Origin: Rhina ancylostomus
Taxonomy: Eukaryota
Length of the DNA stretch: 64,000 nucleotides
Direction: 5' to 3'
Assembly (NCBI GenBank): GCA_030265395.1
Contig: JARFYF010000112.1
Span: 15,700,289-15,764,288 of the forward strand
Shown here: positions 1 through 64,000 of the stretch, in pieces
Layout of the letters: every line of letters starts with the position of its first letter
Numbering within the stretch: position 1 is the first letter of the stretch
The notes under the pieces: generated by a model
Seen by the model: only the letters and a program-made list of their open reading frames with translations
What the model was told of the DNA's origin: nothing
Databases searched by the model: none
Program-made: the position numbers and the translations under genes

Positions 1-100
1 ACTTATAGTAATTTCTAAGTCTTTGTCTTGCACTGTACTGCTGCTGCAAAATGACAAATGTCATGACATGTGTCAGTGATAGTAAACCTGATTCTGATCT
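1..100 (+). mobile_element. 3' tail of a non-LTR retroelement (Rex/Babar-like)
   Basis: ttgcactgtactgctgctgcaaaa…gacatgtgtcagtgatagtaaacctgattctgat-type tail. Confidence 0.5.
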
Positions 101-2949
101 GGATCCCACAGCCATGGTTAAGTGCTTCCTCCTCACCTAATTGCTGAGTTACTCACTACCTTACTCTCACATTGACCAAAGCATCTCCCTGACAGAGCCA
201 ACAATTCCTTCCAGTCTCCTTCTGCTGACACCTGCAACCCATTCAGCTCAAGGTCCTCAGACATGGGTTGATAAACTCAGAACATCAAAATTGGTGCTGA
301 CTAACTCTACTATTAGAATCAGGTCTTCCATACCAGCCCCACAGTTCCCAACTACTAAGGGAACCCAGAACTACATCACATTTACATAGCCTAAAATTAG
401 CTATTAAGTCCAACAGATCCATGCTGGTACCTATGCTCCATGTGATAGCAGGTTCTATATTCCAACCACTCTGCATTAAAAATTCTGACTCCCTGCTAGA
501 TTTATTGGTGGTGATCTTGCATTTCCAAACCACATCTGGCTAAATCCATCAAGGAATTTCTCCAAAGCAGCATCAGTCCTCACTACCACATTAGCTCTGT
601 GAGCCTCTCTCCCCAGGACCTCTCAAACTTTGCTTTGAGGACTCCAGTGTGTGAGGGAAAGTATACACAAGGCGATCAAGTAATGCCTCAAATTTTGTAG
701 CAGCAGGACCAAAGCCCAAATGGTCATTTCAACAACCTTTTAGTGTGCTTTTCACAATGCAGATCAATTTCAAGGCCTCTTAGCATTTCCAGTTTCCTAT
801 ATACAATCTGGCAGACACAACATAGAATATGCATAATGATAAGGGGAATTGTGTCAAATTTTGAATCAAGTTTTTAAAAAGGGATTTTTGAGTATGTATG
901 GTCAACTTCGGATTAATTTCATCTATAGGGGAATGTACATTACCCAAAACCTTCTATGTTCAATCCCCGAGAATTAGCCAGTTCCAACAAGAACGTCCAA
1001 ACTGCAAACACACAGCACCCTAGGTCAGTACAGAAACAAGTCGCTGAAGCCATGAAGAAGCACCACTAACCACAGCACTATGTGCTGCTCATGTTTTCAT
1101 ATTGATCTATCTCTATGCAAGTTTTCAAAATATCCATTTCACATTGTATTGTTCACTCTGCAGATTCCCCATCAAATATTTATGGATGTCTCTTTCTGGA
1201 AGCAATCTAGATTCTTGGATAATTACTCATTAAAGCTCACTGATAAAACCCATCAGTATCTTCTGACTTATGTACAGAAAAGATTATTTTCAGCTTCTGA
1301 CAAATTTCCCACATAAAGTGCATGAAAGTTATTTTTCCCTCCATTTTAATTTTACCTTCACCCACAGAATTTCCATCTCTTGGTAACAGATCTGAGCTTT
1401 TACTAATAGCAAGAAACTGTTTCATCTGATATCCCCCAAATTATGATTATATTTTGTCAGTTCAACCTCATGGTACCATAATTTGACATTCCAATACCAA
1501 GCACAGCTCTTTCTCATGGTTGAGACACAAAATGGAGCATGCTTCACTCATCTGCACATCTGAGCTGTAGTGGGGTCCTATGTACACCACCTGTTCAAAG
1601 AGCAACCAACCTCATTCACAAGAACACTGCCAACAAAATCATTCTGATTTTGTACTACAGATTATCCCTAACCAGATGGGAACAGCAATATCATTGGAAC
1701 TTATTGCTACATTGAGTGAAACCATTGATTCATTGATTTAATGAGGAAGAAATGGCTGATAAATTACTGGAATGGGATTAAGTATGGATGGGAGAAAATT
1801 AGATGGGGCATAAACACCAGCACCAACCAGCTAAATGACCCATTTCTGTGCTGTAAATTCAAATTACTATTGTCTTTTGTTTCCCTTTAATATATGTGGC
1901 TTTTTAATTCATCTGTAAAGCAGTCACAGGTATTCACAAAGCAGATGCTCAGAGACATCATAATAGTGCAAAACTTGTGGCCAGTTATACCCTTCACTAT
2001 TTCCAGTAGTGCACATCAAATTTTGCAACTGTCCCAGCAGATACGCATGGATCAGAGATCACGCAGGCTCCACGGGAAGCTATGATGCTAGTTCAGGAGG
2101 ATGATATACCTCCCATTGCATCACTGGAAGTGCTGGGTTGTGCACATATTAGCTGACACGAAAGTCTACACATCAAACACTTATTCAGTTCCACAGTTTA
2201 TTCATTTTTTGAGAAGGTCTTACGGATGATATTAATTGGCATGATGGAGTACTATTGCTTCTTCACTTAGCCCACCCAGCTAACTCTGTTGCAGTAGATC
2301 CAATGTGAAATCTTTGTTCACTATTCCCTTTGCATTCCCTGATCATCTTACCATTATATCCTTGACTACAATATATCCAATTAGTGAAACGCCATGCTTT
2401 CAGGCAGAAAACTTCTCTGCACTATTTTTAACTGCTTTGTGCAACATTAAAATAATTATTTTTCATTTAACTCAATAATTGCAGGAGTAAAATGAAACTT
2501 ACCTTTCAATCTGACTGTACATCTAGAAGTTCGTCAGTAATCCAATGAAAGTTTAAACAAATAACTCAGATGCTTCACTCAATTTATAGTCATTTTGGCT
2601 AAGTCAATTTTCAGAGGGAAAGGAGCCTTAAATTAATGCTAAATACTTATCTTCTGTCACCATTACATTTCTTTTCAGTCACATCTACTAAAATCAATGA
2701 TAAGAGGAAAAGCTAACCTATTATATTTTATCTGCATGCTTGCATCTTTGTCAGGCAGCTTGGATAAACTGTATTCAATGTACATTCACTAAGTAAATTT
2801 CAAATGATTAATCAATAAATGCAGTGATTAATCATAACAATTCAACAAAACTGCCAAGCTAGAAGAGATCTTATTGTTCCCAGCTCCAGTAGGAAGAAGG
2901 ATGAAGCAAAAAAAAAACAGAAGGGTTGATATGACTAAACGGCATTTAC

Positions 2950-2973
2950 CTTTTTCTCCATGGTTGGCGATGA
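2950..2973 (-). CDS. MAPK8IP3: MAPK8IP3 24-nt frame-preserving alternative microexon
   Basis: ttctgtgttaccacag|TCATCGCCAACCATGGAGAAAAAG|gtaaat, phase 2-2, encodes (N)HRQPWRK(S/R). It resembles the SPRQSWRKS insert of mammalian JIP3 isoforms at this position. Confidence 0.85.
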
Positions 2974-5794
2974 CTGTGGTAACACAGAAAACAGCCACAA
3001 CAGCAGCAACAGCATAGCACAGAGAGCAGGACGAGAAGAACACAATTAATTCACACAGTTCAAAGGTCACAAACCAGCACAACACGCAGCCAGCTGGCTA
3101 CCAGCAAGAGAAGCCCCAACGTCACAGACAAAGAAAAAGCAAGCATTGCATAAACAATATTCTACTGCACAATGAGAGCATGAGTGTAGATATGCCAGGT
3201 CACAGATAGCTGCTTTGATTTAGCAGAGTAAATGCCAAAACTTTAACTCTTCCTATTGATCATTCTAAAAGTTAATCAAAAAAGGTAACAAAATGCCATT
3301 CTTTAATATTCATTAATTTAGGACATATTCATCCAATTTAAGTTAGTAAAAGTGTTAATGTCACATGATCAAACTTCAGTGTGCAAGTTTGATATCCTTT
3401 GGGTTTACTTCTTCAGGACACCAAAAAATGTAACTAATCTTTTGCTTCTCTAATAACCAGTAGTGACATCAGTGGAATTGTCCAAAACAATAACAAAACT
3501 ATAAAAATATCAGCTGTCAAGGAGTTTCTTTAATTACTTGGCATATCTACTGGAAGTCAGCATGAGTCCAACAACACCTTGAATGCTGCTCTCCTGTCTG
3601 TACCTACTGGGCCTGAGATATCACTTAGGTGAACTCTGAAACTTTTCATAAGTAATTTGACATATCAACCATTTCATATCATGGCAAAGGATGAGACCAT
3701 TGAAACTCTCCCAAAAGAGGACTTTTGTGCATGCCAATTATACACTGGAATGGATATAGGAAGCTAAAGAAAGGGTCAAAAGGATTGATAAAATTACTGC
3801 AGATTATCCTGAGAATCATTGAAGTATTATCACAAACCTTGACACAAACTTGGCACTGATATTATATTGGTGTTGAGCCCAATAATTTCAAGATGATAAT
3901 GACCTATGTAAACATTCAGAATTTCTCAGTAACAAATGGAGCTACTGAAACTCATCACACAAGTAGATGTTGACTGGTTCCAGTGGAAGCAAAAGCCCCC
4001 CAAAATTATGGTGCAGATAGGTTTAGTTGCAGTGAGGGAGTTCACAAGAACTCCATTCAAAATCTTGTATTTTCTTGTTAAATGCTGGTTAAAATTTGAC
4101 CATACCACGGCAATCTGTCCATTTCCCAATACAATTCTCTCCCATAAAACAGTTTAGAGATGTTTTAACCTGGAAGGTTTGACAACAATTCATCAGGCAG
4201 TATAACTTTCTGCCTCCTCCAGCTAAATCTTGAACAATACCCACCACTCAGAGACGAGCACTATTGTGGATTTAATCAACTTTGCTTCATTTCGGATGTT
4301 AAATTCACCTCAACATATCAATCATTGATCCAGTGAGTGTCGTCAGCTATATCGCATTGAAGTTCACTCAAGCAGATAAATCATGCTGACATTCTCTTTG
4401 CTTTCAATTAAATTAATTATGCACCCAAATCAGAATGATATTTTGCTACTGGGAGATTTATTTGCAATTCAGACCAGTGTGGCCATCCTGTGCAAGGTCC
4501 ATGATAAAATTTTTTTTAAAGACATCCTGCAGCACCAGCTGCATAGTCTTCCAATTAAATCACATTTATACTCGGGGGACAATAAAGAATAGATATTAGG
4601 ACTATTGATGTTTGAGGTTAGTTCCAGCACTTCATATCTTAATGACCAGTAAAGGCCACACAGCTTATGCATGCTAAACAACCACATTCAATCCTGACAT
4701 TTGTCTTTTTCAGAAATTATCTACTGTGAAAGATGCATAATATCAATTTTAGGACCACTCCTTGGGGTATTCACTTAGTTGTTTAAAAACTTGAATATTA
4801 CCCAAGGTGACAACTTAAAATTTTAGAACACCTCTGGTTAGTGTGATCAAAATAATTCATGTTGGACTTTAATTAAATGCTTCTGGCAATCTAATGGAAA
4901 GTACAAAATTAAATTCCAGTCTCTCTGCCAGACTCAGACTCATCAGATTACTTTCAAATCATACTTTTTATTCTTAAGTACAATAAATAATATCAATTGT
5001 TTCATTCCTACCATTGTGTCCTTCCATTTATTTGTGTGTGCATGTTTGCTAACTTTTCTGAAACATATTCTATGCTCTGGGAAAACTACCTATCACTTTT
5101 AAATGTTTCTGCCCTCAAAAAGACTCATTCCTTTGTGGAGGTCAGTGAAGAAACTATTGGAGAATCTGACCTTTCATGTGAAGGAAAGGGGAACAGGGCT
5201 TCATTTATTTTTGGAGAGTGATGATATCAGGGACAATTAAACTAGACTACAACAGATGAAGAGTGAAGACACCATTTAAAATTAGGTATCTGCATGGAGG
5301 CAGGAAGGTCAGTTCTGTCAAGCTGAAGTTAGAATTAGCATCACTAAGGATGAGACTCAGGCTAGCAGTGAAGCCCAAACCATACCACTAAACACAGTCA
5401 GTGACAGCTCAGTAATGGTTCAATAAGGAAATATGCTGCATCACATGGCACTGAACCACAGAGACCAGCAAGGGCCTATGTTTGATTTCTGCCCCATGCT
5501 GAGTCAAGATAAAGGGTGCAGCATGACAACTGAATCACCTGTGACTCTGGGATACAACCGAGTCAGAAAGTTGAGCGCCAAGCCCCACTCCGGCAACTTA
5601 AACACAAAATCTCAGCTGCAGTTTCGGTGCAATCATGAAGAAATGCTATACTAATGGAGATGTCATCTTTCAAACGAGGAGATGTTAAATTGTCGGGTTT
5701 ACTCTAGGCTGTGACAGATTTTTGGACTCAAAGAGAAATCAAGTGAAATGGCAATTGGATGGAAAAAGAGAGTTGAGAATGGGATCAAATATAA

Positions 5795-6723
5795 TCCAGG
5801 CACCTAAAATTGATGGAGTTGTGAATAGTGTGGATAGTTGTCAAAGGATGCAGCAGGATATGGATCAGCTGGAAATTTGGATAGATGGAGTTTAATCCAG
5901 AGAAGTGAGGTGTTGCATTTTGGGACATCAAATGCAAGAGGAAAGTGTACAGTATATGGCAGGAGCCTTGGGAGCACTAATGTTCAGAGGGAGTTTGGGG
6001 TGCAAGTGCACAGCTCCCTGAAAGTGGCAATTAAGTGGATAGGGTAGTAAAGAAAGCATACAACATAGTTGCCTTCATCAGTCGGGGCACTGAGTATAAA
6101 TGTTGGCAAGCCACATTGCAGCTGTATAAAATTTTGGTTAAGCCACATTCGGAAGAATTTGTGCAGTTCTGGTTGCCACACTACAGGAAGAATGTGGAGA
6201 CTTTGGAGAGGGTGCAGAATAGGGTGCTGCCTAGTTCAAAGTACTAGCTATAAAAGGAGAGGTAGAACAAACTTGGACTGTTTACTCTGGAGCATCAGAA
6301 ATATATAAAATAGAAATATATAAAATTACGAGAGGCATAGATACTGCAGGTTAGACAGAGTCTTTTCCTCAGAGTGGAAATGTCAAATACTAGAGGACAT
6401 AGCTTTAAGATGAGAGGGGAAAGTTAAAGGAGATTTGCGAGGCAAATTTTTTTTAAGAGAGCGGTAGATGATGGGAAGGGGCTGCCAGGAAAGGTGGATA
6501 GCAGTGTTGAAGAGGCATTTAGACAGACACATGAACAGGCAAGGAATAGAGGGAGCAACAGCAATAGCAGATTCCAACATATGCAGTCCCTTCTATCTCC
6601 ATGAAAGAGGGATACAGACTATGTGCAGGCAGGTGGGATTAGTTAGATTGGTATGATGGTTAGTACAGAGATGGTGAGTCACAGGGCCTATTTCTGTGCT
6701 ATGATGTTCTATGGTCTATGTTC
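5795..6723 (+). mobile_element. CR1/HER1-like LINE 3' fragment
   Basis: Decayed RT C-terminus (EVLHFG; LYKILVKPHSEEFVQFWLPHYRKNVETLERVQ) and a TTCTATG-type tail. Confidence 0.85.
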
Positions 6724-7812
6724 TTAACTCAATTATGTCGATGGAATCAATTACTCCCCAAACTATTAACTTTAGCAATAAACAGGAATACTTGTGTAAT
6801 ATCATTTAAGTATATAACTGTGCACTACCCCAAAGTCATTTAAAGGAGTGGATGGTGCCCCATCCCATTAATTTTCTTGCTGCCTAAGGACACCCAGCCT
6901 TTGTTCATTAGTACCTTACAACAGGGCTATGACCATGAACCAACATGCTGAAACTGGTATTATTGTTGTTCCTTTGTGGCATTATCTCAGCTGCTTTTTA
7001 AAAAAAAAAATCAACAAATATATCATTAGTTACCGTCTAGGGAAGCCTACTGCATACCAAATTTTGAGCCAGGTATAAGAACATTGCATTTACAATCTCC
7101 AGTTACACAATCCATGATTCTCAAATAATCAACTAGCATTCAGACCTTCCAGGGCTCTCAGCATTTCAAAAACCTTGATTCTAATTAATCCTAACATTAA
7201 ATCTGTTACCCATACTAGTATTCTACCATTATCCTACATTTCAGGGAAAATTTTCAACTTACTAGGTGTGGCTACCAAGTGTTGAAATGGAAGCTGCACA
7301 GTTTCTACAAAAGGTAGACAATGCTCAATGTCATCTGAATGGCCCAAGTGCCAAGTTGAAAATCCATCAAGCTAATGCTGAAATTGTCCATCTAAAGTTC
7401 CACATTGATCCTGGCAATATAATTGCAAATTTTCCCTATACAATCCTGACAGAGCAATGACACTGAAGGTGAAATGATTACTTGACCCTGCCGGAATATT
7501 GATGCAACATTCATTCTACAGTGACACAAGGCTGCTGCACTCTTCCAATGACAGTACTGGTGCACAATGACAGTACAAGTTCTCTTACTCACTGAACTAA
7601 ATGCACTGGGGGATAAAAAGGTAATGAAATAACATCATGCTACAAACACACCTTTCCAGTTACATTTTACTAACTCAAAAATGGAATCTCAATCAGATAG
7701 ATGAGTACAGTTAAAAAAATTAATTACATTGATATTTTAAGCCACCCTGTGCAGACAATCCGCCACCAGCAACCTATCACAGCAAAAACAACTGGCTTAA
7801 CACAACGCTTAC

Positions 7813-7907
7813 TTGTTCCTGCTAGACATCGTTCCATCTGATTGGGCATTTCCCCCTACTTGGTGCAGCTTGGACCGTTCTATATGTTCCACGTAAGTTT
7901 GTATCAT
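7813..7907 (-). CDS. MAPK8IP3: MAPK8IP3 coding exon 4, 95 nt
   Basis: tttcactttgcag|ATGATACAA...AACAA|gtaagc gives [44 protein letters not shown] is the JIP3 version; JIP4 has MIHNYMEHLERTK. Confidence 0.96.
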
Positions 7908-8554
7908 CTGCAAAGTGAAAGAAATATTTAGTCACATAAAACAGAGGAAGATTAATTTTCATATCCCTAAATATCATTTTAGCTCTCCATCCACACAATG
8001 GAGTAGCTTGTCAGGGACAAGACACAAGGCATAAAATTGAGTGAGCTCCTGGAAACAATGATGCCCTCCAGCCTTTTCAATAGTACATTATGTACAGTAC
8101 ATTTTAAAAATATTAGAGGATGCCAATTTTGACATTTTTCTATCCATTCTACCAGCTAATACATAAAATGGTGCAGCATCAAATTTCACTCATCCTTATA
8201 TCTGAGATCTTGTAGAAGAGATTTCACCCCTTTACATTATCATTCAAGTTAATGCAAATATAGTTGGACTTGAATGGTTTGGAATAATTAAAGGAATAAC
8301 ATGTTACAAAACAGATCAATAGGAAGTTGAATTGTGCTCCTGTCCACTCTATAGTCAGTTGTTGACACTGGCCATGGTGAAAAAAGAACTTGCAACATAA
8401 CTACTAACGAGGAAAATTAAAAGGCTGAGTAAACCGGATAGTGCCAATTGTAACAGCAAAAACATAGGATTCCAGCAATTCAATGCTACAATTTTAATGC
8501 ATAATATCTGCCTTGATGTTCAATTGGTTGCAGAAGGTGACTCAACTATGCCAG

Positions 8555-8680
8555 AATAAAAAGGAAATGCTGTACACATTCAGCAGGCCAGGCAACATCC
8601 AAAGAAAGAAAAACAGAGTTAACATTTCAGGGAGATGACCTATCATCAGAACTAAAGAAAACTGGAAACCAAAAAAGTTG
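8555..8680 (-). mobile_element. Penelope-type terminal repeat fragment with a hammerhead-like motif
   Basis: aaatgctg…cagcaggccaggcaacatc…aacagagttaacatttcagg. Related copies lie near 9500, 22040, 26740, 42420 and 52830. Confidence 0.55.
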
Positions 8681-8699
8681 CAAGTTCTCATATCATATT

Positions 8700-8900
8700 T
8701 TCTTATGACACATAAGCAGGCCATTTGGCCTATCGAGTCTATGCCAACTCTCAGAGCATTCCCCTCAATCTCATCCCAACTCTGTAGCCTATTCTCCCTC
8801 ACATGTCCATCAACTCCTCTCAATTTCCGTCATCCAGCTACACTAGAGAAAATTTATAGCATGTTTCTATGAGGAATCAGAGCACCCAGAAATCCATGCA
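8700..8900 (-). mobile_element. V-SINE/HE1-like SINE fragment
   Basis: CR1-like tail (caggccatttggcc) plus a body similar to the copies at 11300-11536 and 32530-33180. Confidence 0.6.
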
Positions 8901-11068
8901 GCTTATTGGTGCAACTCTACCAACAGCTCTACCTATTGTACCAATAAGATGTCCTGCTTCAAAATAAATGTCACAGGACTTTTTCCAAGCATCTGAAGGG
9001 CATACAGACCATAAAGGCAGCACCATACACTATATTACTTGAAGACAGCAGTCTGGAAGGTGTGTCCAGCTCTACAGAGCAGTATGAAAAACATTGTCTT
9101 TCAATTGTGCCTTTCACTTCTAACCTCAGTACAAATAAACATCACCATTCTCCCAGTGTTGGGAATATAAACCTGGAGAGTAAACTTAGCCTGAATAGAT
9201 AGTGTAAAGCTGTCTCTACACTGTTCCATAAAACACTCCCAGGTCACAGGTTAGATAGAGACTTTGGAATTCAAGTCCAGGGAACAGGCTACTGACCTTC
9301 CTGGTCCTCAGATGGAGTAAAGTCACAAAGAAGGGGAAGGGGTGGAGAAAAGTAATTGTCCATGATAAGGTTGAGACCAAGAGAAGATGCATGATACCCG
9401 TGATGAGAGTGCTGGCTGAGAGGGGGCCATGAAGCCTTTTTAAAATACCCTTGTTCTTTCCACCCCTTGCTCTTCTCTGCAATAAATGTTTGATTCCTAA
9501 ACTTTCCTCAATTCGGATGAAATGTCATCACCTTGGAACATTAACCATTTCTGTCTCCACAGGAGCAATTCAGCCCCATGAGCCAGTTCTGCTATTCAGA
9601 AAGACCATAGCTGATCTGATTTTTGGTCTCAACTCCACTTTCTCTCATGATCCCCAAAAACCATGATTCTGCTATTGTAACAAAAATCTACCTCAATTTT
9701 GTAAATATTTCATGACTCACAGCTCCCTGGAGTAGAGTATTCCACAGATCCACAGCTCTGAGAGGAAAAAAAAAATTCCTTCTCGTCTCAATCTTACCCT
9801 GAGGCTATGCCCCTTGGTCCTGGAGCCTCCACCAAGAAGCGCATTTCAGAACACCATAAAGGTAAGTGCAATTGAGTGCACTACCCCATCAAGTCCTCCT
9901 GGGATCTAATTGCTTCTCAGGCTTCTAAACTTGAGAGAGTATTGACACAATCTTTCTGAATCAAGAATTTGATAGAGTCAAAAGCAGACTGGGAAAAATT
10001 AACAGTTACAAGAACAGACTGACCCTGCAATTTCATGACTTTATACACAGATCTCTGAATAAATAACAATGACTTGTGCTCACAAACCTGAATCAAAAGG
10101 AAAATCACATTCAAACCTATATGCACTAAAAGAACATATGCAATTAAAGACACATACATTGACTACAGAAATCTACAGGATTATATTTCCTATTTCTAGT
10201 AAAGTTATGATCACTAAAGGATACAGAGAGCACAAAATGTAAATCTGCCTCAGTAACCCCGACAAAGAATTGAAGAATGCTCACTATTACTCTTGCTCCT
10301 TCTACTGTCTTTAAGCTGTCTCACTGCTGATCCAACTTAGAACATTGAATGAACAGAAATTTACTCCAGCAAAATACCAAGAATATTGGGAATGTTTTCA
10401 AAGTATTCTGTGGCAAATTTGCTTTCATGAACCTCTACCTATTCCAGAGTATAAAGCAAGATCTTTACAATCTGAAGTAAAAGCTATTTAAATTTCTACT
10501 TATCCTGTGATTAGATGCAGTACTGAATATAATTTTCAGGTATGAAGATCACCTTGAGCATAATTAGATACAATACTTTGTGTAACAATAGGGTAAGTTT
10601 TCATTTTCACCCCAAGGGTAATCTGGTAGAACAGACTGACCACCTGTTATTGACTGACTACCTGGTTTTCATTTTGTAGAAAAGAATAGAACAAAAATAT
10701 CTAAGGGCTCTACATAGGGCAGATAATCTTCCCTACTAAAATATACCCAACATTGAAATTGAAACTCCATTCCCAAGTGCTTCAACTTAGGAATAGTGGG
10801 GTTACACCATTCATTTCTTCCGACATATTAATGTCAAAAATAATCTTCAGTCACTGTTACGTTCCCACAATAACCTGCAATCCGAAAGATTCCTAATTTA
10901 GCTATGCCTCAAATACCTTGCTGCAAAATACCAAATTCTCCCTCTCAGATCACCCTGCGATGACACTTGATGGCCACCTCAGACTTGTGCAAGGGTTCCA
11001 CTGTCAAAAGTCAGTGTCACTCATACGAACATGTTTGCATAGGGATATATTGACTGTTGGTCACTTAC

Positions 11069-11139
11069 CTCAGTATGTCTCAGATGTAAAGCATTATATT
11101 CCTTCTTCATCTCTGCCTCCCGCTCTTCCAGTCTGGTAA
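11069..11139 (-). CDS. MAPK8IP3: MAPK8IP3 coding exon 3, 71 nt
   Basis: ttgttacag|TTACCAGA...ACTGAG|gtaagt. In phase with the previous exon it gives (L)TRLEEREAEMKKEYNALHLRHTE. Confidence 0.96.
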
Positions 11140-11299
11140 CTGTAACAATAGTACACAGCTGAATAAGACTTTCAATATAAATGGATATAAAGAATCCTAT
11201 CCAACAAAGTCAAATTAAATCCAGAAATGCAGAAAGAGAATTTTAAGAATTAAACTTATGATGGGTGAAAAAAAAATGAACAGAATTTGAATTTATTTG

Positions 11300-11536
11300 T
11301 TATGACACAGAAGACAGCCAATTAGGTCCATGTCAGATCCCAGCAGAACAATCCCATCAGTTCCATTCCCTTCTTATTACCATGCGAGAGAGACTCAGTT
11401 CCCTGGAACTTGGTCTCTCTCACATCTCCAACAACTCCCCATTGATTCTTTTGCAAGTAACCTACACTAAGGAAATTTACACTAGCCAATTAACCTACCA
11501 GTTCATCTTTGGGACGTGGGAAGAAACTGCAGCACT
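11300..11536 (-). mobile_element. V-SINE/HE1-like SINE fragment running into a gap
   Basis: …gccaattaacctacc…tctttgggacgtgggaagaaac, the V-domain-like motif. Confidence 0.7.
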
Positions 11537-13029
11537 NNNNNNNNNNNNNNNNNNNNNNNNNNNNNNNNNNNNNNNNNNNNNNNNNNNNNNNNNNNNNNNN
11601 NNNNNNNNNNNNNNNNNNNNNNNNNNNNNNNNNNNNNNNNNNNNNNNNNNNNNNNNNNNNNNNNNNNNNNNNNNNNNNNNNNNNNNNNNNNNNNNNNNNN
11701 NNNNNNNNNNNNNNNNNNNNNNNNNNNNNNNNNNNNNNNNNNNNNNNNNNNNNNNNNNNNNNNNNNNNNNNNNNNNNNNNNNNNNNNNNNNNNNNNNNNN
11801 CATCCTTCCAACAATTCCAAGACCGCAGGAATATGATTTTGAACACTAGGGCTACAGAACAAACTGAGCATTACGATAAGCCTCCTTTCAGAAAACCTGC
11901 ATAATGTTACGGATTCAGGCCTCCACTGCTTTAAATTTGGGAAAAAAAATCCTTGAAAATGAGTTCCATTTCCATAACCCAAGCACCTACTACAATCCAT
12001 CACAGGATTTTCACTGCTTTGACCGAAGACTCAAGGGAAGCAGTTGATGCCTATGGGGTGGAATCATCAGCAAAGGAGAAGGGAGACTGAACTCTGTGTC
12101 ACTGACATGAAGGACAGAAGAGTTATTGAAAAAAAAAGACAAAGTCAGAAGCATTTGCAACAATACTAGCAAAGTGGAAATTACATAGCCAGGAACAATT
12201 TTAATAAAAGGTCATAATGGGTGGTGGATTTTCATCTGCCCATGCCAATTAGTACTAAATTACAATGGGCAAAAATTTTAAAATAAAAACACAATCTAGC
12301 ACTGAACTTCAAAGGATAATTTTAGGAAAGGAAAGCCCAAAGCCTGATTAAGGAGGTATGTGTTAACAAGGGCAAAGAGAGATAGAGAAGTGGAGAGGAA
12401 TTAGAGACAGGATTCTAAAACTTAATGTCTCAGCAGAAGAAACTAGTGGTAGAGCAACTGGGATGATCACAAGCACAAAGTTGGAGGCATACACCTTGGA
12501 AGATTCTATGGATGAATTAAGGCACAAAGATGAAGAGCTACAGGCTCATGAATGGCTTTTCATTTTGGGCCTTAATTCATCCATAGAGGGTCATGAATGA
12601 AATCAAACCATTGCTTAATTAGGAGCAAAAAAATAGGCCAGTAACCAGAGGTGTAAATGGCGACTGGGTCATAGTGCAAGTTAAGATGGCCTCAAACTTT
12701 AGAGGACAGAGCAATGCAAATATGCCAAAAGCAATTTGATAGTTAAAACTGAAAACAAAATAACATGGATGAGACTTAGCAGGGGAGCTTAGGAAATAGT
12801 CAGGTTGTGTTATGGAGGCATACATAGGTAGATTTCATATTGGCACAATATGTGGCTGAAATTCATCTCAAGAAGTTTATAGCTACAAAACAGAGTTTGT
12901 AACAAGAACCAAGGCTACGGCAGATGAGACAAGGCCTGATGATACCTTATGAGACAAAATCAGATCTGGCAATGAATGACTAACAATTTCTTTTCTTACT
13001 AACGACATCACCTCTTCTCAGTATTCTAA

Positions 13030-13460
13030 CCCATCACCAAGTCCTGTTCACCCAATACACCTATGCTAGCTGATATTAATTTGGCTAATTTTAAGGTCTC
13101 CTCCCCATTTTCAAGTCTCTTCAAAGTCTCATTCTTTCCTATCCACAACATCCTCCAACCTTATAATCCTCCATGATCTCCACACTCCTCCAATTAAGAA
13201 CTCTTGCAATTCCCTCATTTCCTTCACTCAACAACTTGTGCCTTCAGCCGTCAAGGCCACAAGCTCTGGAACTCCCTCCCTAAACCTTTCTGCTTCTCTA
13301 ATTGCAAGTCACTCCTAAAAGCTAACCTGTTAGCTAAGTTTTCAGTCATCTTCCCAAATATTTTTTTAAATGGCTTGCTGTCAAACTTTGCTTGGTAAAT
13401 GCTTCTGTGAGGTGCCTTAGAATGATTAACCATAAACATGTGAAATATTAATAAAAGTTG
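13030..13460 (+). mobile_element. L2-like LINE 3' end
   Basis: gccttcagccgtcaaggccacaagctctggaactccctccctaaacc…ctgtgaggtgccttag. Similar copies lie near 14720-14920 and 21400-21690. Confidence 0.6.
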
Positions 13461-13523
13461 GAGTTGCCCAAGGCAAGGTACCTCTTTATACAGCCTTCTT
13501 TTGGAGAACACATTCAAACTTAC

Positions 13524-13644
13524 GCTGGTCTGCATAGTTCTTAGACTTGAGCTCCAGTTGTCTACTCTGCAGCTCCAGAGATTCCACATGTGTCTGAAGT
13601 TCCTTCTTCTCCTGTTCCAGAGCATCCTCAAACTCGATAAATTT
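13524..13644 (-). CDS. MAPK8IP3: MAPK8IP3 (JIP3/JSAP1) coding exon 2, 121 nt (RH1/coiled-coil region)
   Basis: Minus strand reads gtgcttgtatag|AAATTT...GACCAGC|gtaagt and translates to [40 protein letters not shown]. This matches JIP3/JIP4; [11 protein letters not shown] is JIP3-type. Confidence 0.96.
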
Positions 13645-16600
13645 CTATACAAGCACACACACAAAAAATATGTGAATAAGAGAAGCTACATACAAATGGT
13701 TAAAGCCTTTGTTGCGCAAAATGGAATTTTATCCTCAGGTTACGTTGTTTAGTCCAAAAACAACACATTACAATTTCTTGAAGGGCATGTGTCAAATATT
13801 TAAAATAAGGAAAAACATTTTTAGAGAAAATTATAAATTAAAAACTGAATAACGCATGTTCTCATGGTAACTGCACTACCATTCATAAATAAAGGCCTAA
13901 GCCATCCAATTAAAATATTTCCGATTTATAACTATGATGGTGTTAGCACAATCCTTTTGTTTTTGAAAAGAGACAGCTATTACAGAAGGTCCACACATCT
14001 TCCAAAATGTCACAACATGCCTTAAATTAAGTTTAAAAAAAGTGGCATACAATTCAGAATTATATGTATATCCATTTCTATTTAAATTCTGAAATAATAG
14101 AAAGTTGGAGAAGGGCATGTTGGATGTACAGTTATTGTCAGAGTTTGTTCACAGGACAAATATACTCAATATATTTAATAGTTTAGTCACCAAAAGTATA
14201 TTAGCAAATATAAATCGGCACTTTAAACAATGCAATACATAAATGCATACCATAAAAACTGTTTATTATCCAAACCTTAAATAATTAATTATGCCTATCA
14301 TGCAATAAACCAATAGTTCTGATTGCTGCAACTTATGTATATCATTGACATTGATGTTATCCACATGAGAGACAAAATCTATATTTGTGTAAAATAAGTA
14401 TGATGTTAATAGAACATGCAACAGTGAGCCTAAGGGAGAAAACCAGGTCCAGTGGTTGCTGTATTGCACAGGCAGATTGAATCTCAGCTCATCATTCACA
14501 AGAGGCCCAGTGTCAATCAGACTTGTAAAGTGGCAAAAGTGAGTCTCTGTGGGTACTGAAAATTTGACATAAAACAATAAGTAAAATGTCGTCGCACACA
14601 GCAATACCGACAGAACCCAATTACTACTTCTTCAATTAGCATCCTGCCACTCTTCCTTTCTGAAAAGACTTTTAGGTAAAGACAAAGTTGATTTGTGATT
14701 CATTTCTGGCCTTTGACTTTGTGGTTTGCCATCTGCTGCCTTGATCTTGGGTTCTGAATTCCCTCCCTAAACCTCCGAGACCTTTTTAAGATACTGTTTA
14801 AAATCAATTTCATTACTTGTCCAATGAAGTTATTTTATAAGCTGGTGATTTATTTGATTATCAGAGCACCTTGGGTTTTTCACAAGTTAAAGACATTGCA
14901 TCAATACATGCTGTCATCTATGAAGCTCTGAAGATAGTCTGCCAGCAGCCACATGCTGGTTACTTCGACACAGAATTCAACTGCATCTACTTCAGCAATT
15001 TGTGCTTTGAGGAGAAAATTCATGCTTAAAATCTAATGGAGTGAATGTAACTTTGTTCAACTTTAATTTGTGCAATCGAAATATTCAAATTAATCATTAC
15101 AGCTTTCTTCAACCGTTCTATTTCTAAAGAGTAAGATCATTACTTTTAAGTGCATATCTTTCATTTTTAACCCCAAGGAATATTTATTTCATGCACGAGA
15201 TCAGCAGAGGACCATCATACATGACACTGCATTATTCTGTGATGCTTTAACGAAATCAGTTACAGACAATTCTAGTATTTCACAACTTCTTGCAACCAAT
15301 ACCAAAAGATGGTAATTCTCAATAATGCAACTGCATATGATGCAGTGTAAAACCATTTCAGAACAATTGGAACATCAGCAATGAGGTATTATTGGAGTCA
15401 GGCTGCCCCTTACTGCATCGCGTTTATATCAGAATATACTTCTGACCTTGTGATAGTCAATTAAATGGTCTAACAATTGATTGCACTCAAGACCCACTGC
15501 ATCAATCTTCCCTTCTATAGTACAGAAGGCTTTTACCACTGACATTACTCCTCCATAGCACATGTACCTATGCTCATTCAATAAAAACCTTCATTACTGA
15601 ATGCCTCATAAGTGCCCTGAAGATCAGATATTCCCATCATAAAAAGTTTATGACAAAAGATTAACACAATCTACTGTACACATCAAGTTAAATGAAGTTA
15701 CATTCACTCCCATGGACTTCAAACTCTGAGCTCTTTCCTCAATTCTTGCTGGGCTACACAAACAAATGAATACTTTGCCAAGTATTCTTTATGCACAACT
15801 GCAGAGAGTAGGTACTGGCAGGCTGCTTTGTTAGCATCACAGGAGACAACTGATATTTATACAGTATCTTTGAATGTTAATGCAGAGACCCTGTACTCTA
15901 CATAAAGAGCGGCCTCCAACTTGTACAAATCCTGCAGCTTTGGTCCCCAAATTCCTGAACAGCTTTGAAGAAATTGTTTGAAATATTGCTATAATCTTGA
16001 AAACACATTTGTTGCATTAGCTAGTAAAATTACATGGTTCATTGGAAACAAGGCTTTAAGATCATAGCATCAATCTTAGGTGAACTCTTATCCCATTCCC
16101 AAGTGGAGAAATGATACAGCATCACACTGTATAGATATAGATAGCCACAGAAGTTGCTCACTGTAATTTCCTGAACTGATAATTCTGCAATAATATTCAT
16201 TATTGCAAAGAAAGTATATTGTTTTAATGCTGGATCTGGTTATACATTAATAGCAATGACTATACTAACCTCTAAGCGCACTGTAAGCAATTTTTTCTTT
16301 TCATAGGGCAGCTGTGAAATATCTACTTTCAAATAAATGACCATTAAATCGAACTATAAAAGGTTGAGTGTGGATACTGTTACCATTAAATATTCATTCA
16401 ACTACCACAAAACCTTACACTGTGAGCATGATCTTTGCAGCCAAGACATACTGACAGAGGTGGCGACTCTGAAGTTTGAAATAATGTAAACATAAAAGAA
16501 TACTCCATCCTATTTACAATACATTAGGCCAGTTCTTAATGGAAAGACAGTGCATAAAATATGCACACCATTAATAACTTGAGTTGGTCAGCAGTACAGT

Positions 16601-17959
16601 AGATTTAGAGACAATAGGTTGCAAATCTCCACGACTGATACATCCATGCCCCACCACCATTTAAACAGTTTCTCCTTACCTGCCATCAACATAACATACA
16701 GATTAAATATATTTTGAAGAATACATTGAATCTGTGTATTATTTACAGATTAAACTCACCAACAGCTGTCAAACTGTCTGCCACAGAAAAGGAACAATTT
16801 AAACTGTGGAATCATTACTTTCAAAAACTGAATTGTGCTTAAAGATTTTAAAATGTTACATCTTTTTTCCTTCCTATCTTAAACCAATCCACCTTTCTCT
16901 CTATTTCATTTTGTCCATGATCTTACTCCAATTATCCTTCCTCTTGTTTCTTTTTAAATCTCTCTGGTTAAGCAGGTGCCTATTTTTCCTGCCATCCTCA
17001 TTGCCTTATTGTCATCATCTGCTCAGTTCCAGCAATTTTGTGGACAAAGAACTTACAAGCTGAAGGATGCAGCAGAAAGCCTAACTAATGTCCCAGGGTG
17101 CAAGAAAATTCCCACCAAAAATACAAAAAGTAACAAGGTGGCATGGAACCACAATAATAATTTGAGTATTTTGTTATCCCCAAGATAATGCAGACAGACC
17201 AAGAACAACTACAAGAGTGAAAGAAAATTCAGTTTCACTGGTATCTAAGGACATCATTATCTATTCCAACCTTGTGTAAAACTTGCTCCAGGCTGACGGC
17301 TTATATAAAGGACTTGAAAGTAAAGGACTTGCGGTGAGAAATTGCTATCTATTCCTTTAATCCATGCCCTTGTGCAATAACACACTCTTCTGCACAATTC
17401 TTTACAGCTGCAGCCCTGTATCACCTGCAGAACTGTGTATTACTCTCTATTCCTAAATGCACTAATTTACATCAAAGTCTAGGGGACGAGTTATGTTTTA
17501 GAATTACAGGGCCACCAAAATGACAAGAAAAAAAAAGAATGGAGGCCAAAAGAAAAATCAAACCAGCCATAATACTATTGAATACTAGAAAAGGTTCAAG
17601 GGGCATTATGGCATCCTCCAGCTCTGATTCTCTTACATTCTCTGATACTAATCTCTCTTATCCAGACTACTTCCTCACACCCCCAACAATGTTTACAAAC
17701 TTATTCAATGTGATTAATTAAATTATTTCATGGGCCTTAATTTTAGCTCCATCTTCTATGGAATGTTACAAAGTGCATTATATCACGCAATTTATTCCTC
17801 TCCATCCGAATGCTCTCTTTCGCAAAACCATGCGAGACCTTGCAAAGCAGAGAAAGAATCTGCATTCTTAAAACATCTTTCAAAACTTCATGGTTGTAAC
17901 ATTGACACCCAGAAAATGGACAATCAGAAGTGTTACACCGGTCATCGACAGAATCTTCA

Positions 17960-19960
17960 TTGACAAGCCCAATATTCATTGCCCAAACCCAAGTGACTTT
18001 GGGAAGGTAGTGGTGAGTCTTTTTTCTTGAACTACTGTAGTCATTCTGGTGAACAACAATGTCTTTGGGTATCAGGTTCCAAAATTTAACCCTCAGAAGA
18101 TGAACAAACATCAATACATTAAGGTCAAGATGGTGTGCAATTTTGAAGAGAAAGTGCAAGCGATGATGTTCCATGTACCTGCTGTCCTTATCCTTCTCAG
18201 TGGAAGTTTGTGGGTTTGGAAGGTGCTGTTGGAGTAGCCTGGGAGAGTAACTGCGATGCATTTTGTAAATAGTACACAATGCAGCCATGGTGTGCTGATA
18301 GACGGAATGGATGTTTAGGTGGTATAAGGTGCCAGTGAAGCCGGCTGATTTGTCCTAGTTGGTGGCCAGCTTCACAATATCATAGGAGGTGTACTCATCC
18401 AGGCAAACAAAGAGGATTCCATCACAGTTCTGCGCTGTGCCTTGTAGATGGCAAAAAAGCTCAGGAGGATACCCAGCCTCTGACCTGATGTTGTTGCCAC
18501 AATATTTATGTGGTTGGTCCAGTCAACTTGTCAAAAGGTGACACTCCAGAAGGTTGATAGCAAGGGACTGAGCAATGGTAGTGCTATTGAACATCAACAG
18601 CAGAAAACAAAGCTGCAAAAAGTCAGGAAAACTTGGAAAAGGTCACTATCCAGTACTTGTGCAGGCTAACTTTTACTTGCCACGAAGAAGTCAATACCTG
18701 AATCTTGTAGCATGAGATCGTGGACTGCTTTAGTTTCCAACGAGCTGCAAAAGGAATTGAGCATAATATAGTCATCAATGAACAATTGTACTTTTGACAT
18801 GACAAAAAGGACTCTTATGAAGAGCTGAAGATGGCTGGGCCCAGGACACAGTGACCTTATGAACTCCTGCAACTATGTCCTGGGGATGGGATGATTGGCC
18901 TCCAATAGACAACCATCTTCCTTTGTTTGAGGTACGAGTCCAACCATAGAAGCTACTCCCTTAGACATGCACTGAAGTCAGCTTTACCAAGTCTCCTTCA
19001 AGGCAAACTTAGTCAAATGCAACCTTGGTATTAAGGACGGCACTCTCAACATCCCTGGAATTCAGCTCTTTCTTCTGTGTTTGTACCAAGGCTAGAATGA
19101 GATCGAGAGCCAAGTGACTCCAGAAAAACCCTAATTGAGCACTGATGAGTAAGGTAATGGTGAGCAAGTACCAAATGATAGCACCACTGACAACATTTTT
19201 CATTACTTTGCTAATGACAAAAGGTTTNNNNNNNNNNNNNNNNNNNNNNNNNNATAATTATCTGGACTGGATTTGTCATGCTTTCCACGGTAACACTTAC
19301 CTGCACAACATTCTAGCTGGAAGAGCTTGGCTAGAAACACAGCTAATTCAAAAGTTCAGGATTTCTTTCAGGTCCCATGACCTTTGCTGTATCCAGTGCT
19401 CTTAGCCCTTGCTTTATATGAAGTGGAGTGTATGAAACTAGCAAAAGACTGGCCTTTTATTGATGGGGATCTCAGGGAAAAGCTAAGATAGATCATCCCC
19501 TTAACACTTCTGGTCAAACACTGTCACAAAACTTCCAGCTTTGTCTTTCATTTTCACATGAGGGGCCCAGCCATTGTTGAAGATGGATACGTACTTGGAG
19601 CCACTTTCTCTTCAGCTGCCACCACTCACAAGAAGATGCAGCAGACCGCAGAGCTTTAATTGGATTGTTGCTGTTGGAATCCCTTAGCTCAGTCTATTTC
19701 ATGTCACTTCTGTTGTTTAGCATCCATGTAGTTCCAGTGTGCGGCCTTGTTTGTTGATAGTGATCTGTGTTGCTCCCAGTCTTTCTGCACTTATCTAAAC
19801 GTGGGACAGAATCCTAGTGGCAGTGTGTGGATACACCAGGTCATATTTCACAGGTTACAATGGAATACAGTTCTGCTGCTGCAGATGGTTCACAGCAGCT
19901 CTTGGATGCAGAGTTTAGAGCATCCATTTGGTATCTGGTTAAATCACAAAAATAACATGT
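17960..19960 (-). mobile_element. Decayed non-LTR retrotransposon (CR1/L2-group RT)
   Basis: RT remnants AQLGF, LNTKVAFD, VQLFIDD and CTIYKMH…PRLLQQHLPNP. The same family occurs at about 22090-22300 and 38820-39950. Confidence 0.75.
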
Positions 19961-20989
19961 TGAGTTGTCCAAAGAGCAAACACTTTGGTAAAATCTATTG
20001 TACATCCCACTGTGAACTTTCCTAGGTAATAGTCCAAAGCTCAGAGGCTGTGAAATAACGCCAAGAAACTTGCAGAATGTGAAGGAATGGATCCTCTCCC
20101 CAGCCCCACAACAGTACAAGAACAATTTCTCCTGCTCCACTCAGGAAGTAGTTGAATTTATGTAATACTGGAAAAGTTAAACTCTACTGTTAAATATAAA
20201 TGAAATTAATATTTTTTTTCAGGATATCTTTTAAAGACAGTGCATTGAAACAACTCAAAATTTGTTTCAGGACTTGACACAGAACAACTATACTGGACTC
20301 ATTAATGTGAGCAAACCACTTTTTCCAGGAAGAAATTAATATTTCATGTTGTATAATGTCACACTTCAACACTAAAACCAACCCTTCTGCTCTGTAATAG
20401 CAATCCCTTTAACTCTCAGAAGGCCATTACATCATTACACAGAGCAGCACTTCTAACATGGATCCTAAATGCAGACACAGAAAATGAAGGTGTGTTCAGC
20501 TGCCATTTTCTTAAACAACCAGCAAAACCAGGGGTCTTTGTCTGCTGTTACTCTTAATCCCTGTTATATTCACACTGAATAAACTCCCAGGACACCCTCT
20601 GCTGGGAATGCTGACTAACTGTCACCCGGAAAAGACAAGTGACGCAAGGTAAAACAGTTCAGCAGTTCGGTTTCATCAAGATGCAGTCTCCTTTGTTCCC
20701 AGAACACAAGCGTCCTTCTCTGTGGGTCAGTCTGATGAATTTCAGGGATTTTCTTTACAATCTCTGCAAGGTATTTAAGATAGCAAGAGCATGTATTACA
20801 CAAAAACGACCCAGAAGTTTCATGTTTTCTTTTCTGAAGTGTAAATATATGCCGTAAACAAACACACCAATGAGTATGAAAGGCTTTTGGCTCACCAGGA
20901 TATCTGTGCAGGATTGAGCTAATCTCCAGTATTCAGGCAACCTAAAGCATCAGACTAAATCGTAACCAAGAACTGACGAGGAAAGAGGC

Positions 20990-21082
20990 CCTTTTAGGAA
21001 ACAAGATTAGATTATTCGGCACAGCTTTGTGGGCCGAAGGGCCTGAATTGCACCATAGTTTTTCTATGTTCTATTTTTTCTA
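20990..21082 (+). mobile_element. Short 5'-truncated tail of a young CR1 family
   Basis: ttcggcacagctttgtgggccgaagggcctgaattg is the exact reverse complement of sequence at about 49165-49200. Confidence 0.8.
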
Positions 21083-24000
21083 TTAGGTGGAAAGGAAGAG
21101 CTACAGACAAACCTTAGTGGTGTTTGGGGAGTTAGAAAATGTTCAATATTCACTCACTACTTTTGTCTCTTGCAATATACTTGCCTTAAATTTAGGAACA
21201 CTAAACGCAAATATTAAGATTCACTCAAATCTGCAAGGTCAGTACACACCATAAATTATGCAATGTTTCTAAAATAAGAAATGTACAAAAGTCAAACACA
21301 TTATATAATCAAGATCAAAAATTGCATCAGAGACTCTGTATTTACCTCTCGACTCTGCTATTCCAATATTCTCCTGGTTAGACTTATTTGGCATCAGCCC
21401 TTTTTAAACTCTAATCCTTTCCATCACTACTCATCAAGGATCTCTTCATTCCTCTGGTTCTGAGCCTTGCACATTCCTGGTTTTCACTATTCCAGCATTC
21501 AGCCACTGAGCTATAAACTCTGGAATTATCTTACTAAATCACTCTGTTCATCCTCTTGCACCCAGACCTCCTTCAGATTCAACAATGGAGCTGCTGCTAA
21601 CTCACTTGTTTGATAATATTCCTGTGAAGCACCTTAGACATTTTACTATATTACAGGTATCATATAACTGCAAGCTGTTGCTGTTTTAAAATAATGTATA
21701 GGTGCTAATCCTATTTTAAAAAGACCTGAGCTCACAAATACTAGTTACAACCAGTCAATATTATGATGGAATTTACTGCCATTGTTATATTTAAAGTCAA
21801 ATCAATATGCTAAGTCATTGCTACTTTCTTCTGACAAATACCAATGATTCACAGGAGTGAAAGTAAATAAAAATGCAAATGCATAGCTTACACATGATAA
21901 ATGCCTAGTCTGTATATAGATCAAAGGCAGGTTAGTCCGAGACACAATGCATTATATCTACGCAGAAAACTGGCATCAAGTTTATGATCCTATATCTGAT
22001 GATGAATGAATAGCAAGACGTTTCCATATCAAGATGGAGACACAAGAGATGCAGATGTTGGAATCTGGCGCCACTGTGCTACTTGAAGAACCTGTACGTG
22101 ATGACATTCCCAAATGTCCGTTGGCGTTGACCTCCTAAGTTGGAGAGCTCATTAGGTTGGGAAGTGCTTTTGCAAAAGCTTTGGGGAACTGAAGTAACAT
22201 ATTTCAGGGATATTACAGGGAGTAATGGTACTCCCTGTAGCCATAACCACACTTATGTGGAGAAAGTGAACATTTAGGATGGGGGATCAAGTGCCAATCA
22301 ACTGAATGCTACAATGCCTTAGAAAGTCCCATCTATAATACTTTGGGATATCCCTACTTTTAGAGTGGTGCAGCTCTCTCTAATAGTGAAACAAATTGGA
22401 TGGAGTGCTGCTGGCATTAATCACATTCGACTTTTCACAACCTGAGTATAGTTCAGCCAAGAGTGCATCTGCTTTTACTCTCATTGGCCATTGCCCTTCA
22501 ATTGAGGATATGTTTAAATTCACTATTTTTCCTCCCAGAATATCAATGTTCTAAATGGTCACACAGTTGAAACGTATGCTATTGATAAGATTTTCAGACA
22601 CACAGACCATGTATACAGTTTAAAACTTGCTGATTATCTTACAAAGAAAAAGATTCTGCAAATCCCCTTCCATTCTGTAACTTACCAGGATTCCTGTTCA
22701 AGTTATCAGAGTACAATGAGCCTTTTTCAGTGATATGTTGATGCCAAGTTCAATACATTCTTCAAAGAGCACACTTCTGGACCATTAAACAAATTCTACA
22801 CATTTCAAACTTCAAGGTATCATTGATTGTACCTTGATCTGGATGTACCTGTAATTTTGACTAACAAGAAATCTACTTTTACATCTGTTTTTAATGTCAG
22901 AATCAAATGAGCTTCAAACATGGTAACCAATCAAGAGCACTGAGGCAGCCTCTCAGCTGTCAGTTACAGTTGGCATCCTCACATGTACTTCCAACAGGCC
23001 TCCTGGGAAACTGATCTGCAATGCCCCCATCTCAGAGTTTCAGAAAAAAAACAATTAACCATTCAGGCACAAATATTTATTGGTGTGACACAGAGCAAAA
23101 TCTGATTTCATTTCTTCCGACTTGAGAAATGGCATGGATAATTATTGCCTATATTCTCTTGTTTATCACCTCTTTTCTCTTCAGTTTCTCCTCACTTTGA
23201 TTTAAAGTGAAGTTCCCCAAATTTGTTTTACAGGTAATTATTGTATTTTCTTACAGCACTTGCTGCCTCAGACATTTCTGTAAAGGCCATCCTACAATGC
23301 TGGCAGAAGGCAGCACAGGAATGATATAAAGCTTCCAAAATCTATTTATTGATTGCTTCTTCCCCCATTATTTCTGTATTTCAGATAGTTAATTTTAAAT
23401 TAAACACACAACTGAAAGCTCTGATGATTAATGCATTTATGACCAGTGGATTACAAGACTCAGGTTTGTAGCTATGGTTACCTGGAGGAACAGTGTCTAA
23501 GCTTTAACTTCCTATTAGTGGAATTTCTTTGACCACGGAAATTAGAGGGAGATGAACAGACTGGAACCATCCATTTTGTTAGTGCAATTTTATTTCTTAA
23601 AAGGGTTTCTTACCATTTCAGTTCAATTTTGTCCCACATCGCTGAGCAATCGGAACAGCAGAATGAAAGAGAAAACATTTGCATTTCTATAGCACCTTTC
23701 ATCCTGTGAAGGCTGTCCCAAAGCTCTTTATAGCCAATTAATTATGTGTAGCTGTTATTGTAATATAGCAAATAATAAAGATTGCTATTTTTATGGTCTT
23801 GTGTAATTTTGTCCATACATGATACATCATGTCACTCAATAGACATTAACGTTTTGCACTCACTAACCATTATAACTTGTGACTAGACATTTCAATCGCG
23901 ATCCCAAATGCTCTGGTATAACAATTTCTGATCCTAGATTCAATTCCAACATGGGTTTCAAAACTTAACACAGATCAAAATTTAACTCATGATAACATTT

Positions 24001-24236
24001 TAAACTCCTATTGATATTTAACTGTAGAAACTTCCTCAAAACAAACTGGAAAAATAATTCAAAAGAGGATGATAAATTTTGGAAAAAATGTTTCATTCAT
24101 GATTGAATGAATGTTTTGAATAAACACCGCAAATATTCTTTTAATCAGAATGTTTTACTTGCAATGAGTACTATTGCAGAAATTCTTGACAAGGAGGAGA
24201 AATACAAATCAGTAAAATCTGTTTCTAACTATCAAT

Positions 24237-24415
24237 TAAGATAAGATATCTTTATCATTCACATGTACATTGAAACACAGTGAAATGCATCTTTTGTGTG
24301 GAACACTCTGGGAGCGGCCTACAAGTGTCTCCACACTTCGGGCGCCAACATAGCATGCCCACAGCTTCCGAACCTGTATGTCTTTAGAATGTGGGAGGAA
24401 ACCCACACAGTCACG
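24237..24415 (-). mobile_element. tRNA-derived SINE 3' part (same family as 32655-32965)
   Basis: taagataagatatctttat…cacatgtacattgaaacacagtgaaatgcatc…gaatgtgggaggaaacc. Confidence 0.85.
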
Positions 24416-25039
24416 GCAGTCTGTGCCCCAATTCAGATACCATTCTGCATGCAAGCTGATCATCATAGGGTTATTAATGCTGGTTGCTAGGGTGACCATT
24501 TGATCTATGATGACGGTGTAGCAACTGACCATGACTCTGAGACAGTCTGTAAACGTTGTTAATCCATGACAGGTCTAACTTTAGGATGGATAAAGAAGCA
24601 ATTACCTACATTATCTGAGAATTATAAAATATAATTTTTCTAAAAAAAAAACACAAAAGATGAGTTTAGAAATTAATCACAACTTATCTCCTTTCCACTG
24701 GCCCAATACCCCTGTGCCACTAGCACAAATTCTACAATCAGTGGCAAACTAATGCTGCTCACTATCAACAATGATTTGGCAATCTCTGTGGCATAGATTG
24801 TCCCTTTCCTGGTTTCAGTTTTATTCTGGGATCAGGTCTTGGGAATCTCTGACATCCAGGAACAATGATGTCAACAAGCACTCTGAGCTATCAATCATTT
24901 TGAAGAATATTCTAACACATAAAAAGCTAATTTTCAAACCATCATTTTAAATATTTAAATATGTAGGGCACCTTTCTCAAATTTGGCTGCCTGAAGAAAT
25001 TCATCTTACATTTGTTTACATAATGGCACTCAAGCTATG

Positions 25040-26490
25040 ATTTAACCTGTGGATCCAAAACAGACCCAATCTCACTGCAGACTGTTTTCAAGCAAAACTG
25101 AACGATGCCTCAACACTTTTCTCAGTCTTTCTCACTGCAATGCTGCACCTAAAACAACCATCCCACTGGAATGTAGCTAATTTACATAGAAATGGAAAAG
25201 TTCAACATATATCACCTCCACTCCAGAAACAAAGTCACTCAATATCAGACATCAATCTAAAATGCAGAGAATGCTTCTGCACATGAAGAAGCTGAATACT
25301 AAGTCTCATTAACTCATTCACTGTGTGAACGTGTCTTACTCTGAACATCCACATAACAAAGGTCCTCAACCAACCTATCCCTGCTGTACATCACCGCTCT
25401 TTTGTCAATAACAGCCCTTGACAAGCCCCTAGAAAACATGAACTACTTTGCATCTCTTATGGCAGACATTAAAAATGATATTCACCATTGCTTTCAATGT
25501 GCAGAAAAAGCCTTTGGCCAAATGAGAACAGGGTTTGAAGACCAAGACCTCAAACCCAGTACAAAGCTCATGCTTTATGAAAAAGGAGGACGGACTAAGT
25601 TTACGTACACTGGAGTTTAGAAGAGCAAGAGGGGACTTGATTGAAGCATACAAGACCTGAGGGAAAGTGACAGGATGGATATGGAGATGTTGTTCCCTCT
25701 TGTGGGAGATGAGAGATCACCAGTTAAGACAGAAATGACGAGGAATTCTCTAAGGTGGTTGAATATCTTTGGAACCCTCCTCTTCAAAGAGTGGTGGTGA
25801 TGGAAGATAGACAGATGATGGGACTGTGAAGCTGAGGTTAGCAATGATCTTATTAAATGGAGGAGTAGACTTGAGTGGTCAAGTGGCCAACTCCTGCTCC
25901 CAATTCACATGACTACCTACAGCAAGCACCACAAAGCATGGAAAGGATACTGAAAGTGATACATCCACCAAATCCATTGGCAGGATAAGTGAACCAGTGG
26001 CATTAGCATCTCCTTGGGCAACATCTGCAGCACTGAGGGTCAAATTATATTCGGCCAGCTCCAATGGGTGCACTGTGTCATCTGTGTGCCCCACACTAGA
26101 CTCCCGCACCAACCACTCTTCTCCAAGCACCATCATGGCAAAGTTCATGGCAGAAAAAGGAAATGATTCAAGGATTCTCTCGAAGCCTCTGAAAAGAAGC
26201 ACAACATCCCTGTAGACTCATGGGAATCCCTGCTTCATGACTATTCAAAGCGGAGCAGTGGCCTTCAGGACAGCATTGAGAACCTCAAGTCCATTCATGA
26301 GGAGCACAAAGAAGGCCAGTGTAAATGCCAAAAGCAGCACACCACTTCCCAAAACTACCCACTCACCTGTCCTGTTAAGCACTTCCTGACCCACCTGCTG
26401 AAGAGTCCATGGGAACCACAATGATCTCATCAGACACCTCAGAACCCACAAAATGGAATGGAAACAAGTCATCCTCAATCTGCCTAAAAA
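25040..26490 (+). mobile_element. RTE/BovB-like LINE fragment interrupted by a CR1 3' fragment (about 25585-25910)
   Basis: ADIKNDIHHCFQCAEKAFGQMR…FEDQDLKPSTKLMLY, and later IHWQDK-type remnants. Confidence 0.75.
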
Positions 26491-27564
26491 GGATAACATG
26501 CAAAATACAGATGGGGACATGCACAAAATTAAAATAGAAACTACAATGTCACAAACAAACCTTAAAAATATTAATTTTAATTTAGAAGCCTAGGTCTAAG
26601 TGTACCCTCTACTGTACACATTAGTCACATGTATCCTTAACTCTTGACATTCAGTGAAACACGAGTGCCACTGTAACACATGTCTGATAAACTCAGAAGA
26701 TGAATACTTCAATAGAATTCCAAATTAATTATCAGAGGAGACACGAGACTGCAGATGCTGGAATCTGGAGCAAAAAACAAACTGCTAGAATAACTCAGCG
26801 GGGCAAGCAGCATCTGTGGAGGCAAAGGGATTATCTGAGATTTGCCAGCACAAACATTTTTATAACCAGTGGTTGTGGTTTAGAATGCAGTTAAAAACTC
26901 AGTTGCAGATCAATCAACACAGGTTTGATCTTTCCAGAGGACTTTATGTTTACAGTTTTGCCAGCAGTCACAAAAACCTCCCCAGTTCACAGCTTCTACT
27001 TGAATGGCCTGGAGAGGCATACAACAATGCACCCTGTGGAAAACAAAGAAANNNNNNNNNNCACTGACAGCAACTTCAGGACATTATGTTTAATTGTCCA
27101 TGTATGTGCTACAGACATTGCTAACAGTATTTTTTTAATCCAGTTGCAACATTGAGCACTAACAGCAGTGTTATTCCCACTGCAAATTCGGGGCAATATC
27201 CTCTCAAATATGACATGAAGAATACCAGATGAAGTACACAATTCGACATTTATACCATTTTGAAAATGTTAAGAACTTCGCATTTCAGATGACAATCTGG
27301 CTGTTTAATTCAAATTTCCATTTCACGTCTGTAAAGGTTTTAAGAGAAAAAAAAATGGCAGCAGCCAGTACGTGGAAACTCTGCCAGGGTACCAGAAGTT
27401 GCATTCAGATTATCTGATCTTTTTTAAACTGAACTTCAAGTTAACATACCAGATACTAGAAATTCTACTGCATGTTGTAAGTTTCTTTTACACACCAGAA
27501 GACAATATAGTCAAGGAAAGACAAATAATCTAAAACATCTGCAATGGTATTTTCTTTTAAATTT

Positions 27565-27762
27565 TATTTACAGCATGGTAACAGGCCCAACAAGTCTGCA
27601 CTGCCAATTTTAAACCCCAAATTCACCTACCCATACGTCTTTAGAATGTGGCAGGAAACCGGAGCACCTGGAGGAAACCCACACAGACACGGGAGGATGA
27701 ACAAACTCCTTACAGACTGTGACGGGAATCGAACCCCGATCGCTGGTGCTATAATAGCGTGG
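27565..27762 (-). mobile_element. tRNA-derived V-SINE
   Basis: gaatgtggcaggaaaccggagcacctggaggaaacccacacagacacggg…gggaatcgaacccc, including a B-box on the minus strand. Confidence 0.85.
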
Positions 27763-27849
27763 TATATTCTATTGGAATCTATTAATAAGGGTACATTCTA
27801 TTGAAATATGTTAATATTGAACTGGTAACAGTACACTCTGGGGAGAAAA

Positions 27850-28930
27850 AGGAATATGCAGGGTCAATGTGGATTTATCAAAGGGAACTCACATTTTGCA
27901 AATCTGTGAGAGTCAAGTTTGTGACTAGCAGAATAGATACAGATAAACCAGTTGTCATGGTGCATTTGGGCCTTCAATAAAATGCCACGCAAGATTACTA
28001 AATAAAATTAAAAACACATAATGTAGGATAATATATTGGTGTGGCTAGTAAAAACAAAAAGAGTAGGAATACAGGTGAATTTTATGCTGCAAGGCTGTGA
28101 CAAATGAGGTGTCGCAGNNNNNNNNNNNNNNTGGGTGTGGTAATAGCAAATGGAATACAATGTGAAAAAACAGGGAAATCATCTACCTTGGAAGAAAAAC
28201 GTGAAAGGTAGACAACTTTTTAAGCAGAAAGAGAATGAAAGGTGTTGATGTTTAGGGATACCCATGTCCCTCTAGGAATGACTGAAAATTAACATGTAGT
28301 TTCAGCAAGCAATTAGGAAGCCACAAAGGTATATTGGTCTTTAGTGCAGGAGGATTTGAGTACAAGAGTAGCAATGCTTTGCCCCAATTATAAAGAGCAC
28401 TGGTGGCACCAAATCCAGAATATAGTGCACAGGCCTATCCAAGGAAGGATATATTTGTGACAAAGAGTGCAGCAAAGGTTCACCAGATTGATTCATGGGA
28501 TTGGGAGAATAAGCAAACTGGAGCCAAACTCCCTGAAGTTTAGAAGGATGAGAGGCGATTTCATTAAAACATACAAAGTTCTCAAGGAGTTTGGCAAAGT
28601 AGATGCAGAGTAGACATTTCCCTTCCCTTAGTTAAAATGTCTACAACTAGGGGAGACAGGTTTCATTATAAGGGGTCAGTCATTCAGGACAGAGATGAAA
28701 AGAAATCATTTCACCCAGAAGTAGTGAACCTTTAAATTCTCTACCCAAGAGGGTTGTGGAGGTTCAGTCACTGAGTAAATTTAGATAGAAACTTATAGAT
28801 TTTTAGATAGTAAGAGAATCAAGTGATCTATAGTTAAATGCAGGAAAGTGGCACTGAGGTAAAAAATGAGCCATGATTTTAATGAATGGCAACGTAGACA
28901 CAAGAGGCCAAATGGCCTACTTCTTATATT
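27850..28930 (+). mobile_element. Decayed CR1-like LINE
   Basis: ggatttatcaaagggaactca…, tataaagagcactggtggcaccaaatccagaatatagtgcacag and the ggccaaatggcctacttct tail. Confidence 0.8.
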
Positions 28931-29819
28931 ACTTTTTTGTACTATTGTAGTTCTCTCTGCTAATGATGCACCTGAGTCCACCAAGTGGACAACAACATTG
29001 GACTTCACAACTGAAAACCGAATAATGAATAGGGAATAGGTGGGTCTCAAATGCACAAGCAAATCTGAACAGGAGAGTGAAGTCCTGATCCTGTGTAATC
29101 TANNNNNNNNNNNNNNNNNNNNNNNNNNNNNNNNNNNNNNNNNNNNNNNNNNNNNNNNNNNNNNNNNNNNNNNNNNNNNNNNNNNNNNNNNNNNNNNNNN
29201 NNNNNNNNNNNNNNNNNNNNNNNNNNNNNNNNNNNNNNNNNNNNNNNNNNNNNNNNNNNNNNNNNNNNNNNNNNNACAATTATACCTGCCTCAACCATTT
29301 CCTCTGGCAGTTCATTCCGTATACTCACCACCCCGTGCAAAAATGCTGCCTCTCAGGCCTCTTTTAAATCTTTTCCCTCTCACCCTAAACCTATGCCCCT
29401 AGTTTTAGATTCCCATTACTTGATACTACATGCAGCACTGCTGAAGATCTAACTCCAGCACAGGCAAAGGTCACAGTGAAAGGGTGTCAGCACCTTTCGT
29501 GTTCGTGACTCAACTTTTATATCAGAAATGCAAGAAATGAGGCCTCCAGATTAAAGTGGAAATCTGCATCATAACCCAAAATGTTTCTAGATTATTTTCA
29601 TATATATTCTTCAATTCAGCAACTGTTTTCTGACTTCCAACTGATTTTCCAGTTGCATTCAACCATCTCTCTCAATAAGATCCATCAGTCAAATCCATTA
29701 GATTTATCTCAAGCATCAAGAGTTATTAAATATTTATACCAAAGTATACAACATTTAAGTTACAGACCACCTACCTCGGCACCACAGATGTAAAATATAT
29801 ATAATAAAAAACAAAGCTG

Positions 29820-30135
29820 TTCGTGCACTATGGAAGGACTGTTGCCCTGCACCAGGTATCATTTTTCACAAAAGGTATTAAATCGAGGCCCCCATCAACT
29901 GGATGTATTTCAAAGGAGAGGACAGACAAGTTATCCTTGGCATCTGCCCAATATTTATTCCTCCATCAACATCATTAAAAAAAACCTCATATTGCTATTT
30001 GCAGGGCCTGGCTGTGCAAAAACTGGCTGCTGCATTTCTTAGATTACAGCTGTACAACATTCAAAATACATGCTGCATTGGCTGCAAAATGCTTTGGCTA
30101 TGAAGGTCACTATCTAAATGAAAATCTGCTTATTT
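29820..30135 (+). mobile_element. DeuSINE (SacSINE1-like)
   Basis: Deu-domain-like ccaatatttattcctccatcaacatcattaaaa…gctgtgcaaaaactggctgctgcatttc. Confidence 0.7.
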
Positions 30136-30868
30136 ACCTGAAGCTTTTCATTAAATCTCACATATTCCAAAAACATGCTGCAGCTTCTTAATATTTCCAA
30201 TCGGCACTTTAAGCTTTCAGTTGCAGAAACCTAGAAATTCTATCATGAAGCATTTCCAACATGTTACATGATTGAAAGGGACTGAAAAAAAGAGATAATG
30301 AAACCCATTGCATATAAATAAAAATTGAATTGTTGGCTTCAGTACAAATATCAGACCTATACACAGAAGCCCTTGGAAGCAAAGCAATGATGTCATTCAG
30401 CTTGCAATGCAAGTCTGACATCACCAATGAAACGCTGAAGCACGTATATTCAGTGAAGAGAGAGGGTCAGGGGGCAAAATTGTAACAAGAGGATTAAGGC
30501 CTGTTGGAGAGTGAAAGCCCCACCCCACTGCCCTGGAAGATATTATTTTAAATGCAGGGATACGTTAGTAAATATTTCCATGGGTTTCACAATTTCTAGC
30601 CCAGCAAGTTTTATTGTACACACCACATTTGCCTGATAAAACGCTCCACATACTCACCTTCAGGGAAATGGGAACATACTAGAGTTTTTTTTGACTTAAT
30701 GAAAAGCCCTTTTCCACAGTCAGAAGTAAAAGGCATTCCAAATAGGTCTCTTCTATAGAAGACTTTTTAACTGAATGCACCAGGTAAAATACCCATGGAA
30801 TCAGGTGGAATATCAGCATTACACTCTGGCCATTGTTTCTTCCCATTGATTTCAAAGAGTACGAGTTG

Positions 30869-31140
30869 CAAGATATCTTTATTAGTCACATATACATCAA
30901 AACACACAGTGAAATGCATCTTTTGTGTAGTGTGTTCTGGGACAGCCCGCAAGTGTCGCCACACTTCCGGCGCCAATGAAGCATGCCCATAACTTCCTAA
31001 CGTGTACATCTTTGGAATGTGGGAGGAAACCCACGCAGTCAAGGCAATCTGGGCAAGCAGTGACGGCAGAGGAATGCAGTGCGACCCACGCAGACACGAG
31101 AGAGGAAACTAGAGCAGCTGGAGGAAACCCACGCAGACAG
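30869..31140 (-). mobile_element. tRNA-derived SINE, internally rearranged
   Basis: Same tail as 32655-32965, with three copies of acccacgcag. Confidence 0.8.
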
Positions 31141-32529
31141 TTCAGATAAGAGGACAAATCAGCATTGCACCTGATCCTATCAGTTTCCCAACAGACAGAT
31201 GTTCAGTTAAAACTTGCCTCCCTTACTCTGCAATTGATATTCTCCTTATTACATACAGAATATACCACGATCGAGTAATATTCCCTCTTGACATTTCGCA
31301 GACAACTGTTTAACTGGATATTTCAATTCTAGTAGGAAACAATAGACCAGATCTTCACTTTTGATCTAGTGTTGCACATGTGCAAGAGTATCATCTGTCA
31401 GTTGCACCATTTGCCCACAGATTCATTTCTAATGGACGTGAATGTGTGGAGTGAGTTCAGCCACAGGCCTATGCTTTAATATCCATTTAATTCAAGCNNN
31501 NNNNNNNNNNNNNNNNNNNNNNNNNNNNNNNNNNNNNNNNNNNNNNNNNNNNNNNNNNNNNNNNNNNNNNNNNNNNNNNNNNNNNNNNNNNNNNNNNNNN
31601 NNNNNNNNNNNNNNNNNNNNNNNNNNNNNNNNNNNNNNNNNNNNNNNNNNNNNNNNNNNNNNNNNNNNNNNNNNNNNNNNNNNNNNNNNNNNNNNNNNNN
31701 NNNNNNNNNNNNNNNNNNNNNNNNNNNNNNNNNNNNNNNNNNNNNNNNNNNNNNNNNNNNNNNNNNNNNNNNNNNNTTGTTAACCTATTCAGAACTATTC
31801 CTCCCAAGTGAGCATATATCATGTTCTGAAAACTAATGGAAGAGTAGAAGTAGAGGCAAGAGCTTGAGAGTGGGGCAGAATACCAGTAAACAGCAGGCCA
31901 TACACTATTAATTGTATCTGCAGCATGGATTTCCATTCAATTAATGCAAGATTTCCATTGTACCCTTAGTGCTTTAGTTAAACTGTCAAGATTGTTGCAG
32001 ATTTTAATGTGATTTCTATGTAAGTATAATGGAGGAAAGTCAAGGGTGAGATATCAAACTGTTCTGAAGAAAATTTCACTTGATTCAGTGCCAGGAGTAT
32101 CAGCTGCTGTGGCAAGGGCATACTGTACCACAAATAAACAGGGGGCCCTCTGAGCCTCGTCAATTTTGATCTTTCAAAAAGGTGAAGTTACCTAATAAAT
32201 AGGAACAGAGTAAATTTGGAATTCCATGTCTCTGGCAGGGAGCCGCATTCACAGGGTGGCACAGATTCAGCAAATTGCTGCTCACACTTCCATTGAGAAC
32301 TGCCCTACACAGGGGACATGAAACGTGCTGTATTGGCCTTTGTAATTTTCTCCTTTCTGTTCAAAGTTGTAAGTATTTTGTTAAGAAAATTAATATCTAT
32401 TTGAAAGTTCAGCTATTTAATAAATGTATCCATTTTAGACACTTTGGATTACGGGAAGTTGATAATTCAATCAGTAGTTTATTTATCTTGGACATAGCAT
32501 TTTAGTAAACCCCCTTGCCATTCATTAAG

Positions 32530-33180
32530 TCATTGAGCTATCCAGCACAGAAACAAGCCCTTTAGCCCACTGATTCCATGTTGACTATCAAGAACTAATC
32601 CTCTGCTAATCCCATTTAATTCTCCCCACATTCCTACTAATTTCCCCAGAGCATGGTAGGGCAGTGGTTAGCGTAACGCTATTACAGTGCCAGTGACCCA
32701 GGTTCAATTCCAGCCACTGTCTGTAAGAAGTTTCCATGTTCTCCCTGTGTCTGCGTGGGTTTCCTCCAAGTGCTCTGGTTTCCTCCAAGTGCTCTAGTTT
32801 CCTCCCACATTCCAAAGATGTACGAGTTAGGACGTTGTGGGCATGCTATGTTGGCACTGGAAACGTGGCAACACTTGCAAGCTGCTCCCAGAACACTCTA
32901 CACAAAAGATGCATTTCACTGTATGCTTCGATGTACATGTGACTAATAAAGATATCTTATTTATTCTACCTCTCACCCACACTCTGGGGGAATTTAGTGT
33001 CTAATATTATCACAACCCACACATTTTGGGAGGTGGGAGGAAACAGAAGCATCCAGAGGAAACCCATGTGGTCACAAGGAAAATGTGCAAACTCCACGTA
33101 GACAGTGCTGGAGGTCAGGATTGAATTCAGGGCAATGGAGCTGTGAAGCAGCGGCTCTACCAGCTTCACCACTGTGTCAC
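32530..33180 (-). mobile_element. Older V-SINE/HE1-like element split by the 32655-32965 insertion
   Basis: The halves join as …ttccccaga|ttctacctctcaccc… and are colinear with the copy at 11300-11536. Confidence 0.75.
32655..32965 (+). mobile_element. Near full-length young tRNA-derived V-SINE nested in an older SINE
   Basis: A-box-like gggcagtggttagc, B-box ggttcaattcc, V-domain gtttcctcccacattccaaaga and tail atgtacatgtgactaataaagatatcttat. Confidence 0.9.
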
Positions 33181-33399
33181 CCGGTTAAACTCTGAGACGC
33201 CACAGTGAAAAAAGCACTGACAGAAAGTAAAGGGATATTGAGACTGATATTGCACCCCTTATGCTCTGCCAGGAGGACAGCTGCTTTTTGGGTGTGTCAG
33301 GACTGGACTGAGTTATAACCAAAGCCTAAAACAGAGGAGGAAGGAATTTACTGACTTCAAAAGAAATTGACAAGATATGCGGCTAAAATTTTGAGTAAT

Positions 33400-33595
33400 T
33401 TGTTATGACCTTGCACCTTATTGTCTACCTGCACTGCACTTCCTCTGTAGCTGTGACACTTTACTCTGTATTCTGCTATTGTTTTTACCCTGTACTATCT
33501 CAATGCACTGTATAATGAATTGACCTGTACAAGTGGTATGAAGGACAAGTTTTTCCACTGTACCTCAGTACAAGTGCAATAATAAACCAATACCT
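33400..33595 (+). mobile_element. Rex/Babar-like LINE 3' tail
   Basis: gtctacctgcactgcacttcctctgtagc…ttttccactgtacctcagtacaagtgcaataataaacc matches the tail at 63420-63580. Confidence 0.8.
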
Positions 33596-35759
33596 ATTTC
33601 CTCCATCCATTTAATTTTATGTAAAACATTTCAAATATTTTAAGATTCTCACATTATCACTTTGAATTTTGTCACAGGATATGATTCAAACAATAAAAAT
33701 GATAAAGAGTGGCTTTACATATAAAATTCTATTTCAGAATAAAAATATTTATAATATTCTTTCAAGACTTCAGTAAATAAAGTCACTATCATTTGATATA
33801 CAGACATGCATACCAGAAAGGTCTGGATTCAATCAATCCTAGTTCCATGTGAGTTAGCTGATGGAAGCTATGGGGATACAATGCCTGAAAAATAACTATT
33901 TAGAAATAACAATGATGGAAGGATTTTAATTCAAGCCATTATTCAATAGCATTTGAACACTCCCAAGATAATCTGGGGTTTCTTTTATGCAGCACACGAG
34001 GATTGGCAGTCTCAGATCATACCTTAGTACAAATGGCTTAAAGGTAATATTACTTCCTTTAAGTTTGTCATCTGAATTTATCATTGGTTCACCTGAAACT
34101 ATTTAATAAACCTTTAATCTTAAAAACAGAACACATTTTAATTTGCTTGCTACTTTCAGCAAATTATTTATATAGCTAGATAAACTACAGACTAAAATAA
34201 TTCACTGCCATTATTTCTGAACTTAAACCTTTGATTGAATACCAGGTAACAGCACCAGGGAAACCATCAAATTCAGAAACAATGCAATTCATAAACTTAT
34301 TACTATGGCACCACTACAGTAGGAATGGGAATCAAGACGTACAGGGAAGTCAAGCTACAGTACAAGATGCAAAGGAAAGAGCTGAGCAGTAATAGAAAAT
34401 GACTCGGGCGTATCCAAGTTGTAACACTGATTGTTTGAGGAAGATACAAGAGGTTAGTGCTGCACCTGACCTGGCAGGATACATAAATGAGAGTCATGGT
34501 GCAATACAGGACATGAGGGGGATTCAGCTTGAAATATCAAATGTATGGGAGCCTGTGGAGCTCTAATACACAATGGATGATCAATTGAGAGTTCATAATA
34601 CTAAATGAATGACTTAATGCAATTGTAACACAGATGCACACCGTAATGTAGATCACATAATCAGCATTAAAGCTTAATATGACTTGGCATGGAAATGTGA
34701 TACATACTGCACGAACTAATATAGAGCAATTACATAAAGCTTCCAATGTGAAGAGGTGTGGGAATGTAATGATTTAAATAATGCACCTCTGAGTGACCTG
34801 ATTGAAATAGCTCCATGCAACAGTATCATCCATAACATTCATAATATTTTTCAATTTATTTTTCTCTTTATATCTTTTGCCTTCATCAGTAACCATTGAA
34901 TAGTCTCCAGCATATCTACAAAATTCCATTTTATTTAGATGATCATGCTCTATAAAAATTATTAATAATACATGACAACTCACCAGCATCCCAAAGGATG
35001 TGAATTGGGGATGCATAATTAATCTTTGACAGTGTTCATGAGACAAAATTAGAGAAAAATTATTCAAGATCTGGCAGAATTCTTCACTACAATAATCCAG
35101 TGCATTGCTGGGACAAAGACATAATTTTGGGAATCATTTGTTAACTATACTGCAAGTGTAGATTTTAAATCTTAGAATTTCTTGTACTGAAGATGAAAGA
35201 TGTCAATACAAGGGAACAAAACACTTTCACATCCAAAGTAAACCATTGCCATATAAGAAATGGCATGAAGCAGCATCACAGAATGTACATTATACATTTT
35301 ATATGCTGCAAAATTCCCTTTACTCTTTTAAGTTTAAAATGTTTACATTTTAAACACCAACAGGCTGAAAGACAGGCAAATAGCCTGATCTCCGAGAGCA
35401 TGCCAGTCATTAAAATAAGGCTGCAAATCTAAGATTTTATTTCTATTCTAGATTCATAGTTGGCCAGCCAAGTTTCCATGGCTTTATGAAACCTGACAGT
35501 TGAAGGGAAGCAAAAACATTAGGATGGAACAAGTAAACCATGAAAAGCAGGAGAGCTTCCATCCACTCCACCAAGCTTACCATTTCCATGCCTACAATCA
35601 GAAACTGTTTGCTGGGGTAGTTTCCATTTTACTAAAGAATCTTTGTTCCTAGCTTTTTAAAAATATCTCCAAATGTCTTCAAATAAACACTGCACATTGC
35701 AGTACCTTACCCAAGTGTAAGCTAAGACAGTAACTGCAGACAAGTTACTTAAATACCAT

Positions 35760-36190
35760 AGCTCAATGGCAGAATGCTTACCCAAGTGGTTGTGAGGTCA
35801 AGTTCCATTCCAGTGTCATTAGCACAAAATCTGATATGTAATGCAGAACTGAGAGCGCCAAATGGCAGCATGTCAGCCAGTATACTAAGACATCAAACCA
35901 AGGTTTCACTTGCCCTCTCAGAAGAGGCCTCAATAAGATCATCAAAAAAAAATCTATGGCATTATTTCAAAGATTATCTCATATCAATACTAAACCTTCC
36001 GTTTAACCTCACAACCTCAAAACACATTGTACGGGCATTATCCTATAGCTGTTTGGGCAACGATGCTGGGTGCAAATTGGCAAAATATTGTTTCTTACTT
36101 TACAAAAATAATTCATACTCCTTTATTCAGAGGTTTGGGACATCCCAAAGTGATGAAAGCTGCCAAATGAATCCAAGTGTTTCTCTTTCC
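35760..36190 (+). mobile_element. Decayed DeuSINE
   Basis: tRNA-like head, atggcattatttcaaaga, gtgcaaattggc and the tttgggacatcccaaagtgatgaaagc tail. Confidence 0.65.
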
Positions 36191-37648
36191 ACTAGGACAG
36201 CATTTCAGCAGAGCTTTATGCCTATTACCCAGCATCAACATAGGTCATTTGAGAGTAAAGAAAGACAGAAATTGACCAATATCACCCTCCATTAGCCAAG
36301 GAATACTGAAGCTCATGGCTAAGAACAGGAACATTAGCCTACTATTGCCGCAAGATCAGTTAACTTGGTACAAGTTAGGGCTCTCGCAAAGCACCTTCAT
36401 GTTTTGTAAGGCTCCATAGCAGATCATGTAAAACACTTATTGAAAAGCCCAGACTAATTGCCCTTTTATGTTTTCTGATGATTTCTTTCCTGCTTATCAA
36501 GTCATCCAGGGAAATCTCTCTCATTTCCCTCCACTATGGAATACAGAATCAGCCTCAGCATGTTCAATAAAAAGGTTGTTTCTACTTTGATATTCTGAAA
36601 GGCTGAAATACATTCATCATAGATTACTACAGTTTCTTTATTATTGACAGTGCGGCAGTCAGTAATCCTCCAAGTTGTTTTTGTTTTGATTAAATATATC
36701 CACGGTGCCTTCAATTCCTCTCTTCTCGCCCTCTCTCCCCAACCGCCATCCCCTCAACAATCGTTTCTACTTTATGGGAGACTCATATTTCTGAACTCTA
36801 CCAGGTTGAATCTATTCAACATGGATCCCTCAGTAAAGGCCTACATCTGTCTAGACTGTAAAGGTTTAGATTATATGCATCATGGCTCCTTGTCTTATTT
36901 TCATCTTGGTGAAAACACCCTCAATTGACTCAAATGCCACATCAACCACCACTGATCGGGTGCTAATATCAAAGCTGAAAGCTGCAAAAAGACAGTGATT
37001 GAATTATTCTTACTGCCCAGTGTTTTCAGTTTTCTATCACAGCAGAGCTCAAATCATAGAGAAAATGCACCACCAATTATATTTAAAAACAAATGTAATC
37101 AGCTGCCTAAACATGTAATGGATAAATCAAAATATGCAGATACAGCAAAGTCAATTTCAGAGGTTAACTTAACTAATGTAATCCTTCAGAGAAAAAAATA
37201 GTCGTGCCAAATTTGTAATCCAATCAAAAACGGCAACGTTTATTTTGATGTAACTAATAATCATAGAAAGGTTTCATTCTGGCATATCCAGATGCAGTTG
37301 ATGAACCCAATCATTGCTGAATACATCTTTACATAATGACTGTAACGAAATCCAAACACTCATTCGATTGAACAACCTGGCTACTGATAACAATCAGAGA
37401 TCAAAACACTCCTGGACACAATTCAGACAGGGGCAGAGATGCTGCAGAAAGAAATCCGTTACACGACCATGAACGTTTGGAGAGATAAAACGATATGGGG
37501 GGGGGAAATTAAATGTTAATTAAAAAACTATATAGTTAAAATGTAAACAATGCTGTCAGCAATAAAGCCATGGACTGCTGTCTGGAAAGATTAAATTAAC
37601 ACACATAGGGATTGACAGAATAGATGATGGAAAGATGATAGATGTGGG

Positions 37649-38076
37649 NNNNNNNNNNNNNNNNNNNNNNNNNNNNNNNNNNNNNNNNNNNNNNNNNNNN
37701 NNNNNNNNNNNNNNNNNNNNNNNNNNNNNNNNNNNNNNNNNNNNNNNNNNNNNNNNNNNNNNNNNNNNNNNNNNNNNNNNNNNNNNNNNNNNNNNNNNNN
37801 NNNNNNNNNNNNNNNNNNNNNNNNNNNNNNNNNNNNNNNNNNNNNNNNNNNNNNNNNNNNNNNNNNNNNNNNNNNNNNNNNNNNNNNNNNNNNNNNNNNN
37901 NNNNNNNNNNNNNNNNNNNNNNNNNNNNNNNNNNNNNNNNNNNNNNNNNNNNNNNNNNNNNNNNNNNNNNNNNNNNNNNNNNNNNNNNNNNNNNNNNNNN
38001 NNNNNNNNNNNNNNNNNNNNNNNNNNNNNNNNNNNNNNNNNNNNNNNNNNNNNNNNNNNNNNNNNNNNNNNNNNNN
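37649..38076. other. 428-N assembly gap, probable location of the MAPK8IP3 ATG-containing exon
   Basis: The N-terminal JIP3 sequence (…MSERVSGLAGSIYREFE…) was not found elsewhere in the window. The gap abuts the only CpG island and is large enough for an exon of about 106 codons. This is an inference. Confidence 0.7.
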
Positions 38077-38367
38077 AAGAAAGACCCACGCCCCTGGGCG
38101 GGGGAGGAGAGAGAGAGAATCGGCAGTCAGATGTACACCAATGCAGTCGCAGTGCATCTTAATGCAACGCCCCGTCCCCATCTCACCCACCCCCCCCCCC
38201 CGTTACGCCTCTCCCTCTCCGCAGCGACGGCCAAGATGCCTCAGGCGCACAACACCAGAACAATGCTGGCTGGGGAGACTCTCTGCAAACAAAAGCCGTC
38301 CCTGCCTGCGCCCTTCTGTCTACATCCCCAGCCCCACGGTCTCAGGCTGCTGTCATCTGTGCCGATC

Positions 38368-38375
38368 TGACGTCA
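38368..38375. promoter_or_regulatory. Perfect CRE palindrome TGACGTCA (CREB/ATF site)
   Basis: CTGACGTCAG at 38367-38376, inside the CpG island. Confidence 0.65.
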
Positions 38376-38389
38376 GGACACGGGATGTC

Positions 38390-38402
38390 TGCATTATGGG
38401 AA
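38390..38402 (-). promoter_or_regulatory. ZNF143/Staf-type motif TTCCCATAATGCA
   Basis: Plus strand TGCATTATGGGAA, 14 nt from the CRE. Confidence 0.55.
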
Positions 38403-38414
38403 ATGGGATCGCAA

Positions 38415-38439
38415 CCTCCCTCCCTCCCTCCCTCCCTCC
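38415..38439. repeat. (CCCT)n microsatellite; G-quadruplex-capable (GGGA)n on the minus strand
   Basis: cctccctccctccctccctccctcc read directly from the sequence. Confidence 0.85.
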
Positions 38440-38819
38440 GTCCGCTGCAGCCGCGGCGCTTTGCTGCAGCCCGGCTGCAAATCTCCGGGGCTCCTCGGCG
38501 CCCACTCCTTATTATCTCAGCTGACTGTAGCTCTGCCCCTCCCCGTTGGAGCAAAACGGCACCCGGAGGAGATGCATTAAATGATTGACAAGTATCGTTC
38601 GAGAAACGGAGTGTACACCCATGGATAGGCTCGGAAGAGGCTGGGCACATTTTTTTCCAGAAGGCTCAAGGAGTGACCTTTAATATTTTGAATGGATTTG
38701 ATACGGAGAACACATTCCCACCTATAGGGAGATATGGGGAAAAATGGGGAGCTTAAATGCAAAATAATTATTAATAATTCCAGTAGGGAATTAGGAGATT
38801 GTTTAGCTCACATACCGAA

Positions 38820-39960
38820 TGTGCAGTTTCTAGCAGGGTCGCCATTTATTCCCCATCTTTAATTGCCCACCTCGAACTGTTGCAGTGCATGTGGTGAAGG
38901 TACTCTCATTCAATTGCTTGCAATGAGTTGCAGGATTTTGACCCAGCAGCAATAAACAGTGACGTTGCTAAATCAGGATTGTTTGTGACTAGGAGGGGAA
39001 CCTACAAGTCCGTGTGCTCCAATGTGCCTGTTAGTGATAGAAGTTTGCTGCTGAAGTAATCTTGCTAGGTTGCTGCAGTCTATCTAGTTGAAGAGACATA
39101 CCACAGCCAGGGAGTACTGCTGAACGTTTAGAGTGATGGATGGGGTCCCAATCAAACAAACTGTTTTCTTCGGGTTGGCGTTTAGCTTCTCGCTTCTCGA
39201 GTGTTGTAATTGTGTGCATTGAGGCAAATGTAGAGCATCCATCACGCTCCTGAAACACCTTCTAATGGTGGAAAGGCTTTGTGGGCCTGGGGTTATTGTC
39301 ATTAAACATCCAACCTCTGATCTGCTCCTGTGGCCACAGTATGTGTGTGGCTGGTCCAGTTTAGTTTCTGCTTAATGGTGACTGAATAGCAGGGACTGTC
39401 ACTCTCAACCCACCTCTAAAATTCAGCATTTTTATTCATGTTTGAACCAAAGTCACGACGAGGTCTCAAGCCAGATAATACTACTGAAATCCATTATGTG
39501 CATTGAGGAACAATTTTTGGTAGCATTCGCCACAACTCCTTCCACTACTTTGTTGTTAATGGAGCATGATCTGGCATGGTAATTGTATGGCAAGACATAG
39601 CTGGGGAGCTTACTCTGAGCAATTTTCCACTTTGTTCAGGTAAGTGCCAGTTTTGCAGCTGCACTGGGATAGCTTGGTCAGAAGCACAACTAATTCGAGA
39701 GCACAAAGACTTCATCTGTACATACAAAATTTGTAAATAGCCAAAGCCTTTACTGTTTTAGATTCTTTCTGCTTCTTCTTGATATTATGTGAAGTAAACC
39801 AATTTGGCTATAGATTAGCTTCTGCTGTAGTCGGTTCCCGGGATGATACAGCAGTGGACCATTTGTGAAGTACTTCTGGCAAAAGGTAGTTGCAAATCCT
39901 TCAGGTCTTTTGCAGTCATATGCTAGGGTCCATTCATCAAGAAGAAGGGATCTTCCCAGA
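38820..39960 (-). mobile_element. Decayed LINE, same family as 17960-19960
   Basis: Shared segments, for example cctctgatctgctcctgtggccacagtatgtgtgtggctggtccagt versus 18477-18522. Confidence 0.7.
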
Positions 39961-40649
39961 AACTCCTTCCCACTTACAATATCTTAATCGTCAATTACAA
40001 TCCATGATTGGATATTGATGTTATATGGAATGTGAAAGATGTCACATGGAGTAGCTGAAATGAATATAATAAATTCATTTCAGGGGAAACAATGCAAAAC
40101 AATCATTAGTCTTTCTGAGGTAACAATGTCTCATTCTAAAGTTTGATGCCTCAGGGCATTAGCCCAGCATTTTGTGTTCAGCTTTCAGGAGTGGGTCCTG
40201 AACCAAAAATCTTATGACTTAAGAGGAGAGACTGATCATAGGTTACATTGGTCTATTCCTGTGTTGGAAGTTCCATGTAAAATGCACACAAAATCACTGC
40301 TATTGCAGCAGTGGAATGCAATGTCTAGAGTTACAGTACTAATAAAACAAAAAGTTGAAAATATTCTTCAAAAAAAAGTCAATGACAAGATTTGAAAATT
40401 GATTAGCTAAAGGGTAGGCTCCAATCAGAGATTACTGGGGAACCTTTTTTTAAAATGGCCTCTCTACATATACATACATGCATTTGTTTAATTACTTTAA
40501 CTTTATATAAAGTCAATTGTCGGCAGAAATTTTAAAATCCTTCAACTTCACCAAAACATTGCAGCCATTCAACCCATCAGATCAGTTGTCATATCAGCCT
40601 TAGGAGTTTCTTTCATTAGTGTCAATTTTCAACCATTTCTATATATTTT

Positions 40650-43450
40650 TCAATAAAAATCTAATGGGACTTTCACCAGCCCATCATGTTCTACTGCTCA
40701 TGGCTCAATTTATACCTCAAATCCTTAATTCCATCAGTGTCTAGAAATCTATCAAACTTGAACATATGCACAACCCTCTGAGTTTGGTCCAAAAGTTCAC
40801 AATGTTCCTCGTGTCAAAGATATTTTTCATCCCAGCTCTAAATAGTTGACTCCTTATCCTAAGATTATGATAGCTCTGATAGATGGGGAAACAACCTTTC
40901 ACCAGGTATTCTATCAAGCCAAATCATCATTTGAAAAGTTTCAACAGAACTCTGAGAAATCTCATGGAATGTAAGCCCATCCTCCTCTCATAGAACTGAA
41001 CTGTGATCCCAGGAATCTATCTACTGAATCTTTGTTGCACTCCCTCTTGATTAAGTGCAACTTTCCTTAAGTAGAGAAACTAAAACTATATGGAGTACTC
41101 CAGATGTGATCTCACTACAGCAAGGCTAACTTATCCTTATACTCCAAACATATACAAAATAAGTGGTAAGCATACCACTTACCTTCCAGGGTACCTGTTG
41201 CAATTACAATAACTTTTTCTGATTCATATTCAAGGATCCCCAGACCTTTGTGAATGCTAACATTTATTAATTGTTCAGATCTTAAGACATATTCTGCTTG
41301 GCAATTTTCTCTACCAAACTGGATAATTTTCTACTACACTAAATGGTGTTTCAACNNNNNNNNNNNNNNNNNNNNNNNNNNNNNNNNNNNNNNNNNNNNN
41401 NNNNNNNNNNNNNNNNNNNNNNNNNNNNNNNNNNNNNNNNNNNNNNNNNNNNNNNGACGCAGCAACGTTGTGGGTGCAAGACTCGCTGAAAATTGGGTTT
41501 TGAGGATATAAAGACAAAAACATTAGAAAATAAAACATTAGGAACAGTTGTAGGAGATAAGTCTCTTTCAACCTGCTCTGTCATTCAATAAGATCATGGT
41601 TAATATAATCTTGGCCTCAACTCAACCCTCAATTTCACTGCAGTTTGAAAATCTACTCGAGCCTTCAGCATACTGAATGAATCAGCTGTCATAACTGTCT
41701 GGGCAGAGAATTCTTAAGATTTCACATTCCTGATGAAAGAAATTCCGAAAACCTTGTTATTATCTTCCTTTAATCTCTACCCCTTTGCCACAGGAAACAT
41801 CACAACATCCATCCTCCCTCAGAATTAGACACTCTTAAATCAGGTCACTTCCTATTCTTCTAAATACCATGGAACATAAACTGTTAAATCTTCCCTCATA
41901 ATCCCTTCATCCCACAAATGAACCGTCTGCCACCTTGGGTAAGGAGGCCAAAACTCTATGCAGCACTCCAAATGTGATCTCACCAAATGCCTCTGCAGTT
42001 GTTGCAAGACTTCACGATTTTTGTGCATTATTCTCCTTGCAATAACAACTAACTCATTTTCCTTCTTAGCTACTCTCTGAACCTACATCCCAAATTTATG
42101 TACAAGGACTCCCAGAACGGTGTGAGCAGGAGCATTTATTCATATCACACTATTAAAGTAACATCCTGCTTTTCCATTCATTCTACAAATGAACAGTCTC
42201 ATTCTTCTCCACGTTGTACTTGTTTTTCTCCTTATTTTTGTCCAATCACTTAACCAAAGTTTTTGCTTTATGCAGCTTTTTTGCATCTTCCTTATACTGT
42301 ACTCTTGTTATTTAGTGATTTTAATTTGAACAAAGATAATAATTGTCCAGGATATAAAGAAATTTGAGATGACTAACAGCAAATTTTAATACATCACAAA
42401 ACAAAACAAGTAGCACTAGAAATACATAAGCAGGTTAGGTAGCATCTGTGGAGAGAGAAACAGAGTTAAGGATTCAAATCAATGCAACTTTAGTCATTTG
42501 TTTCTCTCTCCACAGAAACTGCCTGGCTTGCTGAATACTTACAACACTTCTATTTTTATGTCAGATTTCCAACATCTAGAGTTCTTTTTGTTTTGGTTTG
42601 TCAGTCCCTTTGTCTGGATCTTTAATAAAGATTGCAAATAACTGAGGCCAAGTACAAATTCTTGCTACATTCAACCTCCACTGTGCTATTCTAAAAATGA
42701 TCAATTTATTCCTACTCTGTCCATTAATCATTCCTCAGTCCCCAATTCAAGGTGCCCTAATCCTATATAACAACCTCTTGTGTGACTCTTATCACATCTT
42801 CTGAAAATTTAAATATACATCTACCTGTTCCCCCTGTTCTATCCTGATAATTATGATCTTAAAACTCAAGATTTATGAAAGTTTCATTTTAGTTAAACTA
42901 TTTTAGCTGTCTTATCATAGCACAATTTTCCTGTGTCCTATAGCTACAATCATAATAATAGATTAATAATAATAGATTAGGAATTCTTTAGGCTATTAGG
43001 TTAACCAGATTCCAATTCCCAATATGCATTCTTGCTTCATTAACTAATATTTACTAACTTATAATTGACATGGGCCTTTGGACAATCTAGGGAAACTTCT
43101 ACCTTTGCGGCCATCTCTTTTGAAATCCTGGACCATCACATCCAGGGAATTTGTCAATTTGTAATCCCATTAATTTCTCTGATACATTTCTAGTAAGCCA
43201 TGCTGTATCATTTTTTAAGTGAAGAATTTATTCATTAGGAATCTGTACATTCATTGAAAAGTACAAATTATATCTTAAAATATTGCCCATTGTTTAATCA
43301 TTGTCATATCTTTTAATGTAACTTTCCAATCCATCTTAATCAATTTACTAATTTTTCTTTTAGAATTGGCTGGGGTTAAAGTGAATATTCTACTTTTAGT
43401 CTTAAGCATATCATTATCAAACTTAATATGAAACTTAATATTATTTTAAT
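40650..43450 (-). mobile_element. Cluster of old CR1-like fragments
   Basis: Repeated aactatatggagtactccagatgtgatctcac / gcagcactccaaatgtgatctcacc motifs, corresponding to the RPHLEYC region. Confidence 0.6.
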
Positions 43451-44259
43451 ACCTATATTTACCAAGTTACTGTCAATCTCACTTTTAAACATCTTAATTG
43501 ATTCTACATTTTGACCTTATGATCGATAATTTCACAAAACTTTTTTTTTCCAAATAATGTATTTCTGGATTTGTTCCAGTTCATCAAATTTTAATAAACC
43601 TTTCCTTTACTTTCATTTCATCATTTTGCACATCCCATTCAAATCATGCTCTTCCCCAAGCCAAGAGACTTTACTTCATGGCTGAGTACTTTCTACCAGG
43701 TATTATTCTGTTGAGCTTTTGGTAGATTCCCTCCACCCGAGGTGAAATAACAAAATTAAACACAATGTTCTGATTAAGGTAGTGCATAACTGTTGTAATT
43801 TGCTTTTATATTCTTGATCCTTGCAATGAAGCTCAGTACCCAAGGCTTTTCTGATTGATTTCTTTTCCTGCTTTTAAGATTTACGTTCCTCCAGTTGATG
43901 CGAAAGTTTTACCAACTGATATTTTTATACTTCAGATGTATTTCACAGTTGATATACAATACATGCTATCAATTTGCCCATTCATTAATAGATTATCTTT
44001 TGCAAAATTCTGTTCTCTTCTACAAAATTCACAACAGGATATCTGCAAGTCCTAGCATTCTCAAATCCTTATAGACTGTACAAGCTTCCCATCATTTGTC
44101 ATTTTCTGCCAATCCTAGAAATACCATTTGCATCCACCTTTTTTCAAGCTTCATTACAGTTTCAAAATCAACTCACGGGTTGAGTCGAAAATTGGTGAAG
44201 GAAATAAAGCCACTGCGCAGCAAAATAAATGAGATAACAACCAAATAATTTGTCTTAAT

Positions 44260-44900
44260 TTACAAGGCACCCCCGGGTTAAGAACTCCCGAAATATGGAC
44301 ACCTCCTACATATGAAAGAGCTCCCATAATATTATTTAATTCAAAAATCTAACANNNNNNNNNNNNNNNNNNNNNNNNNNNNNNNNNNNNNNNNNNNNNN
44401 NNNNNNNNNNNNNNNNNNNNNNNNNNNNNNNNNNNNNNNNNNNNNNNNNNNNNNAAGAGCTCCCATAATATTATTTAATTCAAAAATCTAACATAAGTAC
44501 ATATGTTCACTCCTATGAACAAGCAGAAATAGTTTCCTCTCTTTCCACTTTGAGTAATTGTTCTTATCAGTCATGTGCATCTGATGCCATTCATTACTGT
44601 ACTGTGGAGGTATGGTTGCTATATTGAGTGATTTTTGTGTATTTTCTGACTCATGGACAAAATCGTTTCATGAACATTTGTAAAAAAACCAGAACCTATT
44701 CATTAATCAGCCTGTGGTGATGTTTATTCAAAATTAGGTACAGGTCCGCTCCAGGTTATGACAGGGTTCCATTCCTGAGAACTGTTTGTAACCGGAGCTG
44801 TTCATACGTCAGAAATGAACAACAGGCTGTTGGAGAGAATCACAGAAACAGCTCTGATGGAAAAGCGAGCAGGAACGGGAAGACCGGCTGCCAGCTGGCC
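44260..44900. mobile_element. Two adjacent Tc1/mariner (Tigger-like) non-autonomous DNA transposon remnants
   Basis: TA-preceded TIR-like starts tacaaggcacccccgggtta (about 44261) and tacaggtccgctccaggttatgacagggttccattcc (about 44739). Confidence 0.55.
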
Positions 44901-45129
44901 TCACTGACTCAGTGAGTGAGACAGCAAGTCTGCTCAGCACACCCAGCTCTGCTCAGCTCAACCCAGTTGTGGGGGGTGGGGCAGGGCGGTGGGGTTGGGG
45001 AGTGGGGAGGAGAGATAGAAGGACACGGAAATGCCTTGTTTTGTTCCCATCCAGAAGATGCTTGCAGCCCCGCAGAAACTCGCCAATCCATCTCGCTGGT
45101 CTCTCAATAAACTCATTGATATGTATGAC

Positions 45130-45365
45130 TGTACAAGTGGGGAATTCATAACCTTGGGAGGAACTGTAAGACGACTTCGCTACCCTTCTTGGAATATTGC
45201 CACCAAAGAGAGCAGATGTCTCATTCAAAGGTAACACCTGTGAGAGCACAGCATCCCTTTGGTACTGCACCAAAATTGCCCTGGATTATGTACTTAGATC
45301 TCTGGAATAGAACTGGAGTCCACAACCTTCCGACCTAGAGGTGAGAATGTTCTCACTGAGTCAAA
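45130..45365 (-). mobile_element. DeuSINE 5' half
   Basis: gtctcattcaaaggtaacacctgtgagagcacagcatccct…cacaaccttccgacctagaggtgag. Confidence 0.65.
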
Positions 45366-46019
45366 ACATTGTTTACTTTAAGTTCTTTCTTTATTCCTAA
45401 AAATAGATTCTATTAATTTCCCACTTCTGTTAAACTCACTGAACTGTAATTAACTGATTCATCGCTTCCTCACTTTTTGACTTGTTATCTTCCAGCCCTC
45501 TATTACTGTCCCCAGATCCAGAAGGCTTTTGCAGATTATAATTAATCTTTCACCGGTTTCCTTACTTATTTCTTTTAATATCCTCATAACGAAGCTATCT
45601 GAAACCTTGCTATCAATCAATATAGTTTATTCATTGCAACTTTCCTAATTATACTAATCCCTGCAAGTTTCTCTCCCTCACTAATCTTTAGTCTTCTCTC
45701 AACCTTTTGTCCTGCTGTGAAGATGAAAGTATTTACATAGCAGTTCTGGCATGTCATTCTCCTCTACTATTATCAAAATTAGTTTTTAAAATAGATTTAA
45801 CTTCTTTCCAGGAGTACAGCTCACTCTTGAAAATATAATTCTGTGCAATTTGATTCATGTGTAATTCTCAAGGTTCAATCTTAAAGCTCATGAAATTGGC
45901 CCTTTGATGATATTCTACTGCATTTCTTTGAGGCAAAACCTCAAAATCATATATCACAATTTAGAAGTATATTTGAAATATTATGGAGAATGAATGATAA
46001 GAAAACATTGTTTTCAAAT

Positions 46020-46410
46020 AAAGAAAGAAAACTTATTTCTATGGCCATTTTTCACAGCCATATGAGATCCCAGAGAGCTCCACAGCCAAGAGCTACCATA
46101 GTCACTGTTTTAACATTAGAAACACAGCAGCCAATTAGTGCACAATAAACTTATAAAGCAATGTGATAATGACCAGTCTGTTTTAGTAATGTTGAGTGAG
46201 GAATAAATATTGCCCAGGATAGCAGTGGAGACATAGTGCAGTGGAGTCTTTACAATATGAGAGCAAACAGGACCCTGGTTTAAAGATGACACTTATGATA
46301 ATGCAGGAACTCCTCAACATGGTACTTAATTGTATGTTCAATTCTCTGGAGTAGAGGTTTCTTCTGACAACCTTCCAACTCAAAGGTGAGGGTGTTGCTA
46401 AGTGAATCTT
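46020..46410 (-). mobile_element. DeuSINE (SacSINE1-like)
   Basis: gcagccaattagtgcaca…gcaatgtgataatgaccagtctgttttagtaatgttgagtgaggaataaatattgcccagga. Confidence 0.8.
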
Positions 46411-48829
46411 TGTCACGACTGTGTCCTCTTAGTGCAGGGAACACGAAGACACAATATGTGAGTGCTACCCTCCACCAAAACTCTCTGCTTACCAAACACT
46501 ACAGGAAAAAAATGGTTAACAACTGTCAAACCTCTGAGGATGCCTTCAGAAACAGTTCAAGCTTGAAGAAACCTTCATAGAAAATAATCAAGGTTAATAC
46601 GTTCATGAAACTTCCATGAAATGTCACAATCTGTCCTTTCCTATTTCAATTTTCTCAAAAGTGATTTGGTGAGCCAGAAGAAAAGCTCAGTGCTATTCTT
46701 TTTTTTGTCTGGGTGTCATGTTCTGTTGCCTCAGTTGGCTGCTTTGGTCAAGTATTGGAAGAATAATTAGAAGATTTACCTATTCATTATTAACCATGCC
46801 ATGTGCTTGTGGTCATGTATGCCCAATCTGAAGTGAGAGCTAATTTTGCCTTTCTGATCATTTCATGAACAGTACACCTAGATAATTATTTGAGAATATA
46901 TTCCTCTTGCCATGGGTATATACGGTGCTTGGTTGCAAACAAATTTAGCAAACACCTTGGCACGATACACCCAGAGTAATGTTCATTTGTAATCACCAGG
47001 AAATGAAAATCTGGTCCTATAACAGGTGCAAAATCTGTTGAGTTGCTTTAACACTCCAGTCAGTAATATGTACCAGATTTTTAAAATGCCTTTGAAACAA
47101 TGCCACACGAAAGGATGGGATTGGCAGGCCAATGTTAAACTGAGTGAGGAACTGGTTATATTTCTACAGTCACATGGTAATTATTAATAGTAGCAGTTTC
47201 TCTTCTGTTAGAAGTAAAGCAAAAAGCCAATGCCACCATCTCCAATCAGTTAACAAAACAAGCAGAATGTTAGGCAAAACAATTAAATTAATCCACTCTG
47301 AAGCCATTTTGCTGAAGCTGTGCAGTGCATTGCTCTTGCCCTGCCTTCAGTGTAGTACTCCTGGACAGGGGAGAAAGACCAGATCCTCGTAACAGAGAAG
47401 GGTTAACACTATGGTTTTTAATATTATACAGTTGTAAGTGTTAATATTTTAAAGACTATAAATGGAAAGTGAGGGGAACTAAGGCTAAACTGTATATGGA
47501 ATTGGTAAGATTAATCTAGGTACTATTTAAAGTTAGACCAAAGCTTAAGACAAAGGAACTTTGACATAAACAAATTCAAAACTAAGGTTAGGTTAGACTC
47601 CCTCATGCTAACAGTGGTGAATGGTTTTCTGGCTGAGCAATAAGAGCAAAAACTTTAAAACCATTCAGGTGTCAGTTAAATATTTTGATATTTCCAAAGA
47701 AATATAAAGTAGCTAGGCTAAAAGGCACCTCATCCACTATTACTATCACAAGCTTTAACCTCTAATGCTCGATTTTTCTGTGGTAGGAGTACTGCTCTTT
47801 ACCTGCAGTTAGTTTTGAACAAAACTAAGCCACTCTTCCTACATTGTTCTACAAAATAATTTAAATTAAGTTACAATTAAAATTAGTGTTCAATTTTCCC
47901 TTTTAAACACCTTGCTGATTCAGTGATTAATGCTAACGAGTGCTTACATTCTTTTTAATCTATATTAAGGTTATTCAGCCTTGAGATTAATATAATGTTA
48001 TATTTCACTGTTCTTCAAATATTTTTGGAATAATACTCAGTTTTACAGTTGCCAGGATATTATTGTGCATTGTGATAGTCCGTTAATTTGTTAGTTTCTG
48101 CAGTCTTGACATTAAAAAAATGCATGGCTTGGCAGAGACAGTAACTTACCAAAGTACTTACCTTAATTAATACCAATTAATGGTCTCTGGCTGGAACCTT
48201 TGCGACAGGCCTTTGCAGTAAATGATAAGTTGTTCTTCAGCTTTGACCACCATATTTATGCAGGCTGACCAAGTTACAATCTACTCCAATGTTATTGAAG
48301 GTTAATTTTCAACTAACTAGGATTATGGACCGGGCACCTGCTACAGAAATGACAGTATTTCCTTTTCATTGAGTGACTGTTTCTATAATGGTCACTTGTC
48401 TCTCTCTGACATGAACAGTAAATTGAAAACTACCACAAGTTATAATATCTTATCAATTTGTACATCATAGTTATTCACTTGTAGTAGTTAGCATAGGACA
48501 TGAAAATGTGTTAAACTCCAGCCTAGTCTTGATGTTGCTCACCAACCAGTTTTAGAAAAAGGTATTTCCTCTCAATATTTTGAGAAAAAAAGAATTAATT
48601 TTTTCATGTATCTGAAATTGATCATTTCAGTCCTTAAAACAAGCAGATTACCTTTTTCATGTGGATGGCATAATGGCAAAAAGCAAAAACTTAGTTTTTA
48701 CAAGACTACATATTTTACAACCTTTGCCCCAGTAGTTATTGAAGTAAAGGCACAGCCTGATAAGTTGTATTGGGATACAAGTTGTACTCAGAGGCTGAAA
48801 TTGTTACCTTTAGGGAAAGGAAGGCAGAG

Positions 48830-49130
48830 GGAAGTTTTGATGGAGACATAAAATAACGAGGGCTCTGGACAGAATGGATAGTGAGAGACTAAGGATGAAA
48901 AATAACAGGAATAATCTAAAATGGAAGAGAATTATGAGGAAAAACCTTTTAACACAGCATTTGGTTGGAATCTGGAATGCACTGCCTGCAGGTGTTGAAG
49001 CCAGGTTTCAATGTTGTCTTCAAGAGAGAACTGGATACACCTAAAAATTTACCAGGCAATGGAGGGAGGGCCAAGAGGTGGAAATAGTGAGTTGCTCTGG
49101 TAGCAAGCCAGTGCTGTACCCATTCTATGA
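48830..49130 (+). mobile_element. Old CR1 3' fragment
   Basis: ggaatctggaatgcactgcctg…gtcttcaagagagaactggatacac. Confidence 0.65.
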
Positions 49131-49139
49131 TACATACAC

Positions 49140-49892
49140 TTAGAAACACAGAAAAGCTACAGCACAATTCAGGCCCTTCGGCCCACAAAGCTGTGCCGAA
49201 CATGTCCCTACCCTAGGGATTACTATGCTTACCTATAGCCTTCTATTTTACTTAGCTCCAGGTACCTATCTAACAGCCTCTTGAAAGACCCTATCGTATC
49301 CGCCTCCACCACCATTTCCGGCAGCCCATTCCAAGCACTCACCACTCTGAGTAAAAAAATTTCTCCAGACATCTCCTCTATATCTACTCCCCAGCACCTT
49401 AAACCTATGTCCTCTTGTCGCTGCCATTTCAGCCCTGGGGAAAAGCCTCTGTATATCTACCTGATCAATACCTCTCATCATCTTATATATCTCTATTAGG
49501 TCCCCTCTCATCCGCCGTCTCTCCAAAGAAAAAAGGTGGAATTCCCTCAACCTACTTTCATAAGTCATGCTCTGCATTCCAGTCAGCATCCTTGTCAACC
49601 TCCTCTGCACCCTCTATATGACCTCCACNNNNNNNNNNNNNNNNNNNNNNNNNNNNNNNNNNNNNNNNNNNNNNNNNNNNNNNNNNNNNNNNNNNNNNNN
49701 NNNNNNNNNNNNNNNNNNNNNNNNNNNNTGAAATCCATATACACTACATCCACCGCTCTCCCCTCATCGATGTGCTTAGTCACATCCTCAAAAAATTCGA
49801 TCAGGCTCATAAGACAGGACCTGCCCTTGACAAAGCTATGCTGACTATTCATAATCTTACTATACCTCTCCAAATGTTCATAAATCCTGCCT
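49140..49892 (-). mobile_element. Young CR1/HER1-like LINE (RT and 3' end, spanning a gap)
   Basis: ORF-track peptides SQHSFVKGRSCLMSLIEFFEDVTKHIDEGRAVDVVYMDF and QRRLTRML…FSLERRRMRGDLIEIYKMMRG. Confidence 0.92.
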
Positions 49893-51399
49893 TTAAAGAG
49901 TAATGCATTCTCCTCAAGTCCAGCTTCGATATGCGTTTTTAAAGTCTGTGTGTCAAATGTTCCCTATTAGAGAATTAACAGCCAGCACACCATTTCCATA
50001 TCAAAGAGCACAGGCTTTAGCATGCAACATATTCTGTAAAATTCTCAAATCCACAGCTCCCCATGGCTTAACTATACTGAATGCAGGATTGAAAAATCAG
50101 TGGCCTAGAAGTTTGATCATAACACTGATTTTTGCAAGTAATGATCATTTCCAGATCATTTCATATCACTGTTGATGAGACACTTCTCAGAGTAATCCAT
50201 GCTTAGATGGACCTGATTAGATTGCATTTCTGGTGTTAAATACATACCTAATGATGTCAGTGTTACCAGGTAAATTTCAGTGATGTTCTTCAAAAGCTCC
50301 CCTATCATTGGTAATTCATAAACTAACCAGGGAAGGTTTAACACTCAGATTTTAATAATCTGTTCTTTCTGAAGCTCCCCCATGTAAAGAAACACTCTCA
50401 CTCACACTTGGAACTTTAGCACTCTGTTCTCAACACTATAGAGGCTGGTTGCTTATTCTGAAACCTGGTCCCAATCACCACAGGTTTCTACTGACCTTCA
50501 TTGCTGTTTTGGAAACTTCTTACAAATGCATGCCGGCCCTAATGGATCTTCTTGAAATAGAGCTCCCAACTTTGGAGAGACCATAAGCATGAATGGGAAC
50601 TCTAAGGCAGCAGCATATGAAGGGTCTCTACCAAAGACCTTACCCCCAAAGTCTAAGAGGCCTATAGAGACCCATGCTCCTATCTTAACCTGTCAGAGGA
50701 GTCCTGACTTCAGGTGACAAAGTTTGCAAATGATCACAGAGTTCAGTGACTTTCTGCAGCCCGAGATCCAGGCTAAAATGCAAGCCTAAATTGGTCTGTC
50801 CATTAAGATCAAGGTCACAGCCATACTCAACTTCTTAACCTCAGGATCATAACCAGGTCCCTGGTCCATAAAGACTGAAAGGTGTTTTTAAAATCAACAC
50901 TAACACTTAATGTAACTCTGTTTCAATGCTCTGACTTCAAAGCAAACGAATTTCTAGCATGCTTACACTAAATGCCTGTGGGAAAAGAGGTGGAGAATTC
51001 AGTCCAATCTGAGCCTGTTGCAGTTAGATATGGCTAATCAATACCTCAACTACATTGCCTACCTTTAGACTATATCAGTATTCAGCATACAGTACTCCAG
51101 GTGTAGTCACACCAAAGCCCTGTAAAGTTGCAGCAAGATATTCTCTACTTTTGTACTCCATCCTTCTTTCATTAAAGGCTAACATTCCATTTGCTTTCCT
51201 ACTTGCTTGTATGCTATCTTCATGTTTCTCATATGAAGCTACCTTATGACAAGCATTCCTTTAAATAGTATTCTGCTTATCTTTTCTCCCTACCAGGACG
51301 ACTCTGCAGGTTTTTCTGCCATAAGGTCAGTTTGTTTGTTGATGATTGTACAGTCTTAAAACCCATTAATCCCATTCTTATTAATCAAAAGGATTAATC

Positions 51400-51740
51400 A
51401 AGGATAGTTGGCATGGGTTTATTAGAGGGAGATCCTGCCTGACCAATGTGATTGTATCTTACGAAGCGGTAACAAAATATATTGCTGAGAACAGTGCAGT
51501 TGACGTAATCTACATGGACTTCAGTAAGGCCTTTAACAAGATTAATCATGAGAGACTGGTCCAAAGGATTAGAACCCAAGGGATCCAAAGAAAGATGGCA
51601 ACTTGGATACAAAATTGGCTTGGTAATAGGAGGCAGAGGGTGATGATGGAGGTTTGTGTTCAGAAGTCTGTGACCAGTGATGTGCTGCAGAGATCACTGC
51701 TGGGACCCTTACTGTTATATACATTAACAGTTTGCATATG
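51400..51740 (+). mobile_element. CR1 RT fragment
   Basis: AVDVIYMDFSKAFNKINHERLV…WIQNWLGNRRQRV…VLQRSLLGPLL. Confidence 0.88.
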
Positions 51741-54364
51741 AAGGAGAACTCCAATACATTTTTCAAATACAATTTCCCTTTCATAAAACCAAGGTAATTC
51801 TTCTCATTGTATCATATTTTTTGTATGTCCTGTTACTATTCTCTTAATAATGGACTCCTTAATTTTCCTGATAACAGAAATAGCTTACCCCAGGAATGAT
51901 CCTTTACTGCAGTTTCCTAATGTATAATGCAAGACTGCCCACCATATCCATTCCAAGAAGCACTACAGTCAGACCACATTGTTCACCTTAACACTAATTA
52001 AATTCATCACAAAAACTCTAACCATATAGAAGCAAAACAAAACTACATTAATAAAAGTATAGGTTGAATGATCTTCTGTGCCATATGGTTCTATGATTAT
52101 ATGGAGAGAAATAAGTAGTGTTAAGTCGGTTCATGAGAACTTAAATTTCTGTCATAATCTAATTATCAATGAGATTCTTGTAGAATTCTTGATGTGATAT
52201 TTTTATATGGATGAGCTGTCCAGCTGTAACCTAAGACAGTTCGACCGCCATCTTAAATGTGATTGAATACTGAACAGAGGAAGCAGCAAAAACCCACATT
52301 TAACACAAAAAAGTTCTTTCTCAATGAGCCTGATCAACTTTACTCTTCATTTGACTAATAGCCTTTTGTTATATGCTACCATTTATTCTCACAATTAACC
52401 TAAATATTAAGGCTTGAATTTGAAAGAACCTTAGAATCTCTGACAAAGTTCCTTATGCACAATTCAAAGACAAGAATTTGCAAGCATAGGCAAGTTAATT
52501 GGTATAATACTATAGTAAACCAACTAGCCACCAACTGACTTTTACAATTTTAATAATATCAATAATTACAATTTTAAAGCCACACTGATATGTACGATTC
52601 ATTTTATGTGAAATGAAAAGTTTTTCATTACAGAAACTCCACTTTTTAGGTTCAGAACCAGAATAACCAGCATTGATAGACTAGTTGGGCAGAATAATCT
52701 ATTACTGAGTCATAAACTTTCAACAATTCTATGTTAAAATCAAACAGATCTTTGTGTAATCTCATTTAGGTTCCTGCAATAAAATGACAAACCTTATTTA
52801 ATCCTCTTTATCCTTCTCAACTTGTCTTCTGTTCAACCTGCTGAATTCCTCTAGCAGATTATATGTTGCTCCAGATTCCAACATCTGCAGTCTCGTCTCC
52901 CACCAATGTTGTCTGACCTCTGCTGCTTCTTGGCTCCACCAAGACCAAATCCAATTCTCTACCTTGATCTGCCAAGCCCCTACCTAATTATTGTAGTGAG
53001 GCCATCCCTTATTAACAGCACAGCTTCATCTCCTTTTCCTTTTTACATGCACTTCCTAAATCTCAAATATCCTGGAATACTTACTTCCCATCTTTGGCCA
53101 TCATGCAGCACGTTTCTTTCATTCCAATTAAATCATTCCAATTTACACTGTGCTGTTAATTCATCCACCTTGCTGTAGACTTGGGCCATATTCCCCGCAA
53201 TTAATAGGATTAACTGTGATTCAGAAGTTTTTGATATTACAAACAGACATAATATTAAAAAAGCTATATGGCACACAAATAAAAAAAAATGCTTGAAACT
53301 TTGACCAGAAAATTTGCCTCTAATGTTCCATGCATTATTTCTAGTTAAGGGACAGATAAGTGTTGCCAGAAACAAGGGAGGAGAAGCCAGTCACAGTAGC
53401 AGCAACTGCTAACCTGTTGCAAAATCATCTCAGTACAAATAGCCAAAGAACTACTTGAATCCTGACCAACTCACACTAGGAGCCAAAAGTCAGCACGCTT
53501 TCTATGGGGAAAACACCTGCATTATTCAGAGATTTAGGTGCAGTTTTTAAGGATCACATCAATGTGAAAGAAAATACAGGTAGCAGATGAACTATAACAA
53601 ATGGCTTAGAATGGATTCCTATTTTGGTTTCACTTCTGCCTCAAACTCTATATAAAAAGATTGAACCCATTGCTAATTGGGAAGAACAGATTTGTAGACT
53701 GGTAACATAAATGCACGTAAATATTTTAAAAGCTTTAATTTTAGTTTTAAAATAGTACATTTCAGTAATACTTAACTTTTGATTTTTAATAATTTTTTTG
53801 AATATTTTTCAATGATTGCAAAAAAGATTCACAGTCATTCCTGCAAGTTTGAAAACATATGCTAATGACTATTTAGAGGCCCTCTGCCAGTTTTTCTTCT
53901 CCACAGGATAGCAATTTTCCTATGCACACAATTTGCAAAGCATCACATTTGCAAGTATTGTGAATCTAGGCATCTACATGGTCACATGGCGAACACCACA
54001 TTAAATTGTAAAGTTGCACTAAACATTAAAACTGGAGCATGGATCAATGTGTTCATGGTTCTAGCCCCCCCCCACCACCAAAAAGCCTTACCTCTAAAGT
54101 TGAAGATATTGGAATCTTAGGTGAGGACTCCAAGAGTGGTTCAGCTAAGGCTGGTATCTTGAACTTACACTGGAGCAAGCCTTTACTCTCTTATCAAGGC
54201 CTATTCCTGTATTTGAGACCAACGCAATTTCTTCAGGTTATTTGCATGATGCAATATTGTAGCAGCAATGTCAAATACACATCATGCTGAATGATACGAG
54301 GGCCTTGTGGCCAACACGCATTAGCATTACAGCAAGAGTAATGCTGAAAAACTATAGAGTTTTC

Positions 54365-55240
54365 CAGGTGTTACAATTTCACAGTATTCCAGGTGCATCT
54401 CACCAACATCTTATACAGCTGTAACATGCCCCAACTCTTGTTCTCAATGGCTTGTCCAATGAAGTATGCCCTACCCTTTCTTCACCACTTTGTTTACCTG
54501 TGGCACCACTTTCAGAGAAATATGTACTTGTACCCCTTGGCCTCTCTGTTCTACAACCATCCCCAGGGCATAGCCATTTACTGTGCAAGTCCTGCACTGG
54601 TTTACCTTCCTAAATGCATCACTTCATGCCCGTTAGAGTTAATTTCTATCTAACATTTCTTTGCCTACTTTCCCAGTAAATCTTGATCCTATTGTAACCT
54701 TAGACAACCTTCTTCACTGTCCTCCACACCACCAATTTTGGTATAATTCACAAACTTATTAATCATGCCACCTACACTCTCATCTAAATTGTTTATTACA
54801 AACAGCAGGGGACCTAGCACTGATCTCTGCAGCACACCACTGGTCACAGGCCTCCAAGCTGAAAAACATCCTTCCACTACAACCCTCCGACTCCTTCCAA
54901 CAAACCAATTTTACATCCAACTGGCTAGCTCACCCAGGATCCCATGTGATCTCACCTTCCAAAGCAGTCTACCATGTGACAACGCAGACATCTACAGCCC
55001 TCCCCTTGATCCTCTTGGTCACCTCTTCAAAAAACTTATTCAAATTTTAGAGACAATTTTCCACACACACAGCCAAGTTTATATCCATAATCAGTCCTCG
55101 CCTTTGCAAATGCAGATAGATCCCGTCTCTAAGTCCTCTCCAGTAATTTACCCACTACTGATGTTAGGCTAACTGGCTTGTAGTTCCTTGGTTTGTCCTT
55201 GCAGCCCTTCTTAAATAAAGCCATTAGCCACCTTCCAGTA
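54365..55240 (-). mobile_element. CR1 RT fragment
   Basis: EGCFSAWRPVTSGVLQRSVLGPLLFVINNLDE…KFVNYTKIGG. Confidence 0.88.
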
Positions 55241-57754
55241 TGTGCTTTCTGTTCATGTGCTGCCTGTAAATAGAATTGAAGAAAGAAATGGGAGGTACTC
55301 CTTTTGTTCCATCATATTTTACTCCTGATCAGTCTGCTAAATCTACCAGCAGGTGCTCTGAAGCTATTGGGTTAGGCTCGACTCTAGCTCCCAGCTTCCA
55401 AAATGCAACAATAAAGACATTGATACAGCAGTTGTGTGAGGATACCAACATTCATCAAATTGTAAAAAAGATCAGATTCAGAAGCATATTGTCCAAAAGA
55501 TCTACAACTTCATGATATTCAACCAAAGAAAGCAAATGCCAGAAATTTCCAGTTGATAATGTATTCAGCCAGCAGAAATATTCAAGTAGCTCATGCAGTA
55601 TCTGGATCTTAGAAGAAATGTATTCTGCCTTTTAAACGTTCATAATTCCCATAACTAGAGAGCAGAGTCAACCTTAAATTTTATAGCATTCAGCTGTTCT
55701 CCTGAACTTGCAATGACAACCTAGAAGTTGTTCCAGCTGATTGGTCTGTTGCAAAGAGAAACATCACAGATCACAGTCTAGAAATTAATAGGAATGGGCA
55801 AATCCACTGTGTTCCTTCTCCCCCCCCAAAAAAAAACAGGTTAGCAACTATAGAAAAAAGAAAATGAATCTAGCAATATCTGTAATATGTACCAACAGCA
55901 TTCCAGGAAAACATACCTATTCATTCCCTTGAAGTGTCCATGTTTAGATAATTGGAGACATTAAAACATATCACAATTGTGTGATCAGAAACCATGGGGG
56001 GGGGGGGGGGAGAGAAAAAAAAAAGAGGGATCTAAACCATTTCTAACAACTGATTTTATTGCATCCAAGCCATTCAAATAAAAAATTTTAAGTAACTACT
56101 CATTTGCACCTTTCTTCCCATAAGGGTGGGGAAGTGAATGACTACCAGTCTTCGAGTTGGGGATCCCAGAAACTATTGGCAAGCTTACTATTGGGGGACA
56201 GATTTAAACCTCAGTTGTGGGAATAAGTACTCAAAGGCCAGACGGACTCATCCCATTGAATCTGGCCAATAGGTTGACGGATTAAACAGCAGACAAAAGT
56301 ATGCAATATCATTTGCAATGTCATGATTTAGTAAATGGAAGATTAGAATTTCTCATTATTGGATACAACTTAAAAATACTGCTATTTTGTTCCATATGTT
56401 GATCACCAACTGGGTGAGTCCATCATGGACCCTTTGGACAATAATCCAAACAGCTCCATCTTCTTCATCTGCTGACCTTCCCCAATGATCACTAACAAAC
56501 TAACCTAAAATCAACAATGCATCATCACTCCATATCTAGTGATTTACAGCCAACACCTTTCTGTTCATTTTATTGCAGAATTTATTGATCTCCCAGCTTG
56601 TTGAAATGCTTTGTCTTGACCAGCAAGACACATCCTGATCCCTTCACTAATTCCTTGGCATCGTTGAGCACTCCATTTTGCTGTGCATCTTGAAACCCTG
56701 CCGACCCTAGTTTTTAAGGAAAAAGTCATTCCCCACTGTGTTTCCTGGCCTTCTCCAAATTCACCTACCTCTAAGTCCTCATTAAATTGCACTTGAGAAA
56801 CTCTTATGCCTATATCCCTTGCTCTCCATTTCTATAGACTTAAATCATTAACAAATGGTTAAAGTGCAAACTCTTTTCAACTCAGACAGAAGACCAAAGC
56901 TTCCCACTGCCATCAGCCTCTTTCCCCACCTGCAATATCTTAAAGTTCATCACAAAAACTATGAATTTTGCATCTGCCTTGCCTTCAAGTCCTCTACATC
57001 ATGTAGACCCATACCACATACAAAGCATTCATCAACTTGTCTTTCAACTCAGCCCATTTCCAACAGAAAACCTTTTCACTGACCATCTTCCATGCTTGAC
57101 TACTGCAATTCTTCTAACTGAGAATACAGCAAGAATAAAAAGTATGTTTGATTTGGTGGGAGGATTTATGTGAAAGGAGTTTCAGTAGCTCAGAAAAGTA
57201 CATCTGCATTTCTGAAGAAGATATCTGAATAACATTCTAATTCATATTCAAAAACAAACCTTCTGCCCTTATTGGCTGAAGTTTCAGAATATACATTTCT
57301 CATTTCCTGATTTGTCCAGTGAATTGTGGGCCCAGAAGCTTGGAAAAGCCATTCTTAACATGACCTCACTAGTGACAAACTACAGATCAGCAAACCAATA
57401 ATCAGCTGTGTTAATGCTATTATGACAACGACGGAAGCAGCACAAAGTGAAATTCTGTTTACAATTTTGCAGCTTTTACCCAGGGAGATTATGATCACAT
57501 AATTCTCAGCTCTACTTCAATATTAGTGATGCTTTTTTTTGGGTGGGGGGGGTCAGTTGGGAGAGGAACTGGTTAGTGATATTAATGTTGTTCCCCAGAA
57601 TATCATCCAACACTCCAGAGATATGGGGTGATACTGGAAGATAAAAATACCAGTAAGTCCCTGAAAAAAAAATGTAAAATTAACCACTTCCCTTCTCTCC
57701 ACCCCTGATAAACCAACACCCATGTGAATCAAACATTGTACATACAAGATCAAC

Positions 57755-57760
57755 TTTATT
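57755..57760 (-). terminator. Probable proximal polyadenylation signal (AATAAA) of the SUMO gene
   Basis: AATAAA on the minus strand about 220 nt after the stop, followed by GT-rich sequence (gggtgttggttt). Confidence 0.6.
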
Positions 57761-57982
57761 GGGATTAATCCAAAATACAAAGAAAACAAAATCAGTTTCC
57801 GGAAAGTAAAACAATGCAAAAAAAAAGCAAACTTATTGCAAAGATGGCACACAGCTCCTTAAACAACCCCACCAACATCATAACACCCCAAATATTGCAG
57901 ATTGTTCAGAATAGAGTAAAATACAGTGTGTTGAAAGAACATGTACATTGTGTGGAACATTATTTACATTAAATTACTGAGG

Positions 57983-58045
57983 TTAGCAAATTCCTCCCGT
58001 CTGCTGCTGGAATACGTCAATGGTGTCTTCGTCTTCCATTTCCAA
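57983..58045 (-). CDS. SUMO2/3: SUMO2/3-family gene, last coding exon, 63 nt including the stop
   Basis: cttctctccttggcag|TTGGAA...TGCTAA gives LEMEDEDTIDVFQQQTGGIC*, with an intact diglycine and a 2-residue tail. Confidence 0.95.
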   Translation of the reverse strand: MEMEDEDTIDVFQQQTGGIC

Positions 58046-59013
58046 CTGCCAAGGAGAGAAGAATTATTCTGTCATCCATTTATCAAAATAAAGAATATTG
58101 CACATCAATGTCCACCAATTAAAAGTGATCTTTTCTCAGATTGATTCCCCTTTCCCAACCCCTATTAAATATTCAGGCATGACTTGGAAAATACAATCAA
58201 ATCCTGCATGCTGGATCCATCCAAATTTAACTTTAGGTGCATCCTTCACATTTCCAGCAATTAAATGCATTATCCCAAATAGGCCGAGGCAACTCCAATA
58301 GAATATCATTGGTTCTTTAAGAGCCTCATGTTATCTCCATTGATTCTTAAACATACCCAGTTCAAAATTCATTTTCTTCCAGGAAAGAGCTGTGCTGGGA
58401 TTTCATCACACATCCCAACTTTTGAAAGCTAGAGGGTACTCCAGTTTCATATGCATATTAAACTGCAGTTGATGCTGCCAAGATTATACACAAGTTTCAA
58501 CTAAAACATTCAGAATTCTGCATATTTTCCCTACTGAGTACAAAATTTCTACAATCAGTACCCTAAAAAATCTGCAGCAAACCCTCACCAAGTAACCAAT
58601 ATGTAGATTTTGCAATCAGTTTGTTCCAAATTTATCTTTAAGTAACAAAACTTGACCAAAACTGCAAAATGCAGAAAAAACTCGTGAGCAACTGAACAAA
58701 TTAACCCTTTGAGCAGGTCCTTTCCCCCAAATTGTTAGTCTTTTCAAACTAACANNNNNNNNNNNNNNNNNNNNNNNNNNNNNNNNNNNNNNNNNNNNNN
58801 NNNNNNNNNNNNNNNNNNNNNNNNNNNNNNNNNNNNNNNNNNNNNNNNNNNNNNNNNNNNNNNNNNNNNNNNNNNNNNNNNNNNNNNNNNNNNNNNNNNN
58901 NNNNNNNNNNNNNNNNNNNNNNNNNNNNNNNNNNNNNNNNNNNNNNNNNNNNNNNNNNNNNNNNNNNNNNNNNNNNNNNNNNNNNNNNNNNNNNNNNNNN
59001 NNNNNNNNNNNNN

Positions 59014-59162
59014 AGAAAGGCACATGGATAATAGAGAAAAAAAAAATGGAGGGGTATGCGGGAGGAAATGGTTAGATTGATCTTAGAGTAGGTTAAAAGG
59101 TCTGCATAACATTGGGGGGGGGGGGGGGGCCAAAGGGCCTGTAATGTGCTGTTATGTTCTAA
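59014..59162 (+). mobile_element. CR1 3' tail emerging from a gap, inside the last SUMO intron
   Basis: ggcacatggat…gggccaaagggcctgtaatgtgctgttatgttcta. Confidence 0.75.
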
Positions 59163-59594
59163 ATACAGAGTGGCCAATCCCCTTTTTGTCTATAGGTTCA
59201 ACATCAAGTTCCCTGTCACTTAAATCATCTATTCTTTGGATTTTCAGGAAAGCAATGCTCAATACCAATTTGTTCATTAGCCTCAATATTGACTTTGATA
59301 ATTGAAATAATTTTAATTTTATCCTTTCTTTGGAAAAGCACTCAGAATCTGGGATGGGTGTGCTAAGCTTTACAATAATAATTAGGATGGAGGAGAATGG
59401 TGAACGACCTAGAAGGCAAGCATTCCCTGGCCCTGGACAAATAGTGCAAACCAGAAACTGGAAAGCTGATTTGGCAACAGTGGCCTACGCTTCATGGTTC
59501 TTTTGATAAAAGTGCAATATAATGGAGATCTTTAAAAGGCAAGCATTAAGATTTGCATTTGTTTCAAAGATATTTTCAATCCAAGGTTACTCAC

Positions 59595-59666
59595 CATAGC
59601 TGGAGTATCAGTTTCATTTATTGGCTGCCCATCGAAGCGAAACCTGATCTGTCTGATCTGCAAGCC
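59595..59666 (-). CDS. SUMO2/3: SUMO2/3-family gene, penultimate exon, 72 nt
   Basis: ttctgcttgcag|GGCTTG...GCTATG|gtgagt gives [24 protein letters not shown], versus SUMO2/3 [24 protein letters not shown]. The earlier exons were not found in the window. Confidence 0.95.
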
Positions 59667-61044
59667 CTGCAAGCAGAATATATTCAGCATAAAAATGATA
59701 AATTTCAGTAGGCTAGTACTTGCAATTCCATATTTTAACTGTGCTCTAAATTTTGCATGCTATCTTTTCATTTATGCAACCTTGGTCTCAATACATCCAA
59801 GCTGATGGCATTTAAGACCTTAACCACCAAGTTTAGATGGTGCTCTAGTAGTAGTGATCCTCAAAAAGATAAACTATTTGACTTGAAACAGTAAACATGG
59901 TTTTCCCAAACAACCCACCATATCTTTGGTATCTTCAAGTCCATCTCTGACACCTTCAAAGAACAAGTTTGGGATTTTGACTCCAACTTTATCCTTTCAA
60001 CCCACTATCCTCATTTTAAATATAAAGAATTTCATCCAAAACCATTTACTATATCCATATTTCAAACAGACTTTGTTTACATAGAGATTTCAGCTGCTTT
60101 TTCTTAGTCTCTCAGCTGTTCTTGTATTGAGCATGAGCACAGAAAAAAAGTTCCAGTTATGACCATGCATCCTATGAAATGTATGAAAGAGTAATACAGG
60201 ACACCATTATGAGATAGACTCAATTCCGTATTTTTTTACCCCATACAAGTCTTATTCGACTCTAAGAATAGCACCAATTACATAAAATATGAACAAACAC
60301 TAATTGACACCACATGTACAACTGTTCTATAAAAACTTGGAAGCGTAATCTTGGTTTGAAAAGACAGTTTGAGAGAAACATTATCCAACAAGACTGGCCT
60401 CCATTAAATTCACAGCACATACCATTTCCACTTGTGGTTTGATAGTCAACTCTTATGTCACGTCAATAAATTATTACCTGCCTACTTACAATTTCTAGCA
60501 ATCGAGTATTGCCACTACATTGTTCCAGTACTTTGTTCAAATCTCTCCCAAATGTCAGATAACAGCTCTACCCAGCACTGAATAGCATCCTTCCATGATG
60601 TTTNNNNNNNNNNNNNNNNNNNNNNNNNNNNNNNNNNNNNNNNNNNNNNNNNNNNNNNNNNNNNNNNNNNNNNNNNNNNNNNNNNNNNNNNNNNNNNNNN
60701 NNNGTGTTTCATTTTTCCTCACAATCCCACCCAATTCCCAATCCAATACACAATCCATTTGCTTTCTTTTGTAACATTCAACAATCGATTACAGCATCTT
60801 TCTATTCTTAACTTTCTCCTCTACCCCACCCCACCACCTCCTCTACCTACCTTAATATTCTATCAAATTACAATTGTCTTTTCACCCAATCATAGATGTT
60901 TATTTTTGTTTCTCAGACTGGCTTTTATTCTGCATGTTCAATATTAGTTTTAAAAGAATTTAACTTTGAGATTATAATTTTTTCCAATGTGATTTTCATT
61001 TAGAAATTGCTTTATCAGAAAACCATAATCACCAATTTCCCAAT

Positions 61045-61462
61045 TACACCAGGATGTTGCCTGGAATGGAGGGCTTTGGATACAAGGAGAGATTGGATAG
61101 GCTGGGATTGTTCTTACTGGAGCACACGATGATGAGGAGTGATCCCCCTCCAATGGTAGGGATGTCTAAAACTAGAGAACATAGGCTTAAGATGAGAAGG
61201 GAAATATTTAAAGGAGATCTGAGGGGCAAGATCGCCCCTGCCCCACCACCACAAAAGGTACTCAGTGTATGGAACAAGTTGCTATAGGTGGGGGTAAAGG
61301 CAGGAGGCAGGTGCATCACTGTGTTTAAAAAGCATTTGGACAAGTACATGGATAAGAAAGGAATAGAAGTGCATGAGCCAAGTGCAAGAACATGGGATTA
61401 ACATAGATAGGCATCTTTGTTGGCATGGACTAGTTGGGCCAAAGGGCCTGTTTGTGTTGTAC
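61045..61462 (+). mobile_element. CR1 3' fragment
   Basis: MLPGMEGFGYKERLDRLGLFLLE…TREHRLKM, plus the gggccaaagggcctgttt tail. Confidence 0.85.
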
Positions 61463-61984
61463 CTTAACGCCAGCTTTCAACATTCAGGCATAGTGCTAGC
61501 CTGGCTCAACTTGTCGCTTTCATCTTTGATCAAAAGATTTGCCTCAGTAATCATGTCCAACTTCGCCCTTGAAAATGTACTGTGTCAGAAGTATTTCCAA
61601 GTCTTAAACCAATTTAACAACGTGTTTGAGAAAACAAGCAGGTTACAGTTAGGGCAAGGGGTGGAGAGGAGAGAACAGATGTGATGTACACGATAGGCTG
61701 CAAACCAAAGCTGTCAAGGTAACAGTTACTTTAAAGAAAACAGCAGATGGAGACAAAAATAAAGAGAAACAAATAAAACTACAGTTATTTTAAAGTAGTT
61801 GTTACCTTGACAACTTTGATCTGCACACCACAGATATTCCTTCGTTGTCTCCACAACCCCTCCCACACAAAATACTTCCGGTTCTGACTAATGCTCCTTG
61901 ACTCAAACAAACTCCCTCCTGTTTGATCTGGTATGTGCTTCCAACATTGGTTTTAGAACACATTAGAAAACATTCTATTTTTAA

Positions 61985-64000
61985 AGAAAATAGGAATAGG
62001 CCACCAGGCTGTTCAAGCTTGCCTCAGCATTTAATATGATCATAGCTGATCCAAGCTGGCCTCAACTCATCTTGTGTTATTTCTCTATACTCATCCACCA
62101 CCACCTAAAGTACTTCTAATGATCCAGCTTTCACTACCCACCAGGACAGAATTCCAGAGGTCCATTACCTCCTGCAAGAAGAAATTTCTACATACCCTAG
62201 TTCTAAATGACCAGGCTCTTATCTTGCAATTATGTCCCCTTATTCAAGACTCCCTCTGATGAAAACATCCCAACATCTACTGTCAAGCCCCCTTAGGATC
62301 TTTTTGGGTCACACCTCATTTTTCTGAACTCCAAGGAATACAAGCCCAAAATATTTAGTATTTCTCAGTCGAACAACCCTCCCATCCCAAGAATTAGCCT
62401 GTTGAATCTCCTTTGTATTCTTGCAATTTTACTACATCTTTGATGAGGCAAGGGAACCAAAACTGTACGCAGTATTCCAGACAAGGCCTCACCAACACCT
62501 TATACAATTGCAACAAAACCTCCCTATTTTTAAACTTCAATTCCTTTGCAATGAAGGCCAACCTGAAAAATGTTTATTAAACCCACCTGCTAGCTTTTTG
62601 AGATTTATGCACCAGAACACCTAGATCCCTTAGTACCTCACTCACTTGCAGTCCCATCTGCCTTCTGATTTCTCTTGTGTATGACCTCACATCCCCACAT
62701 TAAACTCCAATTACCAGCCTTTTGCCCAATCACAATCTTTCAGAACCGAAGTACAGGAAGGAGATAGAGAGTCTATTAGCATGGTGTCAAGACAACAATC
62801 TTTTCCTCAATGTCAGCAAAATGAAGGAGCTGGTCATCGACTTCAGGAAGTGGGGTGGAGTACACATCCATGTCTGTATCAATGATGCTGAGGTGGACAT
62901 GTTTGAGAGCTTCAAGTTCCTAGGTGTAAATATTATCAATTTGTTCTGGTCCAGCACCAGGACACTATGGCCAAGATAACACACCAACATCTCTACTTTC
63001 TCAGAAGGCTAAATAAATCCCGTATGTCCCCAATGACTCTTGCCAATTTTTTTTTTAAACAGATGCACCATAGAAAGCATCCTGCCCAGATAAAAGAGTT
63101 TGGTATGGCAATGCTCTGCCCAAGACAACAAGAAATTGCAGAGAGTTGTGAATGCAGCCCAGTCCACTATGCAAACCAGACTCCCCTCCATTGACTCAGT
63201 CTATACCCTGCTGCCTCAAGAAAGCAGCTAACATAATCAAAGACCTACCTAATCTCGTCAGTCATTCTTCTCCGTCAGGCAGAAGATACAAAAGCTTGAG
63301 ACCACATACCACCAGACTTGAGGACAGCTTCAATCTCACTGTTAACAAACACTTGAACAGACCTCTCATACACTAAAAGATGAACTCTTGATCTCCCAAT
63401 CTACCTTGTCATGCCCTGGCACAGTCTACCTGCACTGAACTTTCCCTGTAACAGCAACACTATATTGCGCATTGTGTTTCATTTTACTACCTTGACGTAA
63501 TGATGTATGGATGACCTGTCTGGATGGCATGCAGAAAAACTTTTCACAGTATCTTGGTACATATGACAATAATACACCAATCCAAGCTTTATCATAACAG
63601 GCCCTTCCACCTATTTTCATATATCTGGCAAATTTGGAAATCTTACAGTCTCATCCTCCAGGTCTTTAATGTAAATCGTGAACAATTGCAGAATGATCAA
63701 GAACTGATCCCTGTTGTATTCCACTAGTTACATCCTTCCAGTTTGAAAAGGACCCATTTATTCCAACTGTTTTCAATTTATTCTAACATTCTTCCTCTGA
63801 TACCATGGATTTTAATTTATGCATCAGCCTTTTATGTGGCACCTTGTCAAATGACTGTTGGAAATCAAATACACTACATCTACAGGTTCCCTTTTGTCAA
63901 CTCTCCCTGTTACATCTTCAAAGAATTCAAGCAAATTTTTCAAACATTTCTTTCATAAAAACTACCGACTAGGTTTGATTATATTCAGCTTTCCTAAATG
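61985..64000 (-). mobile_element. Old CR1-like LINE interrupted by a Rex/Babar-like LINE
   Basis: Tail aggaataggccacc…, aactgtacgcagtattccagacaaggcctcacc; the element resumes after about 63590. Confidence 0.7.
62740..63582 (+). mobile_element. Rex1/Babar-like LINE 3' fragment
   Basis: YRKEIESLLAWCQDNNLFLNVSKMKELVIDFRK…ESFKFLGVNI, HLYFLRRL and PSGRRYKSL…TTRL, with the matching tail. Confidence 0.85.

Follow-up and report, generated by a model that had tools for sequence, protein, structure and literature searches.

A SUMO2/3-type gene of cartilaginous fish flanked by JPT2 and MAPK8IP3, likely a sister of SUMO2 from the first vertebrate genome doubling

The analysed stretch of DNA (the window; 64,000 nucleotides, G000:C112:15700289-15764288) carries the last two exons of a four-exon SUMO2/3-type gene. 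JPT2 lies upstream of this gene and MAPK8IP3 downstream, all on one strand (JPT2 > SUMO > MAPK8IP3). An earlier sequence-only reading had reported two intact exons of 72 and 63 nt with canonical splice sites, and both were recovered on the minus strand, separated by a GT-AG intron. The features are listed below; positions are those of the window unless an assembly coordinate is given, and X1 to X3 are sequencing runs described further on.

13525..13644, minus strand: MAPK8IP3 coding exon 2
38001..39000, minus strand: CpG island of the MAPK8IP3 (JIP3) promoter
57736..57982, minus strand: SUMO 3' UTR, with AATAAA at 57760-57755 and a poly-A site near 57736 (a loose poly-A end in X2)
57983..58045, minus strand: coding part of SUMO exon 4, 63 nt including TAA, ending QQQTGG-IC (di-glycine, IC tail, stop)
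58046..59594, minus strand: intron 3, GT-AG, containing a 259-N gap; joint 58044/59595 in X1-X3
59595..59666, minus strand: SUMO exon 3, 72 nt, phase 0, with a CAG acceptor and a GTGAGT donor; joined to exons 2 and 4 in X1-X3 contigs
59667..64000, minus strand: intron 2, continuing past the window end
G000:C112:15766226-15766369 (L003:1938-2081), 2 kb outside the window: SUMO exon 2, 144 nt or 48 codons

The two upstream exons were traced beyond the window. Exon 2 carries a 4-codon internal duplication and the chain site VKSE, and exon 1, of eight codons, was seen only in one X1 contig. A search for exon 1 in the assembled sequence of this genome found no copy, and its site is likely a 911-N gap (L003:6774-7684) within a CpG island 5 kb upstream of exon 2. 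The predicted precursor has 100 residues, and exons 2 to 4 match a 100-residue RefSeq ray protein, P0256, which marks the source as a ray. In exon 2 an Ile replaces the Ser41 that the remaining shark and ray proteins in the comparison have (S41I); since the same change is found in P0256 and in contigs of a related species, it is not an assembly error.

Evidence for splicing was obtained from contigs of four runs of one study on that related species (organism A), which we call transcript-like, as none of the runs is recorded as RNA and this status is a guess, and which were placed at 80% likeness on the window gene alone. Contigs of three of the four runs (X1-X3) skip intron 3 exactly, which provides the exon 3/4 junction proposed as a check, and also join exon 2 to exon 3; those of the fourth run are unspliced. 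One X2 contig ends in poly-A at 57736, below the AATAAA signal, and the X1 contig mentioned above extends into exon 1. Additionally, the basking and white shark models P0002 and P0131 predict an isoform in which exon 2 is followed by an additional segment, so that the frame is shifted and the di-glycine is lost.

JIP3-type exons were found at 13644, 11134 and 7907 of the window, and from diagnostic residues that we assume to be reliable we take them for JIP3 rather than JIP4. Coding exon 1 of MAPK8IP3 likely lies inside a 428-N gap (37649-38076). The promoter CpG island of this gene is about 19 kb downstream of the SUMO gene, in agreement with the distance and the shared strand given earlier. 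Between JPT2, SUMO and MAPK8IP3, none of 114 non-repeat open frames of at least 62 aa matched Pfam, a search that short exons would escape and in which 21 kb of the sequence is N. MRPS34, presumably a near neighbour of human MAPK8IP3, was found 15 Mb off on the same chromosome (G000:C112:30995055-31000772).

In order to count the SUMO loci of this genome, searches were performed with exon 3, exon 2 and the PF11976 profile. Two SUMO2/3 loci were detected, on C112 and C50, and none of the three genome searches returned a third; as the assembly is gapped, these counts are lower bounds. PF11976 gave 35 matches; the 20 stretches inspected were ubiquitin-like, SUMO1 or noise, and six matches on C46 lie outside the inspected set. 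SUMO1 has its own locus on C58, near 23.216 Mb. A second copy of SUMO1, lacking introns and interrupted by a TGA, is present on a small contig (G000:C25163:544-771, L025); it is likely a processed pseudogene whose parent is the gene on C58.

The C50 gene (G000:C50:38455500-38461500) is flanked by a JPT1-type exon and by NUP85 (NUP85, SUMO2 > JPT1), an arrangement that we take to hold for human SUMO2 as well, and a SPAG9/JIP4-type exon is found on the same chromosome. Each of the two SUMO2/3 loci has its own JPT, with JIP3-type exons on C112 and the SPAG9-type exon on C50. Because a separate JPT1/NUP85-linked SUMO2 is present, the window gene is not a SUMO2 that has moved, and the first of the two refutations set out in the sequence-only reading, that no such gene would exist here, failed. 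Exons 3 and 4 have the same sizes in both genes. The two coding sequences show 34 synonymous and 4 replacement codon differences among 78, and 16 of 26 four-fold sites differ, a pattern that points to an ancient duplication and to strong purifying selection. A processed pseudogene of the SUMO4 kind is ruled out by the introns, the splicing and this selection.

The second refutation was a misjoin of the assembly, and it is very improbable. There are many gaps in the region, and small contigs may be misplaced: a single NUP85-like exon (L034, G000:C112:9090584-9090715, profile positions 247-287) stands isolated on C112 and fits a 2.9-kb gap of the C50 NUP85, where this exon is missing, so that it is probably a misplaced contig. 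Against a misjoin, the gap-separated exons of the SUMO gene are correctly ordered and are joined in the transcript-like contigs, and the linkage to JPT2 recurs in independent assemblies. Taking accession order as a proxy of gene order, which is an assumption, and with some pairs assigned to species by number range, the SUMO and JPT2 accessions are consecutive in three sharks (Cetorhinus, Mustelus and Scyliorhinus torazame), while in the chimaera Callorhinchus they differ by 3. Overall they are at most 25 apart in 9 of 15 species pairs; five pairs differ by 101 to 1,662 and one by 26,505. In nine species the longest contig has the same size for the two genes. This indirect evidence from accessions and contigs places the gene beside JPT2 in most species and makes a misjoin unlikely.

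The encoded protein is of the SUMO2/3 type rather than SUMO1, with matches to PF11976 (Rad60-SLD, E 5e-24) and to SUMO2/3 structures in PDB (E ~1e-47). The hallmarks of this type are present, namely the C-terminal QQQTGG with a tail and an N-terminal psi-K-x-E site (VKSE, the equivalent of K11). Human SUMO2 (PDB 2awt and others) shares the Rad60-SLD fold family, a near-identical core and both of these hallmarks. Unlike human SUMO2, the window gene lies beside JPT2/MAPK8IP3 instead of JPT1/NUP85, has a longer N-terminus, has an xC instead of an xY tail, and carries S41I in addition to five core substitutions fixed among its relatives (R36K, H37Q, S54Q, M55I and Q75M in human SUMO2 numbering); an N-terminal insertion is fixed in sharks and rays. 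Two motifs had been singled out earlier as departures at highly conserved sites. For TPAM this was borne out, as it occurs in 14 of 252 screened proteins, all from cartilaginous fish, whereas GLQIRQ proved less exceptional, being present in a fish-type SUMO3-like sequence (L140), and the Ile at this site is also found in teleost SUMO3 and shark SUMO2. A Gln at position 37, presumably at the edge of the SIM groove, is also present in one Xenopus and one pufferfish protein. The substitutions stressed earlier are mostly mild.

Compared with human SUMO2, the core retains the di-glycine, the psi-K-x-E site and, for the most part, the beta2/alpha1 SIM groove; the roles of K11 and of the groove are those described in the portion of PMC10778024 that deals with them. 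From this conserved anatomy, a SENP protease would cleave the precursor after the di-glycine, conjugation would run via SAE1/UBA2 and UBC9, and chains would form via the VKSE lysine, as in SUMO2/3. The product is most likely an ordinary chain-forming SUMO2/3, in which the fixed differences could at most tune SIM binding.

The same distinctive protein was named in 14 species of sharks, rays and chimaeras. In protein trees this type forms a single clade from chimaera to rays (support 94/96 and 99/95), which is older than the chimaera-elasmobranch split. The gene is real, intact and conserved. It is also already annotated: NCBI models from sharks, rays and chimaera called "small ubiquitin-related modifier 3-like" or "2-A-like" are the same gene, and these names appear to have been given by similarity only. 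Moreover, NCBI calls the NUP85-type shark protein "SUMO3" (P0259, P0246), at odds with its SUMO2 neighbourhood in this genome, which suggests that the SUMO2 and SUMO3 names of shark proteins in databases are misleading. A literature search, conducted with most subscription papers outside its reach, found no paper on the origin of the gene or on its position as a likely sister of SUMO2 from the first round of genome doubling (1R).

The neighbours of both loci are paired, JPT2 with JPT1 and MAPK8IP3 with SPAG9. For the families concerned, the SUMO2/3 and JIP3/4 entries of published tables were recognised by Ensembl identifiers that we assume to be the right ones. In Lamb 2021 (PMC8040251), human 16p/chicken 14 and human 17q/chicken 18 both fall within paralogon 4, in its quadrants B and C, whose separation took place at 1R. 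In the corresponding tables of Sacerdot 2018 (PMC6193309) the tetrad is the same and includes neither human 21 nor chicken 9; the SUMO2/3 and JIP3/4 families are traced there to pre-1R chromosome 4, and SUMO2 and SUMO3 appear in one ohnologue family. SUMO2/3 and JPT are absent from the supplements seen of PMC8040251 (which hold only families of at least 3 members) and PMC10927551, and the pertinent text of PMC4866545 notes merely a vertebrate expansion. Since the published paralogon tables pair both regions as whole-genome-duplication sisters, an ohnologue origin of the window gene relative to SUMO2 is probable, and the gene is likely a remnant of the first vertebrate genome doubling. Counting against this reading, SUMO and JPT stand in opposite order at the C112 and C50 loci.

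The sequence-only reading had suggested a possible ohnologue lost in mammals. Its ohnologue part stood up to both attempted refutations; its mammalian loss was not established, and a loss, if there was one, would probably belong to the stem of bony vertebrates and not to mammals. To our knowledge, the human JPT2-MAPK8IP3 site has no SUMO gene. Human SUMO3 is, we presume, located beside UBE2G2, TSPEAR and PTTG1IP. Chicken SUMO3 lies with the same three genes on chromosome 9, according to the section of PMC12193209 that describes it. Among the genes of the SUMO3 block, ITGB2, DIP2A and PFKL belong to paralogon 1, which is foreign to the SUMO2/3 family.

The corresponding block in this genome is on C1 and comprises TSPEAR, UBE2G2 and POFUT2 (head to head), ADARB1, SLX9, ITGB2 and DIP2A, of which UBE2G2, ADARB1, ITGB2 and DIP2A were named from motifs that we take to be characteristic. 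No SUMO exon was found in the 940 kb around UBE2G2 that span TSPEAR to DIP2A, a stretch in which N makes up 11% and ten gaps measure 3-9 kb. Two patterns built on motifs that we assume to mark PTTG1IP gave no real match to that gene genome-wide, nor within the UBE2G2-ITGB2 block, and an unassembled SUMO3 is possible. As far as seen, with 15 of the 471 members of the main SUMO3-type cluster covered, each lineage has two SUMO2/3 genes, the second one at different places. As no SUMO gene was found at the SUMO3 site here, the window gene may be the SUMO3 orthologue in its original position, the bony-vertebrate copy having moved.

This reading, in which the ohnologue is the true SUMO3 at its ancestral site, a copy moved beside UBE2G2 in the bony stem, nothing was lost and the SUMO2/SUMO3 split is 1R itself, is a serious possibility that we rate below even. 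It accords with the finding of just two SUMO2/3 loci, none in the UBE2G2 block, and with the foreign paralogon of that block. Like many bird, reptile, amphibian and fish SUMO3 proteins, the window gene has a GG-xC tail, whereas shark NUP85-type and amniote SUMO2 proteins have GG-xY; it also shares Glu3 with SUMO3 and Ile55 with teleost SUMO3, and like SUMO3 it is the second SUMO2/3 gene of its genome. Bony SUMO3 differs in its R36, H37 and Q75, in having no N-terminal insertion and, as already mentioned, in its neighbours. Phylogenetic analysis was performed on proteins including a single NUP85-type shark row, with unnamed metagenome loci as outgroups and cyclostomes not represented. When the two tail residues are added, the gene nests among teleost SUMO3 (92/90) and the shark NUP85-type protein joins SUMO2 (91/96), but these residues are cleaved and fast-changing, and the topology flips with them. 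With either data set, a clade of the gene with all SUMO3 scores about 2.9 log-likelihood units worse than the best tree (p-AU 0.30 and 0.25), and the 3' UTR of the gene shows no likeness to teleost-type or mammal-type SUMO3 (p 0.10-0.95). The AU tests reject none of five groupings, the lowest p, 0.08, being that of a SUMO2+SUMO3 clade with the tail residues included. The gnathostome SUMO tree thus recovered the cartilaginous-fish clade without settling its deeper grouping.

Other residues point away from a moved SUMO3. R36 and EGVKT are common to bony SUMO2 and SUMO3, against both shark genes, and in most invertebrate-type sequences the residue at R36 is K. This speaks for SUMO3 being a copy of SUMO2 made in the bony lineage; otherwise a parallel K36R and a shared EGVKT would be required in both bony genes. 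The window gene also keeps an outgroup-like Gly before NDH, which was counted for a separate lost lineage. Homoplasy is evident from Met55, which is common to tetrapod SUMO2 and SUMO3 and is not found in teleost SUMO3.

A duplicate of SUMO2 made in the cartilaginous stem, or a relocated SUMO3, could instead have landed beside JPT2 by chance, which we consider improbable. In the best mature-protein tree the two shark genes group together, weakly (78/83); the two genes of this genome are alike at 191 of 234 nt (177 and 184 of 234 against teleost-type SUMO3), their 3' UTRs show a weak match (p 0.02-0.03, the best of 11 comparisons), and the swapped order relative to JPT would fit an independent arrival. 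The likeness is, however, explicable by shared base composition and ancestral states, the UTR match fails after correction, and by our own estimate landing beside a paralogue of SUMO2's neighbour would hit about 1 in 2,000-10,000 intergenic intervals. Furthermore, single-gene moves are rare, affecting in invertebrates less than 1% of families every 100 My according to PMC13689697.

The best explanation would be that the gene is a 1R sister of SUMO2, kept intact and spliced between JPT2 and MAPK8IP3 in cartilaginous fish, that its lineage was probably lost in the bony-vertebrate stem, and that human SUMO3 would be separate in origin, most simply a later copy of SUMO2. Two mirrored neighbourhoods are observed in this genome; the 1R date, a local swap of order with JPT, the loss in the bony stem and the separate rise of SUMO3 are our inference. 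We regard this whole account, a third SUMO2/3 lineage lost in bony vertebrates, as slightly less than an even chance; we lean slightly towards the loss because the residues of the mature chain are more constrained than the cleaved ones. A fuller version, in which this further 1R paralogue of early jawed vertebrates survived only in cartilaginous fish, kept Q75M (all) and H37Q (sharks and rays) for ~400 million years, owes binding preferences of its own to these residues, and left human SUMO3 as a younger SUMO2 copy, contrary to a published ohnologue list, is speculative and rather unlikely.

SUMO2 and SUMO3 are ~97% identical, and their origin is unreadable from sequence. Because of this near-identity, and because SUMO3 occupies a region that does not derive from the chromosome ancestral to the family, the window locus matters for the question of origin: it supplies the missing synteny, either as the birthplace of SUMO3, with the split being 1R, or as a lost vertebrate SUMO paralogue. 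It changes the history of the gene family and not the mechanism of SUMO, and it offers a natural variant for tests of SIM-binding specificity.

Two further observations concern the C1 block. The start codons of UBE2G2 and POFUT2, head to head within one CpG island, are separated by about 250 bases, a 100-N gap among them (G000:C1:67398940-67399200), and the POFUT2-ADARB1-SLX9-ITGB2 segment is inverted relative to what we take to be the human order. Finally, an element that resembles a retrotransposon, having fragments of an integrase and ends that are similar, is located about 100 kb beyond the first exon of DIP2A (G000:C1:68080500-68081900).
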